DNA of 64,000 nucleotides. It comes from a virus. The stretch lies in IMG/VR virus record IMGVR_UViG_3300003890_000014, positions 48,814 to 112,813 of that record, one strand, 5' to 3'. The translations under genes were made by a program, and so were the position numbers. This document shows positions 1 through 64,000 of this stretch, piece after piece. A model generated the notes under the pieces. That model worked only from the letters and a program-made list of their open reading frames with translations, was not told the DNA's origin and did no database searches. Each line of letters opens with the position of its first letter. Position 1 is the stretch's first letter.

Positions 1-2981
1 ATTCCACTTGCCGAGTTCATCACCGTGAATCCAGAGACGAGTGCAGGAGATCCAGAGACTACGTTATTGAAATAACGCATATACCAATCGCCAGATGTTG
101 ACCTGTAACTAACATACATGATTCCGGTGCCAGTCTCATCGAAGGCGATGCCTCCGTGGTTGGCGATGTTTCCGCCGCTATCTAATGCGAATGTTGTAAA
201 TGACGTTGATGCCTCTGCAAAATAAAGACCATTCAAATTGTTAGAAGCACTTGTATATACAAACCATGTCCTTCGAGAAGGAGATGTTCCAAGAACATGA
301 ACTGACGCTGGTTGATTTGAAATTGTTGATATCGCAGAGGTTGACCCGATGTGAACAGGCGTTGCCCCAGTCCAAGTCCAAACTCTACCAAGATTTTGTG
401 GACCACCAGAGTTAACGCTCCACATATGAACAAGACTTCCATCCACCTTGTCTCCACCAATAGTGAGTGCGTCATAATGTTGCCCACCATCAAAGAACAT
501 TCTACCCGCTCCGCCACTAATGTCGGGGAAATCTGTAAGAACTGGAGAACTTGATAAATTGGCATAAACTGCCCAAACCTCTCTATTCGTTCCGTTACGG
601 TTATACATTAAAGCCATCTTGCCATTGTTTGCTACAAATGCTTGAGTAGGATTTGAAAGTTCAAGATTAAGAAAAACACTCGAAGGAGGATAAGACCCTG
701 CTGTAGTCTTATGTCCTAAGAAAGTCCAAGAGTTACCAGCATCGACAGTGTAATAGACAGATATTTGATCGTTGCCAGATTCAGACTGATAGCCCCACGC
801 AACTCCATATTGTTTGTTTTCAGAAAATGCGGTCCAAAAACCTGGAAGACTTCCATCAACATCTCCTCCGGTAACAAGTTTTTGAGGTGATTCGCCTTGA
901 AGTCTGATCACGTCTGAGAGAGAAGCATCTGAGATCTTCATCTGTTCTAAAGCTTCTGAAGATAGACTCTTAGCTTCGTATTTATAATCCCAAGGAATAA
1001 CTCGCATTTGTGAGTGTAAGTTATTGGTAGTGACACCTTGCGCTAGGTCTACAGGAGTTCCTAGATTGGTAACTGTGATAGTAGTTTCGTCTAAGCCGAT
1101 ATTATAAGAAACAGCACTTACAACTAACTCTGCTATATTCCCATCAGCATCAGGAAGGAAGCCGTAACGATTAGCTCCATCAGCATAAGGATCAGAATCC
1201 TGTAAAAACTTGGCTAATAAAATCTTTTTAGTAGTGGGGAAAAGTTCTGTGACATCTCCTCCGAACTTGATGTTCTGGGAAGCTCCGTTCATAGGAACAG
1301 TTTGTCCATCTTTAGGTGCAAGAGCTTGAGCAGTGTGTACCGCTACTCCGGTAACTTTGGTCACAGGAGCTGAGCCTAAAAGTCGACGAGTATAGGTGCC
1401 GTTATTTTGTCCGGCGTTAAAACGAAGAGCATCAGCGCTGGCTGAGAGGTTGACTTTAGTTCCTAAAAGGTTTGTGTCGAAAGAGTCTAAGATTTGGTTA
1501 GGTACTTTGGAAGCAAGAGCGTTTAGTTCGGCATTATCCAACGCTCCTAGAATATCTCCGCCATCAGCCGCACCGCCGCCTCCGGTGCCTAGATCTGACC
1601 AACTATCAGTGGGAAGATGTCTGAATTGAAGCTTTTGTGTTGTTGTATCCCAACGAATTTGTCCTTCAAGAGATGCGCTAGTTCCAATGTGAATAGTTGA
1701 TGGTCCAAGATAAGCGTCTTTCCATCGAAGAGCAGGAGCGCCAAGATCATAGGTATTGTCTGTGAGAGGTATTAAACTAGAAGTAATAGCATCTAGTTCT
1801 GCCACAAAGTAACTTACCTTCTCTACTTCAATTTGAGCATCTGCGGGGAGAGGTTGGGTAGAAGGTCCGGCGATAATCTCATAAATATCAACTTGGGTTC
1901 CAGAAGCTTCTTCGAAAACGACGTTGCCTACGTTATCGTTGACACCAGTAACTTTACGCTCAATATCTTGTCCGTTTACTCGAACGACGATATCTCCACG
2001 AGTTTTACCAGAATTATAATCCTGAATAAAACTAAAACCTGTAGAAAGAGTTACACGAGTTTTGAGGGATACTGTCGAAATAGAACAGTTTTGTGCTTGA
2101 GTTCCATCAGCATATCCACGAGCAACTTGAATGGTCTTTTCAGCGAGACCTACCCCATCAAAGGTATTAACCAAGAATCGCATTTCGAAAATATCGTCTG
2201 CTATTGCTGGGAAACTTGGATGAAGAGTAATTTGATTTGAGGAATTTCCGGCATTAACTTCCATGTACTCGTCAGAATAATTTCCTACTCCAACGGTAAA
2301 AGCAGCGACTTTGCGCATTTCGACGCCATTTCTAAAAAAGAAAGCGTTTTTATTATAAGAATAATTTTTAGTAAAAGTGATTGTAGTACCAGTTACTCCA
2401 GTAGTTTCGGCTACTCTCCACTGAACAACTCCACCACCGCCAGATCCCCCACCAACAAACATTACGATATCTGAGTTAGAGATATTTTGTATAGTACCAG
2501 CAATATTCTTAAGAACTACATAACCAATTGCTCGACTACCTGTTCCAGCAGGAAGTAAAGCCGCAGCTTCGGAAGCAGCTGGATCGCCAAGATCGAGTAC
2601 AAGATTATTTGCATCATCAAGAGAAATAAGAGCTTTTAAAAATTGACCAGAGGGAAGGGTGACTACTACGTCCGTACCTGGAGAAACAACGGCGGTGCCT
2701 CCAGAGATTGCAGGGAAAACGATGTTACCAGAAGAAAAAGTAGGAACTTGATCATTGATGGGTTGGATCGTTCTGCGACGATTAGTTTGAGAATTAGTTA
2801 CGACTACGTTCTCTACATTCACCGTGAGAGAGGGTGAAGTGGTAGCATTAAGTCTGAGAGGGGCTGTAAGTTCGCTATCAATTAACCGTAAGAGATCATC
2901 AAGCTCCATGTTTGCTTGGTTAGCAATTTGGGTTAATGTATCTCTTGAGATAAATTGTCTTACATCGGTTTTTGTAGCCAT
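1..2981 (-). CDS. Large tail fibre / receptor-binding protein, 3'-truncated by window edge (>=993 aa)
   Basis: Absent from the ORF track because it has no stop in the window. ATG at 2981 (MATKTDVRQFISRDTL...), same frame still open at position 3 (...VSGFTVMNSASG). Contains fibre motif IPLTDNTYDLGAPALRWKDAYLG and an Asp-box/BNR-like YYTVDAGNSWTFLG; lies downstream of the baseplate genes. Confidence 0.8.
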   Translation of the reverse strand, partial: MATKTDVRQFISRDTLTQIANQANMELDDLLRLIDSELTAPLRLNATTSPSLTVNVENVVVTNSQTNRRRTIQPINDQVPTFSSGNIVFPAISGGTAVVSPGTDVVVTLPSGQFLKALISLDDANNLVLDLGDPAASEAAALLPAGTGSRAIGYVVLKNIAGTIQNISNSDIVMFVGGGSGGGGVVQWRVAETTGVTGTTITFTKNYSYNKNAFFFRNGVEMRKVAAFTVGVGNYSDEYMEVNAGNSSNQITLHPSFPAIADDIFEMRFLVNTFDGVGLAEKTIQVARGYADGTQAQNCSISTVSLKTRVTLSTGFSFIQDYNSGKTRGDIVVRVNGQDIERKVTGVNDNVGNVVFEEASGTQVDIYEIIAGPSTQPLPADAQIEVEKVSYFVAELDAITSSLIPLTDNTYDLGAPALRWKDAYLGPSTIHIGTSASLEGQIRWDTTTQKLQFRHLPTDSWSDLGTGGGGAADGGDILGALDNAELNALASKVPNQILDSFDTNLLGTKVNLSASADALRFNAGQNNGTYTRRLLGSAPVTKVTGVAVHTAQALAPKDGQTVPMNGASQNIKFGGDVTELFPTTKKILLAKFLQDSDPYADGANRYGFLPDADGNIAELVVSAVSYNIGLDETTITVTNLGTPVDLAQGVTTNNLHSQMRVIPWDYKYEAKSLSSEALEQMKISDASLSDVIRLQGESPQKLVTGGDVDGSLPGFWTAFSENKQYGVAWGYQSESGNDQISVYYTVDAGNSWTFLGHKTTAGSYPPSSVFLNLELSNPTQAFVANNGKMALMYNRNGTNREVWAVYANLSSSPVLTDFPDISGGAGRMFFDGGQHYDALTIGGDKVDGSLVHMWSVNSGGPQNLGRVWTWTGATPVHIGSTSAISTISNQPASVHVLGTSPSRRTWFVYTSASNNLNGLYFAEASTSFTTFALDSGGNIANHGGIAFDETGTGIMYVSYRSTSGDWYMRYFNNVVSGSPALVSGFTVMNSASG

Positions 2982-2986
2982 TTTCT

Positions 2987-3018
2987 AATCCTTATATTCT
3001 TATCAAAATTATAACACA
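2987..3018 (-). promoter_or_regulatory. Extended -10 late promoter (TGTGTTATAAT) plus conserved leader ATAAGAATATAAGGATT
   Basis: TGnTATAAT at 3008-3018; the 17-nt leader 2987-3003 is identical to 7814-7830. Confidence 0.55.
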
Positions 3019-3020
3019 AT

Positions 3021-3353
3021 TTATGCTGATCTATCAATTCTAAAGTGTATACGATCTCCTATCACTAGGTCAAAAGTCAAAGTAACTTGAGTGCGAGGCG
3101 GTGAGCCTACGTAGTTGTAATCTATAACACTTTCTAATCTTATACCATTTAATCTTACTTCTAGTTCCTCAGAAGTATAGGTTTGACTAAGCGGTAGGGT
3201 GATATTAGTACCCGCCGTAACTGGTCCAGTAATCTGTCCAGGTCCAGGGCTTCCTGATACCACGTCTAATGCTTCATCGTAAATGGCTACGGAACCTCCA
3301 GTTTCATCGAAGGACCGTAAAATTCCATTTACTAACCTAGTAAATTTGGCCAT
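3021..3353 (-). CDS. Small virion (baseplate/fibre-associated) beta-domain protein
   Basis: 110 aa; VRLNGIRLESVIDY...LVIGDRIHFR resembles LYLNGIYLFVGDDW...LVVGDRLTFR in the 779 aa protein; structural-operon context. Confidence 0.6.
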   Translation of the reverse strand: MAKFTRLVNGILRSFDETGGSVAIYDEALDVVSGSPGPGQITGPVTAGTNITLPLSQTYTSEELEVRLNGIRLESVIDYNYVGSPPRTQVTLTFDLVIGDRIHFRIDRSA

Positions 3354-3356
3354 ATA

Positions 3357-5219
3357 TTATGCTACTATACCAATCATTGGTTGAACAAAAATTCGATCTG
3401 TGTTTTCAACAAACCCGATCGGTTTTGCTGCTTCATTCGCTGTATTAGTTAAAGAAGCTCCTAAAATAAAGGCTCCGCTTGAACCTAAGAATACTGGTTT
3501 ACCAATATCTGCTCCAGCAAATGGAGTATCTGAAGATCCAAGTACATGAGTACCTAACATGATTACGTCGATATTTTCACCAGCTGATACTGCACTTGTT
3601 GAGAGTGCAATACCTATAGCATGAAATTTATCACTTACAGAAGCGTCTTTATCGGCTTTATATACTCTGCCTGCAGTTTCACCATTTAGAGCAAAACGAA
3701 CTAAGAAACTCGTATTAGCAGCCATAGATTCGCCAGCTACCATTACTTTCTTAGCAAGAGGAGCATGAGCAGTTTTTACCCCTGAAGCAGATCTAGAGAT
3801 CGAATCTCCATCGAGTTTAACTCGAACTGCATCAGAATTGATTTCGATACCATCGCCAGGGTTTACATCAATAGCTGCGCCATTGCCGCCAGTCAATCCT
3901 GAACCAGCGACATCAGATCCGAGTTTTGCTGCAGTTACTGAGGTAGCTGCAAGTTTAGCGGTTGAGATACCAAGATCTTTAACTTGAAGAGCATTGGTAG
4001 CAATTTCGATAGTCGAGTTATCAACATTAGCTTTTGTACCAGCTGCGCCTTTAGATAATGCACCAGCAGGGTCGAATTTAATACCAAGTTCATCAGAAGA
4101 AATCTGAAGAGAAGGATTAGAAGCTTCGAGTTTAACACTCAATATTCCAGCAGAGAATGCTAGACCATCCCCTGCGGCAGAAGCGTCGAGTCTTACATCA
4201 AATCCAACTTTAGTCAATCCAGTAGAAGCGGTCGTAGCTTCAAAATACTTCTGTACCCACGATGACCCACCCCATTGACGGAGAGAAGATGTTTCGTCAT
4301 CAATAGAAATCATCATCCCAACAGTAGGATTAGTTTCTACCCAAAGAGTTCCATTAAACTCAACAATATCACCAGCTTCAGCGCCATCCCAATCTACGTG
4401 TGGTGTGCCGCCATCGTGAGAAAGTACATATCTATCGCCAAGAACTTCAGTAGGAGGGGCAACGGTATTGTCTACAATATAGTCAATTGCAGAGTTCTGA
4501 AACTCAAAGTTTTGAATTAAAGAAAGAGCATTTTGAAGTTGTTCCCAACGAACTGCATCTCCGTTAGCGGAAGCGGGGGCTAGATTAGTTAGTTTATTTC
4601 CACCCATCGACTGGTTACCAGAAAAAGCTCTAGTTCCATCAACAAGAATATATTGGGTGTGATCATCTGAAGAAAGATTAAGAAGTGCGCTATGGCTAAC
4701 TTTAGAAGCATCGAAACGGATTCTAAAAATTTCATTACCAGCGGGATTAAGAATACTTTCTTCGAGAGCATTGGTAGTATTGCTTCCAACATCTACTTGG
4801 ATTTTAGGAGAAAGATAATCAGAGGTGGTGTCAGCTGCGCTCACTCGAACTTGTTTATCGTTCGATCCAGCGCCAAGGGCGGTGTTGATTCCTTGAAGAG
4901 CGCCTTTTACAGTAGCAGCAGTTGGGGTAAAGTTTGTATAGGTATTGTCATCCCCAATTAAATCAGAACCAGAAGATGCATTTGAAGATCCTAATTCAGA
5001 CTCAGTAAAATATCTTCCATCATGAGTATGTGAATTTGTACCATCAGCAAAATCAGTTCCATTCTGAAGATTGATAAGTTTATCAAGAATGGTTTTGCTA
5101 AGATCAGTACCTGCTCCACCACCAAATTTTACTTTATCAACTACTAAAGTGTTAGTTGAGATATCTACGTTTCTAATTACACCGTCTATGACTCGAGATA
5201 ATTTGCTAATATCAGACAT
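3357..5219 (-). CDS. Tail fibre protein
   Basis: 620 aa Gly/Ala/Ser-rich; fibre motifs (MGGNKLTNLA, GDRYV..WDG..GDIVEFNGTLW, GDGL/GDGI repeats); C-terminal domain resembles that of the 779 aa protein. Confidence 0.7.
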   Translation of the reverse strand: MSDISKLSRVIDGVIRNVDISTNTLVVDKVKFGGGAGTDLSKTILDKLINLQNGTDFADGTNSHTHDGRYFTESELGSSNASSGSDLIGDDNTYTNFTPTAATVKGALQGINTALGAGSNDKQVRVSAADTTSDYLSPKIQVDVGSNTTNALEESILNPAGNEIFRIRFDASKVSHSALLNLSSDDHTQYILVDGTRAFSGNQSMGGNKLTNLAPASANGDAVRWEQLQNALSLIQNFEFQNSAIDYIVDNTVAPPTEVLGDRYVLSHDGGTPHVDWDGAEAGDIVEFNGTLWVETNPTVGMMISIDDETSSLRQWGGSSWVQKYFEATTASTGLTKVGFDVRLDASAAGDGLAFSAGILSVKLEASNPSLQISSDELGIKFDPAGALSKGAAGTKANVDNSTIEIATNALQVKDLGISTAKLAATSVTAAKLGSDVAGSGLTGGNGAAIDVNPGDGIEINSDAVRVKLDGDSISRSASGVKTAHAPLAKKVMVAGESMAANTSFLVRFALNGETAGRVYKADKDASVSDKFHAIGIALSTSAVSAGENIDVIMLGTHVLGSSDTPFAGADIGKPVFLGSSGAFILGASLTNTANEAAKPIGFVENTDRIFVQPMIGIVA

Positions 5220-5222
5220 TTG

Positions 5223-5453
5223 TTATTCTCCTTTAGGGTTCTCAGTTTGGTTTAAGGGTTCTATTAAAAATTGCATTTTGACTTGTATACCGTATATTTG
5301 TGCTATTCGATTTGCTTCATCACAAGCTTTGTCCATGATTTGTCTAAGCTTTTCGCCAATTCTTTGGCTAAGTTGATCTGCCTCTTCTTCAGACAGTTTT
5401 TCTAGATCTACTTTCCTAACTCGTTCTTCCATATTATATCCCAATCCTTTCAA
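5223..5453 (-). CDS. Hypothetical protein (probable start 5432, MEERV)
   Basis: Fills the gap between two structural genes, co-oriented. Confidence 0.55.
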   Translation of the reverse strand: MKGLGYNMEERVRKVDLEKLSEEEADQLSQRIGEKLRQIMDKACDEANRIAQIYGIQVKMQFLIEPLNQTENPKGE

Positions 5454-5467
5454 ACTTTTGAAATTTA

Positions 5468-7807
5468 TTATAACTGCCCTATAATAGCAACGTTTACTAT
5501 TAGATCTTTTAAAGTAGGATTAGAAGTATTTCTAGAGATTACTCCCAACCTAATAACCCAATCTCCCGCTACAAAACCACCGACGCCAATGTCAGGTTTA
5601 ACATTTGTAATATCTCCAGTTTTAGATACGTATACTGGTTCTCCATAATCTGCGGTCGTTGTAATATCTTTAAGAACTCCACTAACTACTACACTTCCTT
5701 GCGCCGCATTTACAGTGTTTGCTGCTAAGACACCTACACATGCTAAAGCTTCTGCTTCAATAGAAACATCAATATCTTCCATATAACCTAAAGAATTCAC
5801 TCTAATAGGTTTTAATTTATTAATGGTAGAACCAGTTTGATTCTCAAGTGGAACTTCGCCAGAAGCTGCGGTACCGGCACCTGCACCGATGGCGCTAATA
5901 TTTATAGTAGATCCACCGTTCTTTTTGTATTTAAGATCTCCAGTATTATCTACCCATAATCCATCTTGAGCGGGAAGTGGGTCTGAAGCTTCTCGACTAA
6001 AAGTTATACCTTTAGGATCGATAATTCCGGTAACATCGATATCACCATTAAATACTGCTATCTTACCTGGAGGTCCATTTACGGTAAAAGGAAAGCCAGG
6101 AGTAACAAGAATCGTAGAACCATTATTGTAAGCATTTTGTAAACTTACTGGTCCACCACCGCCGCCTACAAATCCACCAACTACAGCATGTCTAAAAGTA
6201 AGGCGATCTCCTACTACAAGAGGAATTTGAATCTGAACTATAGAAGAAGGATTACCTATAGTACCAACTTCAGTCCAATCATCTCCAACAAAAAGATAAA
6301 TACCATTTAAATAAAGTTCAAGTCCACCACTACCTACAATATAATACTCAGTACTATTTCCATCTCTTGAATCAAGAGGAAGACTTAAGTTGGTGGCAGG
6401 AGAAACTGGACCAGTAAATTCATTATCATTAGCTGGAGCACCAGCGACGATATCCATTTTTTCTTCATATGGATTACCATTGAGTACTGTATTTAAAAAA
6501 TTAATATTTTTAGCATTTTCTGAAATTGCGGTAACTAAGGTAGAGGCTGTGGTGAATTGTCCAGGAAGAGATGGATCTGGAAGTTCAGTATATGGTACTG
6601 AAGTAGCAGTCTCGGGGTCGAATCCTAAGAAAGTAGCAAGAGATTCAGTAGTCTCGTCATTAATTTCTTTTGCTTCGCCAGCGTCTAATTCGCCTAAACC
6701 TCTAAGATAAAGTCTAGAACCTTCTCTGTAAGCAAGCCAATATACATCGTCATCAAGGGGTACACTACCACGAGCTGAGACTCTATAGTTTGTAGCTGTT
6801 AAACCTACTGAATCATAAGTTACAGTAGTAAGAGGATCAGGAAGTTCTATCCATAGCACTTCTCCATCAGCAATAGAGATTGCATTGCCACCTTCTTGTC
6901 GAGTAAGTTGAATATTAGAGGTATTATCAAAAAGTCTTACATAAGCAATAACGTCAGAATCAAGAGGGATTCCAGAATCATCAGTAATAGTAAGTGCAGT
7001 ACCAGTCCAATAGAATCTAGCTCCTGCAGTAGCTCCTACTAAAATACTTAAACCAGTAGCTCTAAAAGAACCACCTAAAGTAATTGGAGCTTGCTCAAAC
7101 CAATAGGTTGTACCTTTAATTTCTCGAATACTGTCCATGACAGCATCAAAAAATTGTTTAAAATTCTTGATGTCTTTATCAGCACCTGTGAATTGTGTAT
7201 TGACAGGTTCAGTTCTAGATGCCCATGAAAAAGCAAAAGTTGGATTTGTACCACGACCTAATCTAAAAAACAGATCTCGTTTGTCTCGGATTGCAGTGAT
7301 TACACCTGAACCGTTTACATCAACTTCACAAACTTTAACTTTATCTGCATCGCCTGAAAAATTTGAGGTATTAATTACTAGGCTGGCTTTAAGAAAAGTG
7401 AAAGTATCTACAATTTGTGAAAACTCTGCGCCTTGCCCCCCAGCTGCAGTTGGGTCCCAAAAAGCTCTACTATCTGCGCCACCTGTATCTTGAGTTACAG
7501 AAATTTCAATGTAATTAGTGGTAGCTGGAGAAAGACTTGAGGAAGATAGGGCAGAAAGACTAGGTGCTCCAATATAAAGCACGCCATCGTCTTGGCCCAT
7601 AATAAGAGAAGAATTTGCAATGGCTACTGAAATAGTGTTAGTTCCAACGCCAGTAGCATTGAATCCAGAAAATATAAAATTTTGATTGGTCCAGGCGTTT
7701 CTTTGAATCGCTTTAAAATCTGCACAAACAAAGTCCTCGATCTTATTAAAATCAGGTAAATCGAGACGTTGATTCGGGAGGATTCTGGTCCTTTGAAGTA
7801 AAGCCAT
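5468..7807 (-). CDS. Baseplate/tail-fibre attachment protein
   Basis: 779 aa beta-rich ORF immediately downstream of the wedge proteins. Confidence 0.6.
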   Translation of the reverse strand: MALLQRTRILPNQRLDLPDFNKIEDFVCADFKAIQRNAWTNQNFIFSGFNATGVGTNTISVAIANSSLIMGQDDGVLYIGAPSLSALSSSSLSPATTNYIEISVTQDTGGADSRAFWDPTAAGGQGAEFSQIVDTFTFLKASLVINTSNFSGDADKVKVCEVDVNGSGVITAIRDKRDLFFRLGRGTNPTFAFSWASRTEPVNTQFTGADKDIKNFKQFFDAVMDSIREIKGTTYWFEQAPITLGGSFRATGLSILVGATAGARFYWTGTALTITDDSGIPLDSDVIAYVRLFDNTSNIQLTRQEGGNAISIADGEVLWIELPDPLTTVTYDSVGLTATNYRVSARGSVPLDDDVYWLAYREGSRLYLRGLGELDAGEAKEINDETTESLATFLGFDPETATSVPYTELPDPSLPGQFTTASTLVTAISENAKNINFLNTVLNGNPYEEKMDIVAGAPANDNEFTGPVSPATNLSLPLDSRDGNSTEYYIVGSGGLELYLNGIYLFVGDDWTEVGTIGNPSSIVQIQIPLVVGDRLTFRHAVVGGFVGGGGGPVSLQNAYNNGSTILVTPGFPFTVNGPPGKIAVFNGDIDVTGIIDPKGITFSREASDPLPAQDGLWVDNTGDLKYKKNGGSTINISAIGAGAGTAASGEVPLENQTGSTINKLKPIRVNSLGYMEDIDVSIEAEALACVGVLAANTVNAAQGSVVVSGVLKDITTTADYGEPVYVSKTGDITNVKPDIGVGGFVAGDWVIRLGVISRNTSNPTLKDLIVNVAIIGQL

Positions 7808-7813
7808 TTGTTA

Positions 7814-7852
7814 AATCCTTATATTCTTATTCTTAATTTTCATTTTAGCACA
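7814..7852 (-). promoter_or_regulatory. Extended -10 late promoter (TGTGCTAAAAT) plus conserved leader
   Basis: TGnTAAAAT at 7842-7852; the leader is identical to 2987-3003. Confidence 0.55.
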
Positions 7853-7865
7853 CATCCTAAAATCC

Positions 7866-9758
7866 TTATGTAAAAACCAGAGGGCCTTGTCCAGTTAAGG
7901 CTCCCCTATAATCAGGGCTTTCGGATGGACCACAAGTCCTACAAACACATTCAAATAAAACTTCTGGGAATGAGATCAGAAATCTAATGACTACTCCTGC
8001 TGCTAATAGCTTCTTAATGAGGTTCTGGGCAGCTTGGCGGGCTTCTTCAGTACCCACTACATAAACAGCGTAGTCTTCGCCTGTAACCCTTGGAATAGTA
8101 GGGGAATCTGAGATGAAATTAATTTTTCTTCCAATTAAATGCTCTTGTTGAAATATATAACTTGCGTCAATCAGTAAAGTAGAGTTATTTGGTCTGCTAT
8201 TGTACTGGATTGGGCCTTCCTGTTCAGACCTTCCAAAGTTCAATAGAATCTTACCTGGCTTATTGGGAAAGCTTGCTGCGTTCGCCACTGAAAGGGTTGG
8301 TACAATTGATCCGCTATTGACTGTGGTAGATAGTTCTGTACTAACTCCAGTTACAGTAAATAATTGACCAGTTGGATCAAACAAGTATGCAGAAGGATAG
8401 TCAGTCACAATAAGATCTGGATCTTGCTGTAAAGTAGTTATAAATCCTAATACTATATTTGCTGTACCTCCAGTAATTTGATACTCAGAGCTTCCTTCTG
8501 TAGTTCTTAGACCTACTTTTTTATAGTTACTTCCCTGACCGTGTGTAAAAGCTTCTAAAAATGTTAGCTGATTATTTATAACTTCTACTACCTCTTCTGC
8601 GGTCACTGCTGAAGGGTCAACAAAATCAGATGCATGAGTAAAAGTAACTGTAAAAGGATTCCCATCAATAGTTAGAGTTAAAGTAGAAGATACACCTAAT
8701 CCGCTAAAGTCAAATACTTCTTCATTAGAGTAAATTTCTAACTTATCTTGTTTAGGGTGAGCAGCACCTCTTAGGGTTCTCCTAAGAACTGGAACAGAAC
8801 TAGGAATTTTAATTACTAATTCATTAGGATTGATTTCGTAAACACTAGCTTTAACTTCAGTTTGTTTTACTAAAGAGAAATTTAGTCTTGCTGGAGTATT
8901 GGCATCGCCGCCTAAAATTTGGATAGAACCTAGTAGTCCTGGCGTATTTGTTCTTAAATTTAATTTATTTCCAGAAAGAGGATCTAAAAATTTACTGGCG
9001 GTTATATTTAAGTTGTGTTCAGGGTCAGCGTTAATAAATGCGACTAACTCATCTACAGATATATTAGTGATGTCATCAAAAGCGTAAGGTTTGAATCGAA
9101 GAGTCACTGCGGGTTTGTTATCTACTTTATAGTCAAGAGTTCTTACTATTCCTAAAGAAATATTACTGTTAATAGCGATATCACTATCCCATTCCATAGA
9201 TAGGTCAAGCTCAGTATCACTATGAATAGCCGATACTTTTTTATAAGTATATCCAGAAGCAGCTGAAGCTTTAATGTAATCTCCAGGAGCAAGTTCTGTT
9301 AGAAATAGAGTTCCTGTTCCTTTAACTCTTTTTGTTCCCTTAATAAAACTAGCTGTTCCTGTTAACAGACTTACTGGACCAAAATTATAGGTTTCAGTTG
9401 TTCCGCTATTAATATTTGGTCTTGTAAATCCAGCTCCCCAAAATACATCTAATAAAGAGATAATAGTTTTACGAACTTGTTTTGGATAAAAAGACATTAC
9501 AGGTATAAGTTTACGGAAGTCATCATCACCCATGCCTAAATTAGGGTCTCTTGGAACTCCTACGTTATTACCTAAATAATCTAGATATCTTCCTTCTGCC
9601 TGTTCCACAAACAATTGATCTTTTGTATTTTGAATCTGAACTACAATCTCATCATCAGATAATCCCCATGCCTTTAAAAGACCACGGATCATTACGTTAC
9701 TCTCAGCTTTATAAAAACTCGGCAAACTACGAGCCATTCTCTGAAATTTATCCGCCAT
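7866..9758 (-). CDS. Baseplate wedge protein (P2 gpI/T4 gp7-like N-terminus, inserted modules)
   Basis: N-terminal AEGRYLDYLGNNVGVPR...DDDFRK and C-terminal KKLLAAGVVI are typical of gpI-like wedge proteins; follows the baseplate J gene. Confidence 0.65.
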   Translation of the reverse strand: MADKFQRMARSLPSFYKAESNVMIRGLLKAWGLSDDEIVVQIQNTKDQLFVEQAEGRYLDYLGNNVGVPRDPNLGMGDDDFRKLIPVMSFYPKQVRKTIISLLDVFWGAGFTRPNINSGTTETYNFGPVSLLTGTASFIKGTKRVKGTGTLFLTELAPGDYIKASAASGYTYKKVSAIHSDTELDLSMEWDSDIAINSNISLGIVRTLDYKVDNKPAVTLRFKPYAFDDITNISVDELVAFINADPEHNLNITASKFLDPLSGNKLNLRTNTPGLLGSIQILGGDANTPARLNFSLVKQTEVKASVYEINPNELVIKIPSSVPVLRRTLRGAAHPKQDKLEIYSNEEVFDFSGLGVSSTLTLTIDGNPFTVTFTHASDFVDPSAVTAEEVVEVINNQLTFLEAFTHGQGSNYKKVGLRTTEGSSEYQITGGTANIVLGFITTLQQDPDLIVTDYPSAYLFDPTGQLFTVTGVSTELSTTVNSGSIVPTLSVANAASFPNKPGKILLNFGRSEQEGPIQYNSRPNNSTLLIDASYIFQQEHLIGRKINFISDSPTIPRVTGEDYAVYVVGTEEARQAAQNLIKKLLAAGVVIRFLISFPEVLFECVCRTCGPSESPDYRGALTGQGPLVFT

Positions 9759-10332
9759 AACGATTTCCCTTTTTAAGATTATCTTCGGCCCATAGCGGTT
9801 GTAAATTTGTATAACGAAATGCTTCTTTATATTGTTCGTTATCTTTTAGATTGAAAATTGATAAAGGTTTTATATGATCAATATGCCAACCATTTTTACC
9901 GTAATTATCCCAAGACATTTCTGGCTGAAATTTAGATTCTAAATGCTTTTTTAATTGTTCAAATGAACAATCTAGCGCTTCAAGTGTTGATCCTTGTTTC
10001 TGATTATTCTTTAATGCTAGTCTAATTCTTGCTCTCATATTTTGAGCCAATATAAATATTTCTCGTTCTTTACGGGCCTTTTTTTGCCAGTTATTTTGTT
10101 CTATTCTTATTTTATCTTTTCTAGTAATTTTATACACATTTGATAATTCTTTTACTCGTTCAGGATTTCGTAATCTCCATCGACGTAGTCTCTGTCTTTT
10201 AGCTTCGATATTAACTAGCTCATAACTCTTACAACACAACTTACACCAAGGATGTAATCCATCTACTCTTCGAGTTTGTTTATAAAACTCTAACAATTCT
10301 TTCTCGATATTGCATTTGCTACAAGTCTTCAT
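9748..10332 (-). CDS. Free-standing HNH homing endonuclease
   Basis: N-terminal CxxC...CxxC (MKTCSKC, WCKLC); MSWDNYG..WHIDHIKPL...NLQPLWAEDNLKKGN; lower GC, Lys-rich; overlaps the next start. Confidence 0.9.
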   Translation of the reverse strand: MKTCSKCNIEKELLEFYKQTRRVDGLHPWCKLCCKSYELVNIEAKRQRLRRWRLRNPERVKELSNVYKITRKDKIRIEQNNWQKKARKEREIFILAQNMRARIRLALKNNQKQGSTLEALDCSFEQLKKHLESKFQPEMSWDNYGKNGWHIDHIKPLSIFNLKDNEQYKEAFRYTNLQPLWAEDNLKKGNRYGG

Positions 10333-10334
10333 AA

Positions 10335-13300
10335 TTATCCAATAATTAAGTCTGAGCTATCAAGTCTGGCCAATTCTCCATCGGCCACGACTATATTAGA
10401 AGAATGATTTGAGATAGTAACATCGAAAACTCCGCCCACAGATTGAGCTGCTGTGACGATTTCAGATAAAACTACATCTTGACCCACGCCTCTTGAATTC
10501 ACATACTCTAAAATGGCATTTGAAATAGAGTCACTTACAGAACTGAGGCTGACACCTTCTTCTGTAGTTACATCGATAATAAGTTTTAATTTAACTAGTA
10601 CAGGAGCTAGGACTTCAAATTGAGTTCCGGCGGCTCCTATGCCTGGGTAATTATTTGGATCGTGATCAATTCCGTCAATAGTCCATTGTACTTTCTGAAT
10701 CAAACTTGTGAAATATTTGTATCCATCTACTCCTTCAACTTGAATATTTGAGAAATTAAATCCATTATTATCTCTAATAGTTCCGTTTCTAGCTAATGAG
10801 AATTCAGTTACATCAATAGGAGCATTTGATTGATCGTTCAAAGAAAGAGTATATGGGGCAGATGTGCCTTGAATATCTACTATATATGCTGAACTATTGA
10901 TTCTAAAAGTATCATTTATACTGATCTGATTTATCGTAGCACTTGCTAAAACAAACTGACCTGTAATATTATTATATGAGGATATAGTAGTTTTATGTCC
11001 CGCATTATTACCTGTTAAAAACTCTATAGTCATTCCAGTAAAATAAGATGGGATAGCAGAAGTTAGGACACTTGCTATAAAAGTGTCATAAGGAACTAAA
11101 GAATCTCCAGTAGTCACTGTACCATCTAATGAGATATCTACAAATAATCCTTTTGCTAATCCAGCTATTGAATTTACAGTAAGATCATTTACAGGTGAAC
11201 CTCCAGGGATGGATTGAATTGGTATTCCTATTTCATTTGCGGTTCCACCAGTCACATAAACTTTTCCTTTGCTTCCAGGTAATTTAGTGGCAAGCTGTAC
11301 AAAATCTCCGCTAATACCTACTACATCAGCATCGCCTACAATAGACAGCGTGGTGATATTAAAGTCATTAAGAAACTTAACTGCATTTTCAGCCGTTCTG
11401 GGTACAATAGAAAACTCATCGCCCGATGAAATTGGATTTGGTAAAGTATTAGGGAATATATCCTGATAGGTTATAATTCCTGAAACTCCAGAATAGGCAG
11501 TTACGAGTTGAACTGATCCTGTGTTCAAGCCTGCAGTCCAGTATATCCAAAACTCATTAAAGTATCCGGCATCAGTGTATTTAGAACCTAAAACAGAATC
11601 GGTAAAAGTACCAACTCCTACACCTGTGACTACTCCTTTTGCTTCTAAGGATACTGCAAAAGTTTTATTAAGGCTGTCGTTATCTAAAATTGCTACTAAG
11701 TTTTGTCCTGGGCCTAAAGTAAAACCTTTAGCTGCGGGATTCCCGTTTCTATCTGAGTTACCAGATTGAACAAATGCTAAGTTTGCTAATTGATTCTCTG
11801 CTTCTGTAGTAGAAAAAGCCAGAACAGAGTTTGCTAATCCACCTTTGATTTGAACTTTTCCTGAACTTTGAAAATTTCCAGTTCTAATTCTAACTTCATT
11901 GGTTAAAGTTGTTTCTGCTTTTCCACCAAATAACTGAGCATTTATTACTGCTACGACTTCAGCTGCAGTGGCATTCTGGGCATCGGCGAAATCAGATGCG
12001 TGTACAAAGTTAATAACTTGACATAATACAAATTTATCACCGTTTGAAATAGGATTTGAAAACCCTGCGATAGTTGAGATTTGTCCGGTTAAATTATTAT
12101 ATGAACTTACGAATCCTGTTTGTCCGTAGTTTGCTCCTGAAATCCATTCAATATAGAATCCATTAAATAAAGAAGCAGAATATCCAATCAACGAAGTATC
12201 TATAAAAGTATCATATGGGGCACTGCCATCTCCAATAGTCACAGTCCCATTAAATCCACCATCTATACAAACTATCAAATCCGAAGTAAGTCCAAGACTA
12301 TCAAAGTCATATAATTCAGGAATAGAATCTGAGAAGGCTCTTGTATTGATAGATCCAGCAGTTAGACTATCATTTGCAGATAAAGGAACTTGAAGTTCTA
12401 TCTGTCCATTAGATCGATTTAAAGTGTAGTCTGCATTTTTACCTTGTGAAAGAATACTGAAATTAATTTTAGAGGAGGCTACTGCTGCTCTATTTTCTCC
12501 TCTATAACCTTCAGTTAGATACAAAACTGTATCACTCTCGATACTTTCTATTTTTGTCCAAGAGCCAGCGCCATCTAGATTTGCTTTAATCCACTGTCCC
12601 TCTTGAAGATCAGAAGTAAATAAAGTTCCAGCTCCTGTTACTACCTTACTACCACCTGAGAAAGTGACAAGTCCATTGATAGAGGCAGGTATGCAAAATC
12701 CTAATGCTGTAGCAGCTCCGCCGCCAGTTACTTGCATCTTGGACATTTCGCTATTTTCTACTTCAGAAATTATTTTAATTTTAGTATTGTCTACTGCAAG
12801 TTCAATTTTTGATAAATTAAGTTCTTGTACAATTCGGTTATATACTTCTAAAGCAAGAGCTTGAGAAGGATTTGCAAAATCATTAGGACCAAATGATATT
12901 ACTTCAGTTTGCTCAATATCTCCATTAGCAGCTACTTCAAGTTGAGGGGAGTTCCAAATTACGATATTTCCTAAACCACCTCCGGCATTAGGATAAGCAG
13001 AGTCTAAAATAAATTTGGTATCTGATACTACAGTTAAAACTCTAGTATAAAATAGATCTGAGTCTCCAGAGAATTTAATGTAATCTCCAGGATGTACGAA
13101 TTGATTAAATGGATTTACTCCAGGAACAGTTTTAGTTACAATTCTAGAATTTGGAACCACTGTAATATCTGAGTCAGTAGTGGTAACAACATTAGTGCTT
13201 AAGTTAAAAGGTTGCGCTAAACTTATCAAAGAGGCAGTTAAACCATCTTTAGTGAGTAACTTATCATTTTTATAAAGTTTAAGAGTAAATACTTCTAACT

Positions 13301-14690
13301 CAGAGAAATTCAAAGCTTCGTTGGCTGTTGATGCTGAATCCAATTGCATGTTCTCATTTGTTCTAGTTCTAGGACTGATAATAACTTTACGACCATCTGA
13401 GTCTGTGATAGTACGTGCTTCAAATAAAGTTGCACGATTGTTGATGGCTTCCGCAATTTCAGTTGCCTCTGCTTTACTAGGAGTTTCAAAATCAGATGAT
13501 GCAAAAGTAAATGTCTCTTCATCCGTACCAATATTAAGTACTAAAGTTTCTAAACCCGAAAGATTAAAAGGTTCTACTTTTTGAGAAATAATAGTAGACT
13601 TAGCGATTGGGAAATTCTGTAATTGGAAGAATTGTTCTCCTCCAGTCGCTTGTGTAACTAATGTCTCTAATCCAATTGAACTAAAAGCGGGTTCTAAACC
13701 TCTACCGTTATCAATATAAACTTTCGTGGGACCATCGGCAATATTTACTGGAGGAATAATACTTACACTTACTACACTTGAGTTTGTATTCTCATCAATT
13801 AATCCAATAATACCGCTCTTAATAGATTGACCAGTTCCTCTAGACAAAGCTTGAATATAATCTCTAATTCTATCTCTTAAATCTTGATCTGATTCAACAT
13901 CTCGTCCATTTATAAATGGAAGTGGGTTAGTAACAGCGGCTGTTGGGAATGGAGCACTAGGAAAGGAGATTACTGAATTGGCGGGGACTTTAATTCCTCC
14001 TGGTTCTACTGCAGTGACAAGAATATTTGTTACTTCATCTTCGCCATCTAGTAAAACAACTTCTTGATTAATCTCAAATAAAACTTGCTCGCTTACATCT
14101 GATTCTGGAATTTCTACTTCAGTTCCAGCAGGAATACTTCTAATCCCTCCTTGAGCTAAAATCACACTCTCGTCTGTACCATGATCATTAATCAAAGCTA
14201 CATCTAACGAGATAGTCCAATATGATCCGTTATTAATTGGAGCAGAAGAATAAGAAATAGAACCTTCTGAATTAGCGGTGCCTCTCCCGATGTAGATTGC
14301 GCCTGAAGCAGGAAAACTGGAAGCATCGTCGATATTGATTATTGAAGATCCTGCGGTAGGTCCTGAAAGACCCGCATATAATTTTGTAGAGATTTTTGAA
14401 AAGGCTACGTCACTAATCGACACAAATCCACTATGTGGAGCAGACTGTTTTCTGCTTAGACCATATTCAGCGGCTCGCTTATCTAAATCTTCCCCTTCAG
14501 TAGTATCGAGATTATAATTGCGGATAATATTCAACATCTGAATATATTGTTGAAAATCTTCTTGTGCTGAAGTTTCGAGTAATGTGAGAGCTACTGATCC
14601 ATCAGTAAAATCTGTAATAGGAGTTTCCGCAGATAATTTAGCAGCTTGATCTGCTACAATTTGAGGAAATGATTTAGGTGTAAATTTCAT
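10335..14690 (-). CDS. Baseplate J-like (gp6) wedge protein, greatly enlarged (1451 aa)
   Basis: TDFTDGSVALTLLE, TTEGEDLDKRAAEYGLSRK, NGRDVESDQDLRDRI and C-terminal YVNSRGVGQDVVLSEIV..SVGGVFDV are Baseplate_J hallmarks. Confidence 0.85.
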   Translation of the reverse strand: MKFTPKSFPQIVADQAAKLSAETPITDFTDGSVALTLLETSAQEDFQQYIQMLNIIRNYNLDTTEGEDLDKRAAEYGLSRKQSAPHSGFVSISDVAFSKISTKLYAGLSGPTAGSSIINIDDASSFPASGAIYIGRGTANSEGSISYSSAPINNGSYWTISLDVALINDHGTDESVILAQGGIRSIPAGTEVEIPESDVSEQVLFEINQEVVLLDGEDEVTNILVTAVEPGGIKVPANSVISFPSAPFPTAAVTNPLPFINGRDVESDQDLRDRIRDYIQALSRGTGQSIKSGIIGLIDENTNSSVVSVSIIPPVNIADGPTKVYIDNGRGLEPAFSSIGLETLVTQATGGEQFFQLQNFPIAKSTIISQKVEPFNLSGLETLVLNIGTDEETFTFASSDFETPSKAEATEIAEAINNRATLFEARTITDSDGRKVIISPRTRTNENMQLDSASTANEALNFSELEVFTLKLYKNDKLLTKDGLTASLISLAQPFNLSTNVVTTTDSDITVVPNSRIVTKTVPGVNPFNQFVHPGDYIKFSGDSDLFYTRVLTVVSDTKFILDSAYPNAGGGLGNIVIWNSPQLEVAANGDIEQTEVISFGPNDFANPSQALALEVYNRIVQELNLSKIELAVDNTKIKIISEVENSEMSKMQVTGGGAATALGFCIPASINGLVTFSGGSKVVTGAGTLFTSDLQEGQWIKANLDGAGSWTKIESIESDTVLYLTEGYRGENRAAVASSKINFSILSQGKNADYTLNRSNGQIELQVPLSANDSLTAGSINTRAFSDSIPELYDFDSLGLTSDLIVCIDGGFNGTVTIGDGSAPYDTFIDTSLIGYSASLFNGFYIEWISGANYGQTGFVSSYNNLTGQISTIAGFSNPISNGDKFVLCQVINFVHASDFADAQNATAAEVVAVINAQLFGGKAETTLTNEVRIRTGNFQSSGKVQIKGGLANSVLAFSTTEAENQLANLAFVQSGNSDRNGNPAAKGFTLGPGQNLVAILDNDSLNKTFAVSLEAKGVVTGVGVGTFTDSVLGSKYTDAGYFNEFWIYWTAGLNTGSVQLVTAYSGVSGIITYQDIFPNTLPNPISSGDEFSIVPRTAENAVKFLNDFNITTLSIVGDADVVGISGDFVQLATKLPGSKGKVYVTGGTANEIGIPIQSIPGGSPVNDLTVNSIAGLAKGLFVDISLDGTVTTGDSLVPYDTFIASVLTSAIPSYFTGMTIEFLTGNNAGHKTTISSYNNITGQFVLASATINQISINDTFRINSSAYIVDIQGTSAPYTLSLNDQSNAPIDVTEFSLARNGTIRDNNGFNFSNIQVEGVDGYKYFTSLIQKVQWTIDGIDHDPNNYPGIGAAGTQFEVLAPVLVKLKLIIDVTTEEGVSLSSVSDSISNAILEYVNSRGVGQDVVLSEIVTAAQSVGGVFDVTISNHSSNIVVADGELARLDSSDLIIG

Positions 14691-15202
14691 ATTCTATTAC
14701 CTTTTTTAATATTATCCAAAGCTGGTAAATACTGTAAATTATAATCTACATGTAATCCTGTTATATTCTTTCCTTTAAGCGGAATGATATGGTCTACATG
14801 AAAACCTTTAGGACAATTTTTATAAATATCTTTAATCTTATCTAAGTTAGCCCATTTAGGAGTGGCGTTTAGCTTTGCGGCTCTGCGGTTTGCCTCTACG
14901 GCATTATAATATTTTCTATTAGTTTTTTTAGATATATTACTTAAGTGCCTAGCCTTCTCGCGATTATTTTCTCTCCATACTTTATTCCTTTTAAGAATAC
15001 TAAAACTACCATTTTTATAAAGCATCTTATGCCTTAAACTTTCGCAATTTTTGCAGTGGGATGCCCGACCATCTTTATGATGCTTAACCTTTTGAAATTC
15101 TACTATATTTTTAGTACTTAAACACTTAGAGCAAGTTTTAAACCCGAGAACTAAAAGTTCTATGTTATCCTTTATTTTGTAAGGCCGCCCTTTTGTTTTC
15201 AT
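14687..15202 (-). CDS. Free-standing HNH homing endonuclease
   Basis: CSKC...CKNC; RRAAKLNATPKWA; HVDHIIPLKG..GLHV.YNLQYLPALDNIKKGN. Confidence 0.9.
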   Translation of the reverse strand: MKTKGRPYKIKDNIELLVLGFKTCSKCLSTKNIVEFQKVKHHKDGRASHCKNCESLRHKMLYKNGSFSILKRNKVWRENNREKARHLSNISKKTNRKYYNAVEANRRAAKLNATPKWANLDKIKDIYKNCPKGFHVDHIIPLKGKNITGLHVDYNLQYLPALDNIKKGNRI

Positions 15203-15206
15203 ATTT

Positions 15207-15629
15207 TTATCCGTTCAAGGTGACGAACTGTAATGGAACTTGAATCCCAGTGTTTACAATCGATACTCGTAAATCCACTAATACAGTACTACCTAGTATT
15301 TTAACATTTGTATCAATATTTTCAAATCTTTCGTCTTGATTAAGAGACTTTAATATTTGAGTTTTAATACTAAAAGCGTCGGTTATTTTCTCCCCAATCC
15401 TAAGATCGGTGCCAATCTCTGGGTGATACAGAAGTCCTTTAGGCTCAATGTTAAGTTTTAAGAACACTGCTTGAGCTGCATTTTGTACTCCAGCAATCAA
15501 CTTAAAGTCATTGAAATTATTAAGTTCTAGATCGCCGTTCTGATTAATTTTAAGATCTACTCCAAGATTTTTTTCAGTCTCAGTTAGATTCTTTGTTAAT
15601 ATCGAATCTGGACCACGTAAAATAGGCAT
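15207..15629 (-). CDS. gp25/gpW-like baseplate sheath-initiator protein
   Basis: GDLEL...LIAGVQNAAQA...PKGLLYHPEIGTDL...LNQDERF motif; upstream of baseplate J. Confidence 0.8.
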   Translation of the reverse strand: MPILRGPDSILTKNLTETEKNLGVDLKINQNGDLELNNFNDFKLIAGVQNAAQAVFLKLNIEPKGLLYHPEIGTDLRIGEKITDAFSIKTQILKSLNQDERFENIDTNVKILGSTVLVDLRVSIVNTGIQVPLQFVTLNG

Positions 15630-15630
15630 A

Positions 15631-17391
15631 TTAATCTGTCCCTACTAATATATATTCTCCTGGCCTCTTAATACCGTCACCACCTGCTACATCAATATAA
15701 GGAGGTTTAAGACTGTTTAAGATCACAAGTTCTGGCCATCTAGTAGCATCTCCCATCTCATTTAATGCTATACGCTCTAAAGTATCATTCTTACGAATAA
15801 CAATCTGCCTAACATTCTTTGGTCTAGAGAATGAAATAAAGTTTTGTTCTACTGGTTGATTAGGATCTGTAAATGCTTTTTGTGCGTCTTCAAAATCCTT
15901 TTCTGCGTCAGATTGAAAAGCTGAATTAGTAGCTAACAATTGATTTAGTCCACTACCTACGTTAAATACAGATCCCATTAAAAGAAACTCTTCATCACTG
16001 GCGATCTTAAGAGGATTTGGTTGATTCGTAGGAACACGACCTTTAATAGTGTCAAAGAAGCTGCTGCCCATATTAACAGAATCAGCGATATTATAAGACT
16101 GTTCAATTAAAGTATTTTTAGTAGCTTGAACAAAAGATCGAGGCATAGGAACATTTGATGCATTACTAATTAAATCTCCTAATCGTTTATCGGAATCATC
16201 TTTAGATTGTTTTTTGGCTCGTTCTTCAGCATCAGTTAAAAGCTTTTGTCTTTTGTCCATTTCTGCTAAACGACGATTCTTTTCTTTAATGCCTAATGGA
16301 TCAGCTAAACTAATATTAGAAAATTTACTTGAAGCTTCTCTGATTCCTAAAATAATATCTGTATAATTTCTCATCAAAATTGAAGGAAGAGATAAAACTG
16401 TAGCAGTCCCTTCAGCTAAATCCTCCATAGCGAATTGAATCTGTCTTAGAGGTCCGTTTACAGTTTGATCGATTGCTTGAAAAGTTTTTTGAAAGAAAGA
16501 GGAAGTTTCATTAATACCTGAGCGAACTTGTGCAATTCCTGAAGAGATGTTTGCAGATATATTCCCAATTTGGGATAAAAGATCTAGTTTATCTTTTTTA
16601 TTATTTTTTACAAATAGAGCATTTAAGGTACCAATAGCTTTGAGTACAATACGATAATTATATTGAAGAGGAGCTTTCGAATTACGTTCCATTGTAAACT
16701 CAAGCGGTTCTACAAGAAGAGATTGTCCATCTTTTTCGTTTAAAAATACTAAAAATTTATTACCGTTAGATTTAACTTTCTCGCTTGCATATCGGAGAAA
16801 GAACTGTCTTAATCCTAAAAACTCTTCATAACCAGTTACAGTAGAAGTTTTAGAATTTTTAGATCTACCTGTTGCGGGATCAACTCCGGCTGGCTCTTTA
16901 GGGGGGTCAGTGATATTTCCACCTGCAAAAATTTGGGATTGAGATCCTTCAAATTTTCCTCTTTGACCAGGGAATACACCTGTAGTTCCTTGAATCATGA
17001 TGTCTTTAAATATGACACCTTCAGTTTCTACAATAATACCTTTACGAGTTGCTGCAATATTGGTAGCAAAGATTTCTTTTTGGGTAATAGCTTGTGGAGG
17101 GATATCTAAGTAATATGTATCAGAATTAGTTTCAGCTGCAGCTATACCTCCGCCTGTTACTTGATCGCCAGAGAAAATAGCAAAACCGTATCTTACTGTA
17201 TTTGGTTTTTGGGTGTTCCCAGTCCAATTTTGGATCTTAGGGATAGATGGCAAACCGCCGTACTCGGGTTTATAAAGAGCAACGCCGCCTTTAGGAAAAG
17301 GGGTTTTGCTTCCTCCAGAGCCGAAAATCTGATTCAGAGACTCTCCAAAATCAGAGGCAATTTGTTTGAGATTTCCAATACCTATGCCCAT
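15631..17391 (-). CDS. Baseplate tube-initiator protein with C-terminal LysM-like (tail X) domain
   Basis: N-terminal tube-initiator-like segment (IPPQAIT..IMIQGTTG) and C-terminal IRKNDTLERIALNEMGDATRWPELVILNSL LysM-like motif. Confidence 0.65.
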   Translation of the reverse strand: MGIGIGNLKQIASDFGESLNQIFGSGGSKTPFPKGGVALYKPEYGGLPSIPKIQNWTGNTQKPNTVRYGFAIFSGDQVTGGGIAAAETNSDTYYLDIPPQAITQKEIFATNIAATRKGIIVETEGVIFKDIMIQGTTGVFPGQRGKFEGSQSQIFAGGNITDPPKEPAGVDPATGRSKNSKTSTVTGYEEFLGLRQFFLRYASEKVKSNGNKFLVFLNEKDGQSLLVEPLEFTMERNSKAPLQYNYRIVLKAIGTLNALFVKNNKKDKLDLLSQIGNISANISSGIAQVRSGINETSSFFQKTFQAIDQTVNGPLRQIQFAMEDLAEGTATVLSLPSILMRNYTDIILGIREASSKFSNISLADPLGIKEKNRRLAEMDKRQKLLTDAEERAKKQSKDDSDKRLGDLISNASNVPMPRSFVQATKNTLIEQSYNIADSVNMGSSFFDTIKGRVPTNQPNPLKIASDEEFLLMGSVFNVGSGLNQLLATNSAFQSDAEKDFEDAQKAFTDPNQPVEQNFISFSRPKNVRQIVIRKNDTLERIALNEMGDATRWPELVILNSLKPPYIDVAGGDGIKRPGEYILVGTD

Positions 17392-17451
17392 TTTCTCTTT
17401 TTATCCTTATATTATTATTTTCTTAAGTATATCATGTTATGTCCGCTTTAT

Positions 17452-17787
17452 TTACTCAATTGTTACACTGATTTCAAATTCCCAATCCAGCATATCTAAA
17501 GATGGTAAAGCTGGGAGAGTGGGTAATGAGGGAAGAGAAAAACCTAGTGAAGGTATGGGGATAGGTAGTGTAAAAGTTGGAAGTGTGGGTAATGTTGGGA
17601 GTGCTAGATCTAAATTAGCATCAAATGTTGGGAGTGTAGGTAAAGCTGGGAGAGTGGGTAATGAGGGAAGGGAAAAACCTAGTGAAGGTATGGGGATAGG
17701 TAGTTCTGGTATTGGCATCTTCAATACCTGATTGATCAGTACTGATCCTTCAAAACTTCCTTTTGTAGTTTGAACTAATACTGACAT
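17452..17787 (-). CDS. Pro/Leu-rich low-complexity protein (LPx repeats)
   Basis: 111 aa, coupled to the upstream gene; (LP[ST/A])n repeats with an internal duplication. Confidence 0.6.
   Translation of the reverse strand: MSVLVQTTKGSFEGSVLINQVLKMPIPELPIPIPSLGFSLPSLPTLPALPTLPTFDANLDLALPTLPTLPTFTLPIPIPSLGFSLPSLPTLPALPSLDMLDWEFEISVTIE
17504..17704. repeat. 66-bp direct repeat (17504-17569 and 17639-17704, one mismatch)
   Basis: GGTAAAGCTGGGAGAGTGGGTAATGAGGGAAG(A/G)GAAAAACCTAGTGAAGGTATGGGGATAGGTAGT occurs twice, 135 bp apart, in frame. Confidence 0.95.
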
Positions 17788-17788
17788 A

Positions 17789-18433
17789 TTAACTTATTAA
17801 ACCTCCGCTCGCTGTTCCTGCTATAAGTGCTCCACCACCTGCAGAACAAGCTCCAGTTACAGTAGAATAATTTACCTGAGCATTTGCCATAATATAATTG
17901 GCAATAGCAGTGCATTTTGCTATTAGTTGCGGAGTTGGGCCAGGAAATGGTACTAAAGATGCTACTAAAGTTGCCATAGCAGGTCCATTTAAATTTATAA
18001 TTTGTCCATTGGTTCCGACTCCAGTAAAAACTCCTGGAGTAATAAGGGTATTTGTACAAGCCCCATTAATTGTTCCTACAGAAAAAGTCACTTGTCCTAC
18101 AGTCTGAATATGTTGAACAATACCTTCACAGAAATTCATCAATTGAGGAGTTGCAAACGGGTAATCTATAGGGTCACTAGCAACAATAAAACTAGAAGCA
18201 GAACTTCCTGTCATACCAGACATAAGTCCTGCAGAAGCTCCTCCTGCAATAAGCGGCCCTCCAGAAGGGGGTACTACTCCAAATACTGTTCCTGGAAGAT
18301 TACTTACTGTACATTTAGTTTGAATCTCTAAAATAATACCAGTGGCCCAAGCTACAAGTTGAGCTGATACAGGAGACGGAAAAGCCATTGCTGATCTAAT
18401 TGCTTCTGCTAAGTCTGCTGCTATTAGCGGCAT
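17789..18433 (-). CDS. Gly/Ala/Cys-rich baseplate-tip-associated protein with internal repeats
   Basis: 214 aa, repeated PQL...GI/AI...I..GG.LIAG units; directly after the spike gene. Confidence 0.55.
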   Translation of the reverse strand: MPLIAADLAEAIRSAMAFPSPVSAQLVAWATGIILEIQTKCTVSNLPGTVFGVVPPSGGPLIAGGASAGLMSGMTGSSASSFIVASDPIDYPFATPQLMNFCEGIVQHIQTVGQVTFSVGTINGACTNTLITPGVFTGVGTNGQIINLNGPAMATLVASLVPFPGPTPQLIAKCTAIANYIMANAQVNYSTVTGACSAGGGALIAGTASGGLIS

Positions 18434-19689
18434 TAGATTGATCCTTTTATGGTTAATAGTAATGACTTGATAACCGTTAATGCAGAGCCTACAGCAGCAT
18501 ATGCTGCGGCATTTAGAGGAGGGGATGTTGGATATCCCAGATTTCCGATATGAGTTTCAGCAGCCATTGCTGTTGTCAAAGTATTCAATTGAACTAGTGT
18601 TTGATCAAATAAATCTAATAGTTCTGCAGCTGGAGTTCCTAAAGCTACTTGGCCGTTTTGAATAGTAATTTTTGCAATAGTGTCTTGTAATATAATACCA
18701 CCAGCATCTAATATCATCTTGCCTGATGCTTGGAGATTAATATCAGTATCTGAAAAAGCTTGTAGTTTACTCGGTAAAACGCTGAAAGCTTTTTTACCAT
18801 CACTACTACCTAAAGTGTTCTCTTCACCTATTGTAAATACGTTTCCATCTGCTTGAACTAAGGATACAGCGCCTGATTCAGCATCTAAGAATAGGTAACT
18901 ACCATCAGCTGAAGTTAGTTTAATAGAGCCATTCTTATCAATATTAAATAGGGCACCTTTTTTATGCACCATTGTAATTGACTCTTCTCCAGTAAGGTCG
19001 TTGATTTCAAATAACTGTTTTCCTGCAGTATAAACTTGGATCTTCTCCTTACCTTTATCGTTCTCAATAGTAATTCTATGACCAGTTGTGGTTTGAACTT
19101 TTCCATCTTTTCCAATTTTAAAAGTAGTTTTACTTAGAGCTGGATTTGCAGGTTGCCCATTAGCTTTCTTTGCTCCATTATAGGTAAGAATGAAATCTCC
19201 ATCCTTATTAATTTCCCATTGAAAACCTCTAAATTCACCTTTTTTATGAATGCCATCTTTCTTGGTTCCGCCCTTCTTTTTAGGATGATCAAAAGTTCCA
19301 ATTATAAAAGGTTTGTCTTTGCTACCATGTAGAAAAGCAAGTACTACGGTAGTACCATTTTTATTAGCAAAGAAGTTACTGGTATCTAATTTACCCGAAA
19401 AGGCAAATTCATTTGATTCAAGAACGGTCTCTTCAAAATCATTAACTCCAAAAATAGAAGACATTTTTCTTACATTTTTAAATATACTCTGTCCACCTTT
19501 AGCATCTCGTACACTTACATCGTATTCAATAAACTTTTTAGATATGTTAGTAGGATCATCGGTATAGATGATCTTTTCTACTTGTCCATACATGAAACGT
19601 AGCCCTTCATCGTACACATCTTGAGCAGAAGCTTCATTTCGAGTATTAAAGTAAGAATTAATTAATGTACCATTTTTAAGTTTAGTCAT
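18433..19689 (-). CDS. Baseplate central spike (gp5/gpV-like)
   Basis: OB-fold-like GTTVVLAFLHGSKDKPFIIG, beta-helix repeats, C-terminal THIGNLGYPTSPP. Confidence 0.7.
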   Translation of the reverse strand: MTKLKNGTLINSYFNTRNEASAQDVYDEGLRFMYGQVEKIIYTDDPTNISKKFIEYDVSVRDAKGGQSIFKNVRKMSSIFGVNDFEETVLESNEFAFSGKLDTSNFFANKNGTTVVLAFLHGSKDKPFIIGTFDHPKKKGGTKKDGIHKKGEFRGFQWEINKDGDFILTYNGAKKANGQPANPALSKTTFKIGKDGKVQTTTGHRITIENDKGKEKIQVYTAGKQLFEINDLTGEESITMVHKKGALFNIDKNGSIKLTSADGSYLFLDAESGAVSLVQADGNVFTIGEENTLGSSDGKKAFSVLPSKLQAFSDTDINLQASGKMILDAGGIILQDTIAKITIQNGQVALGTPAAELLDLFDQTLVQLNTLTTAMAAETHIGNLGYPTSPPLNAAAYAAVGSALTVIKSLLLTIKGSI

Positions 19690-19692
19690 TTT

Positions 19693-21426
19693 TTATTTCT
19701 CTTTAGTCCTTAAAAAGTGACTCGTTACAACTGTAGTTGGTTCATTTGCACTTGTTGTTGGGCCAATAAATGTAGATTTATTATTACTGAATACTTGACC
19801 TCTAGAAACTCTAAATTCAGTATCATAAGAGGTAGCGCCTGTAGGCATCACTTCATAACTATGCGTATAGCCTTCAATATGAAATAGCTGTTTAATGTCT
19901 TCTATATATAGATTTTGACCTACTTCTACGTATTTATCCACACCATCTGTAATTATAGTGCCATTATAAAAACTATGAGATAGAAAGAACCAATCTTCAA
20001 GAAGCCAAACACAAAATTCACACATCTTTTTGATATTAAAAGTTGGATCTAAAGTATATGGAGTCTCAGCTTGAAAAGTCTTTAAGCCATACCTCTGAAT
20101 AGAGGGGGCGTTCATGCCCGCAGCATAAAGAGCCTCTACGTTTGTTTGGTCAATTTTTGGAGCTACGATAACATAATTAATACGTTCGTGATCACTAGTA
20201 CCTATATTTTTTTGTTTAATATCAGTACTTACAATTACGTGTTGAGGTAAGTTAGTAAAAAATCCCTTTAAGTTAGCATTCTTTATTGGATCTTTTTTTC
20301 CTGTCTTAGTAAACACATTTGTAATTTGACCTTCTTTATTTGAAAAGGGAACTTGACGTACTACTAATGCAGGCTGTAGTCTTCTAGTATCTTTTTCATT
20401 TGGGGCTGGTCTTGGACCAATTGGCACTAAATCCGTATACATTTCATTGATAACTGTATTTGATACAAACTCTAAGACTGACCAGATAGTTCCTGATGTA
20501 GGAAGGGCTTTAAATATACCTCTCCCAATTAAAGGTGATACACTCTTAAATCCTGTAGGAGTGTTAGTCTGAAGACCGATCCTAGAAGTATTAATAATAT
20601 CAATAAATGATCTTCCCAGATTTTTATTCTTTTGAGCTGGAGTACCTTTTAAAGTCTGAATTAAAGAATCAGGTACGTACCAATTTTCATTGGCTAAACT
20701 AGAAGCAGCAAGTTTTCCGCCAAAATAGAAATTTAAAAGTTTTTTAACAGCCTGATCAGGAGTAAATCCAGCACCTTTTAGTTGCTTAGAGGAATCTTTT
20801 AAGAACTCGGCTCCCAGCAAAGCTGCGGCAGATTTATTCACTACGGGATTGAAAAATAAATTTGTGTCAAAGACTTTACCAAAACTTCTACCTGTGATGA
20901 TATATTCAAGTCTAGGAGAAGCTGATCCTGGGTTATCTACTTCTATATATCTTACGTTTTCGATTATACCTAAAAATTTAAATCCACTATCGACTGTATT
21001 TGTCTTTACATCATCGTCAGAGATCTCACCACTTTTTTTCATATAGATTGTGATCCAATCTCCAGGATGAATTAAATCTAAATAATTGATGTTAGTAGGT
21101 TGATTGTTTCCGCCTTTAATTTCTTTTCCTCTTTTTAAAGTTAACGTAAAATTTCCAGAACTCGAACCTTTATTATTAGAGATTGTACAATTCAAAATGT
21201 CTTGTCGAATAGTGACTTTATTACGAATTGCGACATTCCGTTGATTAGAGAAAGCAGCCTTTGATCCTAGACTTTGATCATTAGCCACATTAATATTTGC
21301 CAATTTTACAATTCCTGCGTCTAGATATGGGTATATTACTACAGCACAAGAAGATCTCTGACTTCGATTAAAAGAAGTAGTTAAGGTTCCATCTTTTCTA
21401 CTTTTATTAATTATATTAACAGCCAT
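19693..21426 (-). CDS. Baseplate hub (gp27/gpD-like) protein
   Basis: SSGNFTLTL, FLGIIENV, ITGRSFGK, IQRYGLK, FHIEGYTHSY, FRVSRG motifs; follows the tape measure gene. Confidence 0.7.
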   Translation of the reverse strand: MAVNIINKSRKDGTLTTSFNRSQRSSCAVVIYPYLDAGIVKLANINVANDQSLGSKAAFSNQRNVAIRNKVTIRQDILNCTISNNKGSSSGNFTLTLKRGKEIKGGNNQPTNINYLDLIHPGDWITIYMKKSGEISDDDVKTNTVDSGFKFLGIIENVRYIEVDNPGSASPRLEYIITGRSFGKVFDTNLFFNPVVNKSAAALLGAEFLKDSSKQLKGAGFTPDQAVKKLLNFYFGGKLAASSLANENWYVPDSLIQTLKGTPAQKNKNLGRSFIDIINTSRIGLQTNTPTGFKSVSPLIGRGIFKALPTSGTIWSVLEFVSNTVINEMYTDLVPIGPRPAPNEKDTRRLQPALVVRQVPFSNKEGQITNVFTKTGKKDPIKNANLKGFFTNLPQHVIVSTDIKQKNIGTSDHERINYVIVAPKIDQTNVEALYAAGMNAPSIQRYGLKTFQAETPYTLDPTFNIKKMCEFCVWLLEDWFFLSHSFYNGTIITDGVDKYVEVGQNLYIEDIKQLFHIEGYTHSYEVMPTGATSYDTEFRVSRGQVFSNNKSTFIGPTTSANEPTTVVTSHFLRTKEK

Positions 21427-23699
21427 TATTCGCTCCTGTTAATTCCAATATTACTGTCTTGAGAGTTTAAATATGCTGTTGCTGCTTTTACTGATTTTGC
21501 AAACTCGTCAATTGCTTTTGCAGATTGATTAATACCTATTGTAAAAGTACTAAGTCCTGCTAAAGCGCGATCATTTGCAAGTACTGCTTCATTTTGAGAT
21601 AATTGAAATTCTTTAGAACTTTGAACTCCTTTTTTTGCTGATAGCATTTCTTCTTCAGCTCGTTTTTTATCTTCAGGAGTTAGTTTCATTCCTTTAACTT
21701 CTTCTAAACGAATCTGCTCTTCAGTACGAATACTACGCTCTCCGCTTGCTAACATTCTACGAAGATTAGGATCTTGAATTCCCATTTTATCCATCATGGC
21801 TTCTATTCCACCAGTTTTTCCTTCCATGATATCTTTAGTCATACCAGCGATATCAGCCTGACCGCCGCCTTTTCGTTTTGTATTAGCTAGAATTTTCTTA
21901 ACATCTTCTTCAGTAGCATCTGAACTTAAATTCATTAAAGCACCCATTGTGCCTGTATCTAATTCTGCTCCAAATTTTCTGAAGGTATCTTGAATAGCAG
22001 TTATGTTTCCTGCTCCAGCAATACCGCCTGTAGCTGTTGATTCTTGTTTAACTAAATCTGTTAAACTCTTAGCTTGTTGAAGAGAGGCGTCTGTGACTTC
22101 TCCTCCTCCAAAACCCTTAGCAAATCCTGCCATTCTATCTGTGACAGCTCCAGTATTTACTCTACCAAAACCAGCACTTTCTTGAAGATACTGCGCAGTA
22201 GTTTGAAGAAATCTACCAGATTTACTTACATCTAAACCTGCAGCTACGCCTTTCTTAAGAACTTCTACTTGTTGAGCTGTGGCATTTGATCTAGTAGTTC
22301 CTCCTGCTCCTGCAAGTGCTTCAATAGATTTTGCTCCGGTGCCAACATCTACTCCATAGAATCTTTGTTGTTCTTGAAGATTTTGTAATGCTCCCGCAGC
22401 GCCTTTATTCCCTAATATACCTCTAGCAGTGAGAAGATGTTGGAGGGTCTCTTCTGGACGATATCCTGTACTTTTAGCGCCTACAGATTGTATATCGTTA
22501 AGAACATCGGTGGGTAGGTTCCCTCCCGCCATTGCTTGCTGTCTTAATGGGGACACTCTTCTAGCTTCGTCCATCATGGCCTGAAGTGTTCTTGTCTGTT
22601 CAACATTGGCCTCTCCTGCCATATTGGACATTATCGCACTTCCGCCTAATCCACCTGTTATTACGCCTCCTATACCTCCAATTACTCCGCCTATACCCGC
22701 TCCTACGGCGGTTCCTGCTCCTGGGATAATACTTCCTATAGCGCCGCCTAACATAGCTCCGCCTTTAATTCCTAACGCTCCTCCAGCTAAGGCTCCTCCT
22801 ACTCCCCCTATTGCTTTAGGTACTAAAGATTCTCTACCCGCTTGTCTAGACGCACTCTCAATATATCTCCCTGATGCTAAATCTTCTTGCTCTCTAAATT
22901 CTCTTTCTGCATAAAGCTTTTTTAGACCATAAAATGCTGATCCTGCGCCAGTAATTGCAACTCCTGCTTGAAGCATTCCAGAGGGATTGAATCCTTGAAG
23001 AGCTTGACCTAAAGCTCCAATCCTTCTTCCACCATCTTGTGAATTTGTAAACTTGTCCATTGCTGAAGCAAAATCAGATGGAGTCTGAGAATAATCAGAT
23101 CCATACATTCTTTCGTTCTTAGCAATTTTATTTTGAATATGATTTTGAAGTTTCTCTCTGAGAGCTGCTTGTCGTTTATTTACGTCTTCGACTTCTTTTG
23201 CTCGTTTAGCTCGTACTACTTCAAGATGTTTTAATTCATCTTTTCTTAATTTTTCAGCATTTCGTTCTGCGGCTTTTGCAGCTTTTGCTGCAGCACGCTC
23301 TTGTGCCTTCTCGGATTTAGCTTGAATTTTTTCTTCTTCTTTTTGCTTCTTATCAGCAAGTTTTGTTATTCGTTGATTTTCAAGGTAATCTAAGTGTTTC
23401 TTTTCATCTGCTGGAGTATCATAAATTTTACCAGTCTGTTTGTTAAAAGTTTGTCCTGATCTTACATTATAATATCTGCCTGTATTTTCATTAAAAACTC
23501 GTTCAATATCCTTCTTCATTTTAGAAGTAGCTTTAGTGAGTTCAACGGCAGCAGTACGGGCGCCGTCAGCAATAGCTTTACTCATACCGCTAGGATCAAT
23601 TTGCTTTTGAGTAGATAGACCTGCTTCTGCGGCTTTACGCATCTCTTCCGGTAAACCCGAGGCATCTAATTTGACTGATAATTTAATTTCTTTTGCCAT
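21426..23699 (-). CDS. Tail tape measure protein
   Basis: 757 aa helical, Ala/Gly/Lys-rich with a glycine-zipper segment (GAMLGGAIGSIIPGAGTAVGAGIGG); after the tube and chaperones. Confidence 0.8.
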   Translation of the reverse strand: MAKEIKLSVKLDASGLPEEMRKAAEAGLSTQKQIDPSGMSKAIADGARTAAVELTKATSKMKKDIERVFNENTGRYYNVRSGQTFNKQTGKIYDTPADEKKHLDYLENQRITKLADKKQKEEEKIQAKSEKAQERAAAKAAKAAERNAEKLRKDELKHLEVVRAKRAKEVEDVNKRQAALREKLQNHIQNKIAKNERMYGSDYSQTPSDFASAMDKFTNSQDGGRRIGALGQALQGFNPSGMLQAGVAITGAGSAFYGLKKLYAEREFREQEDLASGRYIESASRQAGRESLVPKAIGGVGGALAGGALGIKGGAMLGGAIGSIIPGAGTAVGAGIGGVIGGIGGVITGGLGGSAIMSNMAGEANVEQTRTLQAMMDEARRVSPLRQQAMAGGNLPTDVLNDIQSVGAKSTGYRPEETLQHLLTARGILGNKGAAGALQNLQEQQRFYGVDVGTGAKSIEALAGAGGTTRSNATAQQVEVLKKGVAAGLDVSKSGRFLQTTAQYLQESAGFGRVNTGAVTDRMAGFAKGFGGGEVTDASLQQAKSLTDLVKQESTATGGIAGAGNITAIQDTFRKFGAELDTGTMGALMNLSSDATEEDVKKILANTKRKGGGQADIAGMTKDIMEGKTGGIEAMMDKMGIQDPNLRRMLASGERSIRTEEQIRLEEVKGMKLTPEDKKRAEEEMLSAKKGVQSSKEFQLSQNEAVLANDRALAGLSTFTIGINQSAKAIDEFAKSVKAATAYLNSQDSNIGINRSE

Positions 23700-23701
23700 T
23701 A

Positions 23702-24121
23702 CTAATCCTTATCATTTCCCAGAACTGAAAAATCGGTGGTTATTTTATCTGGGTATTGGTTTTTTACTGCTTCTACTTCTCTAAGATCTTCTTCTTCTGC
23801 AGCTTGAGCTAAAGCAATCATCTCTTCTGGAGACTGATAATCTTCACCCATTTCACGTTTAAGCCATTCTTCATAATTTTCAGCATCAGGATTTAACTCC
23901 TCAGATAGATTAGGCTCTTCTCTGAGTCTATGCATTTGCCTTAGAATTAGGAGTTCTTCTAGGGTCATACTCATAAGTTTATCATCGTTTGGCGGGACGT
24001 TATATTGAAAACAATACCAATTAGATAAGGCTTGCTCTAGCCCATCAAAGGTGGCTAAATTAGGATTAAGTTGATCATAAGCAAGCTTTAAGAATCGCTT
24101 ACTAACATCATACTTCTTCAT
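23702..24121 (-). CDS. Tail assembly chaperone (downstream/T-like)
   Basis: WYCFQYNVPPNDDKLMSMTLEE, acidic; canonical position before the tape measure. Confidence 0.65.
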   Translation of the reverse strand: MKKYDVSKRFLKLAYDQLNPNLATFDGLEQALSNWYCFQYNVPPNDDKLMSMTLEELLILRQMHRLREEPNLSEELNPDAENYEEWLKREMGEDYQSPEEMIALAQAAEEEDLREVEAVKNQYPDKITTDFSVLGNDKD

Positions 24122-24123
24122 AA

Positions 24124-24516
24124 CTATTTCTCTTCTTTTTTAGCTTCTTCTTTCTTTTCGTCTCCGCCCCAAACTTTCTCAAACCATTCATTTTCAAAGT
24201 TAGTACAAGCTTTAAAAATTTCAAAAATCACATTAACATCATATAGTTCGTAGCCGAAGTCTGATTTCTGCCACCATTCAGGTGATTTAATTAAAGTGTG
24301 TCTAAGAGATGCAAGAATACGGTGAACTAGAAGAGTGTCTTCATCTAGACCTTTGAGTTCTTCGTTAAGACGGGCGGTAGTCTTAGCGATCTCAGATTTC
24401 ATTCGTTGATTGGGGCGTTTATAAGTAAAAGTACCATCGAACTGTTGGGCTGTTTCTGACCCTTTTATATTGATGGTAAAAGTATGCTCCATAGATGGAA
24501 GCGTTTTAATTGACAT
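24124..24516 (-). CDS. Tail assembly chaperone (upstream/G-like)
   Basis: FDGTFTYKRP...KSPEWW; between tube and tape measure; good SD AAGGAG. Confidence 0.65.
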   Translation of the reverse strand: MSIKTLPSMEHTFTINIKGSETAQQFDGTFTYKRPNQRMKSEIAKTTARLNEELKGLDEDTLLVHRILASLRHTLIKSPEWWQKSDFGYELYDVNVIFEIFKACTNFENEWFEKVWGGDEKKEEAKKEEK

Positions 24517-24582
24517 TTTAGTATTCTCCTTATTTTTTTATTTTTAATTTCATTATACCACAGCCTAATCCTAGTATAAATG

Positions 24583-24646
24583 AAAAAGGCCATTAGGTCA
24601 AGAAACTGATCCAACGGCCTTAAAAAAGTGGGGAGGATACCACTTT
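24583..24646 (-). terminator. Tandem hairpins / intrinsic terminator after the tail tube gene
   Basis: On the minus strand AAAGTGG..CCACTTT-TTT, then AAGGCCGTTGG..CTAATGGCCTT-TTT. Confidence 0.7.
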
Positions 24647-24663
24647 GAGGGATAATTTACTAC

Positions 24664-25077
24664 TTACGGTCCAGCTTCATCAGATTGCTTAATGCCGACG
24701 AATGAGAGCGTCATTTGAGCTAGTGATCTAGCATCGACGTTCATGTCTTCCTGAGTACATTTTACTCGTTCGATTAAGAACAAGGTTTGACCTGTAATTC
24801 TATCGATAAGTTCAGCGGTTAACTCAGGCTGAGTTAGAATATTTTGAAGTTTAGGTCGAAGTCCGATACTAATGGCCGACTGATTTGATACTCTAAACAT
24901 GGTACAACTGAAATTAACAGTGTATCCAGTTTCAGCGTATTCAGCTGGTTCTAGTTGATCCAGGACATCTACTGGTTGGTGTGCATGAGCAACAGTATAA
25001 TTCAAAGCATTAGCGAAAGCTACCTTTCGACCATTGACTCGGAATACTACTCTTGCGCCTGACGATGTTTGACTCAT
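24664..25077 (-). CDS. Tail tube protein
   Basis: MSQTSSGARVVFRVNGRKV...EPAEYAETGYTVNFSC; ~137 aa; downstream of the sheath; SD AAGGAG before ATG 25077. Confidence 0.8.
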   Translation of the reverse strand: MSQTSSGARVVFRVNGRKVAFANALNYTVAHAHQPVDVLDQLEPAEYAETGYTVNFSCTMFRVSNQSAISIGLRPKLQNILTQPELTAELIDRITGQTLFLIERVKCTQEDMNVDARSLAQMTLSFVGIKQSDEAGP

Positions 25078-25148
25078 TTTATTTTTCTCCTTATACAACC
25101 CTCATGTTAAAACAGGCGAGGGGTTACGATCTTTTTGCCTATTGTTTA

Positions 25149-25430
25149 TTAACTTTCGATATCACTCTTCAATTGTGCTGCTGCATCTTTCGTAATCATC
25201 ATGTTTTTAAGAGCACGATAAGAACGATCACTAATACTGCCAGAGGCTGCATCAATGGCTGCTGCGATATCGTCAGCGGCTTTTTTATCAGCTATGGCAA
25301 TCTCAAGTTCTCTTTTAGCTTTCTTATCTAGAGTAGCGTCAGCGGCAATTGCAGCGACCAATCGGTCAGCAGCAGCTTTGCTGCCCATTGCTTCATCTAG
25401 AATCAATTTCTGTTTCTTACTTAAAGCCAT
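25149..25430 (-). CDS. Small Ala-rich three-repeat protein between sheath and tube
   Basis: Three ~31-aa helical repeats (K.AAD..AAI); strong SD GGAG. Confidence 0.7.
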   Translation of the reverse strand: MALSKKQKLILDEAMGSKAAADRLVAAIAADATLDKKAKRELEIAIADKKAADDIAAAIDAASGSISDRSYRALKNMMITKDAAAQLKSDIES

Positions 25431-25442
25431 TTTTTTCTCCTA

Positions 25443-27242
25443 TTAAGCAGACTGCCTAATGTTATCCAAAGTAATTCGGTTTAATACGAAATCGATTCCT
25501 TGAACTGGAGTTATAGTGATGTCAACATTAGCTACATTTCCACTAAGGCTAACAGTCAGATCTTTCCAACCAAGGTTATTATTAGTGTCATCACCTACAA
25601 GCAATTCTTCTCGCAGAAAGGTTGACATAATAGAGATAACAGTATTTTTAATTGCTTCAGCGGTTCCGGTTTTAGCTTTCTCACCAACAAAAATTGCTTC
25701 GAGTTGCTGTCTAAGATTATAAGCAACTGTATCAGCAGCAGCAAGAACATGTGGCCTGTTAAAAACAAAATTAGCGTCTTTGCTATAAGTAGAATTATGA
25801 AGAACTACTCGGAAACCACCGCTATCAACTTCTTCAAGAGCAATTAAACCACTATCGATTGCAAGTTCAACTTGTGTTCGAGGATTGAAATCTTCATGTG
25901 AAATACCATTAGCATTCAAAAGTTTGAATGTTGCAGGAGTTCCAACTGGCATACCAGCTTGCATTCCAGCTACCATACACGCAGCTGCCCAAGGCTCTTC
26001 AGTTTTGATAGAACCATCAGAACCAAGAATATCTACATCTTGGAAAAGCATAGAAGCTCTTTCGTGATTAAGATCAAGAGAAGCATCTTGAGTATTTGCG
26101 AATGTATCTTTTATAGATACATAACAATTTCTTTCACTTCTATTCTTAGTGTTTGAGGCTAAGATACAATGTGTAACAGCCTGAAGATTTACAGAATCTA
26201 TATCAAAAGTAGAAGCTGCGTCGGTCTTTCCTTCAGCTGCTAAATCAGCAGCATCTCTCGAAATAAGAGGAACGACGATATTACAACGAGAAGCTAAAAG
26301 GGCATCGAAACCGTCTTGGAAATCACTATTAGCAGAAGCACCTTTTACTCCGCCAGTCATAAACTTTTTGGCTTGAGTAGCAATAGTACCTTCTACATCA
26401 GCGATTGAAACAGCTTCAATTAAGCTTGATTCGCCATTGATAATATCTAGTAACTCTTTTTGTTGAGCACGAAGAGTTTTAGGAGTAGTTTTAATATCAA
26501 GAGGAGTAGAAATTGGATCAAGATCAATAGCTGGTTTAGAAGCGGCTAATTTATAAGTTGTAGTGCAGGTATAAGCAGTATGATTATCTACTAAATCCAC
26601 GATATCCTGAATACTCTTATTTGCAAGAGGGATTGAAAGGTTATCAGCTGCGCCTGTCACAGTAATATCAAAAGATCCGCCCTGAATGTCAAGAGTAGCG
26701 GCACTGCCTGCACCAGTATATTGGATTACCAACATTGGAGCATAAGCATTTTCAGAAAGAACTTCTTTCTTAGAACCTTTTTGTACAGTAATGATTCGTG
26801 CATTAACATTTACAATACCTGCATCAATTTTTACACTAATTAAGCTTTCGTCTTCTCCCCAGTTTTTTGAATTAAGGGTGAATAAATTTGCAAGGGCTGC
26901 GTTCTTAAGGGTCATCGAAGCTTGAGTAGATTGATTCGTTTTATAAACTCGAATCACTGAAGCACCATTAACAACTCGTGCATCACGAGCTGGAGATACT
27001 AGTAATCTAGCTGCATCTACAATCGGTCCAGATTTATATTTATCAGAGAGGGCTGCGATGTCCTCACTCGTAAAGGTTTGAACTCCTTCTTCAGATCCAG
27101 GTGCACCACCATCGGCTTCACCGATGATTGCAACGATTCCCGTTTGTGAAAGAGGAAAACCTCCAGTCAAATTTACTTTAGTCTCAGAATATGCACCAGG
27201 CTTCCTAATGTTAGCACCAGCAAAATTTATATTAATTGCCAT
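25443..27242 (-). CDS. Tail sheath protein
   Basis: IRKPGAYS...VAIIGEADGGAPG N-terminus; C-terminal VDITITPVQGIDFV; 599 aa, SPO1/Twort-like sheath. Confidence 0.9.
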   Translation of the reverse strand: MAININFAGANIRKPGAYSETKVNLTGGFPLSQTGIVAIIGEADGGAPGSEEGVQTFTSEDIAALSDKYKSGPIVDAARLLVSPARDARVVNGASVIRVYKTNQSTQASMTLKNAALANLFTLNSKNWGEDESLISVKIDAGIVNVNARIITVQKGSKKEVLSENAYAPMLVIQYTGAGSAATLDIQGGSFDITVTGAADNLSIPLANKSIQDIVDLVDNHTAYTCTTTYKLAASKPAIDLDPISTPLDIKTTPKTLRAQQKELLDIINGESSLIEAVSIADVEGTIATQAKKFMTGGVKGASANSDFQDGFDALLASRCNIVVPLISRDAADLAAEGKTDAASTFDIDSVNLQAVTHCILASNTKNRSERNCYVSIKDTFANTQDASLDLNHERASMLFQDVDILGSDGSIKTEEPWAAACMVAGMQAGMPVGTPATFKLLNANGISHEDFNPRTQVELAIDSGLIALEEVDSGGFRVVLHNSTYSKDANFVFNRPHVLAAADTVAYNLRQQLEAIFVGEKAKTGTAEAIKNTVISIMSTFLREELLVGDDTNNNLGWKDLTVSLSGNVANVDITITPVQGIDFVLNRITLDNIRQSA

Positions 27243-27258
27243 TTCAAGCTCCTATGTA

Positions 27259-27510
27259 TTAATAGCGTTTAAAAATTTTATCAAAATCTTCTTCCGTAGC
27301 TTCGTCAAGTTCGTTATTCTCAGCATATTTTTTCATTGGCGCTTTATGATGTGCTCGAATTTTTGAATTCCTCTTCATAAGCAGTTGAAAATATACATCA
27401 AAACTTAGAACTCTTTTAGTAGGTTTAGAAGTTTTTTTCTCTTCTGACTCTACTATTACTTCGCTATTTTCGTCTACTATATTTTTTTTATGAGACTTTT
27501 CAATTCCCAT
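27259..27510 (-). CDS. Hypothetical protein
   Basis: 83 aa co-oriented ORF with SD-like GGAG/AGGA. Confidence 0.6.
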   Translation of the reverse strand: MGIEKSHKKNIVDENSEVIVESEEKKTSKPTKRVLSFDVYFQLLMKRNSKIRAHHKAPMKKYAENNELDEATEEDFDKIFKRY

Positions 27511-27556
27511 TATATCCTACTCCATTATTATATACTACAAAACTTAATTATTTCAT

Positions 27557-27721
27557 TTAATCTGAAATGTCGGTGATAACAACAGTTTCCTCACTATCAG
27601 GTTTAGGAGATGGTACTCTTAATGTCAGATCAAAACAGTCAAGTTTGTTATGTTTTCTTAAGTTGTCTTTTGCCCACAGTAGTTGTAGATTATCTAATCC
27701 CCAATTAGTACAGACTTTCAT
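27557..27721 (-). pseudogene. Collapsed HNH endonuclease relic fused in frame to a displaced copy of the upstream gene's C-terminus (54 aa)
   Basis: MKVCT-NWGLDNLQLLWAKDNLRKHNKL-DCFDLTLRVPSPKPDSEETVVITDISD*; the first half matches the HNH start and end motifs of 9748-10332, the second half duplicates the end of 27725-28654. Confidence 0.8.
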
Positions 27722-27724
27722 ATA

Positions 27725-28654
27725 TTACTCGTCAGACGTATTTGTTATCACTATAGTATCCTCACTATCGGGTTTTGGGGCTGGCACTTTTAACGTAAGG
27801 TCGAAACAATCAACAAGGTTGACTTCAGCCTGATCCCAGTCGAACTCCGTTATACAGTTCACATCTATATATCTACTAAACACATTCTCCCCCGAGAACG
27901 TATCCTCTCTATCAAATATACTAGCAGTTCCTCGGTCTAAATGCAATCCCCTGTTAATCATAGAATCTTGTCTAGATTTAAGAATATACATGACTATATA
28001 ATACAGGTACTTAGCAATATGAATGTCATCTTTTGCATGACAGCCTAAACGTATAGTTTCTCGAAGCCTAATCATTCGTCTTTCAGTACGCTTAAAATCA
28101 ATCCAGCTCTCTATTCTGCCACCTGCTGCTAAACTAGGTTCCATACCAGAGCCTATATTGATAAATTTATTTCCTGACAAATTGCTGTTGCCAGGTTTTA
28201 TATCGAACTTAGTTCCTAACGAATCCACAAAAATAAGATTTGGACATACCCCGCTTAAGTCTGCAGCGTTTATAATTGTCAATTTCCCTGTTAGAGTATC
28301 ATAAGTTCCAGGATCGACTACAGGTACAATTACGGTAGGAGTCTTATCTTCTTCTTCATCTAAGTACTCATTTCCTAGATTCTGAATTCCCTCAGACTCA
28401 TCTGCACGAATAAGTTGAATTGATATGCACGGTATGACGGTTTGAATCATGGAATGCGACTGAGTGAGTTTAATTTGATTATTTTGAATGTAAGTCTTTA
28501 GGCGAGTAATTTGAGTTATTCCAAATTGATTGATGAAATGTGCTTCTGTAAAACGACTGAATAGATCGTCTAATTTATTGGGATTAGTTTTAAGATCTCC
28601 TAATCCATCTCTGAGTACGGTTTCGATTACAAATTCTGTTAATGGAGCGCCCAT
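27725..28654 (-). CDS. Tail completion/terminator-like neck protein
   Basis: 309 aa; IPCISIQLIRADE motif; position between neck genes and sheath. Confidence 0.55.
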   Translation of the reverse strand: MGAPLTEFVIETVLRDGLGDLKTNPNKLDDLFSRFTEAHFINQFGITQITRLKTYIQNNQIKLTQSHSMIQTVIPCISIQLIRADESEGIQNLGNEYLDEEEDKTPTVIVPVVDPGTYDTLTGKLTIINAADLSGVCPNLIFVDSLGTKFDIKPGNSNLSGNKFINIGSGMEPSLAAGGRIESWIDFKRTERRMIRLRETIRLGCHAKDDIHIAKYLYYIVMYILKSRQDSMINRGLHLDRGTASIFDREDTFSGENVFSRYIDVNCITEFDWDQAEVNLVDCFDLTLKVPAPKPDSEDTIVITNTSDE

Positions 28655-28656
28655 TT

Positions 28657-29325
28657 TTATCCTTCCAACCTTTGTCTAATAACTTCTTCTAGATTCTCAT
28701 TTATAAAATCCTCTAAATCTTCAAATATCTTGGCTCCGCTAAATCCACTCCAGGGATCTGAATTATCAGAGATTCTTTTAATAGCTAAGTAAGATATTGC
28801 TCCAGAAGTGAGATTTTGTGATTTTAAAATATCCTCAATTCTATTTACAGTCACTTTTTTAGCTTCTGGTTTTTTCATTCCAGGACTAGAAAAATGAGCA
28901 ATGATATCTTGAGCATTTTTGGGATTAAAAGATTTGGCTGAAATTTTTTGTCCTGACTTAGTAACTAAATTATCGGCATCTTTTGCAAATGGGACATCGA
29001 CATATCTCTTACCATTCTCTTTATTATACTTTGCTCTAGCGCCATTTAAAATGGCGTCAGAAACTTCACCTTCTGCAAATCCATCTTCCATCCATAAAGC
29101 GAGTTTTCCATCGATTCTAATTAAAAATTCTCCAGGATTCACTTCATTAATTTCAAATCCATTATTCCAGTGTTGTTTTGCGGAATCAGATTTAAGATTA
29201 GTTTCTACAAGATGTCCTGCTTCAGCTTTAATTTGACGAGTAAATTCAGAAGTAGCTTCAGCAATAGCTTCTTCAACTTCTCTAGTAAGTTCTTCAGGAG
29301 TTTTGTCAAATTTAAACTTAAACAT
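28657..29325 (-). CDS. Neck/head-tail joining protein (HK97 gp10-like)
   Basis: LALWMEDG...GKRYVDVPF...SDNSDPWSG motifs typical of large-myovirus neck proteins. Confidence 0.55.
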   Translation of the reverse strand: MFKFKFDKTPEELTREVEEAIAEATSEFTRQIKAEAGHLVETNLKSDSAKQHWNNGFEINEVNPGEFLIRIDGKLALWMEDGFAEGEVSDAILNGARAKYNKENGKRYVDVPFAKDADNLVTKSGQKISAKSFNPKNAQDIIAHFSSPGMKKPEAKKVTVNRIEDILKSQNLTSGAISYLAIKRISDNSDPWSGFSGAKIFEDLEDFINENLEEVIRQRLEG

Positions 29326-29327
29326 AA

Positions 29328-30092
29328 TTAGCTATTTGGATCGTAATAAGTGTTAGGAGGTAATGGGTTACCTTCTTTATCTTTACGCTCCAATAAATAG
29401 TCCCTTTTAAGTACCCAAGTTTCTGGAAGTTTTACATACGTTTTATCGTCTACCGTAACTTTTTGAGATAAGATCTCGTCAGGTCTAAGATTATACTGAC
29501 TATATCGATCCCTATGAACAGCTTTAATAGCTCTAAAAATAGGGTGATGTTTATAGTAAATACTATAAACCGATTTATCAGCTGGTTTATGCGTACCAAT
29601 CCATTTAATATCTCCGTTTATGTCAATCTCAAAATCAGCTCCAATATAGAACTGTTCTCGCACATTATTAATTACTGTAAATATCCCGATAACATCACAA
29701 GCTGGATACTTTAAACGATCTGTAGAAGTTGCCTCTTGTCTTTGAATTAACTCAAAGAAGTCTTCAGCAAAGTCTAATAGTTCGACTCTAGTATAAGTGT
29801 GTAGTGTTTCTCCAGAAAGAAAAGATACAAGAATTTCGTCGATATGAAAGGTTCCCTGAATCTTAAAGATCTCGGTCAAACTTTGTTGTTGGAATAATGC
29901 TATTGTCTCTCTAGGACAAAAATCGATCATAAAATTATTACATACAGTACAATTTACATCATGATCGAAAGTTTCCAGACTTGTCATATTAGGACACAAG
30001 GTAGATCTATACACCTTGACTCTGACACCTAAGTCTCGAATCACTTGATCTAACTTATCTGGATTTATTCCGTTCGTTAGTTTGACGCTCAT
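29328..30092 (-). CDS. Head closure/neck protein (SPO1-like)
   Basis: STLCP...CTVCNN Cys motif, YSIYYKHHP, KLPETWVLKR. Confidence 0.6.
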   Translation of the reverse strand: MSVKLTNGINPDKLDQVIRDLGVRVKVYRSTLCPNMTSLETFDHDVNCTVCNNFMIDFCPRETIALFQQQSLTEIFKIQGTFHIDEILVSFLSGETLHTYTRVELLDFAEDFFELIQRQEATSTDRLKYPACDVIGIFTVINNVREQFYIGADFEIDINGDIKWIGTHKPADKSVYSIYYKHHPIFRAIKAVHRDRYSQYNLRPDEILSQKVTVDDKTYVKLPETWVLKRDYLLERKDKEGNPLPPNTYYDPNS

Positions 30093-30102
30093 TCACAATT
30101 CC

Positions 30103-30366
30103 TTACTTCTTTTGTGAAAGTTTTTCTAATTGTTCAGAAGTTAATTGTTGATTTTTTGAGTTCTCTTGCATTATCTTTTCATAGTCAGTAGAAACTTTAA
30201 CATTAGTTATGACATTACCTGTTTGACTTTGCTTCAATGAAGAACCTAAAGTAAACGGCTTAAATAGACCTGCAGCAAGTTTTACTTTCGGTTCAGGTGC
30301 TGGAGCGGGGGCAGTTTCTACTTTTTGTTCTGTAGCTGGAGTTTGTTCTGTCTTTTGTTCATTCAT
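30103..30366 (-). CDS. Hypothetical protein
   Basis: Likely start MNEQK (30366) just after the upstream stop; low complexity. Confidence 0.55.
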   Translation of the reverse strand: MNEQKTEQTPATEQKVETAPAPAPEPKVKLAAGLFKPFTLGSSLKQSQTGNVITNVKVSTDYEKIMQENSKNQQLTSEQLEKLSQKK

Positions 30367-30367
30367 G

Positions 30368-30727
30368 TTACTTCTTTCCTTTATAGGTTTTAATGAATTC
30401 ATTTATTTGACTCTTCTTCACTATATCTTCTAAAATTTGTTTAACTTGTTCAGATTTCGCTATTCTTTTATGACCTGCGGCGGTACCGTGGCTAATATAG
30501 CGTTTATGGTCTGATGGTTCCTGAATATATTGACCGCCGTGAATGCCCACACCTATGGTAGCCGGTTTATCGCTCTTATTTCCTTTTGGAGCCTTCTTTT
30601 TACTAGGCTTCTTTTTCTTAGGAGCAGAAACACCCTCAATATTAGGTTTACCCTCAGTCTTCTTACGCTTTTTAGCCTTTAATTTTGATACAACAGCTTT
30701 TATCTGTTCTTTTGATAGTTTGGTCAT
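30368..30727 (-). CDS. Lys-rich putative internal head/DNA-binding protein
   Basis: Very basic; carries IAKSE/VKKSQ putative processing motifs. Confidence 0.55.
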   Translation of the reverse strand: MTKLSKEQIKAVVSKLKAKKRKKTEGKPNIEGVSAPKKKKPSKKKAPKGNKSDKPATIGVGIHGGQYIQEPSDHKRYISHGTAAGHKRIAKSEQVKQILEDIVKKSQINEFIKTYKGKK

Positions 30728-30728
30728 A

Positions 30729-31556
30729 TTAGGATCTTACCTCTTTTTTCTTCTTAAGTCTAGACTCTTTTACTGCTAAGGATAGCTTTTCTAGAGCAGT
30801 ATGAGCGTCGTCACGTACTTTCTTTACCTGATTAAAAGTCTTTTGGTCAATCTTTCTTTGCTGCTGCTTTCCACTAGAATCCAAATGAGGAGTACTGTAA
30901 ACTTGAGAAAGATTCTTAAGTTTTACTCTAGTTTCAATGTAGTCTTTTATCATCTTCTTCAGCTTTTCATGATCGTCTGGGTGGGTATTCAATACCACTT
31001 TATTTACAGCCTTATGATAAATTTTCATGTTTTCAGTGCTATTTGGATGAAAAGGTGATACTCCCCCTATTTCTTCTTCTCCAGGACCGTGGTGAGCTGT
31101 TCCAGAGGTTACATGAACCCATATTGAGGGGTTTGCAGAAATTTTTTTGTACTCTTGACCATCGGCCCCTTGTCTAATAGTTCCTACAGGAACACCTTTA
31201 TTTTGCTCGTTCCCATCTGTCTTGGGGAGCTTTGCCATTCCCTGATTTACGGTTTTTGGGGTTACCCCTACTCTTTGAGAAGATTCACTTAGTTGAGAGC
31301 CAACTTTTAAGGCTTTCATAAAACTTACAGCGCCTTCATTATTGATAATGCCTTTTTTTATTAAATCGGCAATTTTAGCTGTGGGGAGAGCAAACTTTAT
31401 ATTTTTATCATCTTGAAGAATAGTATACTGCTCATTCGAAGCACAGATCTTATATACATTATTGTACACTCGAAGTTTATCTCCAAACTTCATTTCTGAT
31501 TTTCCTAAAGACTTCTTTAGGAGATAGTCTTGAATGAATTTTACTTTCTTGCTCAC
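30729..31556 (-). CDS. Putative internal head protein
   Basis: LKKS, LGKS, FMKA motifs; PVGTIRQG..YKKIS..WV module. Confidence 0.5.
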   Translation of the reverse strand: MSKKVKFIQDYLLKKSLGKSEMKFGDKLRVYNNVYKICASNEQYTILQDDKNIKFALPTAKIADLIKKGIINNEGAVSFMKALKVGSQLSESSQRVGVTPKTVNQGMAKLPKTDGNEQNKGVPVGTIRQGADGQEYKKISANPSIWVHVTSGTAHHGPGEEEIGGVSPFHPNSTENMKIYHKAVNKVVLNTHPDDHEKLKKMIKDYIETRVKLKNLSQVYSTPHLDSSGKQQQRKIDQKTFNQVKKVRDDAHTALEKLSLAVKESRLKKKKEVRS

Positions 31557-31559
31557 AAG

Positions 31560-32735
31560 TTATTCCTCTTGTTCTAGAGCATAAACAATTTGATTAAATT
31601 CTTCTTTATACTGATCCCAATTTCTAAGAATCTCTCTTGCAGCTTGTTCTAAATTGCTTATATCGACTCTTTCTTCATTTCGCCTTTTCCAACTAGATAA
31701 AGCTTTTTTTACTAAATTTGGATCAACTTTTGGGGCTCCTCTATAATTATCTACAAATGCTTTTACTGATTTACGTAACTCTAATTCAAAATCTCCAAAC
31801 TTAACTTTAAGAGATTTCATATCTTTTACAGGTTGTTTTTCAAGTTGATCAATACGATTATGAACCATATCAATACGTTGATGCGCTGCGTCGATTACTT
31901 GCTCTACTGTTGGGGAGGTATTTAAAGAAACAGGTACTGGAGTAGAAGGGCTATAAAGTTCTCTTAATTCCATAGTTTTTGCTATGATAGCTAAAGTCTG
32001 AGTATCAAACTTTTCAATAATTTGACCATCACGATCTTGAAAAAATCCATTATATAATCCTGGCTCTTTTTTAGAAAGAGTAAGAATACCTTTAGCAAAT
32101 GGGATCTTAGATATATCTTGAGAAGCCATGTCTTGAAGATACTTAATAAGCTGTGGACTAGCAGTTTGTTCAGCTAGAAGTTGATCTTTAGAATCAATTG
32201 AAGATTTTGTATCTTGAAAATCAATAGATTTATTAACTTTCTCTTTTTTCTTATTGCGAACAAATGCATGGAGTTTCTTTCGATTGTGAGTCATTATCAT
32301 GCCTGCAATCTGTTTAGATTGAGGATCTTGAGTTTCTACTTCTGAGGACTCACTTCCCCCTTCAGCACCATCTGCTTTTTCAATTGTTTTTAATTTAGTG
32401 TAATATTTAGGGTCTTCTGATAAATGGTCTATCGCGATCTCTTGCGCAATAGTTTTATCATTAGTGTGTTCCATTTCAACTTTTATGCCCATTGCGAGTT
32501 GTTTTTGATCAAAATCTTTTGGTTTCTTTTTATCACCTAATCCACCAGGAAGTTTATCTTTATGTTCTGTTTTCTTCATAGAAGAGGTACAAATAGCATG
32601 AGCCGATCCTACATCGTGACCTTGTCGTTTAACATCTTGAACACATCGTTCGTGTTTTTTGGGGTCAACGCCTTTAGGAGCTTTTTTTGCAAGTTCCTCT
32701 TTTTTTCGGTTTACAAAGTCTTTCGGAGATGTCAT
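31560..32735 (-). CDS. Putative internal head protein containing a DUF5661-like module
   Basis: QLAMGIKVEMEHT.DK.IA.EIA.DHL.EDPKYYTKL resembles DUF5661 (recognised from memory); multiple xxK-S/A motifs. Confidence 0.6.
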   Translation of the reverse strand: MTSPKDFVNRKKEELAKKAPKGVDPKKHERCVQDVKRQGHDVGSAHAICTSSMKKTEHKDKLPGGLGDKKKPKDFDQKQLAMGIKVEMEHTNDKTIAQEIAIDHLSEDPKYYTKLKTIEKADGAEGGSESSEVETQDPQSKQIAGMIMTHNRKKLHAFVRNKKKEKVNKSIDFQDTKSSIDSKDQLLAEQTASPQLIKYLQDMASQDISKIPFAKGILTLSKKEPGLYNGFFQDRDGQIIEKFDTQTLAIIAKTMELRELYSPSTPVPVSLNTSPTVEQVIDAAHQRIDMVHNRIDQLEKQPVKDMKSLKVKFGDFELELRKSVKAFVDNYRGAPKVDPNLVKKALSSWKRRNEERVDISNLEQAAREILRNWDQYKEEFNQIVYALEQEE

Positions 32736-32743
32736 ATAATACC

Positions 32744-33529
32744 TTATGCGATTATGGTAGGAATTGCATTGTAATACTTCTTTGCAATCTCCATCTGTTC
32801 CTTTACGGTTTTTCGATACGATTCTATTCGAGCCGAATAAACACTATAGATAGAAGATGCTGATAAACTCTTATTTACCGAAGCTCCATCTAAGCCTACT
32901 GACTCACCTGTTAATCCTGGGCCGTGTACTACATCGGCCAAAATTTCAAAAACTTTCAAAGCAGCTTGAAGTCCAATAATTTCATTAATCATAATAGGAA
33001 TCTGATCAGCGCAAAAACCTGCTATATATTCAATTTCGAACAAATGCGGCCAATAGGATTGGGTTCCATAAATCAAAGGAACATATGATCCACCTTGAGT
33101 TACAATCAAGCCGCTAAAGGTTCCTTCTACTGGAGATAATTGAATTTGGGCTGCTTCCTTCTCTAGAACATACCATTCTTTAGGATAAGAAACAAGATCT
33201 TTATTATTAGGAAACTTAGCTTTTAAAAGAGTAATTTCTTGTACAGGACGTTTCTTTAATTGGATAAAATTAAAATGGGTATAATCTAAAGCACGATAAT
33301 CATAACGTTCTTTAATAGTAGCTGGAGCTATTACAATATCCAATACGTGTTCTGCAGAAGATAAAGCAGCGTTGATCTGATGTTGAATAGTCGTATCGGG
33401 TAATGTGTTACCTTTTGTATCTGTCAAAGGTATACCAAAAAGATATCGCTCTTTTAATTGCTGAACTGTAATCAATGGTTCTAGTCTTGTAAACCCAGAA
33501 TCAGAAATTGTATTAGGTGGAAAACTCAT
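32744..33529 (-). CDS. Head-tail adaptor protein
   Basis: LKERYLFGI, ERYDY, IQLKKRPV, IEYIAGF, SVGLDGAS pattern of SPO1-like adaptors. Confidence 0.7.
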   Translation of the reverse strand: MSFPPNTISDSGFTRLEPLITVQQLKERYLFGIPLTDTKGNTLPDTTIQHQINAALSSAEHVLDIVIAPATIKERYDYRALDYTHFNFIQLKKRPVQEITLLKAKFPNNKDLVSYPKEWYVLEKEAAQIQLSPVEGTFSGLIVTQGGSYVPLIYGTQSYWPHLFEIEYIAGFCADQIPIMINEIIGLQAALKVFEILADVVHGPGLTGESVGLDGASVNKSLSASSIYSVYSARIESYRKTVKEQMEIAKKYYNAIPTIIA

Positions 33530-33539
33530 TTATACCCCT

Positions 33540-33869
33540 TTAAACGTAAAACCAAGGATCATCTCTTGTTTTTACCATTAATCGATTTCCTGGATATTCC
33601 TGTATAACTTGCAGAAATACCATCCAAGGATTTGTTTCTAAGGCTGAAGATACTAGATATTCTTTAACTTCGCCTTTAACTTTATCAGAAGACTTTTCAA
33701 CTTTATTAACAATTGACTGCATAAGATGAACATCATTAGGATTCTTATTCATCCTAGCAAGATCTGCTTGCCATTCTTTGAAGGTATCATAATGTGTTTT
33801 TTTGTTCCTAAGCATAATTGTCTCAAATATTATTAAAATTGATAAAAAAAAGTTTAATAGTCTTTTCAT
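33540..33869 (-). CDS. Hypothetical protein with N-terminal hydrophobic anchor (lysis region)
   Basis: MKRLLNFFLSILIIF; ATGA overlap with the endolysin stop. Confidence 0.55.
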   Translation of the reverse strand: MKRLLNFFLSILIIFETIMLRNKKTHYDTFKEWQADLARMNKNPNDVHLMQSIVNKVEKSSDKVKGEVKEYLVSSALETNPWMVFLQVIQEYPGNRLMVKTRDDPWFYV

Positions 33870-34345
33870 GGTTTAAAAAATCTATTCCCTGAAGCTCCTA
33901 CTGACTTAATATCAATATGTACCCAGTTAGCTCCAACTCCGTTATCTTCCATCCGAAGTTGCCATTCTTCTAATTTATTGTTGTCTAGAAGCAGTTTTAC
34001 TACCTCATCACATGTTAACCCATTTGCATGAAAATCACATGCCTGTCCGTATAAGTGCGGAGAACCCATCGGAACTTTCACTTCTGGAAGACCTTGAGCT
34101 TTTTTCTTGGCATTAATTTGCTCATATAATTTTTTATGATATTCCATTGTTCTAAATGTAATATGTACAATAATGGGTTTATCTAAAAACTCTCTAATTA
34201 AATCCATTTTTGAAAATAAAATTTTAAGATTCTCTAAGGACGTATCGTCTACTTCACTTCCTATTTCCGCCATTCTATTTTCTTGAGGTAACCAAAGAGC
34301 TTCTTTATAGGTAAAGTATTTAGAAATTTTATCAGAAGGTTCCAT
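33866..34345 (-). CDS. Peptidase M15-type (zinc L,D/D,D-peptidase) endolysin
   Basis: ISKYFT, FR, SPHLYGQACD (SxHxxxxAxD) and WVHID motifs; likely start MEPSDK (34345) with SD AGGA. Confidence 0.8.
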   Translation of the reverse strand: MEPSDKISKYFTYKEALWLPQENRMAEIGSEVDDTSLENLKILFSKMDLIREFLDKPIIVHITFRTMEYHKKLYEQINAKKKAQGLPEVKVPMGSPHLYGQACDFHANGLTCDEVVKLLLDNNKLEEWQLRMEDNGVGANWVHIDIKSVGASGNRFFKP

Positions 34346-34367
34346 AGGTTTCCTTTCTTCTTCCTGT

Positions 34368-34748
34368 TTAACAGGTTTGGGTTGGGGAAACCATTTGGAA
34401 AGCACTTTGTAGAAGAGCGAAAATAATATCTCCACCTTCATTCACCTTTACCTTTAAATTCTGACTAATAAGATTTAGAGTTTCTGTGTCTGTAAGAACA
34501 AATTGAATAACTGATCGATCATCTGCAAAAGGTTGGGTAGCGGTTTTAGTAAGAACTGTATTATCAGATTTTAATAGATCTATCGTAATTACAGCTCCTG
34601 CGTTTGGAATGTATCTAAGTTTTCTGTCCGTTTGATTGAGTTGTAACAAGATAGTAGCATCTGATCCTTTCACAATCTGAACTGATCCAATATCAAAAAA
34701 ATTATTTAAAGTTGCGTCTGAATTTATTACTTTGAGTGTGAGTATCAT
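34368..34748 (-). CDS. Hypothetical beta-sandwich virion protein
   Basis: 126 aa beta-rich co-oriented ORF. Confidence 0.55.
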   Translation of the reverse strand: MILTLKVINSDATLNNFFDIGSVQIVKGSDATILLQLNQTDRKLRYIPNAGAVITIDLLKSDNTVLTKTATQPFADDRSVIQFVLTDTETLNLISQNLKVKVNEGGDIIFALLQSAFQMVSPTQTC

Positions 34749-34757
34749 ATTACCTTC

Positions 34758-35123
34758 TTAAAACCATTTTAGAAGTTTACCAACTGTTAAGATTGCTGTT
34801 GCTAATCCACCCAATGCCATTGCGATTTTTACAGTAGTTTTTATCCATTTTGCTGGTTCTTCCAGCATTTCAAATCTTTCTCTATTTGCTTGCTCATGTT
34901 GATCGCACCACTTTTTTAAAGTATTTACGCCTTCAATGTGTTGATCTAAAAGCCTATTTTGGTGTTCATCTAGTTCGTTAATTCTTTTAAGTTCATACTC
35001 GGTACGCTGAATATGAAGATCAACTTTCTTATCTAAAGAGACGATATTTTCTTGCATAACATCTGAACTATCCGATATACGTCGTAGTAATTTTATTATT
35101 TCATCATCTTCATTACGGGACAT
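34758..35123 (-). CDS. Putative holin-like protein (coiled coil + C-terminal TM)
   Basis: Coiled coil followed by IAMALGGLATAILTVG; near the endolysin. Confidence 0.5.
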   Translation of the reverse strand: MSRNEDDEIIKLLRRISDSSDVMQENIVSLDKKVDLHIQRTEYELKRINELDEHQNRLLDQHIEGVNTLKKWCDQHEQANRERFEMLEEPAKWIKTTVKIAMALGGLATAILTVGKLLKWF

Positions 35124-35195
35124 ACTCTACCTTTTAAAAATAAATTTACATGGGTTTTACAAGGGCAAGGATAACTCTTCGTTTTTATTATATCA

Positions 35196-35699
35196 CTAGT
35201 CTAATGATTTTTCTGGTATAGATGCTTGCTCCAAAAGCTTGTAAAGTTTATAAGGACTCATCATCTCGAAATCTTGAACATTTAATAGTTGAGGGAAAAG
35301 CTCAGGTGTTAAAGCTTTGGCTAGTCCTGTACAAAGAAAGGACCTCTCCTCTCCCCAAGCATTTACTTTTGGGAATTCTTTACCAAAAAATCTAAAAAGT
35401 AACCCTCTCCAGCAAAAATACAAAAAAGCTTTAAAATCATAGTTATGATCATCATATTGATTTACTATACTATCCCATATAACACCTTCTTGATTTGGTT
35501 GTAGTGGCACTTCCACTGAATACACTATTTCACAGTGCTTTTTAAAAGTAGCAAACCACTTCAAATTAGTTCCTAAAAGATTGCTATGAAATACGTATTT
35601 ATCTTCTAGGACTATAGCGAAGTGACTAACAGGCTCTTTTAATCCCCATCTAATAAGTATTGATAAAGGTGCTGTTGATTTTGTAAAAATTAATTTCAT
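35196..35699 (-). CDS. Permuted papain-like (NlpC/P60, YiiX-type) enzyme
   Basis: N-terminal SHFAIV (His), YDF, and later FLCTGL (Cys) in permuted order. Confidence 0.65.
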   Translation of the reverse strand: MKLIFTKSTAPLSILIRWGLKEPVSHFAIVLEDKYVFHSNLLGTNLKWFATFKKHCEIVYSVEVPLQPNQEGVIWDSIVNQYDDHNYDFKAFLYFCWRGLLFRFFGKEFPKVNAWGEERSFLCTGLAKALTPELFPQLLNVQDFEMMSPYKLYKLLEQASIPEKSLD

Positions 35700-36424
35700 T
35701 ACAATTTTTTAGTTAAATAATAATTAACGCCTACTCTACGAGTTAATCCAGAGTCAACTGCATTATAAGTTATTCTTAAATATAAACCTGCGGTAACTTT
35801 TGCATTAAGAGGATAAGTATCAATACTATGAATTGTTAAAGCTCCAGGAGTTAGTGTGCCAGGATTTTCAACCATTACAAAAGCTTTAAGAACATAAGTG
35901 GCTACTACTGGCCAAGCTTCACAGAGAAAGGAACGATAAGCTTCAGGAATAACTTCATCTTTATCATAAACACAAGCGGTAAGATAATCTCCCATTTCAC
36001 CATTCTCAATAATAATATCTCCACCCGAAACATATCTTTCTTCCGTTATTTGATAATCTATATTTTGTGAAGTATTCTTTTCTATAGAAATTAAAGAAGA
36101 GATTGCATCTCTTTTAGTTCTATATAGGGGTTGAGCAAAAGGAGCAGGATCTGGTTGGGCAGTAACAGTAACAGGAGTAGGGGCAGGTGCTGCGGGTTGG
36201 ATTATTTGTTGATGCGAAGCAACCCAGGCATCATAAGAGGATTGATTATTAAAAATTAATAAATCCAAATCTTCTTGAGAAATTAGTTCTAAATTATTGG
36301 GATTCCCAACTTCTTCATTATAAGGATATTTTTCAATAGGCCAATCTTCAGGTATTCCTGTGATTCCCCTATTTGAAAGTTCCTCTTCACTTAATGTTGA
36401 TGCTCTTTTAATTAACCAATCCAT
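35699..36424 (-). CDS. Virion accessory protein
   Basis: Likely start MDWLI with SD GAGG; Pro/Ala linker then a beta domain. Confidence 0.55.
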   Translation of the reverse strand: MDWLIKRASTLSEEELSNRGITGIPEDWPIEKYPYNEEVGNPNNLELISQEDLDLLIFNNQSSYDAWVASHQQIIQPAAPAPTPVTVTAQPDPAPFAQPLYRTKRDAISSLISIEKNTSQNIDYQITEERYVSGGDIIIENGEMGDYLTACVYDKDEVIPEAYRSFLCEAWPVVATYVLKAFVMVENPGTLTPGALTIHSIDTYPLNAKVTAGLYLRITYNAVDSGLTRRVGVNYYLTKKL

Positions 36425-36426
36425 AA

Positions 36427-38259
36427 TTAACCTCTTGTTCTTCTCCAAGTAATATAATCAATATCTGTAGTTCTATTGGAAGTACCTAAAGTTTTTTCTA
36501 ACTTAAATACAAATTTTAAAGCAGAAGTTGGAAGTGGTACTGAAATCTTCCCAATAAAAACACTATCAATATAGATAAAAGCAGCAGAGCCATCAGCAGC
36601 AGTTACGCACTTTAATCTATACCATCTATTTGCAACAATGTCAATTCCAGTGTCTAATCTTGTTTGACTAGAAGAATTTATAACATCAGCAAACCAACGG
36701 TTAGAATATGCAACAGCAGCAACATTTGCTGTTGTGAGTACATTAGTTAAATTTGCATTTGCATCTGCATAAGTAAAAGGAATTCCTGCTACGTCTGCAG
36801 TTAAAATTAAAGTTGTAGTACCAGATGCTGTAACTGGTAATGGACCATCTGCATTAATTGATGATATTAAACTACTAACAATAGTCGAGGCTACTGGGGT
36901 TGCAGTATTATCTACTGAAGTGATATTTGCAGAAGTTGACCAAGTGAAATTTGCTCCTACGACATCTCCTGTAATAATTACTGGCTTTGTTCCACCAGTC
37001 GTTACGGCGGTAACAGTTGCGCCAACATTTGTGTTAATTGCGTTTGCTAAACCAACTGCTATTTCTGCATCTGTTGCATTCGCATCTGAAGTATAGTCAC
37101 AGTTAATACCATTAATTGTAACTCGATATAAAGTATTGTTTGCTCTTGTCCAAGTGGTTAATTGGATAGTCTTAGTAGTTGTATAAGTATAGGTATAATT
37201 AAATCCATTAATAACTTCTGTAAAGGTTTGTGTTGGGGCTTTTGAGGTTGTTACAGGAGTTACAGTTACAACTTGAGCAACAGCGGTTACAGCATAGGTA
37301 GGTTCAGAAGTAAAAATAACACCATTTGCTGGTGCTCCTGCTAGAATTCCATCCATTAATCCATATCTACAAGTAAATTTTTGAGCAGAATCTTGAAGAA
37401 TTGGAATTCTAACTCTAATTTCAAAAGATTCAGGTTGAGCACCAAGTTTTAAACGATTTACTCCATTAAAAGAGTAAACTAGAGGACGAGATGTTGCTGA
37501 TATTAAACTTGAAAGAGTGTGAATACCTTCGTAGTCATTACCTACAACAGTTGTAGCGCCGTCAATATCTGATAGCCCATTATTGTCTACTTTAGTAAAA
37601 GCGTATTGGTTGTCATTTCCTCCATTACCAGCATAAGCGTCAAACATGAAATCTTCGAAACCATCTTTTACACCAGCAAAATCAGGATTAGTTATATCAA
37701 TCAAATCAGAAACAAGTATCAACCAAGTCCCATCTGCAGTTTCATTTGTTTTAAGAGTAACTTGAACATACGAATTTACTGCTATTTGATAAAGTTGAGT
37801 ACCACCAAAAAATAGAAGTTTGATTGGGATTGATGATTGATTATAAAATTCGAATTTAGTAGAACCTAAAGCAGGAGCTTTTAATGTAGTAGCATCAGGT
37901 AATCTAATACTAAACATTGTTGAGTTGCCTGTAAAAACATTACAAAAGGCAGACTCATTATTTAAAGTTAATTCACCACCATCGGTGAGAGAAACTGCTA
38001 CTTGTCTAGGAGAATAATGAGTGTGAGTGAGGTTATTAATTCTGTGAACATGATCTGCACGAGCTTTTTTTCTAGAAGTTCCTAAAGCATTATCTAGGCC
38101 GATTACAACAGGTATATCTGTGAGATTAGCTTCTTCAATAGCATCTTGAACATTTAAAGATGAAATTTGGGAAGGTCCGGCTTCCCCATTGACTTGGGGA
38201 TTCCTATCTGCTTCAAAAGGTACGGATTGTGCTACTGGTGTAGTAAACGGTGCTGGCAT
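36427..38259 (-). CDS. Fibre-like virion protein (Thr-rich, lectin-like C-terminus)
   Basis: NVQDAIEE, ARADHVH fibre motifs, LPDATTL, C-terminal NRWYRLK..IYIDSV..IDYI (ConA-like). Confidence 0.6.
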   Translation of the reverse strand: MPAPFTTPVAQSVPFEADRNPQVNGEAGPSQISSLNVQDAIEEANLTDIPVVIGLDNALGTSRKKARADHVHRINNLTHTHYSPRQVAVSLTDGGELTLNNESAFCNVFTGNSTMFSIRLPDATTLKAPALGSTKFEFYNQSSIPIKLLFFGGTQLYQIAVNSYVQVTLKTNETADGTWLILVSDLIDITNPDFAGVKDGFEDFMFDAYAGNGGNDNQYAFTKVDNNGLSDIDGATTVVGNDYEGIHTLSSLISATSRPLVYSFNGVNRLKLGAQPESFEIRVRIPILQDSAQKFTCRYGLMDGILAGAPANGVIFTSEPTYAVTAVAQVVTVTPVTTSKAPTQTFTEVINGFNYTYTYTTTKTIQLTTWTRANNTLYRVTINGINCDYTSDANATDAEIAVGLANAINTNVGATVTAVTTGGTKPVIITGDVVGANFTWSTSANITSVDNTATPVASTIVSSLISSINADGPLPVTASGTTTLILTADVAGIPFTYADANANLTNVLTTANVAAVAYSNRWFADVINSSSQTRLDTGIDIVANRWYRLKCVTAADGSAAFIYIDSVFIGKISVPLPTSALKFVFKLEKTLGTSNRTTDIDYITWRRTRG

Positions 38260-38651
38260 TAACTAATTTCTCCTATAGCTACATTTCCAGTTCCACTTGT
38301 TACTTTAAACCAAATTTGAGTATTTGGACCTACAGGAATCATTAAAACTTGACTTTTGAATAAATCAAAACTTTGGGTGGTATTCGAAAAACCCCATTTA
38401 ATATTAGTATCCAATCCTTCCATAATAAAATATTTTCTGTTGGGTTTAGGAGTTACTCCATCAATATTGGTTACTCCTAATTTTGGAGTAGTAGCCAATG
38501 CTAATATCTTATCAACTCCACCGTTATCAAGAACATCGGCGGTTCCAAGTTCATTTTGACTGGATACTTTAGCGCCATAAGCTTTATCTGGGCCTGTTAA
38601 GACCGTAGGATCTGCGTTTGATAAATTATCTAAATCAGAGATTGGACACAT
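38259..38651 (-). CDS. Small virion accessory protein
   Basis: 130 aa beta-rich; coupled to the downstream gene. Confidence 0.55.
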   Translation of the reverse strand: MCPISDLDNLSNADPTVLTGPDKAYGAKVSSQNELGTADVLDNGGVDKILALATTPKLGVTNIDGVTPKPNRKYFIMEGLDTNIKWGFSNTTQSFDLFKSQVLMIPVGPNTQIWFKVTSGTGNVAIGEIS

Positions 38652-38693
38652 ATTTACCTCATATTTTATATGTTAAATTGTCGAAAAGCAAAT

Positions 38694-38728
38694 AAAAAAG
38701 GGGAGGGGATTATAGTCCCACTCCCCTT
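38694..38728 (-). terminator. Intrinsic terminator
   Basis: AAGGGGAGTGGGA-CTATAA-TCCCCTCCCC-TTTTTT on the minus strand. Confidence 0.8.
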
Positions 38729-38753
38729 AATAACTTACTATATAACTATTATA

Positions 38754-39449
38754 TTAAGCGGTAGTTCTAAAATTCATCATTGAGAAGCCTACGCCAGCAG
38801 GACCAGCTTGAAGTTGTTTAGCAAAAACACACAACTTCTTATTGGTAGCGCCTGGTCGATTCAAAGGCATACTAAACTCAACGTGATCTGAGGGTCGAGC
38901 AGAGGAAGTAATTTGAGAATCTAGAATTTCTGTGATATCTGTTCGGGTTGGAATGGCGGCAGCTACGGCTAAAGCAAGTTGAAAAATTACGTTCTTATCA
39001 GAACCATAACTCCACCCACCAATCTGCATATTACCTGATATGACTGCTTTATTTTGAAGTAGTACCCAAGTTCCAGAAATAAGAGCAACTTCACCATTGG
39101 CTACGTTAGCTTTATCGGCTGCTTCAGATTGGTCTGTACCAGCATCAAAACTAACGATCAAGGAACCATCATCGGCTACATTGAGAACTTGATAAGTACT
39201 TGTAGCGACGTTTTTACCCATCGCTAGGATACCACGATCACCCGCTCCTGAGTTTTGAATATCATCAACTCCAGAACCAACAGCGTCTCCATCTGCAAAA
39301 TAAGAGAGAGCTTTATCATTACCATCGCCTAGGCGAGTGGCCAAACGGCCTTTCTCGTCAAGACGAAGTTCTCGAAGTTCTTTATCAGTGCTTAGGCTAG
39401 GGATAGCAGTGTTATACCTACCTACCAACAAACCAAAATCATCAGCCAT
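38754..39449 (-). CDS. Abundant virion/decoration-like protein
   Basis: 231 aa, strong SD AAGGAG, own terminator. Confidence 0.55.
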   Translation of the reverse strand: MADDFGLLVGRYNTAIPSLSTDKELRELRLDEKGRLATRLGDGNDKALSYFADGDAVGSGVDDIQNSGAGDRGILAMGKNVATSTYQVLNVADDGSLIVSFDAGTDQSEAADKANVANGEVALISGTWVLLQNKAVISGNMQIGGWSYGSDKNVIFQLALAVAAAIPTRTDITEILDSQITSSARPSDHVEFSMPLNRPGATNKKLCVFAKQLQAGPAGVGFSMMNFRTTA

Positions 39450-39499
39450 AAAATATGTCTCCTTAAGTTACCCAAATTAAAGGTTTTTTAAATCTTTAA

Positions 39500-39730
39500 C
39501 TACTCTATTTTATCATTAGAATCGATAAATTTACTATTTTCTTCATCGATAGCTTTATTTATGGATATAATTTCTGGTTCGGCTACTTCTTCCATAAACT
39601 TGCTCATCTTTTCTCTGAGTATACGGGCTTTTTCATGAATTTCTTTAATCTTTTCGCTGGGTTCATATTTTTCTAAAACTCCAACAATTACTTGTACTTC
39701 CATTGTTTGTTTGTTCAATCTAATAAACAT
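39500..39730 (-). CDS. Hypothetical protein
   Basis: 76 aa co-oriented ORF with SD GGGG. Confidence 0.55.
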   Translation of the reverse strand: MFIRLNKQTMEVQVIVGVLEKYEPSEKIKEIHEKARILREKMSKFMEEVAEPEIISINKAIDEENSKFIDSNDKIE

Positions 39731-39738
39731 AATTCCCC

Positions 39739-40302
39739 CTAATTTTTAATATATCCTTCTAGTGATACAAATGAATCAAATGAGGCGTGTATAAATCTAT
39801 CAACTTTTGCTTCTATAGATAAAACATCTCCAAGAGCGAGTCCTTTGTGCTCTTTAAATAAAAACTCTACATTTCTATCAATTGGACTACTTCTAAGTTG
39901 TTTTTTCACCGTTCCGTTAATTTTAAGTTGAAATAGCGATGGCGTACTTACTGTGCAATTTAACGAAATAATTTTTGTTTTTGCGTCAGTTGATGTAAAT
40001 GAAAATATTTCTTCAAAAACTGCAGATGTGATAGTGTCAGCAGCTTCTGCAAAAATTGGATTTAAATGATTACTGATTGATACATCGTCATTTTCAGAAT
40101 CAAGTTCAACTGGAATTACTAAATTTTCAACATTAATTGTAGCGGTAACGGGGAGAGGATTATCACTATTGATAAAATCGCCAAGGGCATCGACGAGTAA
40201 AACTCGTCTTGCATCGGCTAAATCTTCGTGCTCGTGTTGCTCAATAGAGTTTCTAGATCTAACTTGATTCTTAGGTGTTGGTTTCCAGTTAGGATCTGAC
40301 AT
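39739..40302 (-). CDS. Hypothetical virion protein
   Basis: 187 aa; DNPLPV motif common in phage accessory structural proteins. Confidence 0.55.
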   Translation of the reverse strand: MSDPNWKPTPKNQVRSRNSIEQHEHEDLADARRVLLVDALGDFINSDNPLPVTATINVENLVIPVELDSENDDVSISNHLNPIFAEAADTITSAVFEEIFSFTSTDAKTKIISLNCTVSTPSLFQLKINGTVKKQLRSSPIDRNVEFLFKEHKGLALGDVLSIEAKVDRFIHASFDSFVSLEGYIKN

Positions 40303-40320
40303 TAGTTATCCCATCATGCC

Positions 40321-40355
40321 TTAGTTATGAAGATGAAATTATCTTCATAACCTAA
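40321..40355. other. Intergenic hairpin (11-bp perfect stem)
   Basis: GTTATGAAGAT-GAAATT-ATCTTCATAAC, flanked by TTAG/CTAA. Confidence 0.7.
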
Positions 40356-40359
40356 GATT

Positions 40360-40746
40360 CTAATTTTCCATTATTACAACTTGGACCCCTACAACATTGG
40401 TTTTTACGCCCATAGAAATCTTATCATCATCAGATGCTCCGCAATGAAAAACTTCTGAGGAATTTGGTGGCAAAGCTAAAGCATTTGCTGCCGAAAGAAC
40501 TCCTGGGTCATCACTCATTTTTCCAGACCAAAAAAATGCTGTAGATCCAGTAGTATTTACTACTCGAACAACTGCAAAATTACTTACTGGGGTTAGAGTC
40601 GTAGAAGTTGCAATAACACTTTTAATTGTTGCTGGACTTCCATTAATACTTTTTTCTGAACCTGATGGATCATGATGTTGAGCATTTGCAATAGAGCCTG
40701 GGCTTCTCGCATGATTATTTAGACCAATTTTTGGGTTGTGCGACAT
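40360..40746 (-). CDS. Hypothetical virion protein
   Basis: 128 aa, SD GAGGAG. Confidence 0.6.
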   Translation of the reverse strand: MSHNPKIGLNNHARSPGSIANAQHHDPSGSEKSINGSPATIKSVIATSTTLTPVSNFAVVRVVNTTGSTAFFWSGKMSDDPGVLSAANALALPPNSSEVFHCGASDDDKISMGVKTNVVGVQVVIMEN

Positions 40747-40758
40747 TTCATACTCCTC

Positions 40759-41085
40759 TTAATTTTCCTCGGTTTCACCGTGGTATTTATCATCGTGCTT
40801 TCTTCCCTCTTCGTGATTAATTTTATCAACTTTTCTTTTAAGTTTTTCAATTTCATTTCGAAAGAAGAATAACAAATCTCTGTATCTTTTTTCATTGGAT
40901 CTAACAAAATCCAATTCCAAATCTTTCCCTACGCCAAGTCTGTCTTCGAAAACAAAAGAAACCACTGGTTTATCGTTTTTTCCGATACCCAATTCAGATC
41001 TGATATATTTTAACCCGTTCATTTCTAAGAATGGACACAAGGCTAAACTATCAGTGCGGAATTCTTTGGACTTTTCATTAGACAT
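40759..41085 (-). CDS. Small DUF5659-like protein
   Basis: FRTDSLALCPFL..NG...VVSFVFED resembles DUF5659 (from memory). Confidence 0.45.
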   Translation of the reverse strand: MSNEKSKEFRTDSLALCPFLEMNGLKYIRSELGIGKNDKPVVSFVFEDRLGVGKDLELDFVRSNEKRYRDLLFFFRNEIEKLKRKVDKINHEEGRKHDDKYHGETEEN

Positions 41086-41132
41086 CTATCTGTAACTCCA
41101 AGGTCCAGTATAGCACTATTTTAACACGAAAA

Positions 41133-41780
41133 TCAAGTCTTGTGTCTCCAAGATTCGTTGGAGTGGGTTCCATCAAAGGAGTTGTTCTTTTGTTTGTTCT
41201 CTGTGTCCGTCAAATACTGAAGATTGTCTAAAGTATGTAACCCGCACACGTTTTCGTTGATTAGGGGGATTATATGGTTTATAGTGTGTCCTTCGGGGCA
41301 GGCTTGGTAAAAGGCTTTGATACCGTCTAGGTCTGCCCACCGAGGGGTGGCATTTTCTCGTTGGAACCTGCGTTTGGCAGACTGTGCTCTAGCTGCTAAC
41401 TTTACCTCTGGTTTTGCTCCTCTAATTTTGGCATATTCGGATATCTTTTCTTTGTTAAGTTCGTAATATTTATCATGATATTCTTTCATGTATTTATCGT
41501 ATTTTTCTCGATTAGATTCTACCCATTTCTTATGTCTGGTGTTATATAACTTTTTGTTTTCTTGGTAATCTTTAGCATTCCACTCCTTTTTGCGTTGAAT
41601 TACTTTGGGAGAAGACCAATACTCTTTTAATTGATCTTTTTTTCGAATTCTATATTCCTTCATCCTAATTCTTTTACAAAACTTACACTCTTTTGAATAT
41701 CCATTTGCGGTTTGAGGATGTTTGCAAAATTCTACTAATTCATACTCTTTTTTACATACTAAACAAGATTGTTTTTCCAT
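41133..41780 (-). CDS. Free-standing HNH endonuclease (DH->NH variant)
   Basis: CLVC...CKFC; NATPRWAD; HTINHIIPL..VCGLH..NLQYL...N..K.N; same family as 14687-15202. Confidence 0.85.
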   Translation of the reverse strand: MEKQSCLVCKKEYELVEFCKHPQTANGYSKECKFCKRIRMKEYRIRKKDQLKEYWSSPKVIQRKKEWNAKDYQENKKLYNTRHKKWVESNREKYDKYMKEYHDKYYELNKEKISEYAKIRGAKPEVKLAARAQSAKRRFQRENATPRWADLDGIKAFYQACPEGHTINHIIPLINENVCGLHTLDNLQYLTDTENKQKNNSFDGTHSNESWRHKT

Positions 41781-41786
41781 AAGTTA

Positions 41787-41816
41787 ACTATAGTATATTG
41801 GACGAGCGTAAGTCAA
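41787..41816 (-). promoter_or_regulatory. sigma70-type promoter giving a leaderless HNH mRNA
   Basis: TTGACT-18-TATAGT-6 nt-ATG(41780). Confidence 0.6.
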
Positions 41817-41819
41817 CTT

Positions 41820-41857
41820 AAAAAAGAACCCCTAGAAGATTTCTCCGCTAGGGGTTC
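41820..41857 (-). terminator. Intrinsic terminator after the major capsid gene
   Basis: GAACCCCTAG..CTAGGGGTTC followed by TTTTTT. Confidence 0.85.
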
Positions 41858-41884
41858 AAATTACTTAATTATATCAGTAACTTA

Positions 41885-43336
41885 CTAGGCCCTGCCAATG
41901 TTTTCGAACAAGAGGTTCTTGCGGGGAGCGAAAACGATTGGAGTTCCGTAGAGCAATTGCATCCAACGGTAAGACGTTGCAATGATTGCTAGGTCCATTT
42001 TCATCAATGGAGCAAGTTGCTTGAATCGAAGCACTTCTGCTTCGTTACTGAGCAAGTATGCTTGAGAGAGACCTGGGAGCTTATGGTTAAGATCCTTAAA
42101 GGTCGCACCAGCGCCTACAGAAGCAGGAGCTACCATACCGATAAATTCATGACCACTTGCGCTATCAGAACGATAGACAGCATAAGCAACTGCGTTAGCA
42201 GTAGCTGGGATGATGATTTCAACACGGTCGCCAGCGACCACAGCTTGAGATGCGTCAGCAGACAATGGGCCTTCACCAGCTTCACTGATAGCAGACACTT
42301 TATAGTGTTTGGTTCCAGCATCAGCAGCTGCAAATTTAGAATCTGGGTCAGCAGCTACAGCAGAAGGTGTCAATGCGCCTGGAGCAGCAGGAGAACCAGA
42401 AACTGGATCAGCAGAGGTTCGTTTTGGGCGAAGGAAAACATCGCTAACAAGAGCGTATTCGCCAGCAGAACTTACGAAGCTCTGAAGAACGAAACCAGCT
42501 TTACCATTAGCAACACCCATTGGGTTAACTCGCTCTTTAGGATAGAATTGACGAGCCAAATCCGAATGAGCTTTAGTGTCGAGCATAAGAACAGAAGGCA
42601 TACCGAAGTTTTCAACAACAATACGTCCACCATCTTCAAGAGCATCTTCATCAAGAATAGCTCCTCTCATATCTTTAATCACAGATTCTTCAACGCCGTA
42701 TCCAGTGAAAGCCTTAGCTTTAGCGGAAGCATCGGCATTACCCTTACGGATTTGCTTATCGAGTCCATCCCAAGCAAGGTCAGCTTCTGGAAGAAGAGCT
42801 GCATCAGCTCCATCAAATTTACCATTGTTAGAATAATGACCATGGCCATCGAAAAGATTTCGTTCAACGATTTCAAGAATACGCATTGTTCCGTTTTTAA
42901 TCTCACGAGCGATAGCATCGCCATGAGCATTTCGGACCAACGTATAAACGTGAGTCAATTCACGAGTCACGCCGATAAAGCGCACTCTTTGAATTTGACG
43001 TGAATAGTTAGCATCTTCCGATCGAGGAAGAGCGCCTTCACGAATAAACCCACGACCTTGATCACCGTAACGGTCAAGTCGATTGTATTCTTCAATCGTG
43101 TTGAATGCTTGATCTTTCGAAAGCATTGGCCACAATTTAATATTTTTCATTTCATAGGTCACAGACTTCAGAGAAGCATCAAGGCTTTCTACCTGTAATG
43201 CGCCACCACCCGAAAGGGTAGTAGGAGCGCCAGCATAGCCAGCTCCTGCTTCTAGGGCTTTATTAAGTTCCTCCACTTCTTTAGCGGAAGTAATCCCAGC
43301 GCCCTCGCCGAAATTAACAAAATTATACGTAGACAT
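41885..43336 (-). CDS. Major capsid protein (SPO1/Twort-like, with FN3-like insertion)
   Basis: ELNKALEAG, GGALQVESLD.SLK, EEYNRL..YG, F.QLAPLMKMDLA, LLYGTP; downstream of protease and scaffold; strong codon bias. Confidence 0.92.
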   Translation of the reverse strand: MSTYNFVNFGEGAGITSAKEVEELNKALEAGAGYAGAPTTLSGGGALQVESLDASLKSVTYEMKNIKLWPMLSKDQAFNTIEEYNRLDRYGDQGRGFIREGALPRSEDANYSRQIQRVRFIGVTRELTHVYTLVRNAHGDAIAREIKNGTMRILEIVERNLFDGHGHYSNNGKFDGADAALLPEADLAWDGLDKQIRKGNADASAKAKAFTGYGVEESVIKDMRGAILDEDALEDGGRIVVENFGMPSVLMLDTKAHSDLARQFYPKERVNPMGVANGKAGFVLQSFVSSAGEYALVSDVFLRPKRTSADPVSGSPAAPGALTPSAVAADPDSKFAAADAGTKHYKVSAISEAGEGPLSADASQAVVAGDRVEIIIPATANAVAYAVYRSDSASGHEFIGMVAPASVGAGATFKDLNHKLPGLSQAYLLSNEAEVLRFKQLAPLMKMDLAIIATSYRWMQLLYGTPIVFAPRKNLLFENIGRA

Positions 43337-43347
43337 TCATGTACTCC

Positions 43348-44217
43348 TTATTTAAGTTTCAGTTCGTTAAACAACATATCTCTTACCACTTTGTCTGAAA
43401 TATTACCTGTAGCTTCAAACTCAGCGATATTATGAGATGTTACTCCTTTTCCTGCTAACTGGAGGTCAAGCATCTTAGCAGCTACTTGAGACTTCGTAAG
43501 TTCTTGGTATTGGGAATCTCCAGACTTTTCAAGTGGTTCAAGATTAGCAATCGAACGCCTGTCGTATGCGGGTTGGGAAGCCATTTTTTCAACCTTATCG
43601 GTCAAACTTTTAATTAATTCGTCTTTTTCTTCAAGAGCTTTTTTAAGAGGTGCGATAGAATCTTCCATAACTTTGGAAAGAGTCTTTGCAAGATCTTCTT
43701 CTTTATGATCTTTCTTTTCTTCTACAGCGGGGTCTGCTTTAGCAACAGTTTCTTCTTTTTCAGATTCTTCACGCCATGCTTTAATCAATTCAATTTCATC
43801 TTCATCAAGATGAGCAGAAAGTTCTTCGATGGACTTCTTCATTTTCTTTTTATCCTTCTTCTCTTTCTTTTCTTCTTTATCTTCGTCTGCGTCATCATCG
43901 CAATCTTCAGCTTTTGCGACTTCTTCAGTCTTAGGTGTTTCATCAGACTTTTTCATCTTGTCTTTCTTTTCTTTTTCATCATCCTTGTCGTCTTCATCTT
44001 CATCATCTTCTTTCTTAGCTTTTTTAGCTTCAGAAGCTTGCTGTTCTTCTTGATGAGGCGAACCGGATTTAATTTCATCTTTTCCACCATTCACTGCAAG
44101 TTTAGTAGGCATTGCTTTAATAACTTCTTCAGTTTTAGTGGCGGGTGCTGCAGCTTCGGGTTTCATGATATCATCGACTAATTTCTCAATCGACTTTTTA
44201 ATTTCTTGTTCAGTCAC
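43348..44217 (-). CDS. Capsid scaffolding protein
   Basis: Extremely charged low-complexity protein between protease and capsid, with many xxK-S/A motifs. Confidence 0.75.
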   Translation of the reverse strand: MTEQEIKKSIEKLVDDIMKPEAAAPATKTEEVIKAMPTKLAVNGGKDEIKSGSPHQEEQQASEAKKAKKEDDEDEDDKDDEKEKKDKMKKSDETPKTEEVAKAEDCDDDADEDKEEKKEKKDKKKMKKSIEELSAHLDEDEIELIKAWREESEKEETVAKADPAVEEKKDHKEEDLAKTLSKVMEDSIAPLKKALEEKDELIKSLTDKVEKMASQPAYDRRSIANLEPLEKSGDSQYQELTKSQVAAKMLDLQLAGKGVTSHNIAEFEATGNISDKVVRDMLFNELKLK

Positions 44218-44238
44218 AGTTAATCTCCTTTTGATCTT

Positions 44239-45084
44239 TTAATTATCAATCTTATCCACAAAAGTTTCAAGCACCCATTCTGCGAGCTTTAGGGGGTCTT
44301 CAGAAGGATATGCCTCTTTAATGCTTTTCAATAATGATTTTACCATCTTTTTCTTTTCTTTTTTACTCTTTCCGTCATAAGTCATACTCTTAGGTTGCTT
44401 TTCAAGACTTTCCTTAGACATTGCTTCACCACCTGAGCGGGAGGTCGGAGCACTTGCATAACCTATTCCAGCGGCTAAAGCTTTCTGAGCAAACTCTACC
44501 AGCTTCTCTAATTCTGCTTTTTTGATAGAAATAAATTCTTCACTAGGGGATTCAATGGTTTCTGAACTATCTGGAATTTCTGGTGAATTCAAAGATTTAA
44601 CTAACTCTGCGTAAGTATAAGGATTTACTGGATCTAAAGTAAGAGCCACCTTATCAATACGAGCTTTTTTAATAGTTTTAGAGTCAGTAAAATCACGTTG
44701 TAAGATTTTACCTTCTACTGACATATGAACTCTAGGTCCATTACCTTTTTTCAATGATCTCAATATATTAAAGAATGCTTTTGATCGCTCTTGATGTTTA
44801 AAAAGATATCCTTTAACCATTAAACACTTCTTACCGTCTATATCTTTAAACTCTGCGTCTTCAATTTGACCAAGTACGTTTTCAGGGCCTTTGGCGTGAT
44901 CCCAATTAAAAAGACCTCTACCAGCCTTTAATACCGAAATATCTAGACCATTTTGGTCAATTGTTTCACCTTGGAGATCTTCATCAGGAGTAGATGCAAT
45001 TCCTTGTATTTTCCACTCTTCGTCTCCATTTTCTGCTTTGACAAGTTCTACTGGAACATAAAACTTAAAATCTTTATCTTTCAT
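44239..45084 (-). CDS. Prohead protease
   Basis: IQGIASTPDEDLQGE, FNWDH, MSVEGK, VALT.DPVNP.T motifs. Confidence 0.88.
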   Translation of the reverse strand: MKDKDFKFYVPVELVKAENGDEEWKIQGIASTPDEDLQGETIDQNGLDISVLKAGRGLFNWDHAKGPENVLGQIEDAEFKDIDGKKCLMVKGYLFKHQERSKAFFNILRSLKKGNGPRVHMSVEGKILQRDFTDSKTIKKARIDKVALTLDPVNPYTYAELVKSLNSPEIPDSSETIESPSEEFISIKKAELEKLVEFAQKALAAGIGYASAPTSRSGGEAMSKESLEKQPKSMTYDGKSKKEKKKMVKSLLKSIKEAYPSEDPLKLAEWVLETFVDKIDN

Positions 45085-45145
45085 CTAAAGATCCCCTATA
45101 ATAAACTCGTTAAGTCTATTATATACCATACCCAGTGTTTTTTAT

Positions 45146-45421
45146 TTATTTTTTGACTCCCAACACTAGAAGTCGTTTTTTAATCTTTTTGAGGGCATTC
45201 TGCTCAATAGTCGTTATAGCAGATATAGACAATCTCAGTAATTTCGCTATTTCCGATAATGTATGAGATCTATTGTTATGACGAAAATATACCCAGAAAC
45301 AATTCGAATATTTTGGAGAATTTACCCACCATTCGTTATCTTTGGATAATCTTCCTAAAAATTCCCCTTGTACTTCATGATGCTTACATTTACAATCTCT
45401 AAAGTGAGGATACTTTCTCAT
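45146..45421 (-). CDS. Sigma70 region-4-like HTH protein (candidate late regulator)
   Basis: HTLSEIAKLLRLSISAITTIEQNALKKIK; N-terminal Cys cluster; likely start MRKYP (45421). Confidence 0.7.
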   Translation of the reverse strand: MRKYPHFRDCKCKHHEVQGEFLGRLSKDNEWWVNSPKYSNCFWVYFRHNNRSHTLSEIAKLLRLSISAITTIEQNALKKIKKRLLVLGVKK

Positions 45422-45506
45422 ACTTATTCCCAAACTATCATTTTCACAATTAAAAAGCAACTACCGTGCCATTAATTGTCGTTCTAGTATGTAAAAATTT
45501 TGGGTA

Positions 45507-45535
45507 TTGACTTTTTCATTTTTATGTGATAAAAT
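45507..45535 (+). promoter_or_regulatory. Strong sigma70 promoter
   Basis: TTGACT-17-TAAAAT with extended TG. Confidence 0.75.
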
Positions 45536-45542
45536 TTAGTCT

Positions 45543-45654
45543 ATAAGAGCTTGTGAGCGACTTTAAGTCGCTTTGATAGCACAACTTAGAATATATCAGA
45601 CGGGTATAAGTGTATCAAGAGGTTCCCTCTTTCCCAATCAACTCATTTTTTTTT
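45543..45654 (+). ncRNA. Candidate small RNA 1
   Basis: Follows the 45507 promoter; hairpin TTGTG-AGCGACTT-T-AAGTCGCT...CACAA; ends in a T-run; no credible ORF. Confidence 0.3.
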
Positions 45655-45715
45655 AATGCTAAAAAAGGCTTACTATAGTAAGCATTTTTCCGTTTTTTTT
45701 TCAAAAAGAATATCC

Positions 45716-45744
45716 TTGACGTTGACCCTTTATTTTGATAATGT
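45716..45744 (+). promoter_or_regulatory. sigma70 promoter
   Basis: TTGACG-17-TAATGT with extended TG. Confidence 0.6.
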
Positions 45745-45793
45745 ATTAAACATAAGAGACCTTCTAAAATGGAAGGGCCACTCTCCTTCACTA

Positions 45794-45832
45794 GGGGGTT
45801 GGGTTATTGGTTATCCCAGCCCCCGTTTTTTT
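45794..45832 (+). terminator. Intrinsic terminator/attenuator in the leader of the early operon
   Basis: GGGGGTTGGG..CCCAGCCCCC-G-TTTTTTT just before the SD of 45844. Confidence 0.75.
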
Positions 45833-45843
45833 AAAGGATTAAT

Positions 45844-46095
45844 ATGAAAGTAATAAACTACAGACAATTAATCATAAATCTAGAAGATGAAAAATGGCGG
45901 ATACTTTTAGTTGAAGGGGAAGAGGCAGCTAAAGTAAAATGGGAAGAAATCGATAAAAAAATTAAAAGACTTTGGAAGTGGAGTTCTCAAGAACCTTCTA
46001 CTTTCTTTAGGCCCATACTTCGCTTAATTACAACTAAACAAAATTTAAGGGTGATAAAGAATGAAAGTTTGGAGCCAAGGCAAGATCCTAAATAA
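45844..46095 (+). CDS. Hypothetical protein
   Basis: SD AAGGA; first gene of the plus-strand block. Confidence 0.6.
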   Translation: MKVINYRQLIINLEDEKWRILLVEGEEAAKVKWEEIDKKIKRLWKWSSQEPSTFFRPILRLITTKQNLRVIKNESLEPRQDPK

Positions 46096-46951
46096 TAAAG
46101 CTCCTATTGATAGCTTTAACTATGCAATGCATTATGCTTGTCCAGTTGTTTGGGAAGGTATTCGTTCGTATAAGCAAGATGATGATACTACCAAAATTTG
46201 GAAACTTAAAGATCATATAGATCGTCTTTTTGATTCAGCTAAAGTTTTAGATATTAAAATCCCATACTCCAAAGCTGAAGTAGAACAAGCTTGTGAAAAT
46301 ATTGTACAAGCTTCAGGAGGGGGAGATCTTTATCTTAGACCCATTGTTTATCCAAATAAAGACGCCGAGTCTATTAAACCATCTATAGATGAAATAAGAC
46401 TTGATATATATTGTTGTCCAGTACCCCCATTTCATCCTTCTAAAGAAAATGGCATTAAAGCTAAAATTTCTTCTTTAGTACGAAGTTACCCACAATATAA
46501 TATGCAGGCAAAAACAGCAGCAAATTACAATTTTATTCAGCTCGCAAGACAAGAACTCCAGAATGGGGTAGAAGATGTGTTTCTGTTAGATGCTCAAGGA
46601 TATATAGTAGAGGCGATAGTAGCCAATATTTTTCTAGTTAAAGGAGACGTGATTATGACCCCTCCAAATGCAGGAAGTATTCTTCCTGGAATTACTCGTA
46701 GATATATAGCTGAGATTTTGCAAGACGCATCTAAAATGTTTTCTAAGTATAAAAAGGTGCCACTAGTAGTAGAAAAAAATATCACTAGAGCCGATGTTTA
46801 TACAGCTGATGAGATTTTTCTTACTGGAACTTATGCAGAAATAGTTCCTGTAATTGAAGTTGATTCTAGAATTATTGGAGAAGGAAAGCCAGGATTTTAT
46901 ACTAAACTTCTGAAATATGAATATTTAAAAGCAGTAAAGGGACAAAAATGA
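46061..46951 (+). CDS. ilvE: Branched-chain amino acid aminotransferase (PLP fold IV)
   Basis: MHY..VWEGIR, HIDRLFDSAK, YLRP, AKTAANY (PLP Lys), ILPGITR, ADEIFLTGT.AEI.PV..VD. Confidence 0.85.
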   Translation: MKVWSQGKILNNKAPIDSFNYAMHYACPVVWEGIRSYKQDDDTTKIWKLKDHIDRLFDSAKVLDIKIPYSKAEVEQACENIVQASGGGDLYLRPIVYPNKDAESIKPSIDEIRLDIYCCPVPPFHPSKENGIKAKISSLVRSYPQYNMQAKTAANYNFIQLARQELQNGVEDVFLLDAQGYIVEAIVANIFLVKGDVIMTPPNAGSILPGITRRYIAEILQDASKMFSKYKKVPLVVEKNITRADVYTADEIFLTGTYAEIVPVIEVDSRIIGEGKPGFYTKLLKYEYLKAVKGQK

Positions 46952-47181
46952 CACCGTTCAATGCAAAGGAATATACCGTAGAGTATGTTAGGGGTAATGT
47001 TAAGATTATAAAAAAGAATATATTTCTTGAGAATGTGACAGATATGGTTGATTTAGAATTTTGGGAATATAGATTAGAGCAAGTTAATCAGGATTTTGTA
47101 GTAGCTTTTAAGAAGTTAAATAATAAAATTGTATATACAATTTTTTGTAACTCTAGAAGCAAAGGAAGTAAATTTAAATGA
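46948..47181 (+). CDS. Hypothetical protein
   Basis: ATGA-coupled to both neighbours. Confidence 0.65.
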   Translation: MTPFNAKEYTVEYVRGNVKIIKKNIFLENVTDMVDLEFWEYRLEQVNQDFVVAFKKLNNKIVYTIFCNSRSKGSKFK

Positions 47182-47761
47182 GAAATTCAAAAGCTATCAA
47201 ACCAGAATCATTAAAAGAAGATGAACCATCTTGGAAATTAAATCTTAAATTATGGTGGTGGGATCTTCCTCCTATAAAAGCTTACCACAATTTGCGAGTT
47301 ACAATTAGCAGACTGAAACGAGTATATCAATGGTCAAAGTTTATGTGGACCAATTGGGATTTTGACGCTTTATCAATTTATCCACTTTTAGAATATAAGC
47401 TAAAAAGAGTTCAGTTCTGCCTTTTAAATGGACATGCCGTGCAAGACCCTAAAGATTTAAAAGCTCTTAGAATTGCATTAAAACTCGCTAAAAGGCTTTC
47501 AATAGATTATCATGAGAATAAGCTTTATTATCGTCATGAGAGAAAATGGGGTGAACTTAAAACTTGGTTTACTCCAACTGAACGTGGAGATGGTAGCTCA
47601 TATTGGAATTCTACTAGAGCTAATATTAAAATGATCAAGATAAAGCAGCAGAGAGAGAAGATCATTTAAAGATTTTTGAAGAGGAATTAAAGTGGCGCTC
47701 AAGAGATGAGAAATTATTTTTTGAGATTTTAAGACGTTATATACGAGTATGGTGGGACTGA
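47178..47761 (+). pseudogene. Trp-rich phage protein with a 1-nt frameshift near 47628-47631
   Basis: The track ORF ends at 47669, but the other frame continues NDQDKAAERE...RRYIRVWWD* to 47761, 3 nt before the next ATG. Confidence 0.6.
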
Positions 47762-47764
47762 AGT

Positions 47765-48010
47765 ATGTCAAATAAATTTTTTGAAACAGACATAGAATAT
47801 CGAAAACAACTCTTAAAGGAGCTGATCGATATAGTAGGAGAATTAGGTTGGCAAGTAGCTATTCCTGAAGATATTGAAGAAGAGGAAGAAGTTCCAGGAT
47901 TGATTATAGGCACTTCTGAATATATTGACGCTGTTACTATTGCCTTAGAGGGCGGAATTGATGATATGAATTTTGACTTTGATGAAGAGGACGACGGAGA
48001 TTTCGATTAA
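47765..48010 (+). CDS. Highly acidic small protein
   Basis: 81 aa, D/E-rich, acidic C-terminal tail. Confidence 0.65.
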   Translation: MSNKFFETDIEYRKQLLKELIDIVGELGWQVAIPEDIEEEEEVPGLIIGTSEYIDAVTIALEGGIDDMNFDFDEEDDGDFD

Positions 48011-48213
48011 TGGAGTTACTTCTTATTCTCATTATTGTATTGTTTTTATTTTTAATAAATAAAGTACTCAATATCTCTATATCTTCAAAACCCTCTGAAA
48101 CTAAACCAGACTGTCCGCCCCACAAATGGTCATATAACTACGAAGATCGTATGCAATGTATTAAATGTAATTTTATAGCTGGAACTTTTAAAACTGATAG
48201 AGGAGATTATTAA
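48010..48213 (+). CDS. Membrane-anchored protein with CPPH..CxxC zinc finger
   Basis: N-terminal TM helix; CPPHKW...CIKC. Confidence 0.65.
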   Translation: MELLLILIIVLFLFLINKVLNISISSKPSETKPDCPPHKWSYNYEDRMQCIKCNFIAGTFKTDRGDY

Positions 48214-48507
48214 ATGGATATTAAACAAAACATAGATAAGTTGCTAAAACAAATGGAACGAGAAGTGTTTTACGTAACTCTCAAAACTATCGGACTTTTA
48301 ATAGTTTCTTTAGGTATTTTGGTAACTATTACGGTTTTAACTAAAGCACCACAAATAGCTGCATTTGTGAGTTCGGCAGCTACTACGATGTTAATTATAT
48401 CAAAATTCACCAAACCTAAGTTGTTAGAACTAGAGAAAAAATACATTTCACTTGTTCAAAAAGAACTAAGTGAAGAACAAAGGAAACGATATGAAAATAA
48501 TGCTTGA
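48214..48507 (+). CDS. Two-TM membrane protein
   Basis: Two hydrophobic helices. Confidence 0.6.
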   Translation: MDIKQNIDKLLKQMEREVFYVTLKTIGLLIVSLGILVTITVLTKAPQIAAFVSSAATTMLIISKFTKPKLLELEKKYISLVQKELSEEQRKRYENNA

Positions 48508-48676
48508 TAAGTTGAGTCTAATTTTGCTAATATTAACAATATCAGGATGTACCACAGTAGATATAACAGTAGATGAATCTGAGTGTGTTCAAGTAATAGA
48601 AAGAAATGTGGTTAAAGTAGTATGTCCAGTACGAGAAAGAAAACCCAGAGAAAGAGACTTCGGAGGAAGACGATGA
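48491..48676 (+). CDS. Small lipoprotein
   Basis: Signal peptide with lipobox ISGC. Confidence 0.6.
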   Translation: MKIMLDKLSLILLILTISGCTTVDITVDESECVQVIERNVVKVVCPVRERKPRERDFGGRR

Positions 48677-49137
48677 AACTAAAAAAACCTAATTATTATG
48701 GAATTGATCACAGTAAAATCAATGAGAAATTTGAAGGTGATTTTACCTTTGTGAACGATATGATTATTACAGGACACAAAGAGCAATTTATTACTGGAGC
48801 AGTTTATCACGCTAAAAATCCTGATACTTCTAAAGGTTATAAAGAGTATATGTTTATTTCAGGAGTTACTGACCCAGTTCTAATGCGAACTCAGTATTTT
48901 GTTTCTGGTCGAACTGCCGAAGAAATTCAACAGGACCGATTCGTTACTGGATTACTTTGCAATAAATGTTCCACTGTAGTTTATAGCGTCAACAGATATC
49001 ACAAGGAGATGTGTGAGTGTGATAACGAAGCTTTTATCGACGGCGGGAGAGATTATATTAGATCAGGTGCCAAGAATATGGCAGATACGACACATGTACA
49101 AATTGACCTTTTAACTGATAATATTAAAAAATTATAA
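48673..49137 (+). CDS. Zinc-ribbon phage protein
   Basis: CNKC..VYS..RYH..CEC...IDGG.DY; ATG 48673 with SD GGAGG. Confidence 0.7.
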   Translation: MKLKKPNYYGIDHSKINEKFEGDFTFVNDMIITGHKEQFITGAVYHAKNPDTSKGYKEYMFISGVTDPVLMRTQYFVSGRTAEEIQQDRFVTGLLCNKCSTVVYSVNRYHKEMCECDNEAFIDGGRDYIRSGAKNMADTTHVQIDLLTDNIKKL

Positions 49138-49144
49138 AATCTAA

Positions 49145-49173
49145 TTGACTACGTCGGGTTAAAAATGTAAAGT
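49145..49173 (+). promoter_or_regulatory. sigma70 promoter with GAC-N3-GTC box
   Basis: TTGACT-ACGTCG...-17-TAAAGT. Confidence 0.65.
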
Positions 49174-49191
49174 ATTGGTATGGAGTAGAAT

Positions 49192-49521
49192 GTGCCAAGA
49201 AATTTAGAACAAAAAGTAGCAATCCTTCAAGAAGACATTCGGACTCTTAATACCCTTGAGGCAAGAAGGAAGATAATTAACTTTGTTCTAGAAGAGATAG
49301 CCTTTTCTGAAGCACAGCATAGTGTAACAGAGTGGGATTTGACTGCAATGCAGTCTAACGCAGTCAACGAGTTTAACCAAGCTAATGCTTCAGCTCTCAA
49401 TATTGATCCTTCGTCTCTTAGAGTTTGGTGTTTGTTACAAGCTTTTGTCGGTTTTTTGAATAGAGAAGGGCTGATAAAATTCACATTAGAACTCAAAAAA
49501 AAGGAAATGAGGAACGTATGA
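49192..49521 (+). CDS. Hypothetical protein
   Basis: GTG start with SD GGAG; coupled to the GGDEF gene. Confidence 0.65.
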   Translation: MPRNLEQKVAILQEDIRTLNTLEARRKIINFVLEEIAFSEAQHSVTEWDLTAMQSNAVNEFNQANASALNIDPSSLRVWCLLQAFVGFLNREGLIKFTLELKKKEMRNV

Positions 49522-50345
49522 AGTTACCCTTTAGAGTAGAGCCAAAAGAGTCCTTAGAGATAGCATTTAAAGAAACTCTAGCACAACAAAAAACTGGAGA
49601 TTTATATGTTGTTTTTATTGATGGAAATTCTATTAAAAAAGTAAACGACATTTTTGGACACCTTACAGGTGATTTTGTAATCTACGAAATAGCAGAGACT
49701 ATTGTTAATAACTTAAGGTTTAAAGATCGAATTATTCGATTTGGTGGAGATGAGTTTGTACTTCTAATTAACAATTATGAAGGTTCTCATATTAAGAATT
49801 TTATTGCCCGAATTCAAACTAAAATTCGTCAAAACAATAATATTTTACAAAAGCTAAACCAACCCGTTACAGTTTCAGCAGGCGTAGTTAAATACGATAA
49901 AACCATTCATTCAGACCTAACATCAGTACTAAATGATGCGGACAAACTAATGTATGCCGCTAAAAGCGATCCTCCAGCATTTTTGAAAGTTAGCGGAGAT
50001 AAAGTGAAAGAATCACTTGACCTTCAAAATAGACGAAAATTAGACACTTCTTCAAAGCGTTTAAGGAGTTTATTTACTTGGGTAGTATGCACATTAACTA
50101 ACGAAAATCCTGAGTATGATTTAGATATTTTAACCGAAGCAGTTAGAGAAATTTGGAGAATAAATGGAAAAAAGATTTTATATAAATCTTCTATAAATGA
50201 GGTGGTACAATTAGTTAAATCTAATTATATTGTTTTATTTGGTCGTAAAAAACCAACTACGACGCAAAATACAAACTTTAGACAACAAATTATTAAAGAG
50301 TTGAATGATTTTTTACAGGATTATAAAGATAAGAAGGTATCTTAA
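49518..50345 (+). CDS. GGDEF-domain diguanylate cyclase
   Basis: FIDGNSIKKVNDIFGH.TGD, RFKD I-site, RFGGDEF, TVSAGV, ADKLMYAAK; ~110 aa C-terminal extension. Confidence 0.88.
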   Translation: MKLPFRVEPKESLEIAFKETLAQQKTGDLYVVFIDGNSIKKVNDIFGHLTGDFVIYEIAETIVNNLRFKDRIIRFGGDEFVLLINNYEGSHIKNFIARIQTKIRQNNNILQKLNQPVTVSAGVVKYDKTIHSDLTSVLNDADKLMYAAKSDPPAFLKVSGDKVKESLDLQNRRKLDTSSKRLRSLFTWVVCTLTNENPEYDLDILTEAVREIWRINGKKILYKSSINEVVQLVKSNYIVLFGRKKPTTTQNTNFRQQIIKELNDFLQDYKDKKVS

Positions 50346-50552
50346 ATGGATGTTAGATTTCAAAAACAACTCATAGAACTTAGTTTAAAAACCGCAGAAG
50401 CTGAAAAAGCTAGAGGTAGCATAGGTTTGTATGAGATTTTTAAAGCTCAAGCTGATAGAATTCAAGCAGAATTAGATAAGTATTTAAGTACGTTACCAAA
50501 ATGTAAAAAGAAAACATCTAAGAGGAGAAAAAAACGTGTTCAAAAAAGGTGA
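50346..50552 (+). CDS. Hypothetical basic protein
   Basis: Co-oriented, SD AAGG. Confidence 0.6.
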   Translation: MDVRFQKQLIELSLKTAEAEKARGSIGLYEIFKAQADRIQAELDKYLSTLPKCKKKTSKRRKKRVQKR

Positions 50553-50859
50553 TTGGGTAATATCAGAACGAGAAGAATCAGGAAATCGTCCATTTAAGAT
50601 TACAGAAGAGCCTACTCCTACTACAGTATATGTAGAAGCTCATCCTATAAAATCTATTAGAACTTTTTCAGTAACTGATGATTTTGGTAAACAACATTAT
50701 ATGGAAGAACTTCGCCTAGCTACTGAAAAAGATTTTATCTCTTATCTCAGTACTTTTGACGAAGATTATGAAAAGCTTGAACAAAGCCGAGAAATTTTTA
50801 GGGCTGTATTTAGATCTTTTTTAAAAGAATCTCGCCCTGGGATTTTTCCTCAAGATTAA
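50536..50859 (+). CDS. Hypothetical protein (FKKGDWV, KOW/SH3-like start)
   Basis: GTG start with SD GAGGAG; LRLAT motif. Confidence 0.6.
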   Translation: MFKKGDWVISEREESGNRPFKITEEPTPTTVYVEAHPIKSIRTFSVTDDFGKQHYMEELRLATEKDFISYLSTFDEDYEKLEQSREIFRAVFRSFLKESRPGIFPQD

Positions 50860-50902
50860 TAAAAATTAAATTCGCTAAAGTAAGATGAAGTTAGGAGCAG
50901 CT

Positions 50903-52780
50903 ATGAATTACTTTACAGACCCAGCATCTGAGTTTGTGTATGTGCGAACGTATTCAAGATGGATCGAAAGTCTAAGTCGAAGAGAGACTTGGCCTGAAAC
51001 AGTCGATAGATATATCAACTTTTTAGATACTCAAAGAGGAGAAATCATTACTCAAAAAGTTCTTAAAAAAATAAAAAAGTATATGTTATCTTTTGACGTA
51101 ATGCCTTCTATGAGAGCTGTTTGGGCTTCTGGACCCGCAGCTAATCAAGATAATACCACAATATTTAATTGTGCTTTTGCTGAGATGGACTCGATAGAGT
51201 CTTTTGCAGAGTGTCTTTACATTTTAATGTGTGGAACTGGATTTGGTTTTTCTGTTACAAAAGAAGCTATTGAAAAACTACCAGTAATTCCAATTTTCTC
51301 AGTCTCTCCTGATCCTGAGATAATAGTAATAGAGGATAGTAAAAAAGGATGGGCAGACAGCCTTAAAATCCTTCTGACTAGACTTTATAGCGGAAAATGC
51401 AATATTCACTTTGATTACTCTAAAATTAGACCAGAAGGAGCAAGACTAATGACTATGGGGGGTAGAGCCTCCGGTCCAGACCCTCTACGTCGTTTACATG
51501 AATTTATTAGTCATATGTTTGCTAGTGCTCAAGGTCGCAAACTAACATCTCTTGAAGTACACGACATATGCAATAAGATTGCTGAAATAGTAGTCGTAGG
51601 GGGTGTTCGTCGATCTTCTCAAATTTCTTTATCTGATCTTACCGATGAAGAAATGAGATCTGCAAAAAATCCTCCATTCCCTCCTCATAGGTTCATGGCT
51701 AATAATAGTGCTATCTATGATAAAAAACCCGATGCAGTGACTTTTCTTAAAGAGTGGGCATCGCTCGCATCAAGTGGTTCTGGAGAAAGAGGTATTTTTA
51801 ATCTAGCAGGAGCTAAAACAAAAGCCCCAAAGCGTAGAGATACTTCACTTATTAGAGGCACAAATCCATGCGCTGAGATTATGCTTAGAGATAAAGAGTT
51901 TTGTAATTTATCTGAAGTAGTTATTAAAGCAAATGATGATGTAGATACACTTTTGGATAAAGTGGAGACAGCCACTTGGATTGGGGTCATTCAAGCAACT
52001 TTCACCCATTTTCCTTATCTCAGAAAAAAATGGAAACAAAATTGCGATGAAGAGCGACTTTTAGGAGTTAGCCTGACTGGTCAGATGGATAATCCAGAAC
52101 TTCTAGTCCCCGACGTCCTAAAAGCTTTAAAGCGCAAAGCTTTAAAAGTAGCTAAACACGCATCTGATAAGTTAGGCATTCCAATGCCAGCAGCAGTGAC
52201 TTGTGTTAAACCTAGTGGTACAGTCTCTCAACTAGTAAATTCAGCAAGCGGCCTCCATGCAAGGCATTCTGATTACTATATTAGGAGATATCGAATTTCA
52301 GCCAATGATCCATTATTCGCCATGCTTAGAGATCAATCTGTTCCTCTAAAACCTGAAGTAGGTCAAAATTTTGAGAATGCAACAACTTGGGTAGTAGAGT
52401 TTCCAATTAAGTCTCCAGAAGATTGCGTAACTAGAAATGATGTAACAGCTATTGAGCAACTCGAACACTACAAAAAATTACAAGAAAATTGGTGCGAGCA
52501 TAATGCTTCTGCCACTATCTATGTTAAAGATTCAGAATGGTTTGAAGTAGGTAATTGGGTATACAGGAATTGGGAATATATCAATGGGGTATCATTTTTA
52601 CCTCATGATGGGGGCATTTATGAGCTTGCCCCTTATGAAGAAATAACCAAAGAAGAGTATGAAAAGCTTATAAAAAATTTTCCTAAAATCGACTACTCTC
52701 AACTTAGTAAATATGAATTAGAGGATAATACTCAAGGTTCTCAGGCACTCGCTTGTGTTGCTGGAATATGCGAAATTTGA
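50903..52780 (+). CDS. nrdJ: Class II (B12-dependent, monomeric) ribonucleotide reductase
   Basis: RTYSRW, FNCAF, GGVRRS, TNPCAEI, FCNLSEV, TCVKPSGTVSQL, C-terminal CVAGICEI; SD AGGAG favours ATG 50903 (track start 50885). Confidence 0.92.
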   Translation: MNYFTDPASEFVYVRTYSRWIESLSRRETWPETVDRYINFLDTQRGEIITQKVLKKIKKYMLSFDVMPSMRAVWASGPAANQDNTTIFNCAFAEMDSIESFAECLYILMCGTGFGFSVTKEAIEKLPVIPIFSVSPDPEIIVIEDSKKGWADSLKILLTRLYSGKCNIHFDYSKIRPEGARLMTMGGRASGPDPLRRLHEFISHMFASAQGRKLTSLEVHDICNKIAEIVVVGGVRRSSQISLSDLTDEEMRSAKNPPFPPHRFMANNSAIYDKKPDAVTFLKEWASLASSGSGERGIFNLAGAKTKAPKRRDTSLIRGTNPCAEIMLRDKEFCNLSEVVIKANDDVDTLLDKVETATWIGVIQATFTHFPYLRKKWKQNCDEERLLGVSLTGQMDNPELLVPDVLKALKRKALKVAKHASDKLGIPMPAAVTCVKPSGTVSQLVNSASGLHARHSDYYIRRYRISANDPLFAMLRDQSVPLKPEVGQNFENATTWVVEFPIKSPEDCVTRNDVTAIEQLEHYKKLQENWCEHNASATIYVKDSEWFEVGNWVYRNWEYINGVSFLPHDGGIYELAPYEEITKEEYEKLIKNFPKIDYSQLSKYELEDNTQGSQALACVAGICEI

Positions 52781-52809
52781 TTGACAACGATAGATCAATT
52801 TGATAGGTT
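52781..52809 (+). promoter_or_regulatory. sigma70 promoter
   Basis: TTGACA-17-TAGGTT directly after the nrdJ stop. Confidence 0.65.
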
Positions 52810-52815
52810 ATAAAA

Positions 52816-52915
52816 ACAAGGTCCCAACAAAGCCGGACGCATCGAACCGCAAGGTCATTATAACGTGGCTGGAGGATATAGAGGAGGTATGTTGCAACCC
52901 CGCCCTGTATTTTTT
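52816..52915 (+). ncRNA. Candidate structured leader RNA/attenuator upstream of the cytochrome c gene
   Basis: GC-rich island; AGCC..GGCT stem enclosing an ACC-GCAA-GGT GNRA hairpin, then an imperfect stem with a T6 run abutting SD GGAGG. Confidence 0.4.
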
Positions 52916-52924
52916 GGAGGATAG

Positions 52925-53212
52925 ATGTCTTGGGAATTAATTTTTCTTTGTTTGAGTGCGAATTACTATACAGAAGTAATTCCTACTTATACTAAAGATA
53001 TTAAACCAGTTTTCCAGAAGCATTGTGCGCAGTGCCATAATGCCAATTGGCAAACTAAAAACTGGATGGTCTATAAGACGGCATTTATTAATAGGGATTT
53101 AATTAGAACCAGAGTTCAGCAAAGAACTATGCCACCTGGAAACCTAACTAATATGACCCCTATAGAAAAAGATTTAATAATTCAATGGGTAGATAAAGGA
53201 GCAAAAGAATGA
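52925..53212 (+). CDS. Small c-type cytochrome
   Basis: PTY..DIKPVFQKHCAQCH (CxxCH), distal MPP, IIQWVDKGA; SD GGAGG. Confidence 0.75.
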   Translation: MSWELIFLCLSANYYTEVIPTYTKDIKPVFQKHCAQCHNANWQTKNWMVYKTAFINRDLIRTRVQQRTMPPGNLTNMTPIEKDLIIQWVDKGAKE

Positions 53213-53634
53213 TAGTAAAGGTAAAAAAACTACACCCTAGCGCAGTTATCCCAACTTACGCTAAAAACGGGGATGCAGCCTTAGATCTTACCGCTATATC
53301 GAAAGAGTGGGATGAAGAAAAAGGTTTAGTAATATTTGGAACGGGACTTGCATTCGAAATTCCACAAGGTTATGTAGGGCTTCTTTTTCCAAGAAGTTCA
53401 GTAATTAAAACTCCTCTTATTCTAGCCAACTCAGTTGGGGTGCTGGATGCTGGATATCGTGGTGAAGTAAAGTTTATGTTTAGACCAGTAGATCGTGCTC
53501 GTAAAAACTACGAAATAGGAGATAGAGTTGGGCAAATTATCATTATCCCTTTTCCTCAGATCACATTTGTTGAGGCACTAAAGTTATCGGATTCTGATCG
53601 AGGAGAAGGTGGTTTTGGGAGTACAGGTACCTAA
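53209..53634 (+). CDS. dut: dUTPase (trimeric)
   Basis: GDAALDL, PRSS, GVLDAGYRGE, GQIII, RGEGGFGSTG motifs I-V. Confidence 0.95.
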   Translation: MIVKVKKLHPSAVIPTYAKNGDAALDLTAISKEWDEEKGLVIFGTGLAFEIPQGYVGLLFPRSSVIKTPLILANSVGVLDAGYRGEVKFMFRPVDRARKNYEIGDRVGQIIIIPFPQITFVEALKLSDSDRGEGGFGSTGT

Positions 53635-53635
53635 T

Positions 53636-53806
53636 ATGAGAAAGTTTATGAATTTTCAATCTCATCTTTTCTATAACTCTAGATTGAATTTTATTATGTT
53701 TTGGTTTTGTGTAGGAGTTAATACTTTAGCTTTTGGACCTTTGGGAGCAATTGTTATTCCAGCATTTTTGTATACATTTTATTTAGCTGGAAAGGGCGAA
53801 TTGTAA
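53636..53806 (+). CDS. Small membrane protein
   Basis: Two hydrophobic stretches; fills the dut-thyX gap. Confidence 0.5.
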   Translation: MRKFMNFQSHLFYNSRLNFIMFWFCVGVNTLAFGPLGAIVIPAFLYTFYLAGKGEL

Positions 53807-54447
53807 TGTTAAAAGCTATTTATATTAATCATATGGGTAACGATTTAACTACAGTAAATGCTGCTAGAATTTCCTTTGGAAATGAAGCCGAAACACTTAC
53901 TGAACGAGACGAAAAGCTTATTGGATATTTAGCTCGAAATGAACACATGTCCCCGTTTGAACATAATGTTCTAACCGTTATGATCGAATGTCCTCTTTAT
54001 ATCCGAAGTCAGATTCACAGACATCGCACCTTCTCTTATAATGAAGTTTCTAGACGCTATACTGTCGAAAATCTTGAATTTTATGTTCCACCTGTAGAAG
54101 ATATTAGAAGCCAGTCTAAATCAAATAAACAAACTTCTGATGGGCTTTTACCACTAACTACAGCTAAAGCTATTCATAAAGCTTTTGAAACTCATTGTAA
54201 AAAGTCTTTAGAGCTTCTTGAGTTAATGATAAAAAATGGAATGGCAAGAGAACAGGCCCGAGCTATATTATCTCAAGCTTTAATGACTAAATTTTATATG
54301 ACTGGAAATCTTAGAAATTGGGTTCATTTTGTAAAATTAAGACAACACTCTCATGCTCAAAAAGAAGTTCAAGAAATTGCTCTAGCTATTAAAGCGATTA
54401 TTATAGATAAATTTCCTGTAAGTGCTAAAGCATTATTTGGGGAGTAA
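53806..54447 (+). CDS. thyX: FAD-dependent thymidylate synthase
   Basis: AARIS, HMSPFEH, RHRTFSYNEVSRRY, REQAR, NLRNW.HF..LR...AQ.E. Confidence 0.95.
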   Translation: MLKAIYINHMGNDLTTVNAARISFGNEAETLTERDEKLIGYLARNEHMSPFEHNVLTVMIECPLYIRSQIHRHRTFSYNEVSRRYTVENLEFYVPPVEDIRSQSKSNKQTSDGLLPLTTAKAIHKAFETHCKKSLELLELMIKNGMAREQARAILSQALMTKFYMTGNLRNWVHFVKLRQHSHAQKEVQEIALAIKAIIIDKFPVSAKALFGE

Positions 54448-54448
54448 T

Positions 54449-54670
54449 ATGCCTTTTAAATATACCGTAATAGAACTTAGTCATTGGGATGAAGTAGAAG
54501 CTGAGATTAATCGTCAAGCAGAACATGGTTGGGAACCTTTTAATATTTTTAAAAAGAATACCTATAAACCCTTAACTTCTGGAAAAGTAGAAGTACCAAT
54601 TTTAGTTCTTAGAAAAGTATTCCGCCGACCAAGAAAGAAGAAAAATGAGAATATTCATAAAACAGAATAG
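54449..54670 (+). CDS. DUF4177-like small protein
   Basis: FKY.V....E.EIN..AEHGWE...FRRP pattern; SD GGAG. Confidence 0.5.
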   Translation: MPFKYTVIELSHWDEVEAEINRQAEHGWEPFNIFKKNTYKPLTSGKVEVPILVLRKVFRRPRKKKNENIHKTE

Positions 54671-54820
54671 TAAAGGTGAAGCTTATCTTGATATTAAGGA
54701 TTTTAAGCAATTCTTTTGATATAAAGAAGATAGTCTATTATGACCTGTATCCTGAAGGACACATTCTTACTTTAAAATTTTTTGATAAAGATAAAAATGT
54801 TATTCCAGTTAAAAAAGTAG

Positions 54821-54849
54821 TTGACAACGTCGGTACAGTTCGTTATAGT
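54821..54849 (+). promoter_or_regulatory. sigma70 promoter with GAC-N3-GTC box; leaderless recombinase mRNA
   Basis: TTGACA-ACGTCG..-17-TATAGT-7 nt-ATG(54857). Confidence 0.7.
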
Positions 54850-54856
54850 GATATTC

Positions 54857-55777
54857 ATGAGCAACGTAATCCTAAAACCAAAAAGAAATGTAGTAAACGA
54901 GTTCATAAATAATTTTACTTCTGAGCATACTAGAGCCGCTTATCTTCACGATGTTCAAGATTTCTTATCATTTTTTAATGGATCTGTAAATCATCCAGAA
55001 CAACTTAATCTCCAACATTTTATAGATTATAGAGACTTTTTGATCAATAATAAAAGAACAACTGCTACAATTAATCGAAAACTTTCAAGTATTAAAAGTT
55101 TAATGACCTGGTGTGCCGCCAATGGAGTCATCGCACACAATCCTGCAACAAACCTTAAGCTCCCTAAAGTGAATATTCATACCCCCACCCTAGCATTCAC
55201 TGATGACGAGGTTAAGAAAATGCTTGAATCACCTGATGACTCTACCTTTTCTGGAGTATCCCATAAGCTTATTCTTGCGTTTCTATTCTTTTTTGGTCTA
55301 CGAAGATCAGAATTGATCAATATTAAACTTGAAGATATTTATGAAGATCGAGGGGTTACTATTCTTAAAGTTAAAGGAAAAGGTGGAAAAGAGCGATTTT
55401 TACCTTTTACACCCGAATTGTTAGTTTATTTTAATGCATATAAGTATACCTATAGTTTACATTCTGGAACTAAATTAAACTCTGACGATTTTTTACTTCA
55501 AACTAGCACCTCTTCAAAAAGCTCAAAACCTATCAATCCATCCACTATATTCCGTATTGTAACTCGCTATGCCAGACAATGTGGAATTGACCGTAGAGTA
55601 AGTCCTCATAGCTGCAGGGCTACTGTAATATCTCATTTACTTGAAAATCAGATCTCTCCTCGTCATGTCGCTGATTTCGCTGGTCATAGCAATATTCAAA
55701 CTACTATAGGAATATATGATAAAAAGAGGGACGGTATTACGAACTCTGCTGCTTATAAGGTTAAATATGGGAATTAA
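54857..55777 (+). CDS. XerC/D-like tyrosine recombinase
   Basis: SAM-like N-domain (TRAAY.D, ATINRKLSSIKS); catalytic GLRRSE, KGKGGKER, SPHSCR, AGHSNIQTT..Y. Confidence 0.92.
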   Translation: MSNVILKPKRNVVNEFINNFTSEHTRAAYLHDVQDFLSFFNGSVNHPEQLNLQHFIDYRDFLINNKRTTATINRKLSSIKSLMTWCAANGVIAHNPATNLKLPKVNIHTPTLAFTDDEVKKMLESPDDSTFSGVSHKLILAFLFFFGLRRSELINIKLEDIYEDRGVTILKVKGKGGKERFLPFTPELLVYFNAYKYTYSLHSGTKLNSDDFLLQTSTSSKSSKPINPSTIFRIVTRYARQCGIDRRVSPHSCRATVISHLLENQISPRHVADFAGHSNIQTTIGIYDKKRDGITNSAAYKVKYGN

Positions 55778-55913
55778 ACAAAAGTTCAAAGAACTCAAAA
55801 TTTCAAATAAACTGATTGTTGCAGGATTGGCACTTTTAACTATTCCTGGATCAAGTATTATTTTAGGAGCAATTCTTCTAAAAAAAGGTTTTAAACGACT
55901 GAGGAGAAAATAA
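55767..55913 (+). CDS. Small basic membrane peptide
   Basis: MGIKQK..LIVAGLALLTIPGSSIILGAILL-KKGFKRLRRK. Confidence 0.5.
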   Translation: MGIKQKFKELKISNKLIVAGLALLTIPGSSIILGAILLKKGFKRLRRK

Positions 55914-56240
55914 ATGTTTGTACCTTTAGTTGTTCTTGAGAATGAAAAGGCTATATATAATGTAGAACAAATGTTTACCATGCTCGATAAGTATGTTGCC
56001 TCTAAATCTCCCGATCTAACAATAGGTAACGTGGGATTTGTTAAATCTCAATGTTTTGGAGTTTTAAAGAGTTTTTATGACGCAAAAAAACTTCATGGGT
56101 TCAAACCCAATGAAATAGAGATTATAGTAGTACTTTTTATTATGGATAGATATTGGGTAAGCAGAGAACGGGTAGAAGCAGCTGAAGTTGTACATTCATT
56201 AAATCCTCATGTTTGGTTACGATTATACTTGACAAGATAG
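55914..56240 (+). CDS. Hypothetical protein
   Basis: SD GAGGAG. Confidence 0.65.
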   Translation: MFVPLVVLENEKAIYNVEQMFTMLDKYVASKSPDLTIGNVGFVKSQCFGVLKSFYDAKKLHGFKPNEIEIIVVLFIMDRYWVSRERVEAAEVVHSLNPHVWLRLYLTR

Positions 56241-56258
56241 GGTTAGATTTGTTAATGT
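56229..56258 (+). promoter_or_regulatory. sigma70 promoter
   Basis: TTGACA-18-TAATGT with TG. Confidence 0.5.
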
Positions 56259-56271
56259 GAAAGGAGAATAT

Positions 56272-56454
56272 ATGATGTGTAAATTTTTTGACCCATTTGA
56301 GGGACAAGAGGTTGAAATGGAATTCGAACAGGAAGTATATGAGATTCTTTGTAATATTAGTGAGAGAAAGGTTAACGGACTTCCACTGATATATAAGAGT
56401 CTTTATGAGGAGGAAGTAAAAAATGCAAGAACAGCAAACATTGCAAAAACTTAA
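56272..56454 (+). CDS. Hypothetical acidic protein
   Basis: SD AAGGAG before ATG 56272. Confidence 0.55.
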   Translation: MMCKFFDPFEGQEVEMEFEQEVYEILCNISERKVNGLPLIYKSLYEEEVKNARTANIAKT

Positions 56455-56638
56455 AGACCTTGAGAGCATAGCTAAAGCTTTTATAGAGCAGCCAGGTCTC
56501 GCCTCAGAAAACGAAGTAATTCTAGCAAAAGCCTTTATTAAATTGATTGGTATGTTAGAAACCTCTGAGCAAGAAAAATCATTGCTTAGAACACGACTTA
56601 AAACTATAGGAGTAATCGATGAAACCAAATCCAAATAA
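56423..56638 (+). CDS. Hypothetical protein
   Basis: SD GAGGAGG. Confidence 0.6.
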   Translation: MQEQQTLQKLKDLESIAKAFIEQPGLASENEVILAKAFIKLIGMLETSEQEKSLLRTRLKTIGVIDETKSK

Positions 56639-57446
56639 ATTTCCGTCTGAATACAATCACCGAGAGTCTAAAGAAGAATATGTAGCAGAGAAGCTTCTAG
56701 GATTTATGGGTAGGTATTTAGGCTCAAAAGGCCGTTATAGATTTTCTAACCCAAGTCATTTGGTAGTGTTTAACGCCAACATTTGCACTTCTGTTGAGAA
56801 AATCTGGCACGGAGATATAGACCTTACCCTTGATCATTCGAAACTCACAGAGTTAGCAAAAACTTTAAAAAGAACTATTTTTGTTCTTAGTGAAACAGAC
56901 GGTAGGTTTGAGAATGAGAAATCTCCAAAAATAGAAAATGCGATAGCGACTTTTAAACCAGAAGGGTTTTCTTTGAGAGATGCCGAGTTTTACTATACTG
57001 ATAAAGAAAACAATCCTAGAACTATAACTGATGAAGAGTATAGAAAGCGGCATCCCATTCAACCTTCTCCTAGTATGTACGAAGATAAAGGAGAAGAGTT
57101 TACTCTTTTTAAGATGCCTTCGGTAGAAGAATTTAAGAGTAAAAGTAAGAAAGAGAGTCCTATTGATAAATTGAATAAATATTTTATTTCTAGATATAAA
57201 ACTGTAGAAAAAGCGTCTAAAGTATTTAGAAATATTTATTGGACAAAAGAATATGAAGACCAATTCAATGCTTATCTTGTTTATTGGGCAAGTAAAGTTA
57301 TGAAATATGATGACTATGAGGTCAAGAAGGCTGTTTCTTGGGCTACCTTTGACCTTCCTATGGGCCTTAGTTCTGGAGGTTTAAATCCAACCTGGGCGAA
57401 ACCTGGAAAAGTGTATCTAAGAAAGCGAAAAGATGATGAGGTATAA
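56619..57446 (+). CDS. Hypothetical phage protein
   Basis: 275 aa; GSKGRY...VFNANI...KIWHGDIDLT...VLSE.DGRF conserved-looking core; SD GGAG. Confidence 0.7.
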   Translation: MKPNPNKFPSEYNHRESKEEYVAEKLLGFMGRYLGSKGRYRFSNPSHLVVFNANICTSVEKIWHGDIDLTLDHSKLTELAKTLKRTIFVLSETDGRFENEKSPKIENAIATFKPEGFSLRDAEFYYTDKENNPRTITDEEYRKRHPIQPSPSMYEDKGEEFTLFKMPSVEEFKSKSKKESPIDKLNKYFISRYKTVEKASKVFRNIYWTKEYEDQFNAYLVYWASKVMKYDDYEVKKAVSWATFDLPMGLSSGGLNPTWAKPGKVYLRKRKDDEV

Positions 57447-57690
57447 AGTAATCCGAATAACTCAAGATTCTGAATATCCTAGATCTCCAGATACTGAGCA
57501 ATTGCTTTGGGCTAAAGAGCTTCAGGAAAAGTTTGATTTATATCATTTAACTATTGATGATATAAATTTAATCTGGAGTCAGTATTCTGAAGATTTTTGT
57601 GCAGGATGGTTGTATCCAGATAAAGAGTCAGTAGAACACGCCTTTGGCGTAGAATTGGAGGAAATAAATGATAACAGCGAAGAAAGCTAA
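57433..57690 (+). CDS. Hypothetical protein
   Basis: W..YSED.CAGWL motif. Confidence 0.6.
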   Translation: MMRYKVIRITQDSEYPRSPDTEQLLWAKELQEKFDLYHLTIDDINLIWSQYSEDFCAGWLYPDKESVEHAFGVELEEINDNSEES

Positions 57691-57937
57691 AAAAATGGCT
57701 GAAAAAGAGAATAAACGCTTCTCAAAACCTATTTCTATATATGAAGTATATGTTCAGATTAAAAAACACGCTGAAATGGGATTTGACAATCTAGAAGCAA
57801 ATGTAAGAGTCGAACATGCAGAAGAGTGGGTTAAAACTTTGACAAAGTTAGGTTTTAGGGCAGGTCTGTTTGAGAATGGTTACCGAGCAACTCAGATCGA
57901 TCCTAAAAAAGTGTACGAGCTAGAAGTAAGTTGGTAA
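57668..57937 (+). CDS. Hypothetical protein
   Basis: MITAKKAK...LGF...VSW pattern common in phages; SD GGAGG. Confidence 0.65.
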   Translation: MITAKKAKKMAEKENKRFSKPISIYEVYVQIKKHAEMGFDNLEANVRVEHAEEWVKTLTKLGFRAGLFENGYRATQIDPKKVYELEVSW

Positions 57938-57962
57938 CTAATAAAATAGGAGGAAAATAGAA

Positions 57963-58355
57963 ATGAAACTAACAAGTAGAGGTAGATATTCGATTCAGGC
58001 AATCCTGGATCTAACGAATCACTCAAATGGTCGAGCAGTCCGTTTGACTGATATTGCTTCGAGACAGAAACTCTCATTGCATTATTTGGAACAACTTTTT
58101 CGAAAACTTCGAAAAGGTGGTGTAGTTAAATCAGTCAGAGGTCCAGGCGGAGGATATGTTCTTGCCAAATCTCCTACTGAAATTACAGTAGAAACTATTC
58201 TGCAGAGTGTAAATGAACTCGTAGGGTATAAAAATGCAATGGAAGTTGTAGAAACTCCTACTAAGGAGCAACTCTCCGTAGCAGCTTATCTTGGAGGAGT
58301 GGATGGAGCTATCGCAAGCAATCTCAGTAAAACGCTCAGTGAACTTACTGGATAA
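57963..58355 (+). CDS. Rrf2-family (IscR-like) transcription regulator lacking all cysteines
   Basis: MKLTSRGRY, LSLHYLEQLFRKLR, VKSVRGPGGGYVLA; no Cys in 130 aa; SD AGGAGG. Confidence 0.9.
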   Translation: MKLTSRGRYSIQAILDLTNHSNGRAVRLTDIASRQKLSLHYLEQLFRKLRKGGVVKSVRGPGGGYVLAKSPTEITVETILQSVNELVGYKNAMEVVETPTKEQLSVAAYLGGVDGAIASNLSKTLSELTG

Positions 58356-58374
58356 CAACGTGACTTACTCCGGT

Positions 58375-58548
58375 ATGTTTAAATATGTTGTGGAGTATAT
58401 TATGGAAGGAATGACTATGCGAGCTAGATTTACTAGCGAAAAACACGCTAAGAAATTCTTTCGAACCCTGAAGAAAAATCAAGTACAAGGACTTAAATTC
58501 TTTGAGATCACTAAAAAGGGCACTTTAAGAGAGGTAAAGGTACGATGA
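58375..58548 (+). CDS. Hypothetical protein
   Basis: Likely start MFKYV after the Rrf2 stop. Confidence 0.5.
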   Translation: MFKYVVEYIMEGMTMRARFTSEKHAKKFFRTLKKNQVQGLKFFEITKKGTLREVKVR

Positions 58549-58808
58549 TCAATCTAGATAAAATTCAACCTGAAATTGATGAAGCTTTGTTATCGCTCAG
58601 GGGAGTTAATGATAAAGCTATTTTTTTAATAAAAAGGTTGGCAAATAGTCTAGACAGAGAGATTCAACGACGTATTGAGTTAGAAGGTGACGTTGTAGAA
58701 CAACGAGAGTATATTGAGACGCTTTACGAGAAAATATCCAGTCTTGAACACAAAGTTGAACTCCTTAAGAAAGAACTCAAAATGCCTACCAGGAAAAAAG
58801 ATGGTTAA
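58545..58808 (+). CDS. Coiled-coil hypothetical protein
   Basis: ATGA-coupled; heptad pattern. Confidence 0.6.
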   Translation: MINLDKIQPEIDEALLSLRGVNDKAIFLIKRLANSLDREIQRRIELEGDVVEQREYIETLYEKISSLEHKVELLKKELKMPTRKKDG

Positions 58809-58956
58809 GTTAGAAACTGAATTACTACGCCGTATAAATGAGCTTCAAGTGGTTATGGCAACCTATTCTCATATAGATGGGTTAGATTTGACTTACTGGG
58901 AGTTTTCTATAAAATTAGGTATTTATAAAGAGATTTTAGCCTTGTTAAAAAAATAG
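58801..58956 (+). CDS. Hypothetical protein
   Basis: Likely start MVKLE with SD AGGA. Confidence 0.5.
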   Translation: MVKLETELLRRINELQVVMATYSHIDGLDLTYWEFSIKLGIYKEILALLKK

Positions 58957-58985
58957 TTGACAATGTCGATCTGGTTTAGTAGGTT
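58957..58985 (+). promoter_or_regulatory. sigma70 promoter with GAC-N3-GTC box
   Basis: TTGACA-ATGTCG..-17-TAGGTT. Confidence 0.65.
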
Positions 58986-59007
58986 CATAAACAGAAGGAA
59001 ATAGTTT

Positions 59008-59412
59008 ATGAAAAATCTAATCAAGACAGTAACAGTAGTAGCCACGTTAACTTTAATTTCGGTATTCTCAGGATGTGCTTCAGCGTCAAGACCAGGAGAA
59101 CCAGAATATATCAGGGAACAGGTATATCAATGCCGAGTACTCTGTACAAATGGAGAAGTCTCCATTACAAAAATTGAGGGATTAGATTGCGTGTGTAACA
59201 AACTCGATAAACAAAGTTTGATTTTTTCACCAATTATCAATAATAATTTGAGTGGTGGAAGTAGTCCTGTCTCTCAATATATCCCAGCGGCTCAGTCTGC
59301 TCCAATAGTACAAGTAATGCAACCAAGTTCCACAAATCTAGTACCAAACGGTACTGGAACTACGGTTCAAGACGCTACTGGAAGAATTATCACAAGTCAA
59401 GTAAAGGAGTAA
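59008..59412 (+). CDS. Cys-rich lipoprotein
   Basis: Signal peptide with FSGC lipobox; CxxxC..CxC. Confidence 0.7.
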   Translation: MKNLIKTVTVVATLTLISVFSGCASASRPGEPEYIREQVYQCRVLCTNGEVSITKIEGLDCVCNKLDKQSLIFSPIINNNLSGGSSPVSQYIPAAQSAPIVQVMQPSSTNLVPNGTGTTVQDATGRIITSQVKE

Positions 59413-59414
59413 GT

Positions 59415-59672
59415 ATGCCTTATATCAAGCCAGAGGATCGTGAAAAGTTCCACAGTTTATTAGACGCAATGCATCTAACTTCCATTAAGACCGCAGGAGA
59501 GTTAAATTTCTTAATCACTTGTTTAGTACATTCGTTTTTAGCAAAAACTGATCGAAAGTATCAGAACTTTAACGATGCACTTGGAGCACTTGAAGGAGCT
59601 AAATTAGAGTTATATCGCAGAGCCATCGCAAGCTATGAAGAAAAAAAGATAAAAGAAAATGGAGATGTATGA
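59415..59672 (+). CDS. DUF6899-like phage protein
   Basis: MPYI...GELNF.IT...GALE.AKLE.YRR...YE..KI.ENGDV (family recognised from memory). Confidence 0.65.
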   Translation: MPYIKPEDREKFHSLLDAMHLTSIKTAGELNFLITCLVHSFLAKTDRKYQNFNDALGALEGAKLELYRRAIASYEEKKIKENGDV

Positions 59673-60175
59673 AATCCAAATTAATGTGCATAGCCGCACT
59701 ATTTTTATCTCCAACTGTATATGCAGATTCGTATGCACGATACGGGGTGGGACTTTCTAAATCCGCCAAGAATAGTTTTTCAGAAACTAAAACTTTAGGA
59801 TTTGGGTACACAAATAAGATGTTTGAACTTAGACAACTATCTTTCCTAGCATATCAATATGAAGGAGGTTTTTGGGTGGATTCTCAAAGACAAGAAGGTA
59901 GAAAAGACTCTTTATATGGAAGCGCATCTTTAGGACTAGATATTTTAGCAGATTCTTTTAGAGTTACATCAATGCATGGAATCGGGTTGATCTCTAGTCC
60001 AGATACTTATTTAGGCAGTCATGGACAATTTTTTCATGATGTATGTTTAGGTCTTCAAGATGACGTAAATAAGGCAAATATTAGTTTATGTTACAAACAT
60101 ATCAGTAATGCTGGAATAGTTCCTCCTAATATAGGTAGGGATTTCATGTCGATTAAACTTGGAATACATTGGTAG
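59669..60175 (+). CDS. pagL: PagL-like lipid A 3-O-deacylase (outer-membrane beta-barrel)
   Basis: Signal peptide (..TVYA), alternating beta-strands, LGS..QF, catalytic HISNAG..PN.G.D, terminal aromatic Trp. Confidence 0.75.
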   Translation: MKSKLMCIAALFLSPTVYADSYARYGVGLSKSAKNSFSETKTLGFGYTNKMFELRQLSFLAYQYEGGFWVDSQRQEGRKDSLYGSASLGLDILADSFRVTSMHGIGLISSPDTYLGSHGQFFHDVCLGLQDDVNKANISLCYKHISNAGIVPPNIGRDFMSIKLGIHW

Positions 60176-60183
60176 GAGGCAAT

Positions 60184-60867
60184 ATGAAGAAACTAGTAAT
60201 TATATTTTTAGTAATGTTTTTAGTTGGATGTGAAGGTCAACCTGGACCTCAAGGTCCGGCGGGTGATCCTGGTCCTCAAGGTCCTCCTGGAATTGCAGGC
60301 ACAAATTGTACTGTAGCACCAACTCCAGGCGGGGCTGAAATTACTTGTTCAAATGGAGCAGTAGTAGTTTTAAACGGTTCCGATGGCCAAAATGGAAATA
60401 ATGGTAACGATGGCCAAAATGGAAATCGTTGGTTCAATACTACGGTTCACGGTCCTGTACACGACTCTTATGGGTACGATAATGATTATTATTTAGATTC
60501 TACTACTGGAGATGTTTATTTTAAAGCTTCTGGTACATGGGCTTCTCCAGTATTTAATATTCGTGGTCCACAAGGTATTCAAGGTCCCGTAGGACCACAA
60601 GGACCTACTGGAGCAGCAGGGACTTGTAGTAGTTCAAATTTTTTTACCGTGAGTTCTAATGTAAATGCAGCGTCAATCACCGTAAATTGTGGCACAGGCA
60701 AAAAGGCTATTTCAGGCGGAGGCAACTGCGGCGGCGGAAAAAATCTACAAAAAAGTTGCTCTTCTAACTCAGGAGCAACTTGTAATAATTCCTTACCAGA
60801 TCAATATTGGACTATTACATGTTCAGGAGCTAACGCAGCTAATACTGCTTATGCGATTTGTTTATGA
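60184..60867 (+). CDS. Collagen-like lipoprotein
   Basis: Lipobox LVGC; two (Gly-X-Y)n blocks; DYYLDSTTGDVY module; Cys-rich C-terminal domain. Confidence 0.8.
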   Translation: MKKLVIIFLVMFLVGCEGQPGPQGPAGDPGPQGPPGIAGTNCTVAPTPGGAEITCSNGAVVVLNGSDGQNGNNGNDGQNGNRWFNTTVHGPVHDSYGYDNDYYLDSTTGDVYFKASGTWASPVFNIRGPQGIQGPVGPQGPTGAAGTCSSSNFFTVSSNVNAASITVNCGTGKKAISGGGNCGGGKNLQKSCSSNSGATCNNSLPDQYWTITCSGANAANTAYAICL

Positions 60868-61340
60868 AAATATATATGTATCCAGATGAACTTTTGAAAC
60901 AAAAATGTAACTCAGTTACATCCTTTGGGCCAGAACTTCATAAGATATTAGATGAGATGCTATCCACTATGAAAGAGGCTAATGGAATAGGACTTTCTGC
61001 AAATCAAGTAGGATACTTAATGTGCATGTTCATCATGCTCGATAAAACAGGAAAAGTGTGGGAATTCATAAATCCTCAATTAATTGATAAAGACGGATTG
61101 CAGTACTTAAATGAAGGATGTCTCTCAGCTCCAGGAGTATTTGTACAGATTCAACGCTCAGATAACATTACTGTAAAAGCTCAAGACAGATTTGGAATAG
61201 AATTTACGATTTCTACTGATGGGTTAGAAGCAGTTTGTATTCAGCACGAGATGGATCATTTGAATGGGGAATTCTTTTTAGACAAAACAAATCGCCAGCA
61301 GCGCCGCGCGGCTTTAAGTAAGTTAGGGATTAGAAAATAA
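60864..61340 (+). CDS. def: Peptide deformylase
   Basis: GIGLSANQ, EGCLS, QHEMDHLNG motifs. Confidence 0.95.
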   Translation: MKIYMYPDELLKQKCNSVTSFGPELHKILDEMLSTMKEANGIGLSANQVGYLMCMFIMLDKTGKVWEFINPQLIDKDGLQYLNEGCLSAPGVFVQIQRSDNITVKAQDRFGIEFTISTDGLEAVCIQHEMDHLNGEFFLDKTNRQQRRAALSKLGIRK

Positions 61341-61501
61341 CCTTAATAGAAAAAGCAGCAGAATTCGCAAAAGAAGCCCATAAAGAACAGCGACGGAAAT
61401 ACACCAACGAACCTTATTTCGTTCATTGCCATGAGGTAGCTAAAATTGTCGAGTCAATTGGTGGAACACCCTAAATGATAGCAGCAGCGTATTTAAATGA
61501 T
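61337..61501 (+). pseudogene. Decayed RelA/SpoT-type HD hydrolase (small alarmone hydrolase-like)
   Basis: (ATA)TLIEKAAEFAKEAHKEQRRKYTNEPYFVHCHEVAKIVESIGGTP*MIAAAYLND; start lost, TAA at 61472, HD->ND, truncated. Confidence 0.8.
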
Positions 61502-61550
61502 TTGATTTATTCAGTTTATTCTGATATTGTTAAAGAGAACGAGGATTAAA

Positions 61551-62225
61551 ATGAAAAAAATAGTTTTATTGATAACTATCGCTGGTTTAGCGATTTCAAT
61601 GATTGCCGCTACCCCCTCTCATAATATAGCAGAATATACCTATAATGTAGCGGGAGCTAACGGAGCAAGAGGTACGGGGTTTATAGTAAACTATAAACTA
61701 TCAACCTACTTTATCACCAATTGGCATGTATGTAATCACACAATTGACAATCATCTTCAGGTGTATGTAAATCCAGAAAAATCAGTATCTTTAGAAATTA
61801 TTAAACAAGATTCAGTACATGATCTTTGTGCTGCGGCAATGAGACCTTTAAAAGGAATACCCGTAGCCAACTACTCATATTACGATCAATATGCAGAATC
61901 TGCAGGATTTCCTGGAGGATCAAAGGATGTTGTATCTACTTCTGGAATCATTCTAAAAGAGTTAGATGTGATGTTAAATTATCCTAGACCAATTCAGGGT
62001 TGCCCTAAAAATACCCAAGCTGTTATTAGAGATAAGAATGTTCTTTATTGTCGAATTAAAATGAGAGTACAAGACACGACCTTACCAGGCCGTCCTGGAG
62101 TTTCTGGTTCTCCCGTGGTAGATTCTAAAGGAAATCTTATTGGAGTTGTGAATAGTACTAATGATAATACTGTGAGTATGATTCCATTAAGACATGTTCG
62201 AGAGTTCTTAGATTCCCTTAAGTAA
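61551..62225 (+). CDS. Secreted trypsin-like serine protease
   Basis: Signal peptide; GTGF, TNWHV (His), HDL (Asp), PGVSGSP (Ser). Confidence 0.88.
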   Translation: MKKIVLLITIAGLAISMIAATPSHNIAEYTYNVAGANGARGTGFIVNYKLSTYFITNWHVCNHTIDNHLQVYVNPEKSVSLEIIKQDSVHDLCAAAMRPLKGIPVANYSYYDQYAESAGFPGGSKDVVSTSGIILKELDVMLNYPRPIQGCPKNTQAVIRDKNVLYCRIKMRVQDTTLPGRPGVSGSPVVDSKGNLIGVVNSTNDNTVSMIPLRHVREFLDSLK

Positions 62226-62233
62226 GGAGTTTT

Positions 62234-62557
62234 ATGCTAGTTCGAAGAATTTTTCATAAAGATGGCTTTCAAGTAGAGCAAGTTGATGATATCCCTACAA
62301 AAGAACCAAAAGAATGTGCTTTAATAGTGATTTATAAAGGAATTCCATTTGAGTTTGTAATGTACGATACGGACACTCCTCCTATAGATTGGAAATTTAT
62401 GTACGTCCCTTTAAAAGAAAGACATTATGAAAGTTACGACTCTTCAGATGTTGAGGTAATTAGTTTTGAAGAAGAAGTAGAATGTGATTGTGGCGGGAAA
62501 CATGTTAGTGGTACTCATGCTCATTATTGCTCTACTCAGCAGAAAGTGTTCTCATGA
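62234..62557 (+). CDS. Hypothetical protein with C-terminal CxC..H...C zinc motif
   Basis: CDCGG....HAHYC; SD AAGGAG. Confidence 0.65.
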   Translation: MLVRRIFHKDGFQVEQVDDIPTKEPKECALIVIYKGIPFEFVMYDTDTPPIDWKFMYVPLKERHYESYDSSDVEVISFEEEVECDCGGKHVSGTHAHYCSTQQKVFS

Positions 62558-63123
62558 TTTTATTAGCACTTGATCTCGAAATGAATCAACCAAGCGGTAA
62601 GATTATCGAAATTGGCGCTGTTATAGGGGACACCACAACAGGTAAGATTATCGATAGGTTTACTCAACTTGTAAATCCAAACGAAAGACTATCTCAATAT
62701 ATTATTGGTCTAACAGGTATCACTCAAGATGACATTGATTTAGGCAGCGTCCCACTTTGGGAAGCGTTCAGAAGACTGCGGTTATTTCATAAAAAACATG
62801 ACGCATTCTGTAATCCTTTAACTTGGGGCGGGGGAGACTCTGAAGAGCTTAAAAAGCAACTTAAAGAAGAGAGTGGTCAATGGCCCGAAGGAGAAAGTTG
62901 GCCTTTTGGCCGCAGATGGATAGATGCAAAAACTCTTTATGTTTCTTGGAGAATCGCTAATGAAAAACCCATTCAAGGCGGTCTTGCAAAAGCAATGACT
63001 AATTTTAAGTTGAAATTTCATGGAAAGAAGCATAGAGCTGAAGATGATGCATTTAACACTTTCGTAATATATTTAGCTTTACTACGACAAATTAAAGGTG
63101 ACTCTAATGGAGAAAAAACCTAG
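62554..63123 (+). CDS. DEDDh 3'-5' exonuclease
   Basis: LDLEM..IIEIGAV, LTGITQ, TWG..D, HRAEDDA. Confidence 0.88.
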   Translation: MILLALDLEMNQPSGKIIEIGAVIGDTTTGKIIDRFTQLVNPNERLSQYIIGLTGITQDDIDLGSVPLWEAFRRLRLFHKKHDAFCNPLTWGGGDSEELKKQLKEESGQWPEGESWPFGRRWIDAKTLYVSWRIANEKPIQGGLAKAMTNFKLKFHGKKHRAEDDAFNTFVIYLALLRQIKGDSNGEKT

Positions 63124-63277
63124 ATTCGTAAAGTGCATTTACACAAACTGCAAAGAAATTACTCATCTGAAGGTTTATCAGATTTATGGAGATAAACCCT
63201 GTTGCTATTGGATTAAAGATGATACAAATAAAATGCAATGGATTAATAAAGAATGGTTTATTAGGATCGTATTATGA
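63107..63277 (+). CDS. Small hypothetical protein (56 aa, below track cutoff)
   Basis: MEKKPRFVKCIYT...WINKEWFIRIVL*; SD AAGGTG; ATGA-coupled to the next gene. Confidence 0.6.
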   Translation: MEKKPRFVKCIYTNCKEITHLKVYQIYGDKPCCYWIKDDTNKMQWINKEWFIRIVL

Positions 63278-63621
63278 TGAGTGAGATGTTAATAACAGCA
63301 TTTTGTTTTCAATCTACTTTAATTTCACCTATATATCAGCCCGCTTGTTCTAAAGCAACTGAGGCTGGAGGCCGACAAAGTCAATTTATTCAAAATATAG
63401 ATCTTGCTGAAAATTACTTTAAGAATAGGGTCACATCGTACACGGGTGCCGAAGTTTGGGCTGTGTCAGCTTTTGCCTACAAAACTTACTGTGAAAAAAC
63501 CTTATCATCTAAAGTGTCTACAAAAAAAGTTCTACCTTCCTATTTACCGCATTATATAATCCCTACCTACGGATTTGATAGACATCATTCTGTTTCTACA
63601 GGTTGGGAATTTAATTTTTAA
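63274..63621 (+). CDS. Hypothetical envelope protein with terminal aromatic beta-signal-like motif
   Basis: Ends STGWEFNF; N-terminal Cys pair. Confidence 0.55.
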   Translation: MMSEMLITAFCFQSTLISPIYQPACSKATEAGGRQSQFIQNIDLAENYFKNRVTSYTGAEVWAVSAFAYKTYCEKTLSSKVSTKKVLPSYLPHYIIPTYGFDRHHSVSTGWEFNF

Positions 63622-63622
63622 C

Positions 63623-63651
63623 TTGACAACGTCATACCTATTTGGTATGGT
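63623..63651 (+). promoter_or_regulatory. sigma70 promoter with perfect TGAC-AAC-GTCA box; leaderless mRNA
   Basis: TTGACA-17-TATGGT-6 nt-ATG(63658). Confidence 0.7.
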
Positions 63652-63657
63652 AAAAAC

Positions 63658-63917
63658 ATGAGATTAATCTTCATACGAGTACTTTATCTTTTTTTTTAGG
63701 AATAACGGTAGGATATACAATCGGAATTAATGTATATTCTAAAATCTTTGATCCTGAAAAAACTTGGGATGATACAAAACGTCTAGCGTTCGAAACGGCT
63801 AGAGCTGGATGCGTAAAGGGCGGAGATTTAGGATGGGAGCAGTGTTCCCGTATTGCATTCATAATTTATCTAGATTTAGAGGATATTGGTAATCAAGTTA
63901 GGGAGAAGTCAAAATGA
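63658..63917 (+). pseudogene. Membrane-anchored protein frameshifted in a T9 tract
   Basis: Stops at codon 14 as read; adding one T gives an 86 aa ORF whose TGA overlaps the next ATG (63914). Confidence 0.6.
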
Positions 63918-64000
63918 TTGAGGAAACCAAAACTTCAGCCGAATGGAAAAAAACTCTAGAATTTCGAGATGTGGACATTATTGACCCTGATGGATGGGAT
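63914..64000 (+). CDS. Hypothetical phage protein, truncated by window edge
   Basis: MIEETKTSAEW...IIDPDGWD; SD GGAG. Confidence 0.6.
   Translation, partial: MIEETKTSAEWKKTLEFRDVDIIDPDGWD

Follow-up and report, generated by a model that had tools for sequence, protein, structure and literature searches.

The usual view of free-standing homing endonucleases is that they stay out of essential coding sequences unless an intron or an intein protects them. The closest described counterparts of the locus reported here are the mORF gene hybrids of fungal mitochondria, found in atp6 of Allomyces macrogynus, in atp6, atp9, cox2, and nad3 of Glomus sp., in atp9 of Rhizopus, and in cox2 of Mortierella (PMC3630166), with further cases in atp6 and cob of Endoconidiophora (PMC6279837). 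In these hybrids, the full gene carries an inserted C terminus that has diverged at the DNA level, an endonuclease ORF comes next, and the native C terminus lies displaced downstream. The ORF may share the reading phase of the host gene, and degenerate endonuclease ORFs occur. The same mechanism has been published for the WHO homing elements at the yeast FBA1 gene (Coughlan et al. 2020, eLife; PMC7282813), where the host gene has discordant 5' and 3' histories and where intein-like LAGLIDADG/zinc-finger proteins act in meiosis. Phage T4 provides cases of intronless homing by the free-standing endonucleases SegF, SegG, and MobE (PMC2988022): a nuclease gene located between phage genes cuts the neighboring gene in relatives that lack the nuclease and spreads with co-conversion of the flanks.

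Here, we analyzed the window, a stretch of 64,000 nucleotides that belongs to a contig of 112.8 kb from an uncultured myovirus-like phage. One of its genes (g309) has its last 27 codons repeated, in another spelling, at the end of a 54-aa ORF (o54) that otherwise resembles the two ends of an HNH endonuclease. We think it rather probable that this locus, found in one genome, is the scar of a homing event that replaced a gene end and whose HNH later lost its middle. The layout matches that of the mORF hybrids, including an ORF in phase with the host gene and a degenerate endonuclease. It differs from them in its host, a phage virion gene instead of a mitochondrial respiratory gene, and in its nuclease, an HNH reduced to a 27-codon stub instead of a LAGLIDADG or GIY-YIG enzyme. 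Compared with the WHO elements, the discordance between the 5' and 3' histories is hinted at by a shift in GC3, and whereas cleavage and allele specificity of the WHO proteins were shown experimentally, the present case is known from sequence alone. The HNHs of this phage group resemble the T4 free-standing nucleases in their variable positions between genes, but the T4 cases leave genes whole or split into two polypeptides, whereas here the gene end is present twice. Duplicated gene ends are not mentioned in the review of T4 mobile elements (PMC2988022), and our searches of the open-access literature yielded no phage case in which a duplicated gene end accompanies a nuclease. The mechanism put forward in a preliminary description of the locus is not new, as the mORFs (PMC3630166) and the WHO elements (PMC7282813) document it already.

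Genomic locus and host gene

Table 1. Features of the g309 locus and one comparison gene (positions in the window)
Feature	Position	Strand	Description	Basis
254-aa gene	29328-30092	-	Virion module	
222-aa gene	28657-29325	-	Virion module, directly upstream of g309	
g309, 309 aa	27725-28654	-	Conserved neck gene, most likely tail terminator (tail-to-head joining protein); host of the insertion	
Last 60 g309 codons, including copy A	27728-27907	-	Candidate co-converted, donor-derived tract	GC3
Copy A	27731-27811	-	Expressed last 27 codons of g309 (followed by GAG, TAA); putatively imported, recoded 3' end	
o54, 54 aa	27557-27721	-	Chimera of HNH stub and displaced g309 end; stop codon, 27557-27559	
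HNH N-terminal stub	27707-27721	-	MKVCT, o54 codons 1-5	Resembles intact HNH starts
HNH C-terminal remnant	27641-27706	-	o54 codons 6-27 (NWGLDNLQLLWAKDNLRKHNKL), lacking the catalytic core	Profile matches
Copy B	27560-27640	-	Displaced 27-codon g309 end; putatively the native end	
Spacer, 46 nt	27511-27556	-	Upstream of o83; promoter-like TATAAT at 27532-27527	Promoter scan, relatives
o83, 83 aa	27259-27510	-	Conserved small ORF between g309 and sheath gene	tblastn; same position in most related loci
Tail sheath gene	25443-27242	-		PHROG 279, E 5e-51
Intact HNH gene, 194 aa	9748-10332	-	Same family; comparison gene outside the scar	Pfam HNH, E 0.0017

We looked into the arrangement of the genes around o54 (Table 1). 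The order 222-aa gene, g309, o83, and sheath gene is kept across 42 related loci, which come from viral contigs, metagenomes, and one MAG. The TAA stop codon of g309 is followed by TAT and then by the ATG of o54; with these 3 nt in between, o54 lies in the frame of g309. The position and layout of o54 are as first reported, but the statement that the ORF had been missed does not extend to all annotations, as a protein entry of JGI/IMG source exists in the protein collection, on two contigs that both also carry g309.

g309 has 126 homologues of ∼300 aa, the closest (P0002) with 71% protein identity and P0018 and P0024 also among the nearest. We found no match to g309 in Pfam or PHROG and none in a PDB sequence profile search with the g309 alignment. 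DNA (blastn) and protein (tblastn) searches of GenBank phages gave a single distant match, Myxococcus phage Mx1 (22%). An AlphaFold2 model of g309 (pLDDT 83) showed a sheet with helices on its flanks and an inserted sandwich. Its top Foldseek match was chain G of the phage 812 neck (E 1e-9, TM 0.53-0.58), and other matches were the necks of E217, Pa193, and Pam3, the gp7 terminator of A-1(L), and a contractile-injection-system (CIS) cap. From this modeled fold and from its position near the sheath gene, upstream of o83 and the sheath, we propose that g309 most likely encodes the tail terminator. That the host is a virion gene, as the preliminary description had assumed, agrees with the homologues and fold matches of this conserved neck gene.

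Homing targets tend to lie in conserved motifs. The repeat in g309 begins at a D-C-F-D motif at codon 282, in which D282 is nearly invariant and F284 invariant; few motifs in the C-terminal region are as well conserved. Two strands are predicted in the duplicated tail, at residues 289-291 and 300-302. In phages 812, E217, Pam3, and Pa193, the C-terminal strand of the terminator complements domain I of the first sheath disc (PMC12886913). If g309 is indeed the terminator, the duplicated tail would be a working part of the virion, and an insertion at this place would have to supply a replacement end.

HNH remnant in the 54-aa ORF

We then compared o54 with intact HNHs of this phage group, six of which were aligned using the gene at 9748-10332 as the seed. 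With hhalign, residues 6 to 31 of o54 matched the last 26 columns of this six-HNH profile with a probability of 96.6% (E 6.9e-10), and a custom four-sequence HNH HMM also matched o54 (E 4.6e-5). A phmmer search of 1.84 billion protein representatives recovered an HNH with a near-identical terminal motif (P0124, E 1.5e-4); the remaining matches were o54 itself, one repetitive spurious match, and P0125 (1069 aa), in which no stretch was matched. PHROG 1035 (endonuclease VII) matched marginally (E 0.039), and no Pfam domain was found in o54. The ORF thus matches the C-terminal helix of the beta-beta-alpha-metal fold and the C-terminal motif N-L-Q-P-L-W-x-x-D-N-x-x-K of the HNHs of this phage group (PF01844 type).

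At the other end of the HNH-like part, MKVCT compares with MKTCSKC in the gene at 9748-10332, with MKSCFKC in the HNH of locus L002, and with MTKVCSKC in an ORF at 37301-37714 of the genome, a likeness of 5 residues that is too short for statistics. The preliminary description had read o54 as the N terminus and C terminus of an HNH with the middle deleted. The motifs that it cited from the gene at 9748-10332 are present there, and the profile and sequence searches bear out the C-terminal part, while the N-terminal part is similar at a level below statistical support.

The 27 HNH-derived residues include neither the H-x-D-H catalytic core nor the N-terminal CxxC zinc finger. The W-H-I-D-H segment, kept in 6/6 intact HNHs with H, D, and H invariant, is absent from o54. 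Judged by these residues, the HNH part of o54 is a remnant and no enzyme. The intact relatives have 163-212 aa, so that about 140-185 codons would be gone from o54, in frame. HNHs of this type end 2-6 codons past the final N/K motif, and the HNH frame therefore enters copy B almost exactly at the HNH's own end.

Introns and inteins were considered as carriers. A search of Rfam (E ≤1, positions 26800-29000) gave only a subthreshold group II fragment in the body of g309 (18 bits; gathering score, 32), and no Pfam intein domain occurs in g309 or o54. We rejected both types of carrier on these grounds.

The same genome contains further HNH-like ORFs, at 14687-15202 (-) and 41133-41780 (-) of the window and at 37301-37714 (-) of the genome, which match the custom HMM with E values from 1.9e-8 to 1.3e-5. 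The GC3 of the ORF at 41133-41780 (0.36) is among the highest of the genome's ORFs of ≥150 aa. P0124 (199 aa) carries the C-terminal motif twice in tandem, NIQPLWAKDNLRKHN and then NLQPLWKYDNLSKGN, and looks like an HNH with the C-terminal stub of a second one fused behind it, which may also record that HNHs have replaced one another repeatedly at a single site.

Duplicated gene end

The sequences of copies A and B were aligned over their 27 codons. They share 58/81 nucleotides (72%) and 21/27 residues (78%), which places them beside the mORF hybrids, where high protein identity goes with low DNA identity (91% and 63.5%, respectively, for Glomus atp6). Eight codons are identical, 13 differ synonymously, and conservative replacements account for the other 6. 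The flanks of the repeat, compared over 60 preceding and 40 following nucleotides, bear no resemblance to each other. The 3-nt gap, the 21/27 residues, and the 13 synonymous differences among 21 codons reproduce exactly the initial coordinates and counts. Synonymous sites are saturated (pS 0.90 and pN 0.10 by the Nei-Gojobori method, in response to the call for a dN/dS comparison), and independent codon choice would predict 9.2 ± 2.2 identical codons, against the 8 observed. Copy B contains no stop or frameshift and fits the family tail profile with 41 bits, against 47 bits for copy A.

To place this repeat in context, we scanned the ends of all ORFs, both of the 112.8-kb genome and of 43 retrieved loci, for protein-level repeats at most 1.5 kb away. 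The pair of copies A and B scored 126 and the runner-up 51; the repeat is far above chance and the sole case in the genome and the 43 loci. No other gene in this set is accompanied by a recoded terminal duplicate, and the scan for HNH genes flanked by duplicated, recoded C termini, suggested with a wider pattern in mind, thus returned no second case and no sign of a systematic strategy here.

The longest identical run between the copies is 11 nt, and the scar should for this reason be hard to delete by homologous recombination. The same figure bears on the idea that the contig, being metagenomic, joins two strains in an assembly chimera. With no longer identical run there is no repeat for misjoining, and a chimera would not leave the two copies separated by a remnant of an HNH that is in frame with them; we regard this as extremely improbable.

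Could the two copies instead stem from an old tandem duplication in place, both having stayed under selection, with o54 a functional small protein and its HNH likeness incidental? The low pN relative to pS would agree with it, as would the facts that o54 is open and in the frame of g309 and that copy B fits the tail profile. Saturation would require a long history, yet neither the duplication nor o54 occurs in any of the 42 related loci, and among the 1.84 billion representatives o54 has no homologue; an unselected HNH stretch would not have stayed recognizable for so long, and the difference in codon usage between the copies (see below) would be left unexplained. We consider such a duplication improbable.

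We return to a junction of two diverged gene ends. The absence of an o54 counterpart from the 42 loci and the 1.84 billion representatives argues that o54 is young. Since synonymous sites are nonetheless saturated and the unselected HNH part is still recognizable, the divergence of copies A and B would predate their junction, and it most likely goes back to a time when the two ends belonged, as orthologues, to different phages. The low dN/dS can be explained without later selection on copy B. The earlier conclusion that both copies evolved under protein-level selection is accordingly unnecessary, orthologous ends of diverged phages being sufficient to explain the ratio.

Related loci

We then examined the insertion site in the 42 related loci and found it empty in 42/42. 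Scans of IMG/VR using the sheath protein and of GTDB genomes using the profile of g309 gave one locus each, both with an empty site. In relatives that have an o83 homologue, the gap between the g309 stop and the o83 start is 2-58 nt, mostly 42-47 nt, and the spacer usually contains an extended -10-like motif (TG-n-TAAAAT / GTAGTATAAT, loci L002-L038) located 14-24 nt upstream of the o83 start. From its sequence and placement, this motif is likely a promoter for o83 and the sheath gene. In the window, a 46-nt spacing and a similar promoter-like motif come after copy B and not after copy A, and copy B thus occupies the position of the native gene end.

A full-length HNH at this site was found in 0/42 related loci, which leaves the search for alleles with an intact HNH empty-handed. 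Fusions of an HNH with a g309-like tail were absent from the 1.84 billion representatives, and a word-based search for longer proteins sharing words with o54 gave none. When IMG/VR was scanned with o54 peptides, three of them from copy B, the sole match was an unrelated GC-rich HNH (L043), and from this result no empty allele with a copy-B-like end is present in IMG/VR. Neither did the related loci provide one, as no relative's tail is nearer to copy B than copy A is. Two observations had been named beforehand as jointly speaking against a homing origin, namely, that no relative has a full HNH here and that the remnant has no HNH profile match; the first holds for the 42 related loci, but the second does not, given the match at E 6.9e-10.

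HNHs of the same family do come and go between neighboring genes in the relatives. Intact ones (163-212 aa) are located between the 222-aa gene and g309 at L002:3505-3996, L012:3454-3999 (L012/L023), L031:3459-4001, and L041:737-1279, and another, L026:838-1476, lies between the 254-aa and 222-aa genes. These HNHs of the neck module are tightly packed, absent from other relatives, and not flanked by recoded terminal duplicates. Their presence or absence at module junctions indicates that mobile HNHs are active in this neighborhood.

These data also bear on an origin of o54 by fragment capture, in which illegitimate recombination between coinfecting relatives would have joined a 3' piece of an HNH gene to a g309 end, with neither a full HNH nor a cut ever having been involved. 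Statistical support covers the 22 C-terminal HNH codons alone, so that the 5-codon start could be due to chance, and the lack of a full HNH at the site in all 42 loci points the same way. We nevertheless hold this to be quite unlikely, because the start of o54 fits the M-K-x-C-[ST] pattern of this HNH group, lies 3 nt past the g309 stop in a packing as tight as that of the intact HNHs of the relatives, and is associated with a break that coincides with a conserved motif.

Origin of the two copies

Which of the two copies is foreign was addressed through codon usage. Copy B is typical of the genome (GC3 0.22; likelihood at the 42nd percentile of genome windows), whereas copy A is atypical (GC3 0.37; 6th percentile). 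The atypical tract extends upstream of copy A, as the last 60 codons of g309 have a GC3 of 0.467, within the top 0.9% of the genome's 60-codon windows in this post hoc comparison. The difference in GC3 between these 60 codons and the rest of g309 is +0.20, against +0.05 ± 0.065 in 21 relatives, and is the largest of the 22 genomes, in a direction in which the relatives also show a weak trend. Most relatives have a higher GC3 than this phage, and a related donor could for that reason explain the shift. We searched for a recombination breakpoint by windowed identity of g309 to 119 homologues, which gave no resolution at 60-75% identity. The GC3 evidence, although post hoc, agrees with the downstream context, and together they give moderate support to a foreign origin of copy A and of the last 60 codons. 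Copy B would then be the native end, as its composition over 27 codons and its downstream context suggest.

The arrangement X-A-h-B-Y is symmetric, the insert being either A-h or h-B, and the polarity might be reversed: copy A would be native, and the HNH fragment with copy B would have been imported after the g309 stop, for example, from a relative whose HNH frame already continued into a displaced terminator end. In sequence comparisons, copies A and B are each other's best match (score 120), and copy A scores nearly as high with relative P0018 (111), while copy B is close to copy A alone, a pattern that would suit an imported copy B. This polarity is at odds with the genome-typical codon usage of copy B but not of copy A, with the upstream reach of the atypical tract into g309, and with the o83 spacing and promoter-like motif that copy B shares with the relatives' gene ends. 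We judge it unlikely.

The favored polarity, with copy A imported and copy B native, corresponds to the original proposal that the old gene end was pushed downstream. The layout, the native context of copy B, and the foreign composition of copy A are in line with this proposal, but the relatives contained no matching empty allele.

Proposed history of the locus

We propose the following scenario. A related phage would have carried a free-standing HNH gene just downstream of its tail-terminator-like gene. Upon coinfection, the g309 of an ancestor of the present phage may have been broken at or near codon 282, within the D-C-F-D motif, and repaired from the HNH-bearing genome. On the left side, repair would have been homologous and within g309 and would have brought in the HNH gene together with the 3' end of the donor gene (copy A plus at least ∼60 codons). 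On the right side, the new DNA would have been joined to what the recipient gene retained beyond the break; these 27 native codons would thereby have stayed downstream as copy B, an in-frame continuation of the HNH gene that is followed by the native spacer and promoter. Copy A would keep the neck protein whole and, being spelled differently, presumably lacks the target site. A later in-frame internal deletion of roughly 140-185 codons would have taken the catalytic core of the HNH and spared 5 codons at its N-terminal end and 22 at its C-terminal end. From the present arrangement we infer where the cleavage took place, that copy A is resistant, that a full-length HNH was once there, and in which order these events occurred. 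The proposal that an HNH cassette invaded a coding sequence while carrying its own diverged 3' end is supported in part, by the HNH remnant, the layout, the context of copy B, and the composition of copy A, but not by a full-length HNH at the site, with 0/42 loci having one.

o54 might also have a role of its own. As an expressed miniprotein translationally coupled to g309, read in its frame, and bearing a well-formed C-terminal strand of the terminator, it could cap, or compete for, domain I of the sheath, or its DNA could be retained as a right homology arm for mobility. We deem either role very improbable.

The scar suggests that an essential virion gene can be invaded at its end by phage HNH elements that supply a new end themselves, and it would make visible a late stage in the life cycle of such an element, in which the nuclease is lost and the duplicated end remains. 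Short recoded duplicates could, in this way, mark past homing and mosaic 3' ends in phage structural genes. With a single genome and no enzyme, the locus is an illustrative fossil.

Two minor observations concern the related loci. L019:5229-7403 is a longer sheath gene (724 aa) from a distant relative, and in L020 the same sheath gene appears as two ORFs (5229-6389 and 6446-7402), reflecting a frameshift, a sequencing error, or an interruption. Contigs of this phage group also occur in MAGs labeled Saccharibacteria and Nitrosopumilaceae (L044 = CAYLHJ010000005.1; protein P0079); these are probably misbinned phage contigs, and the labels provide no evidence on the host.
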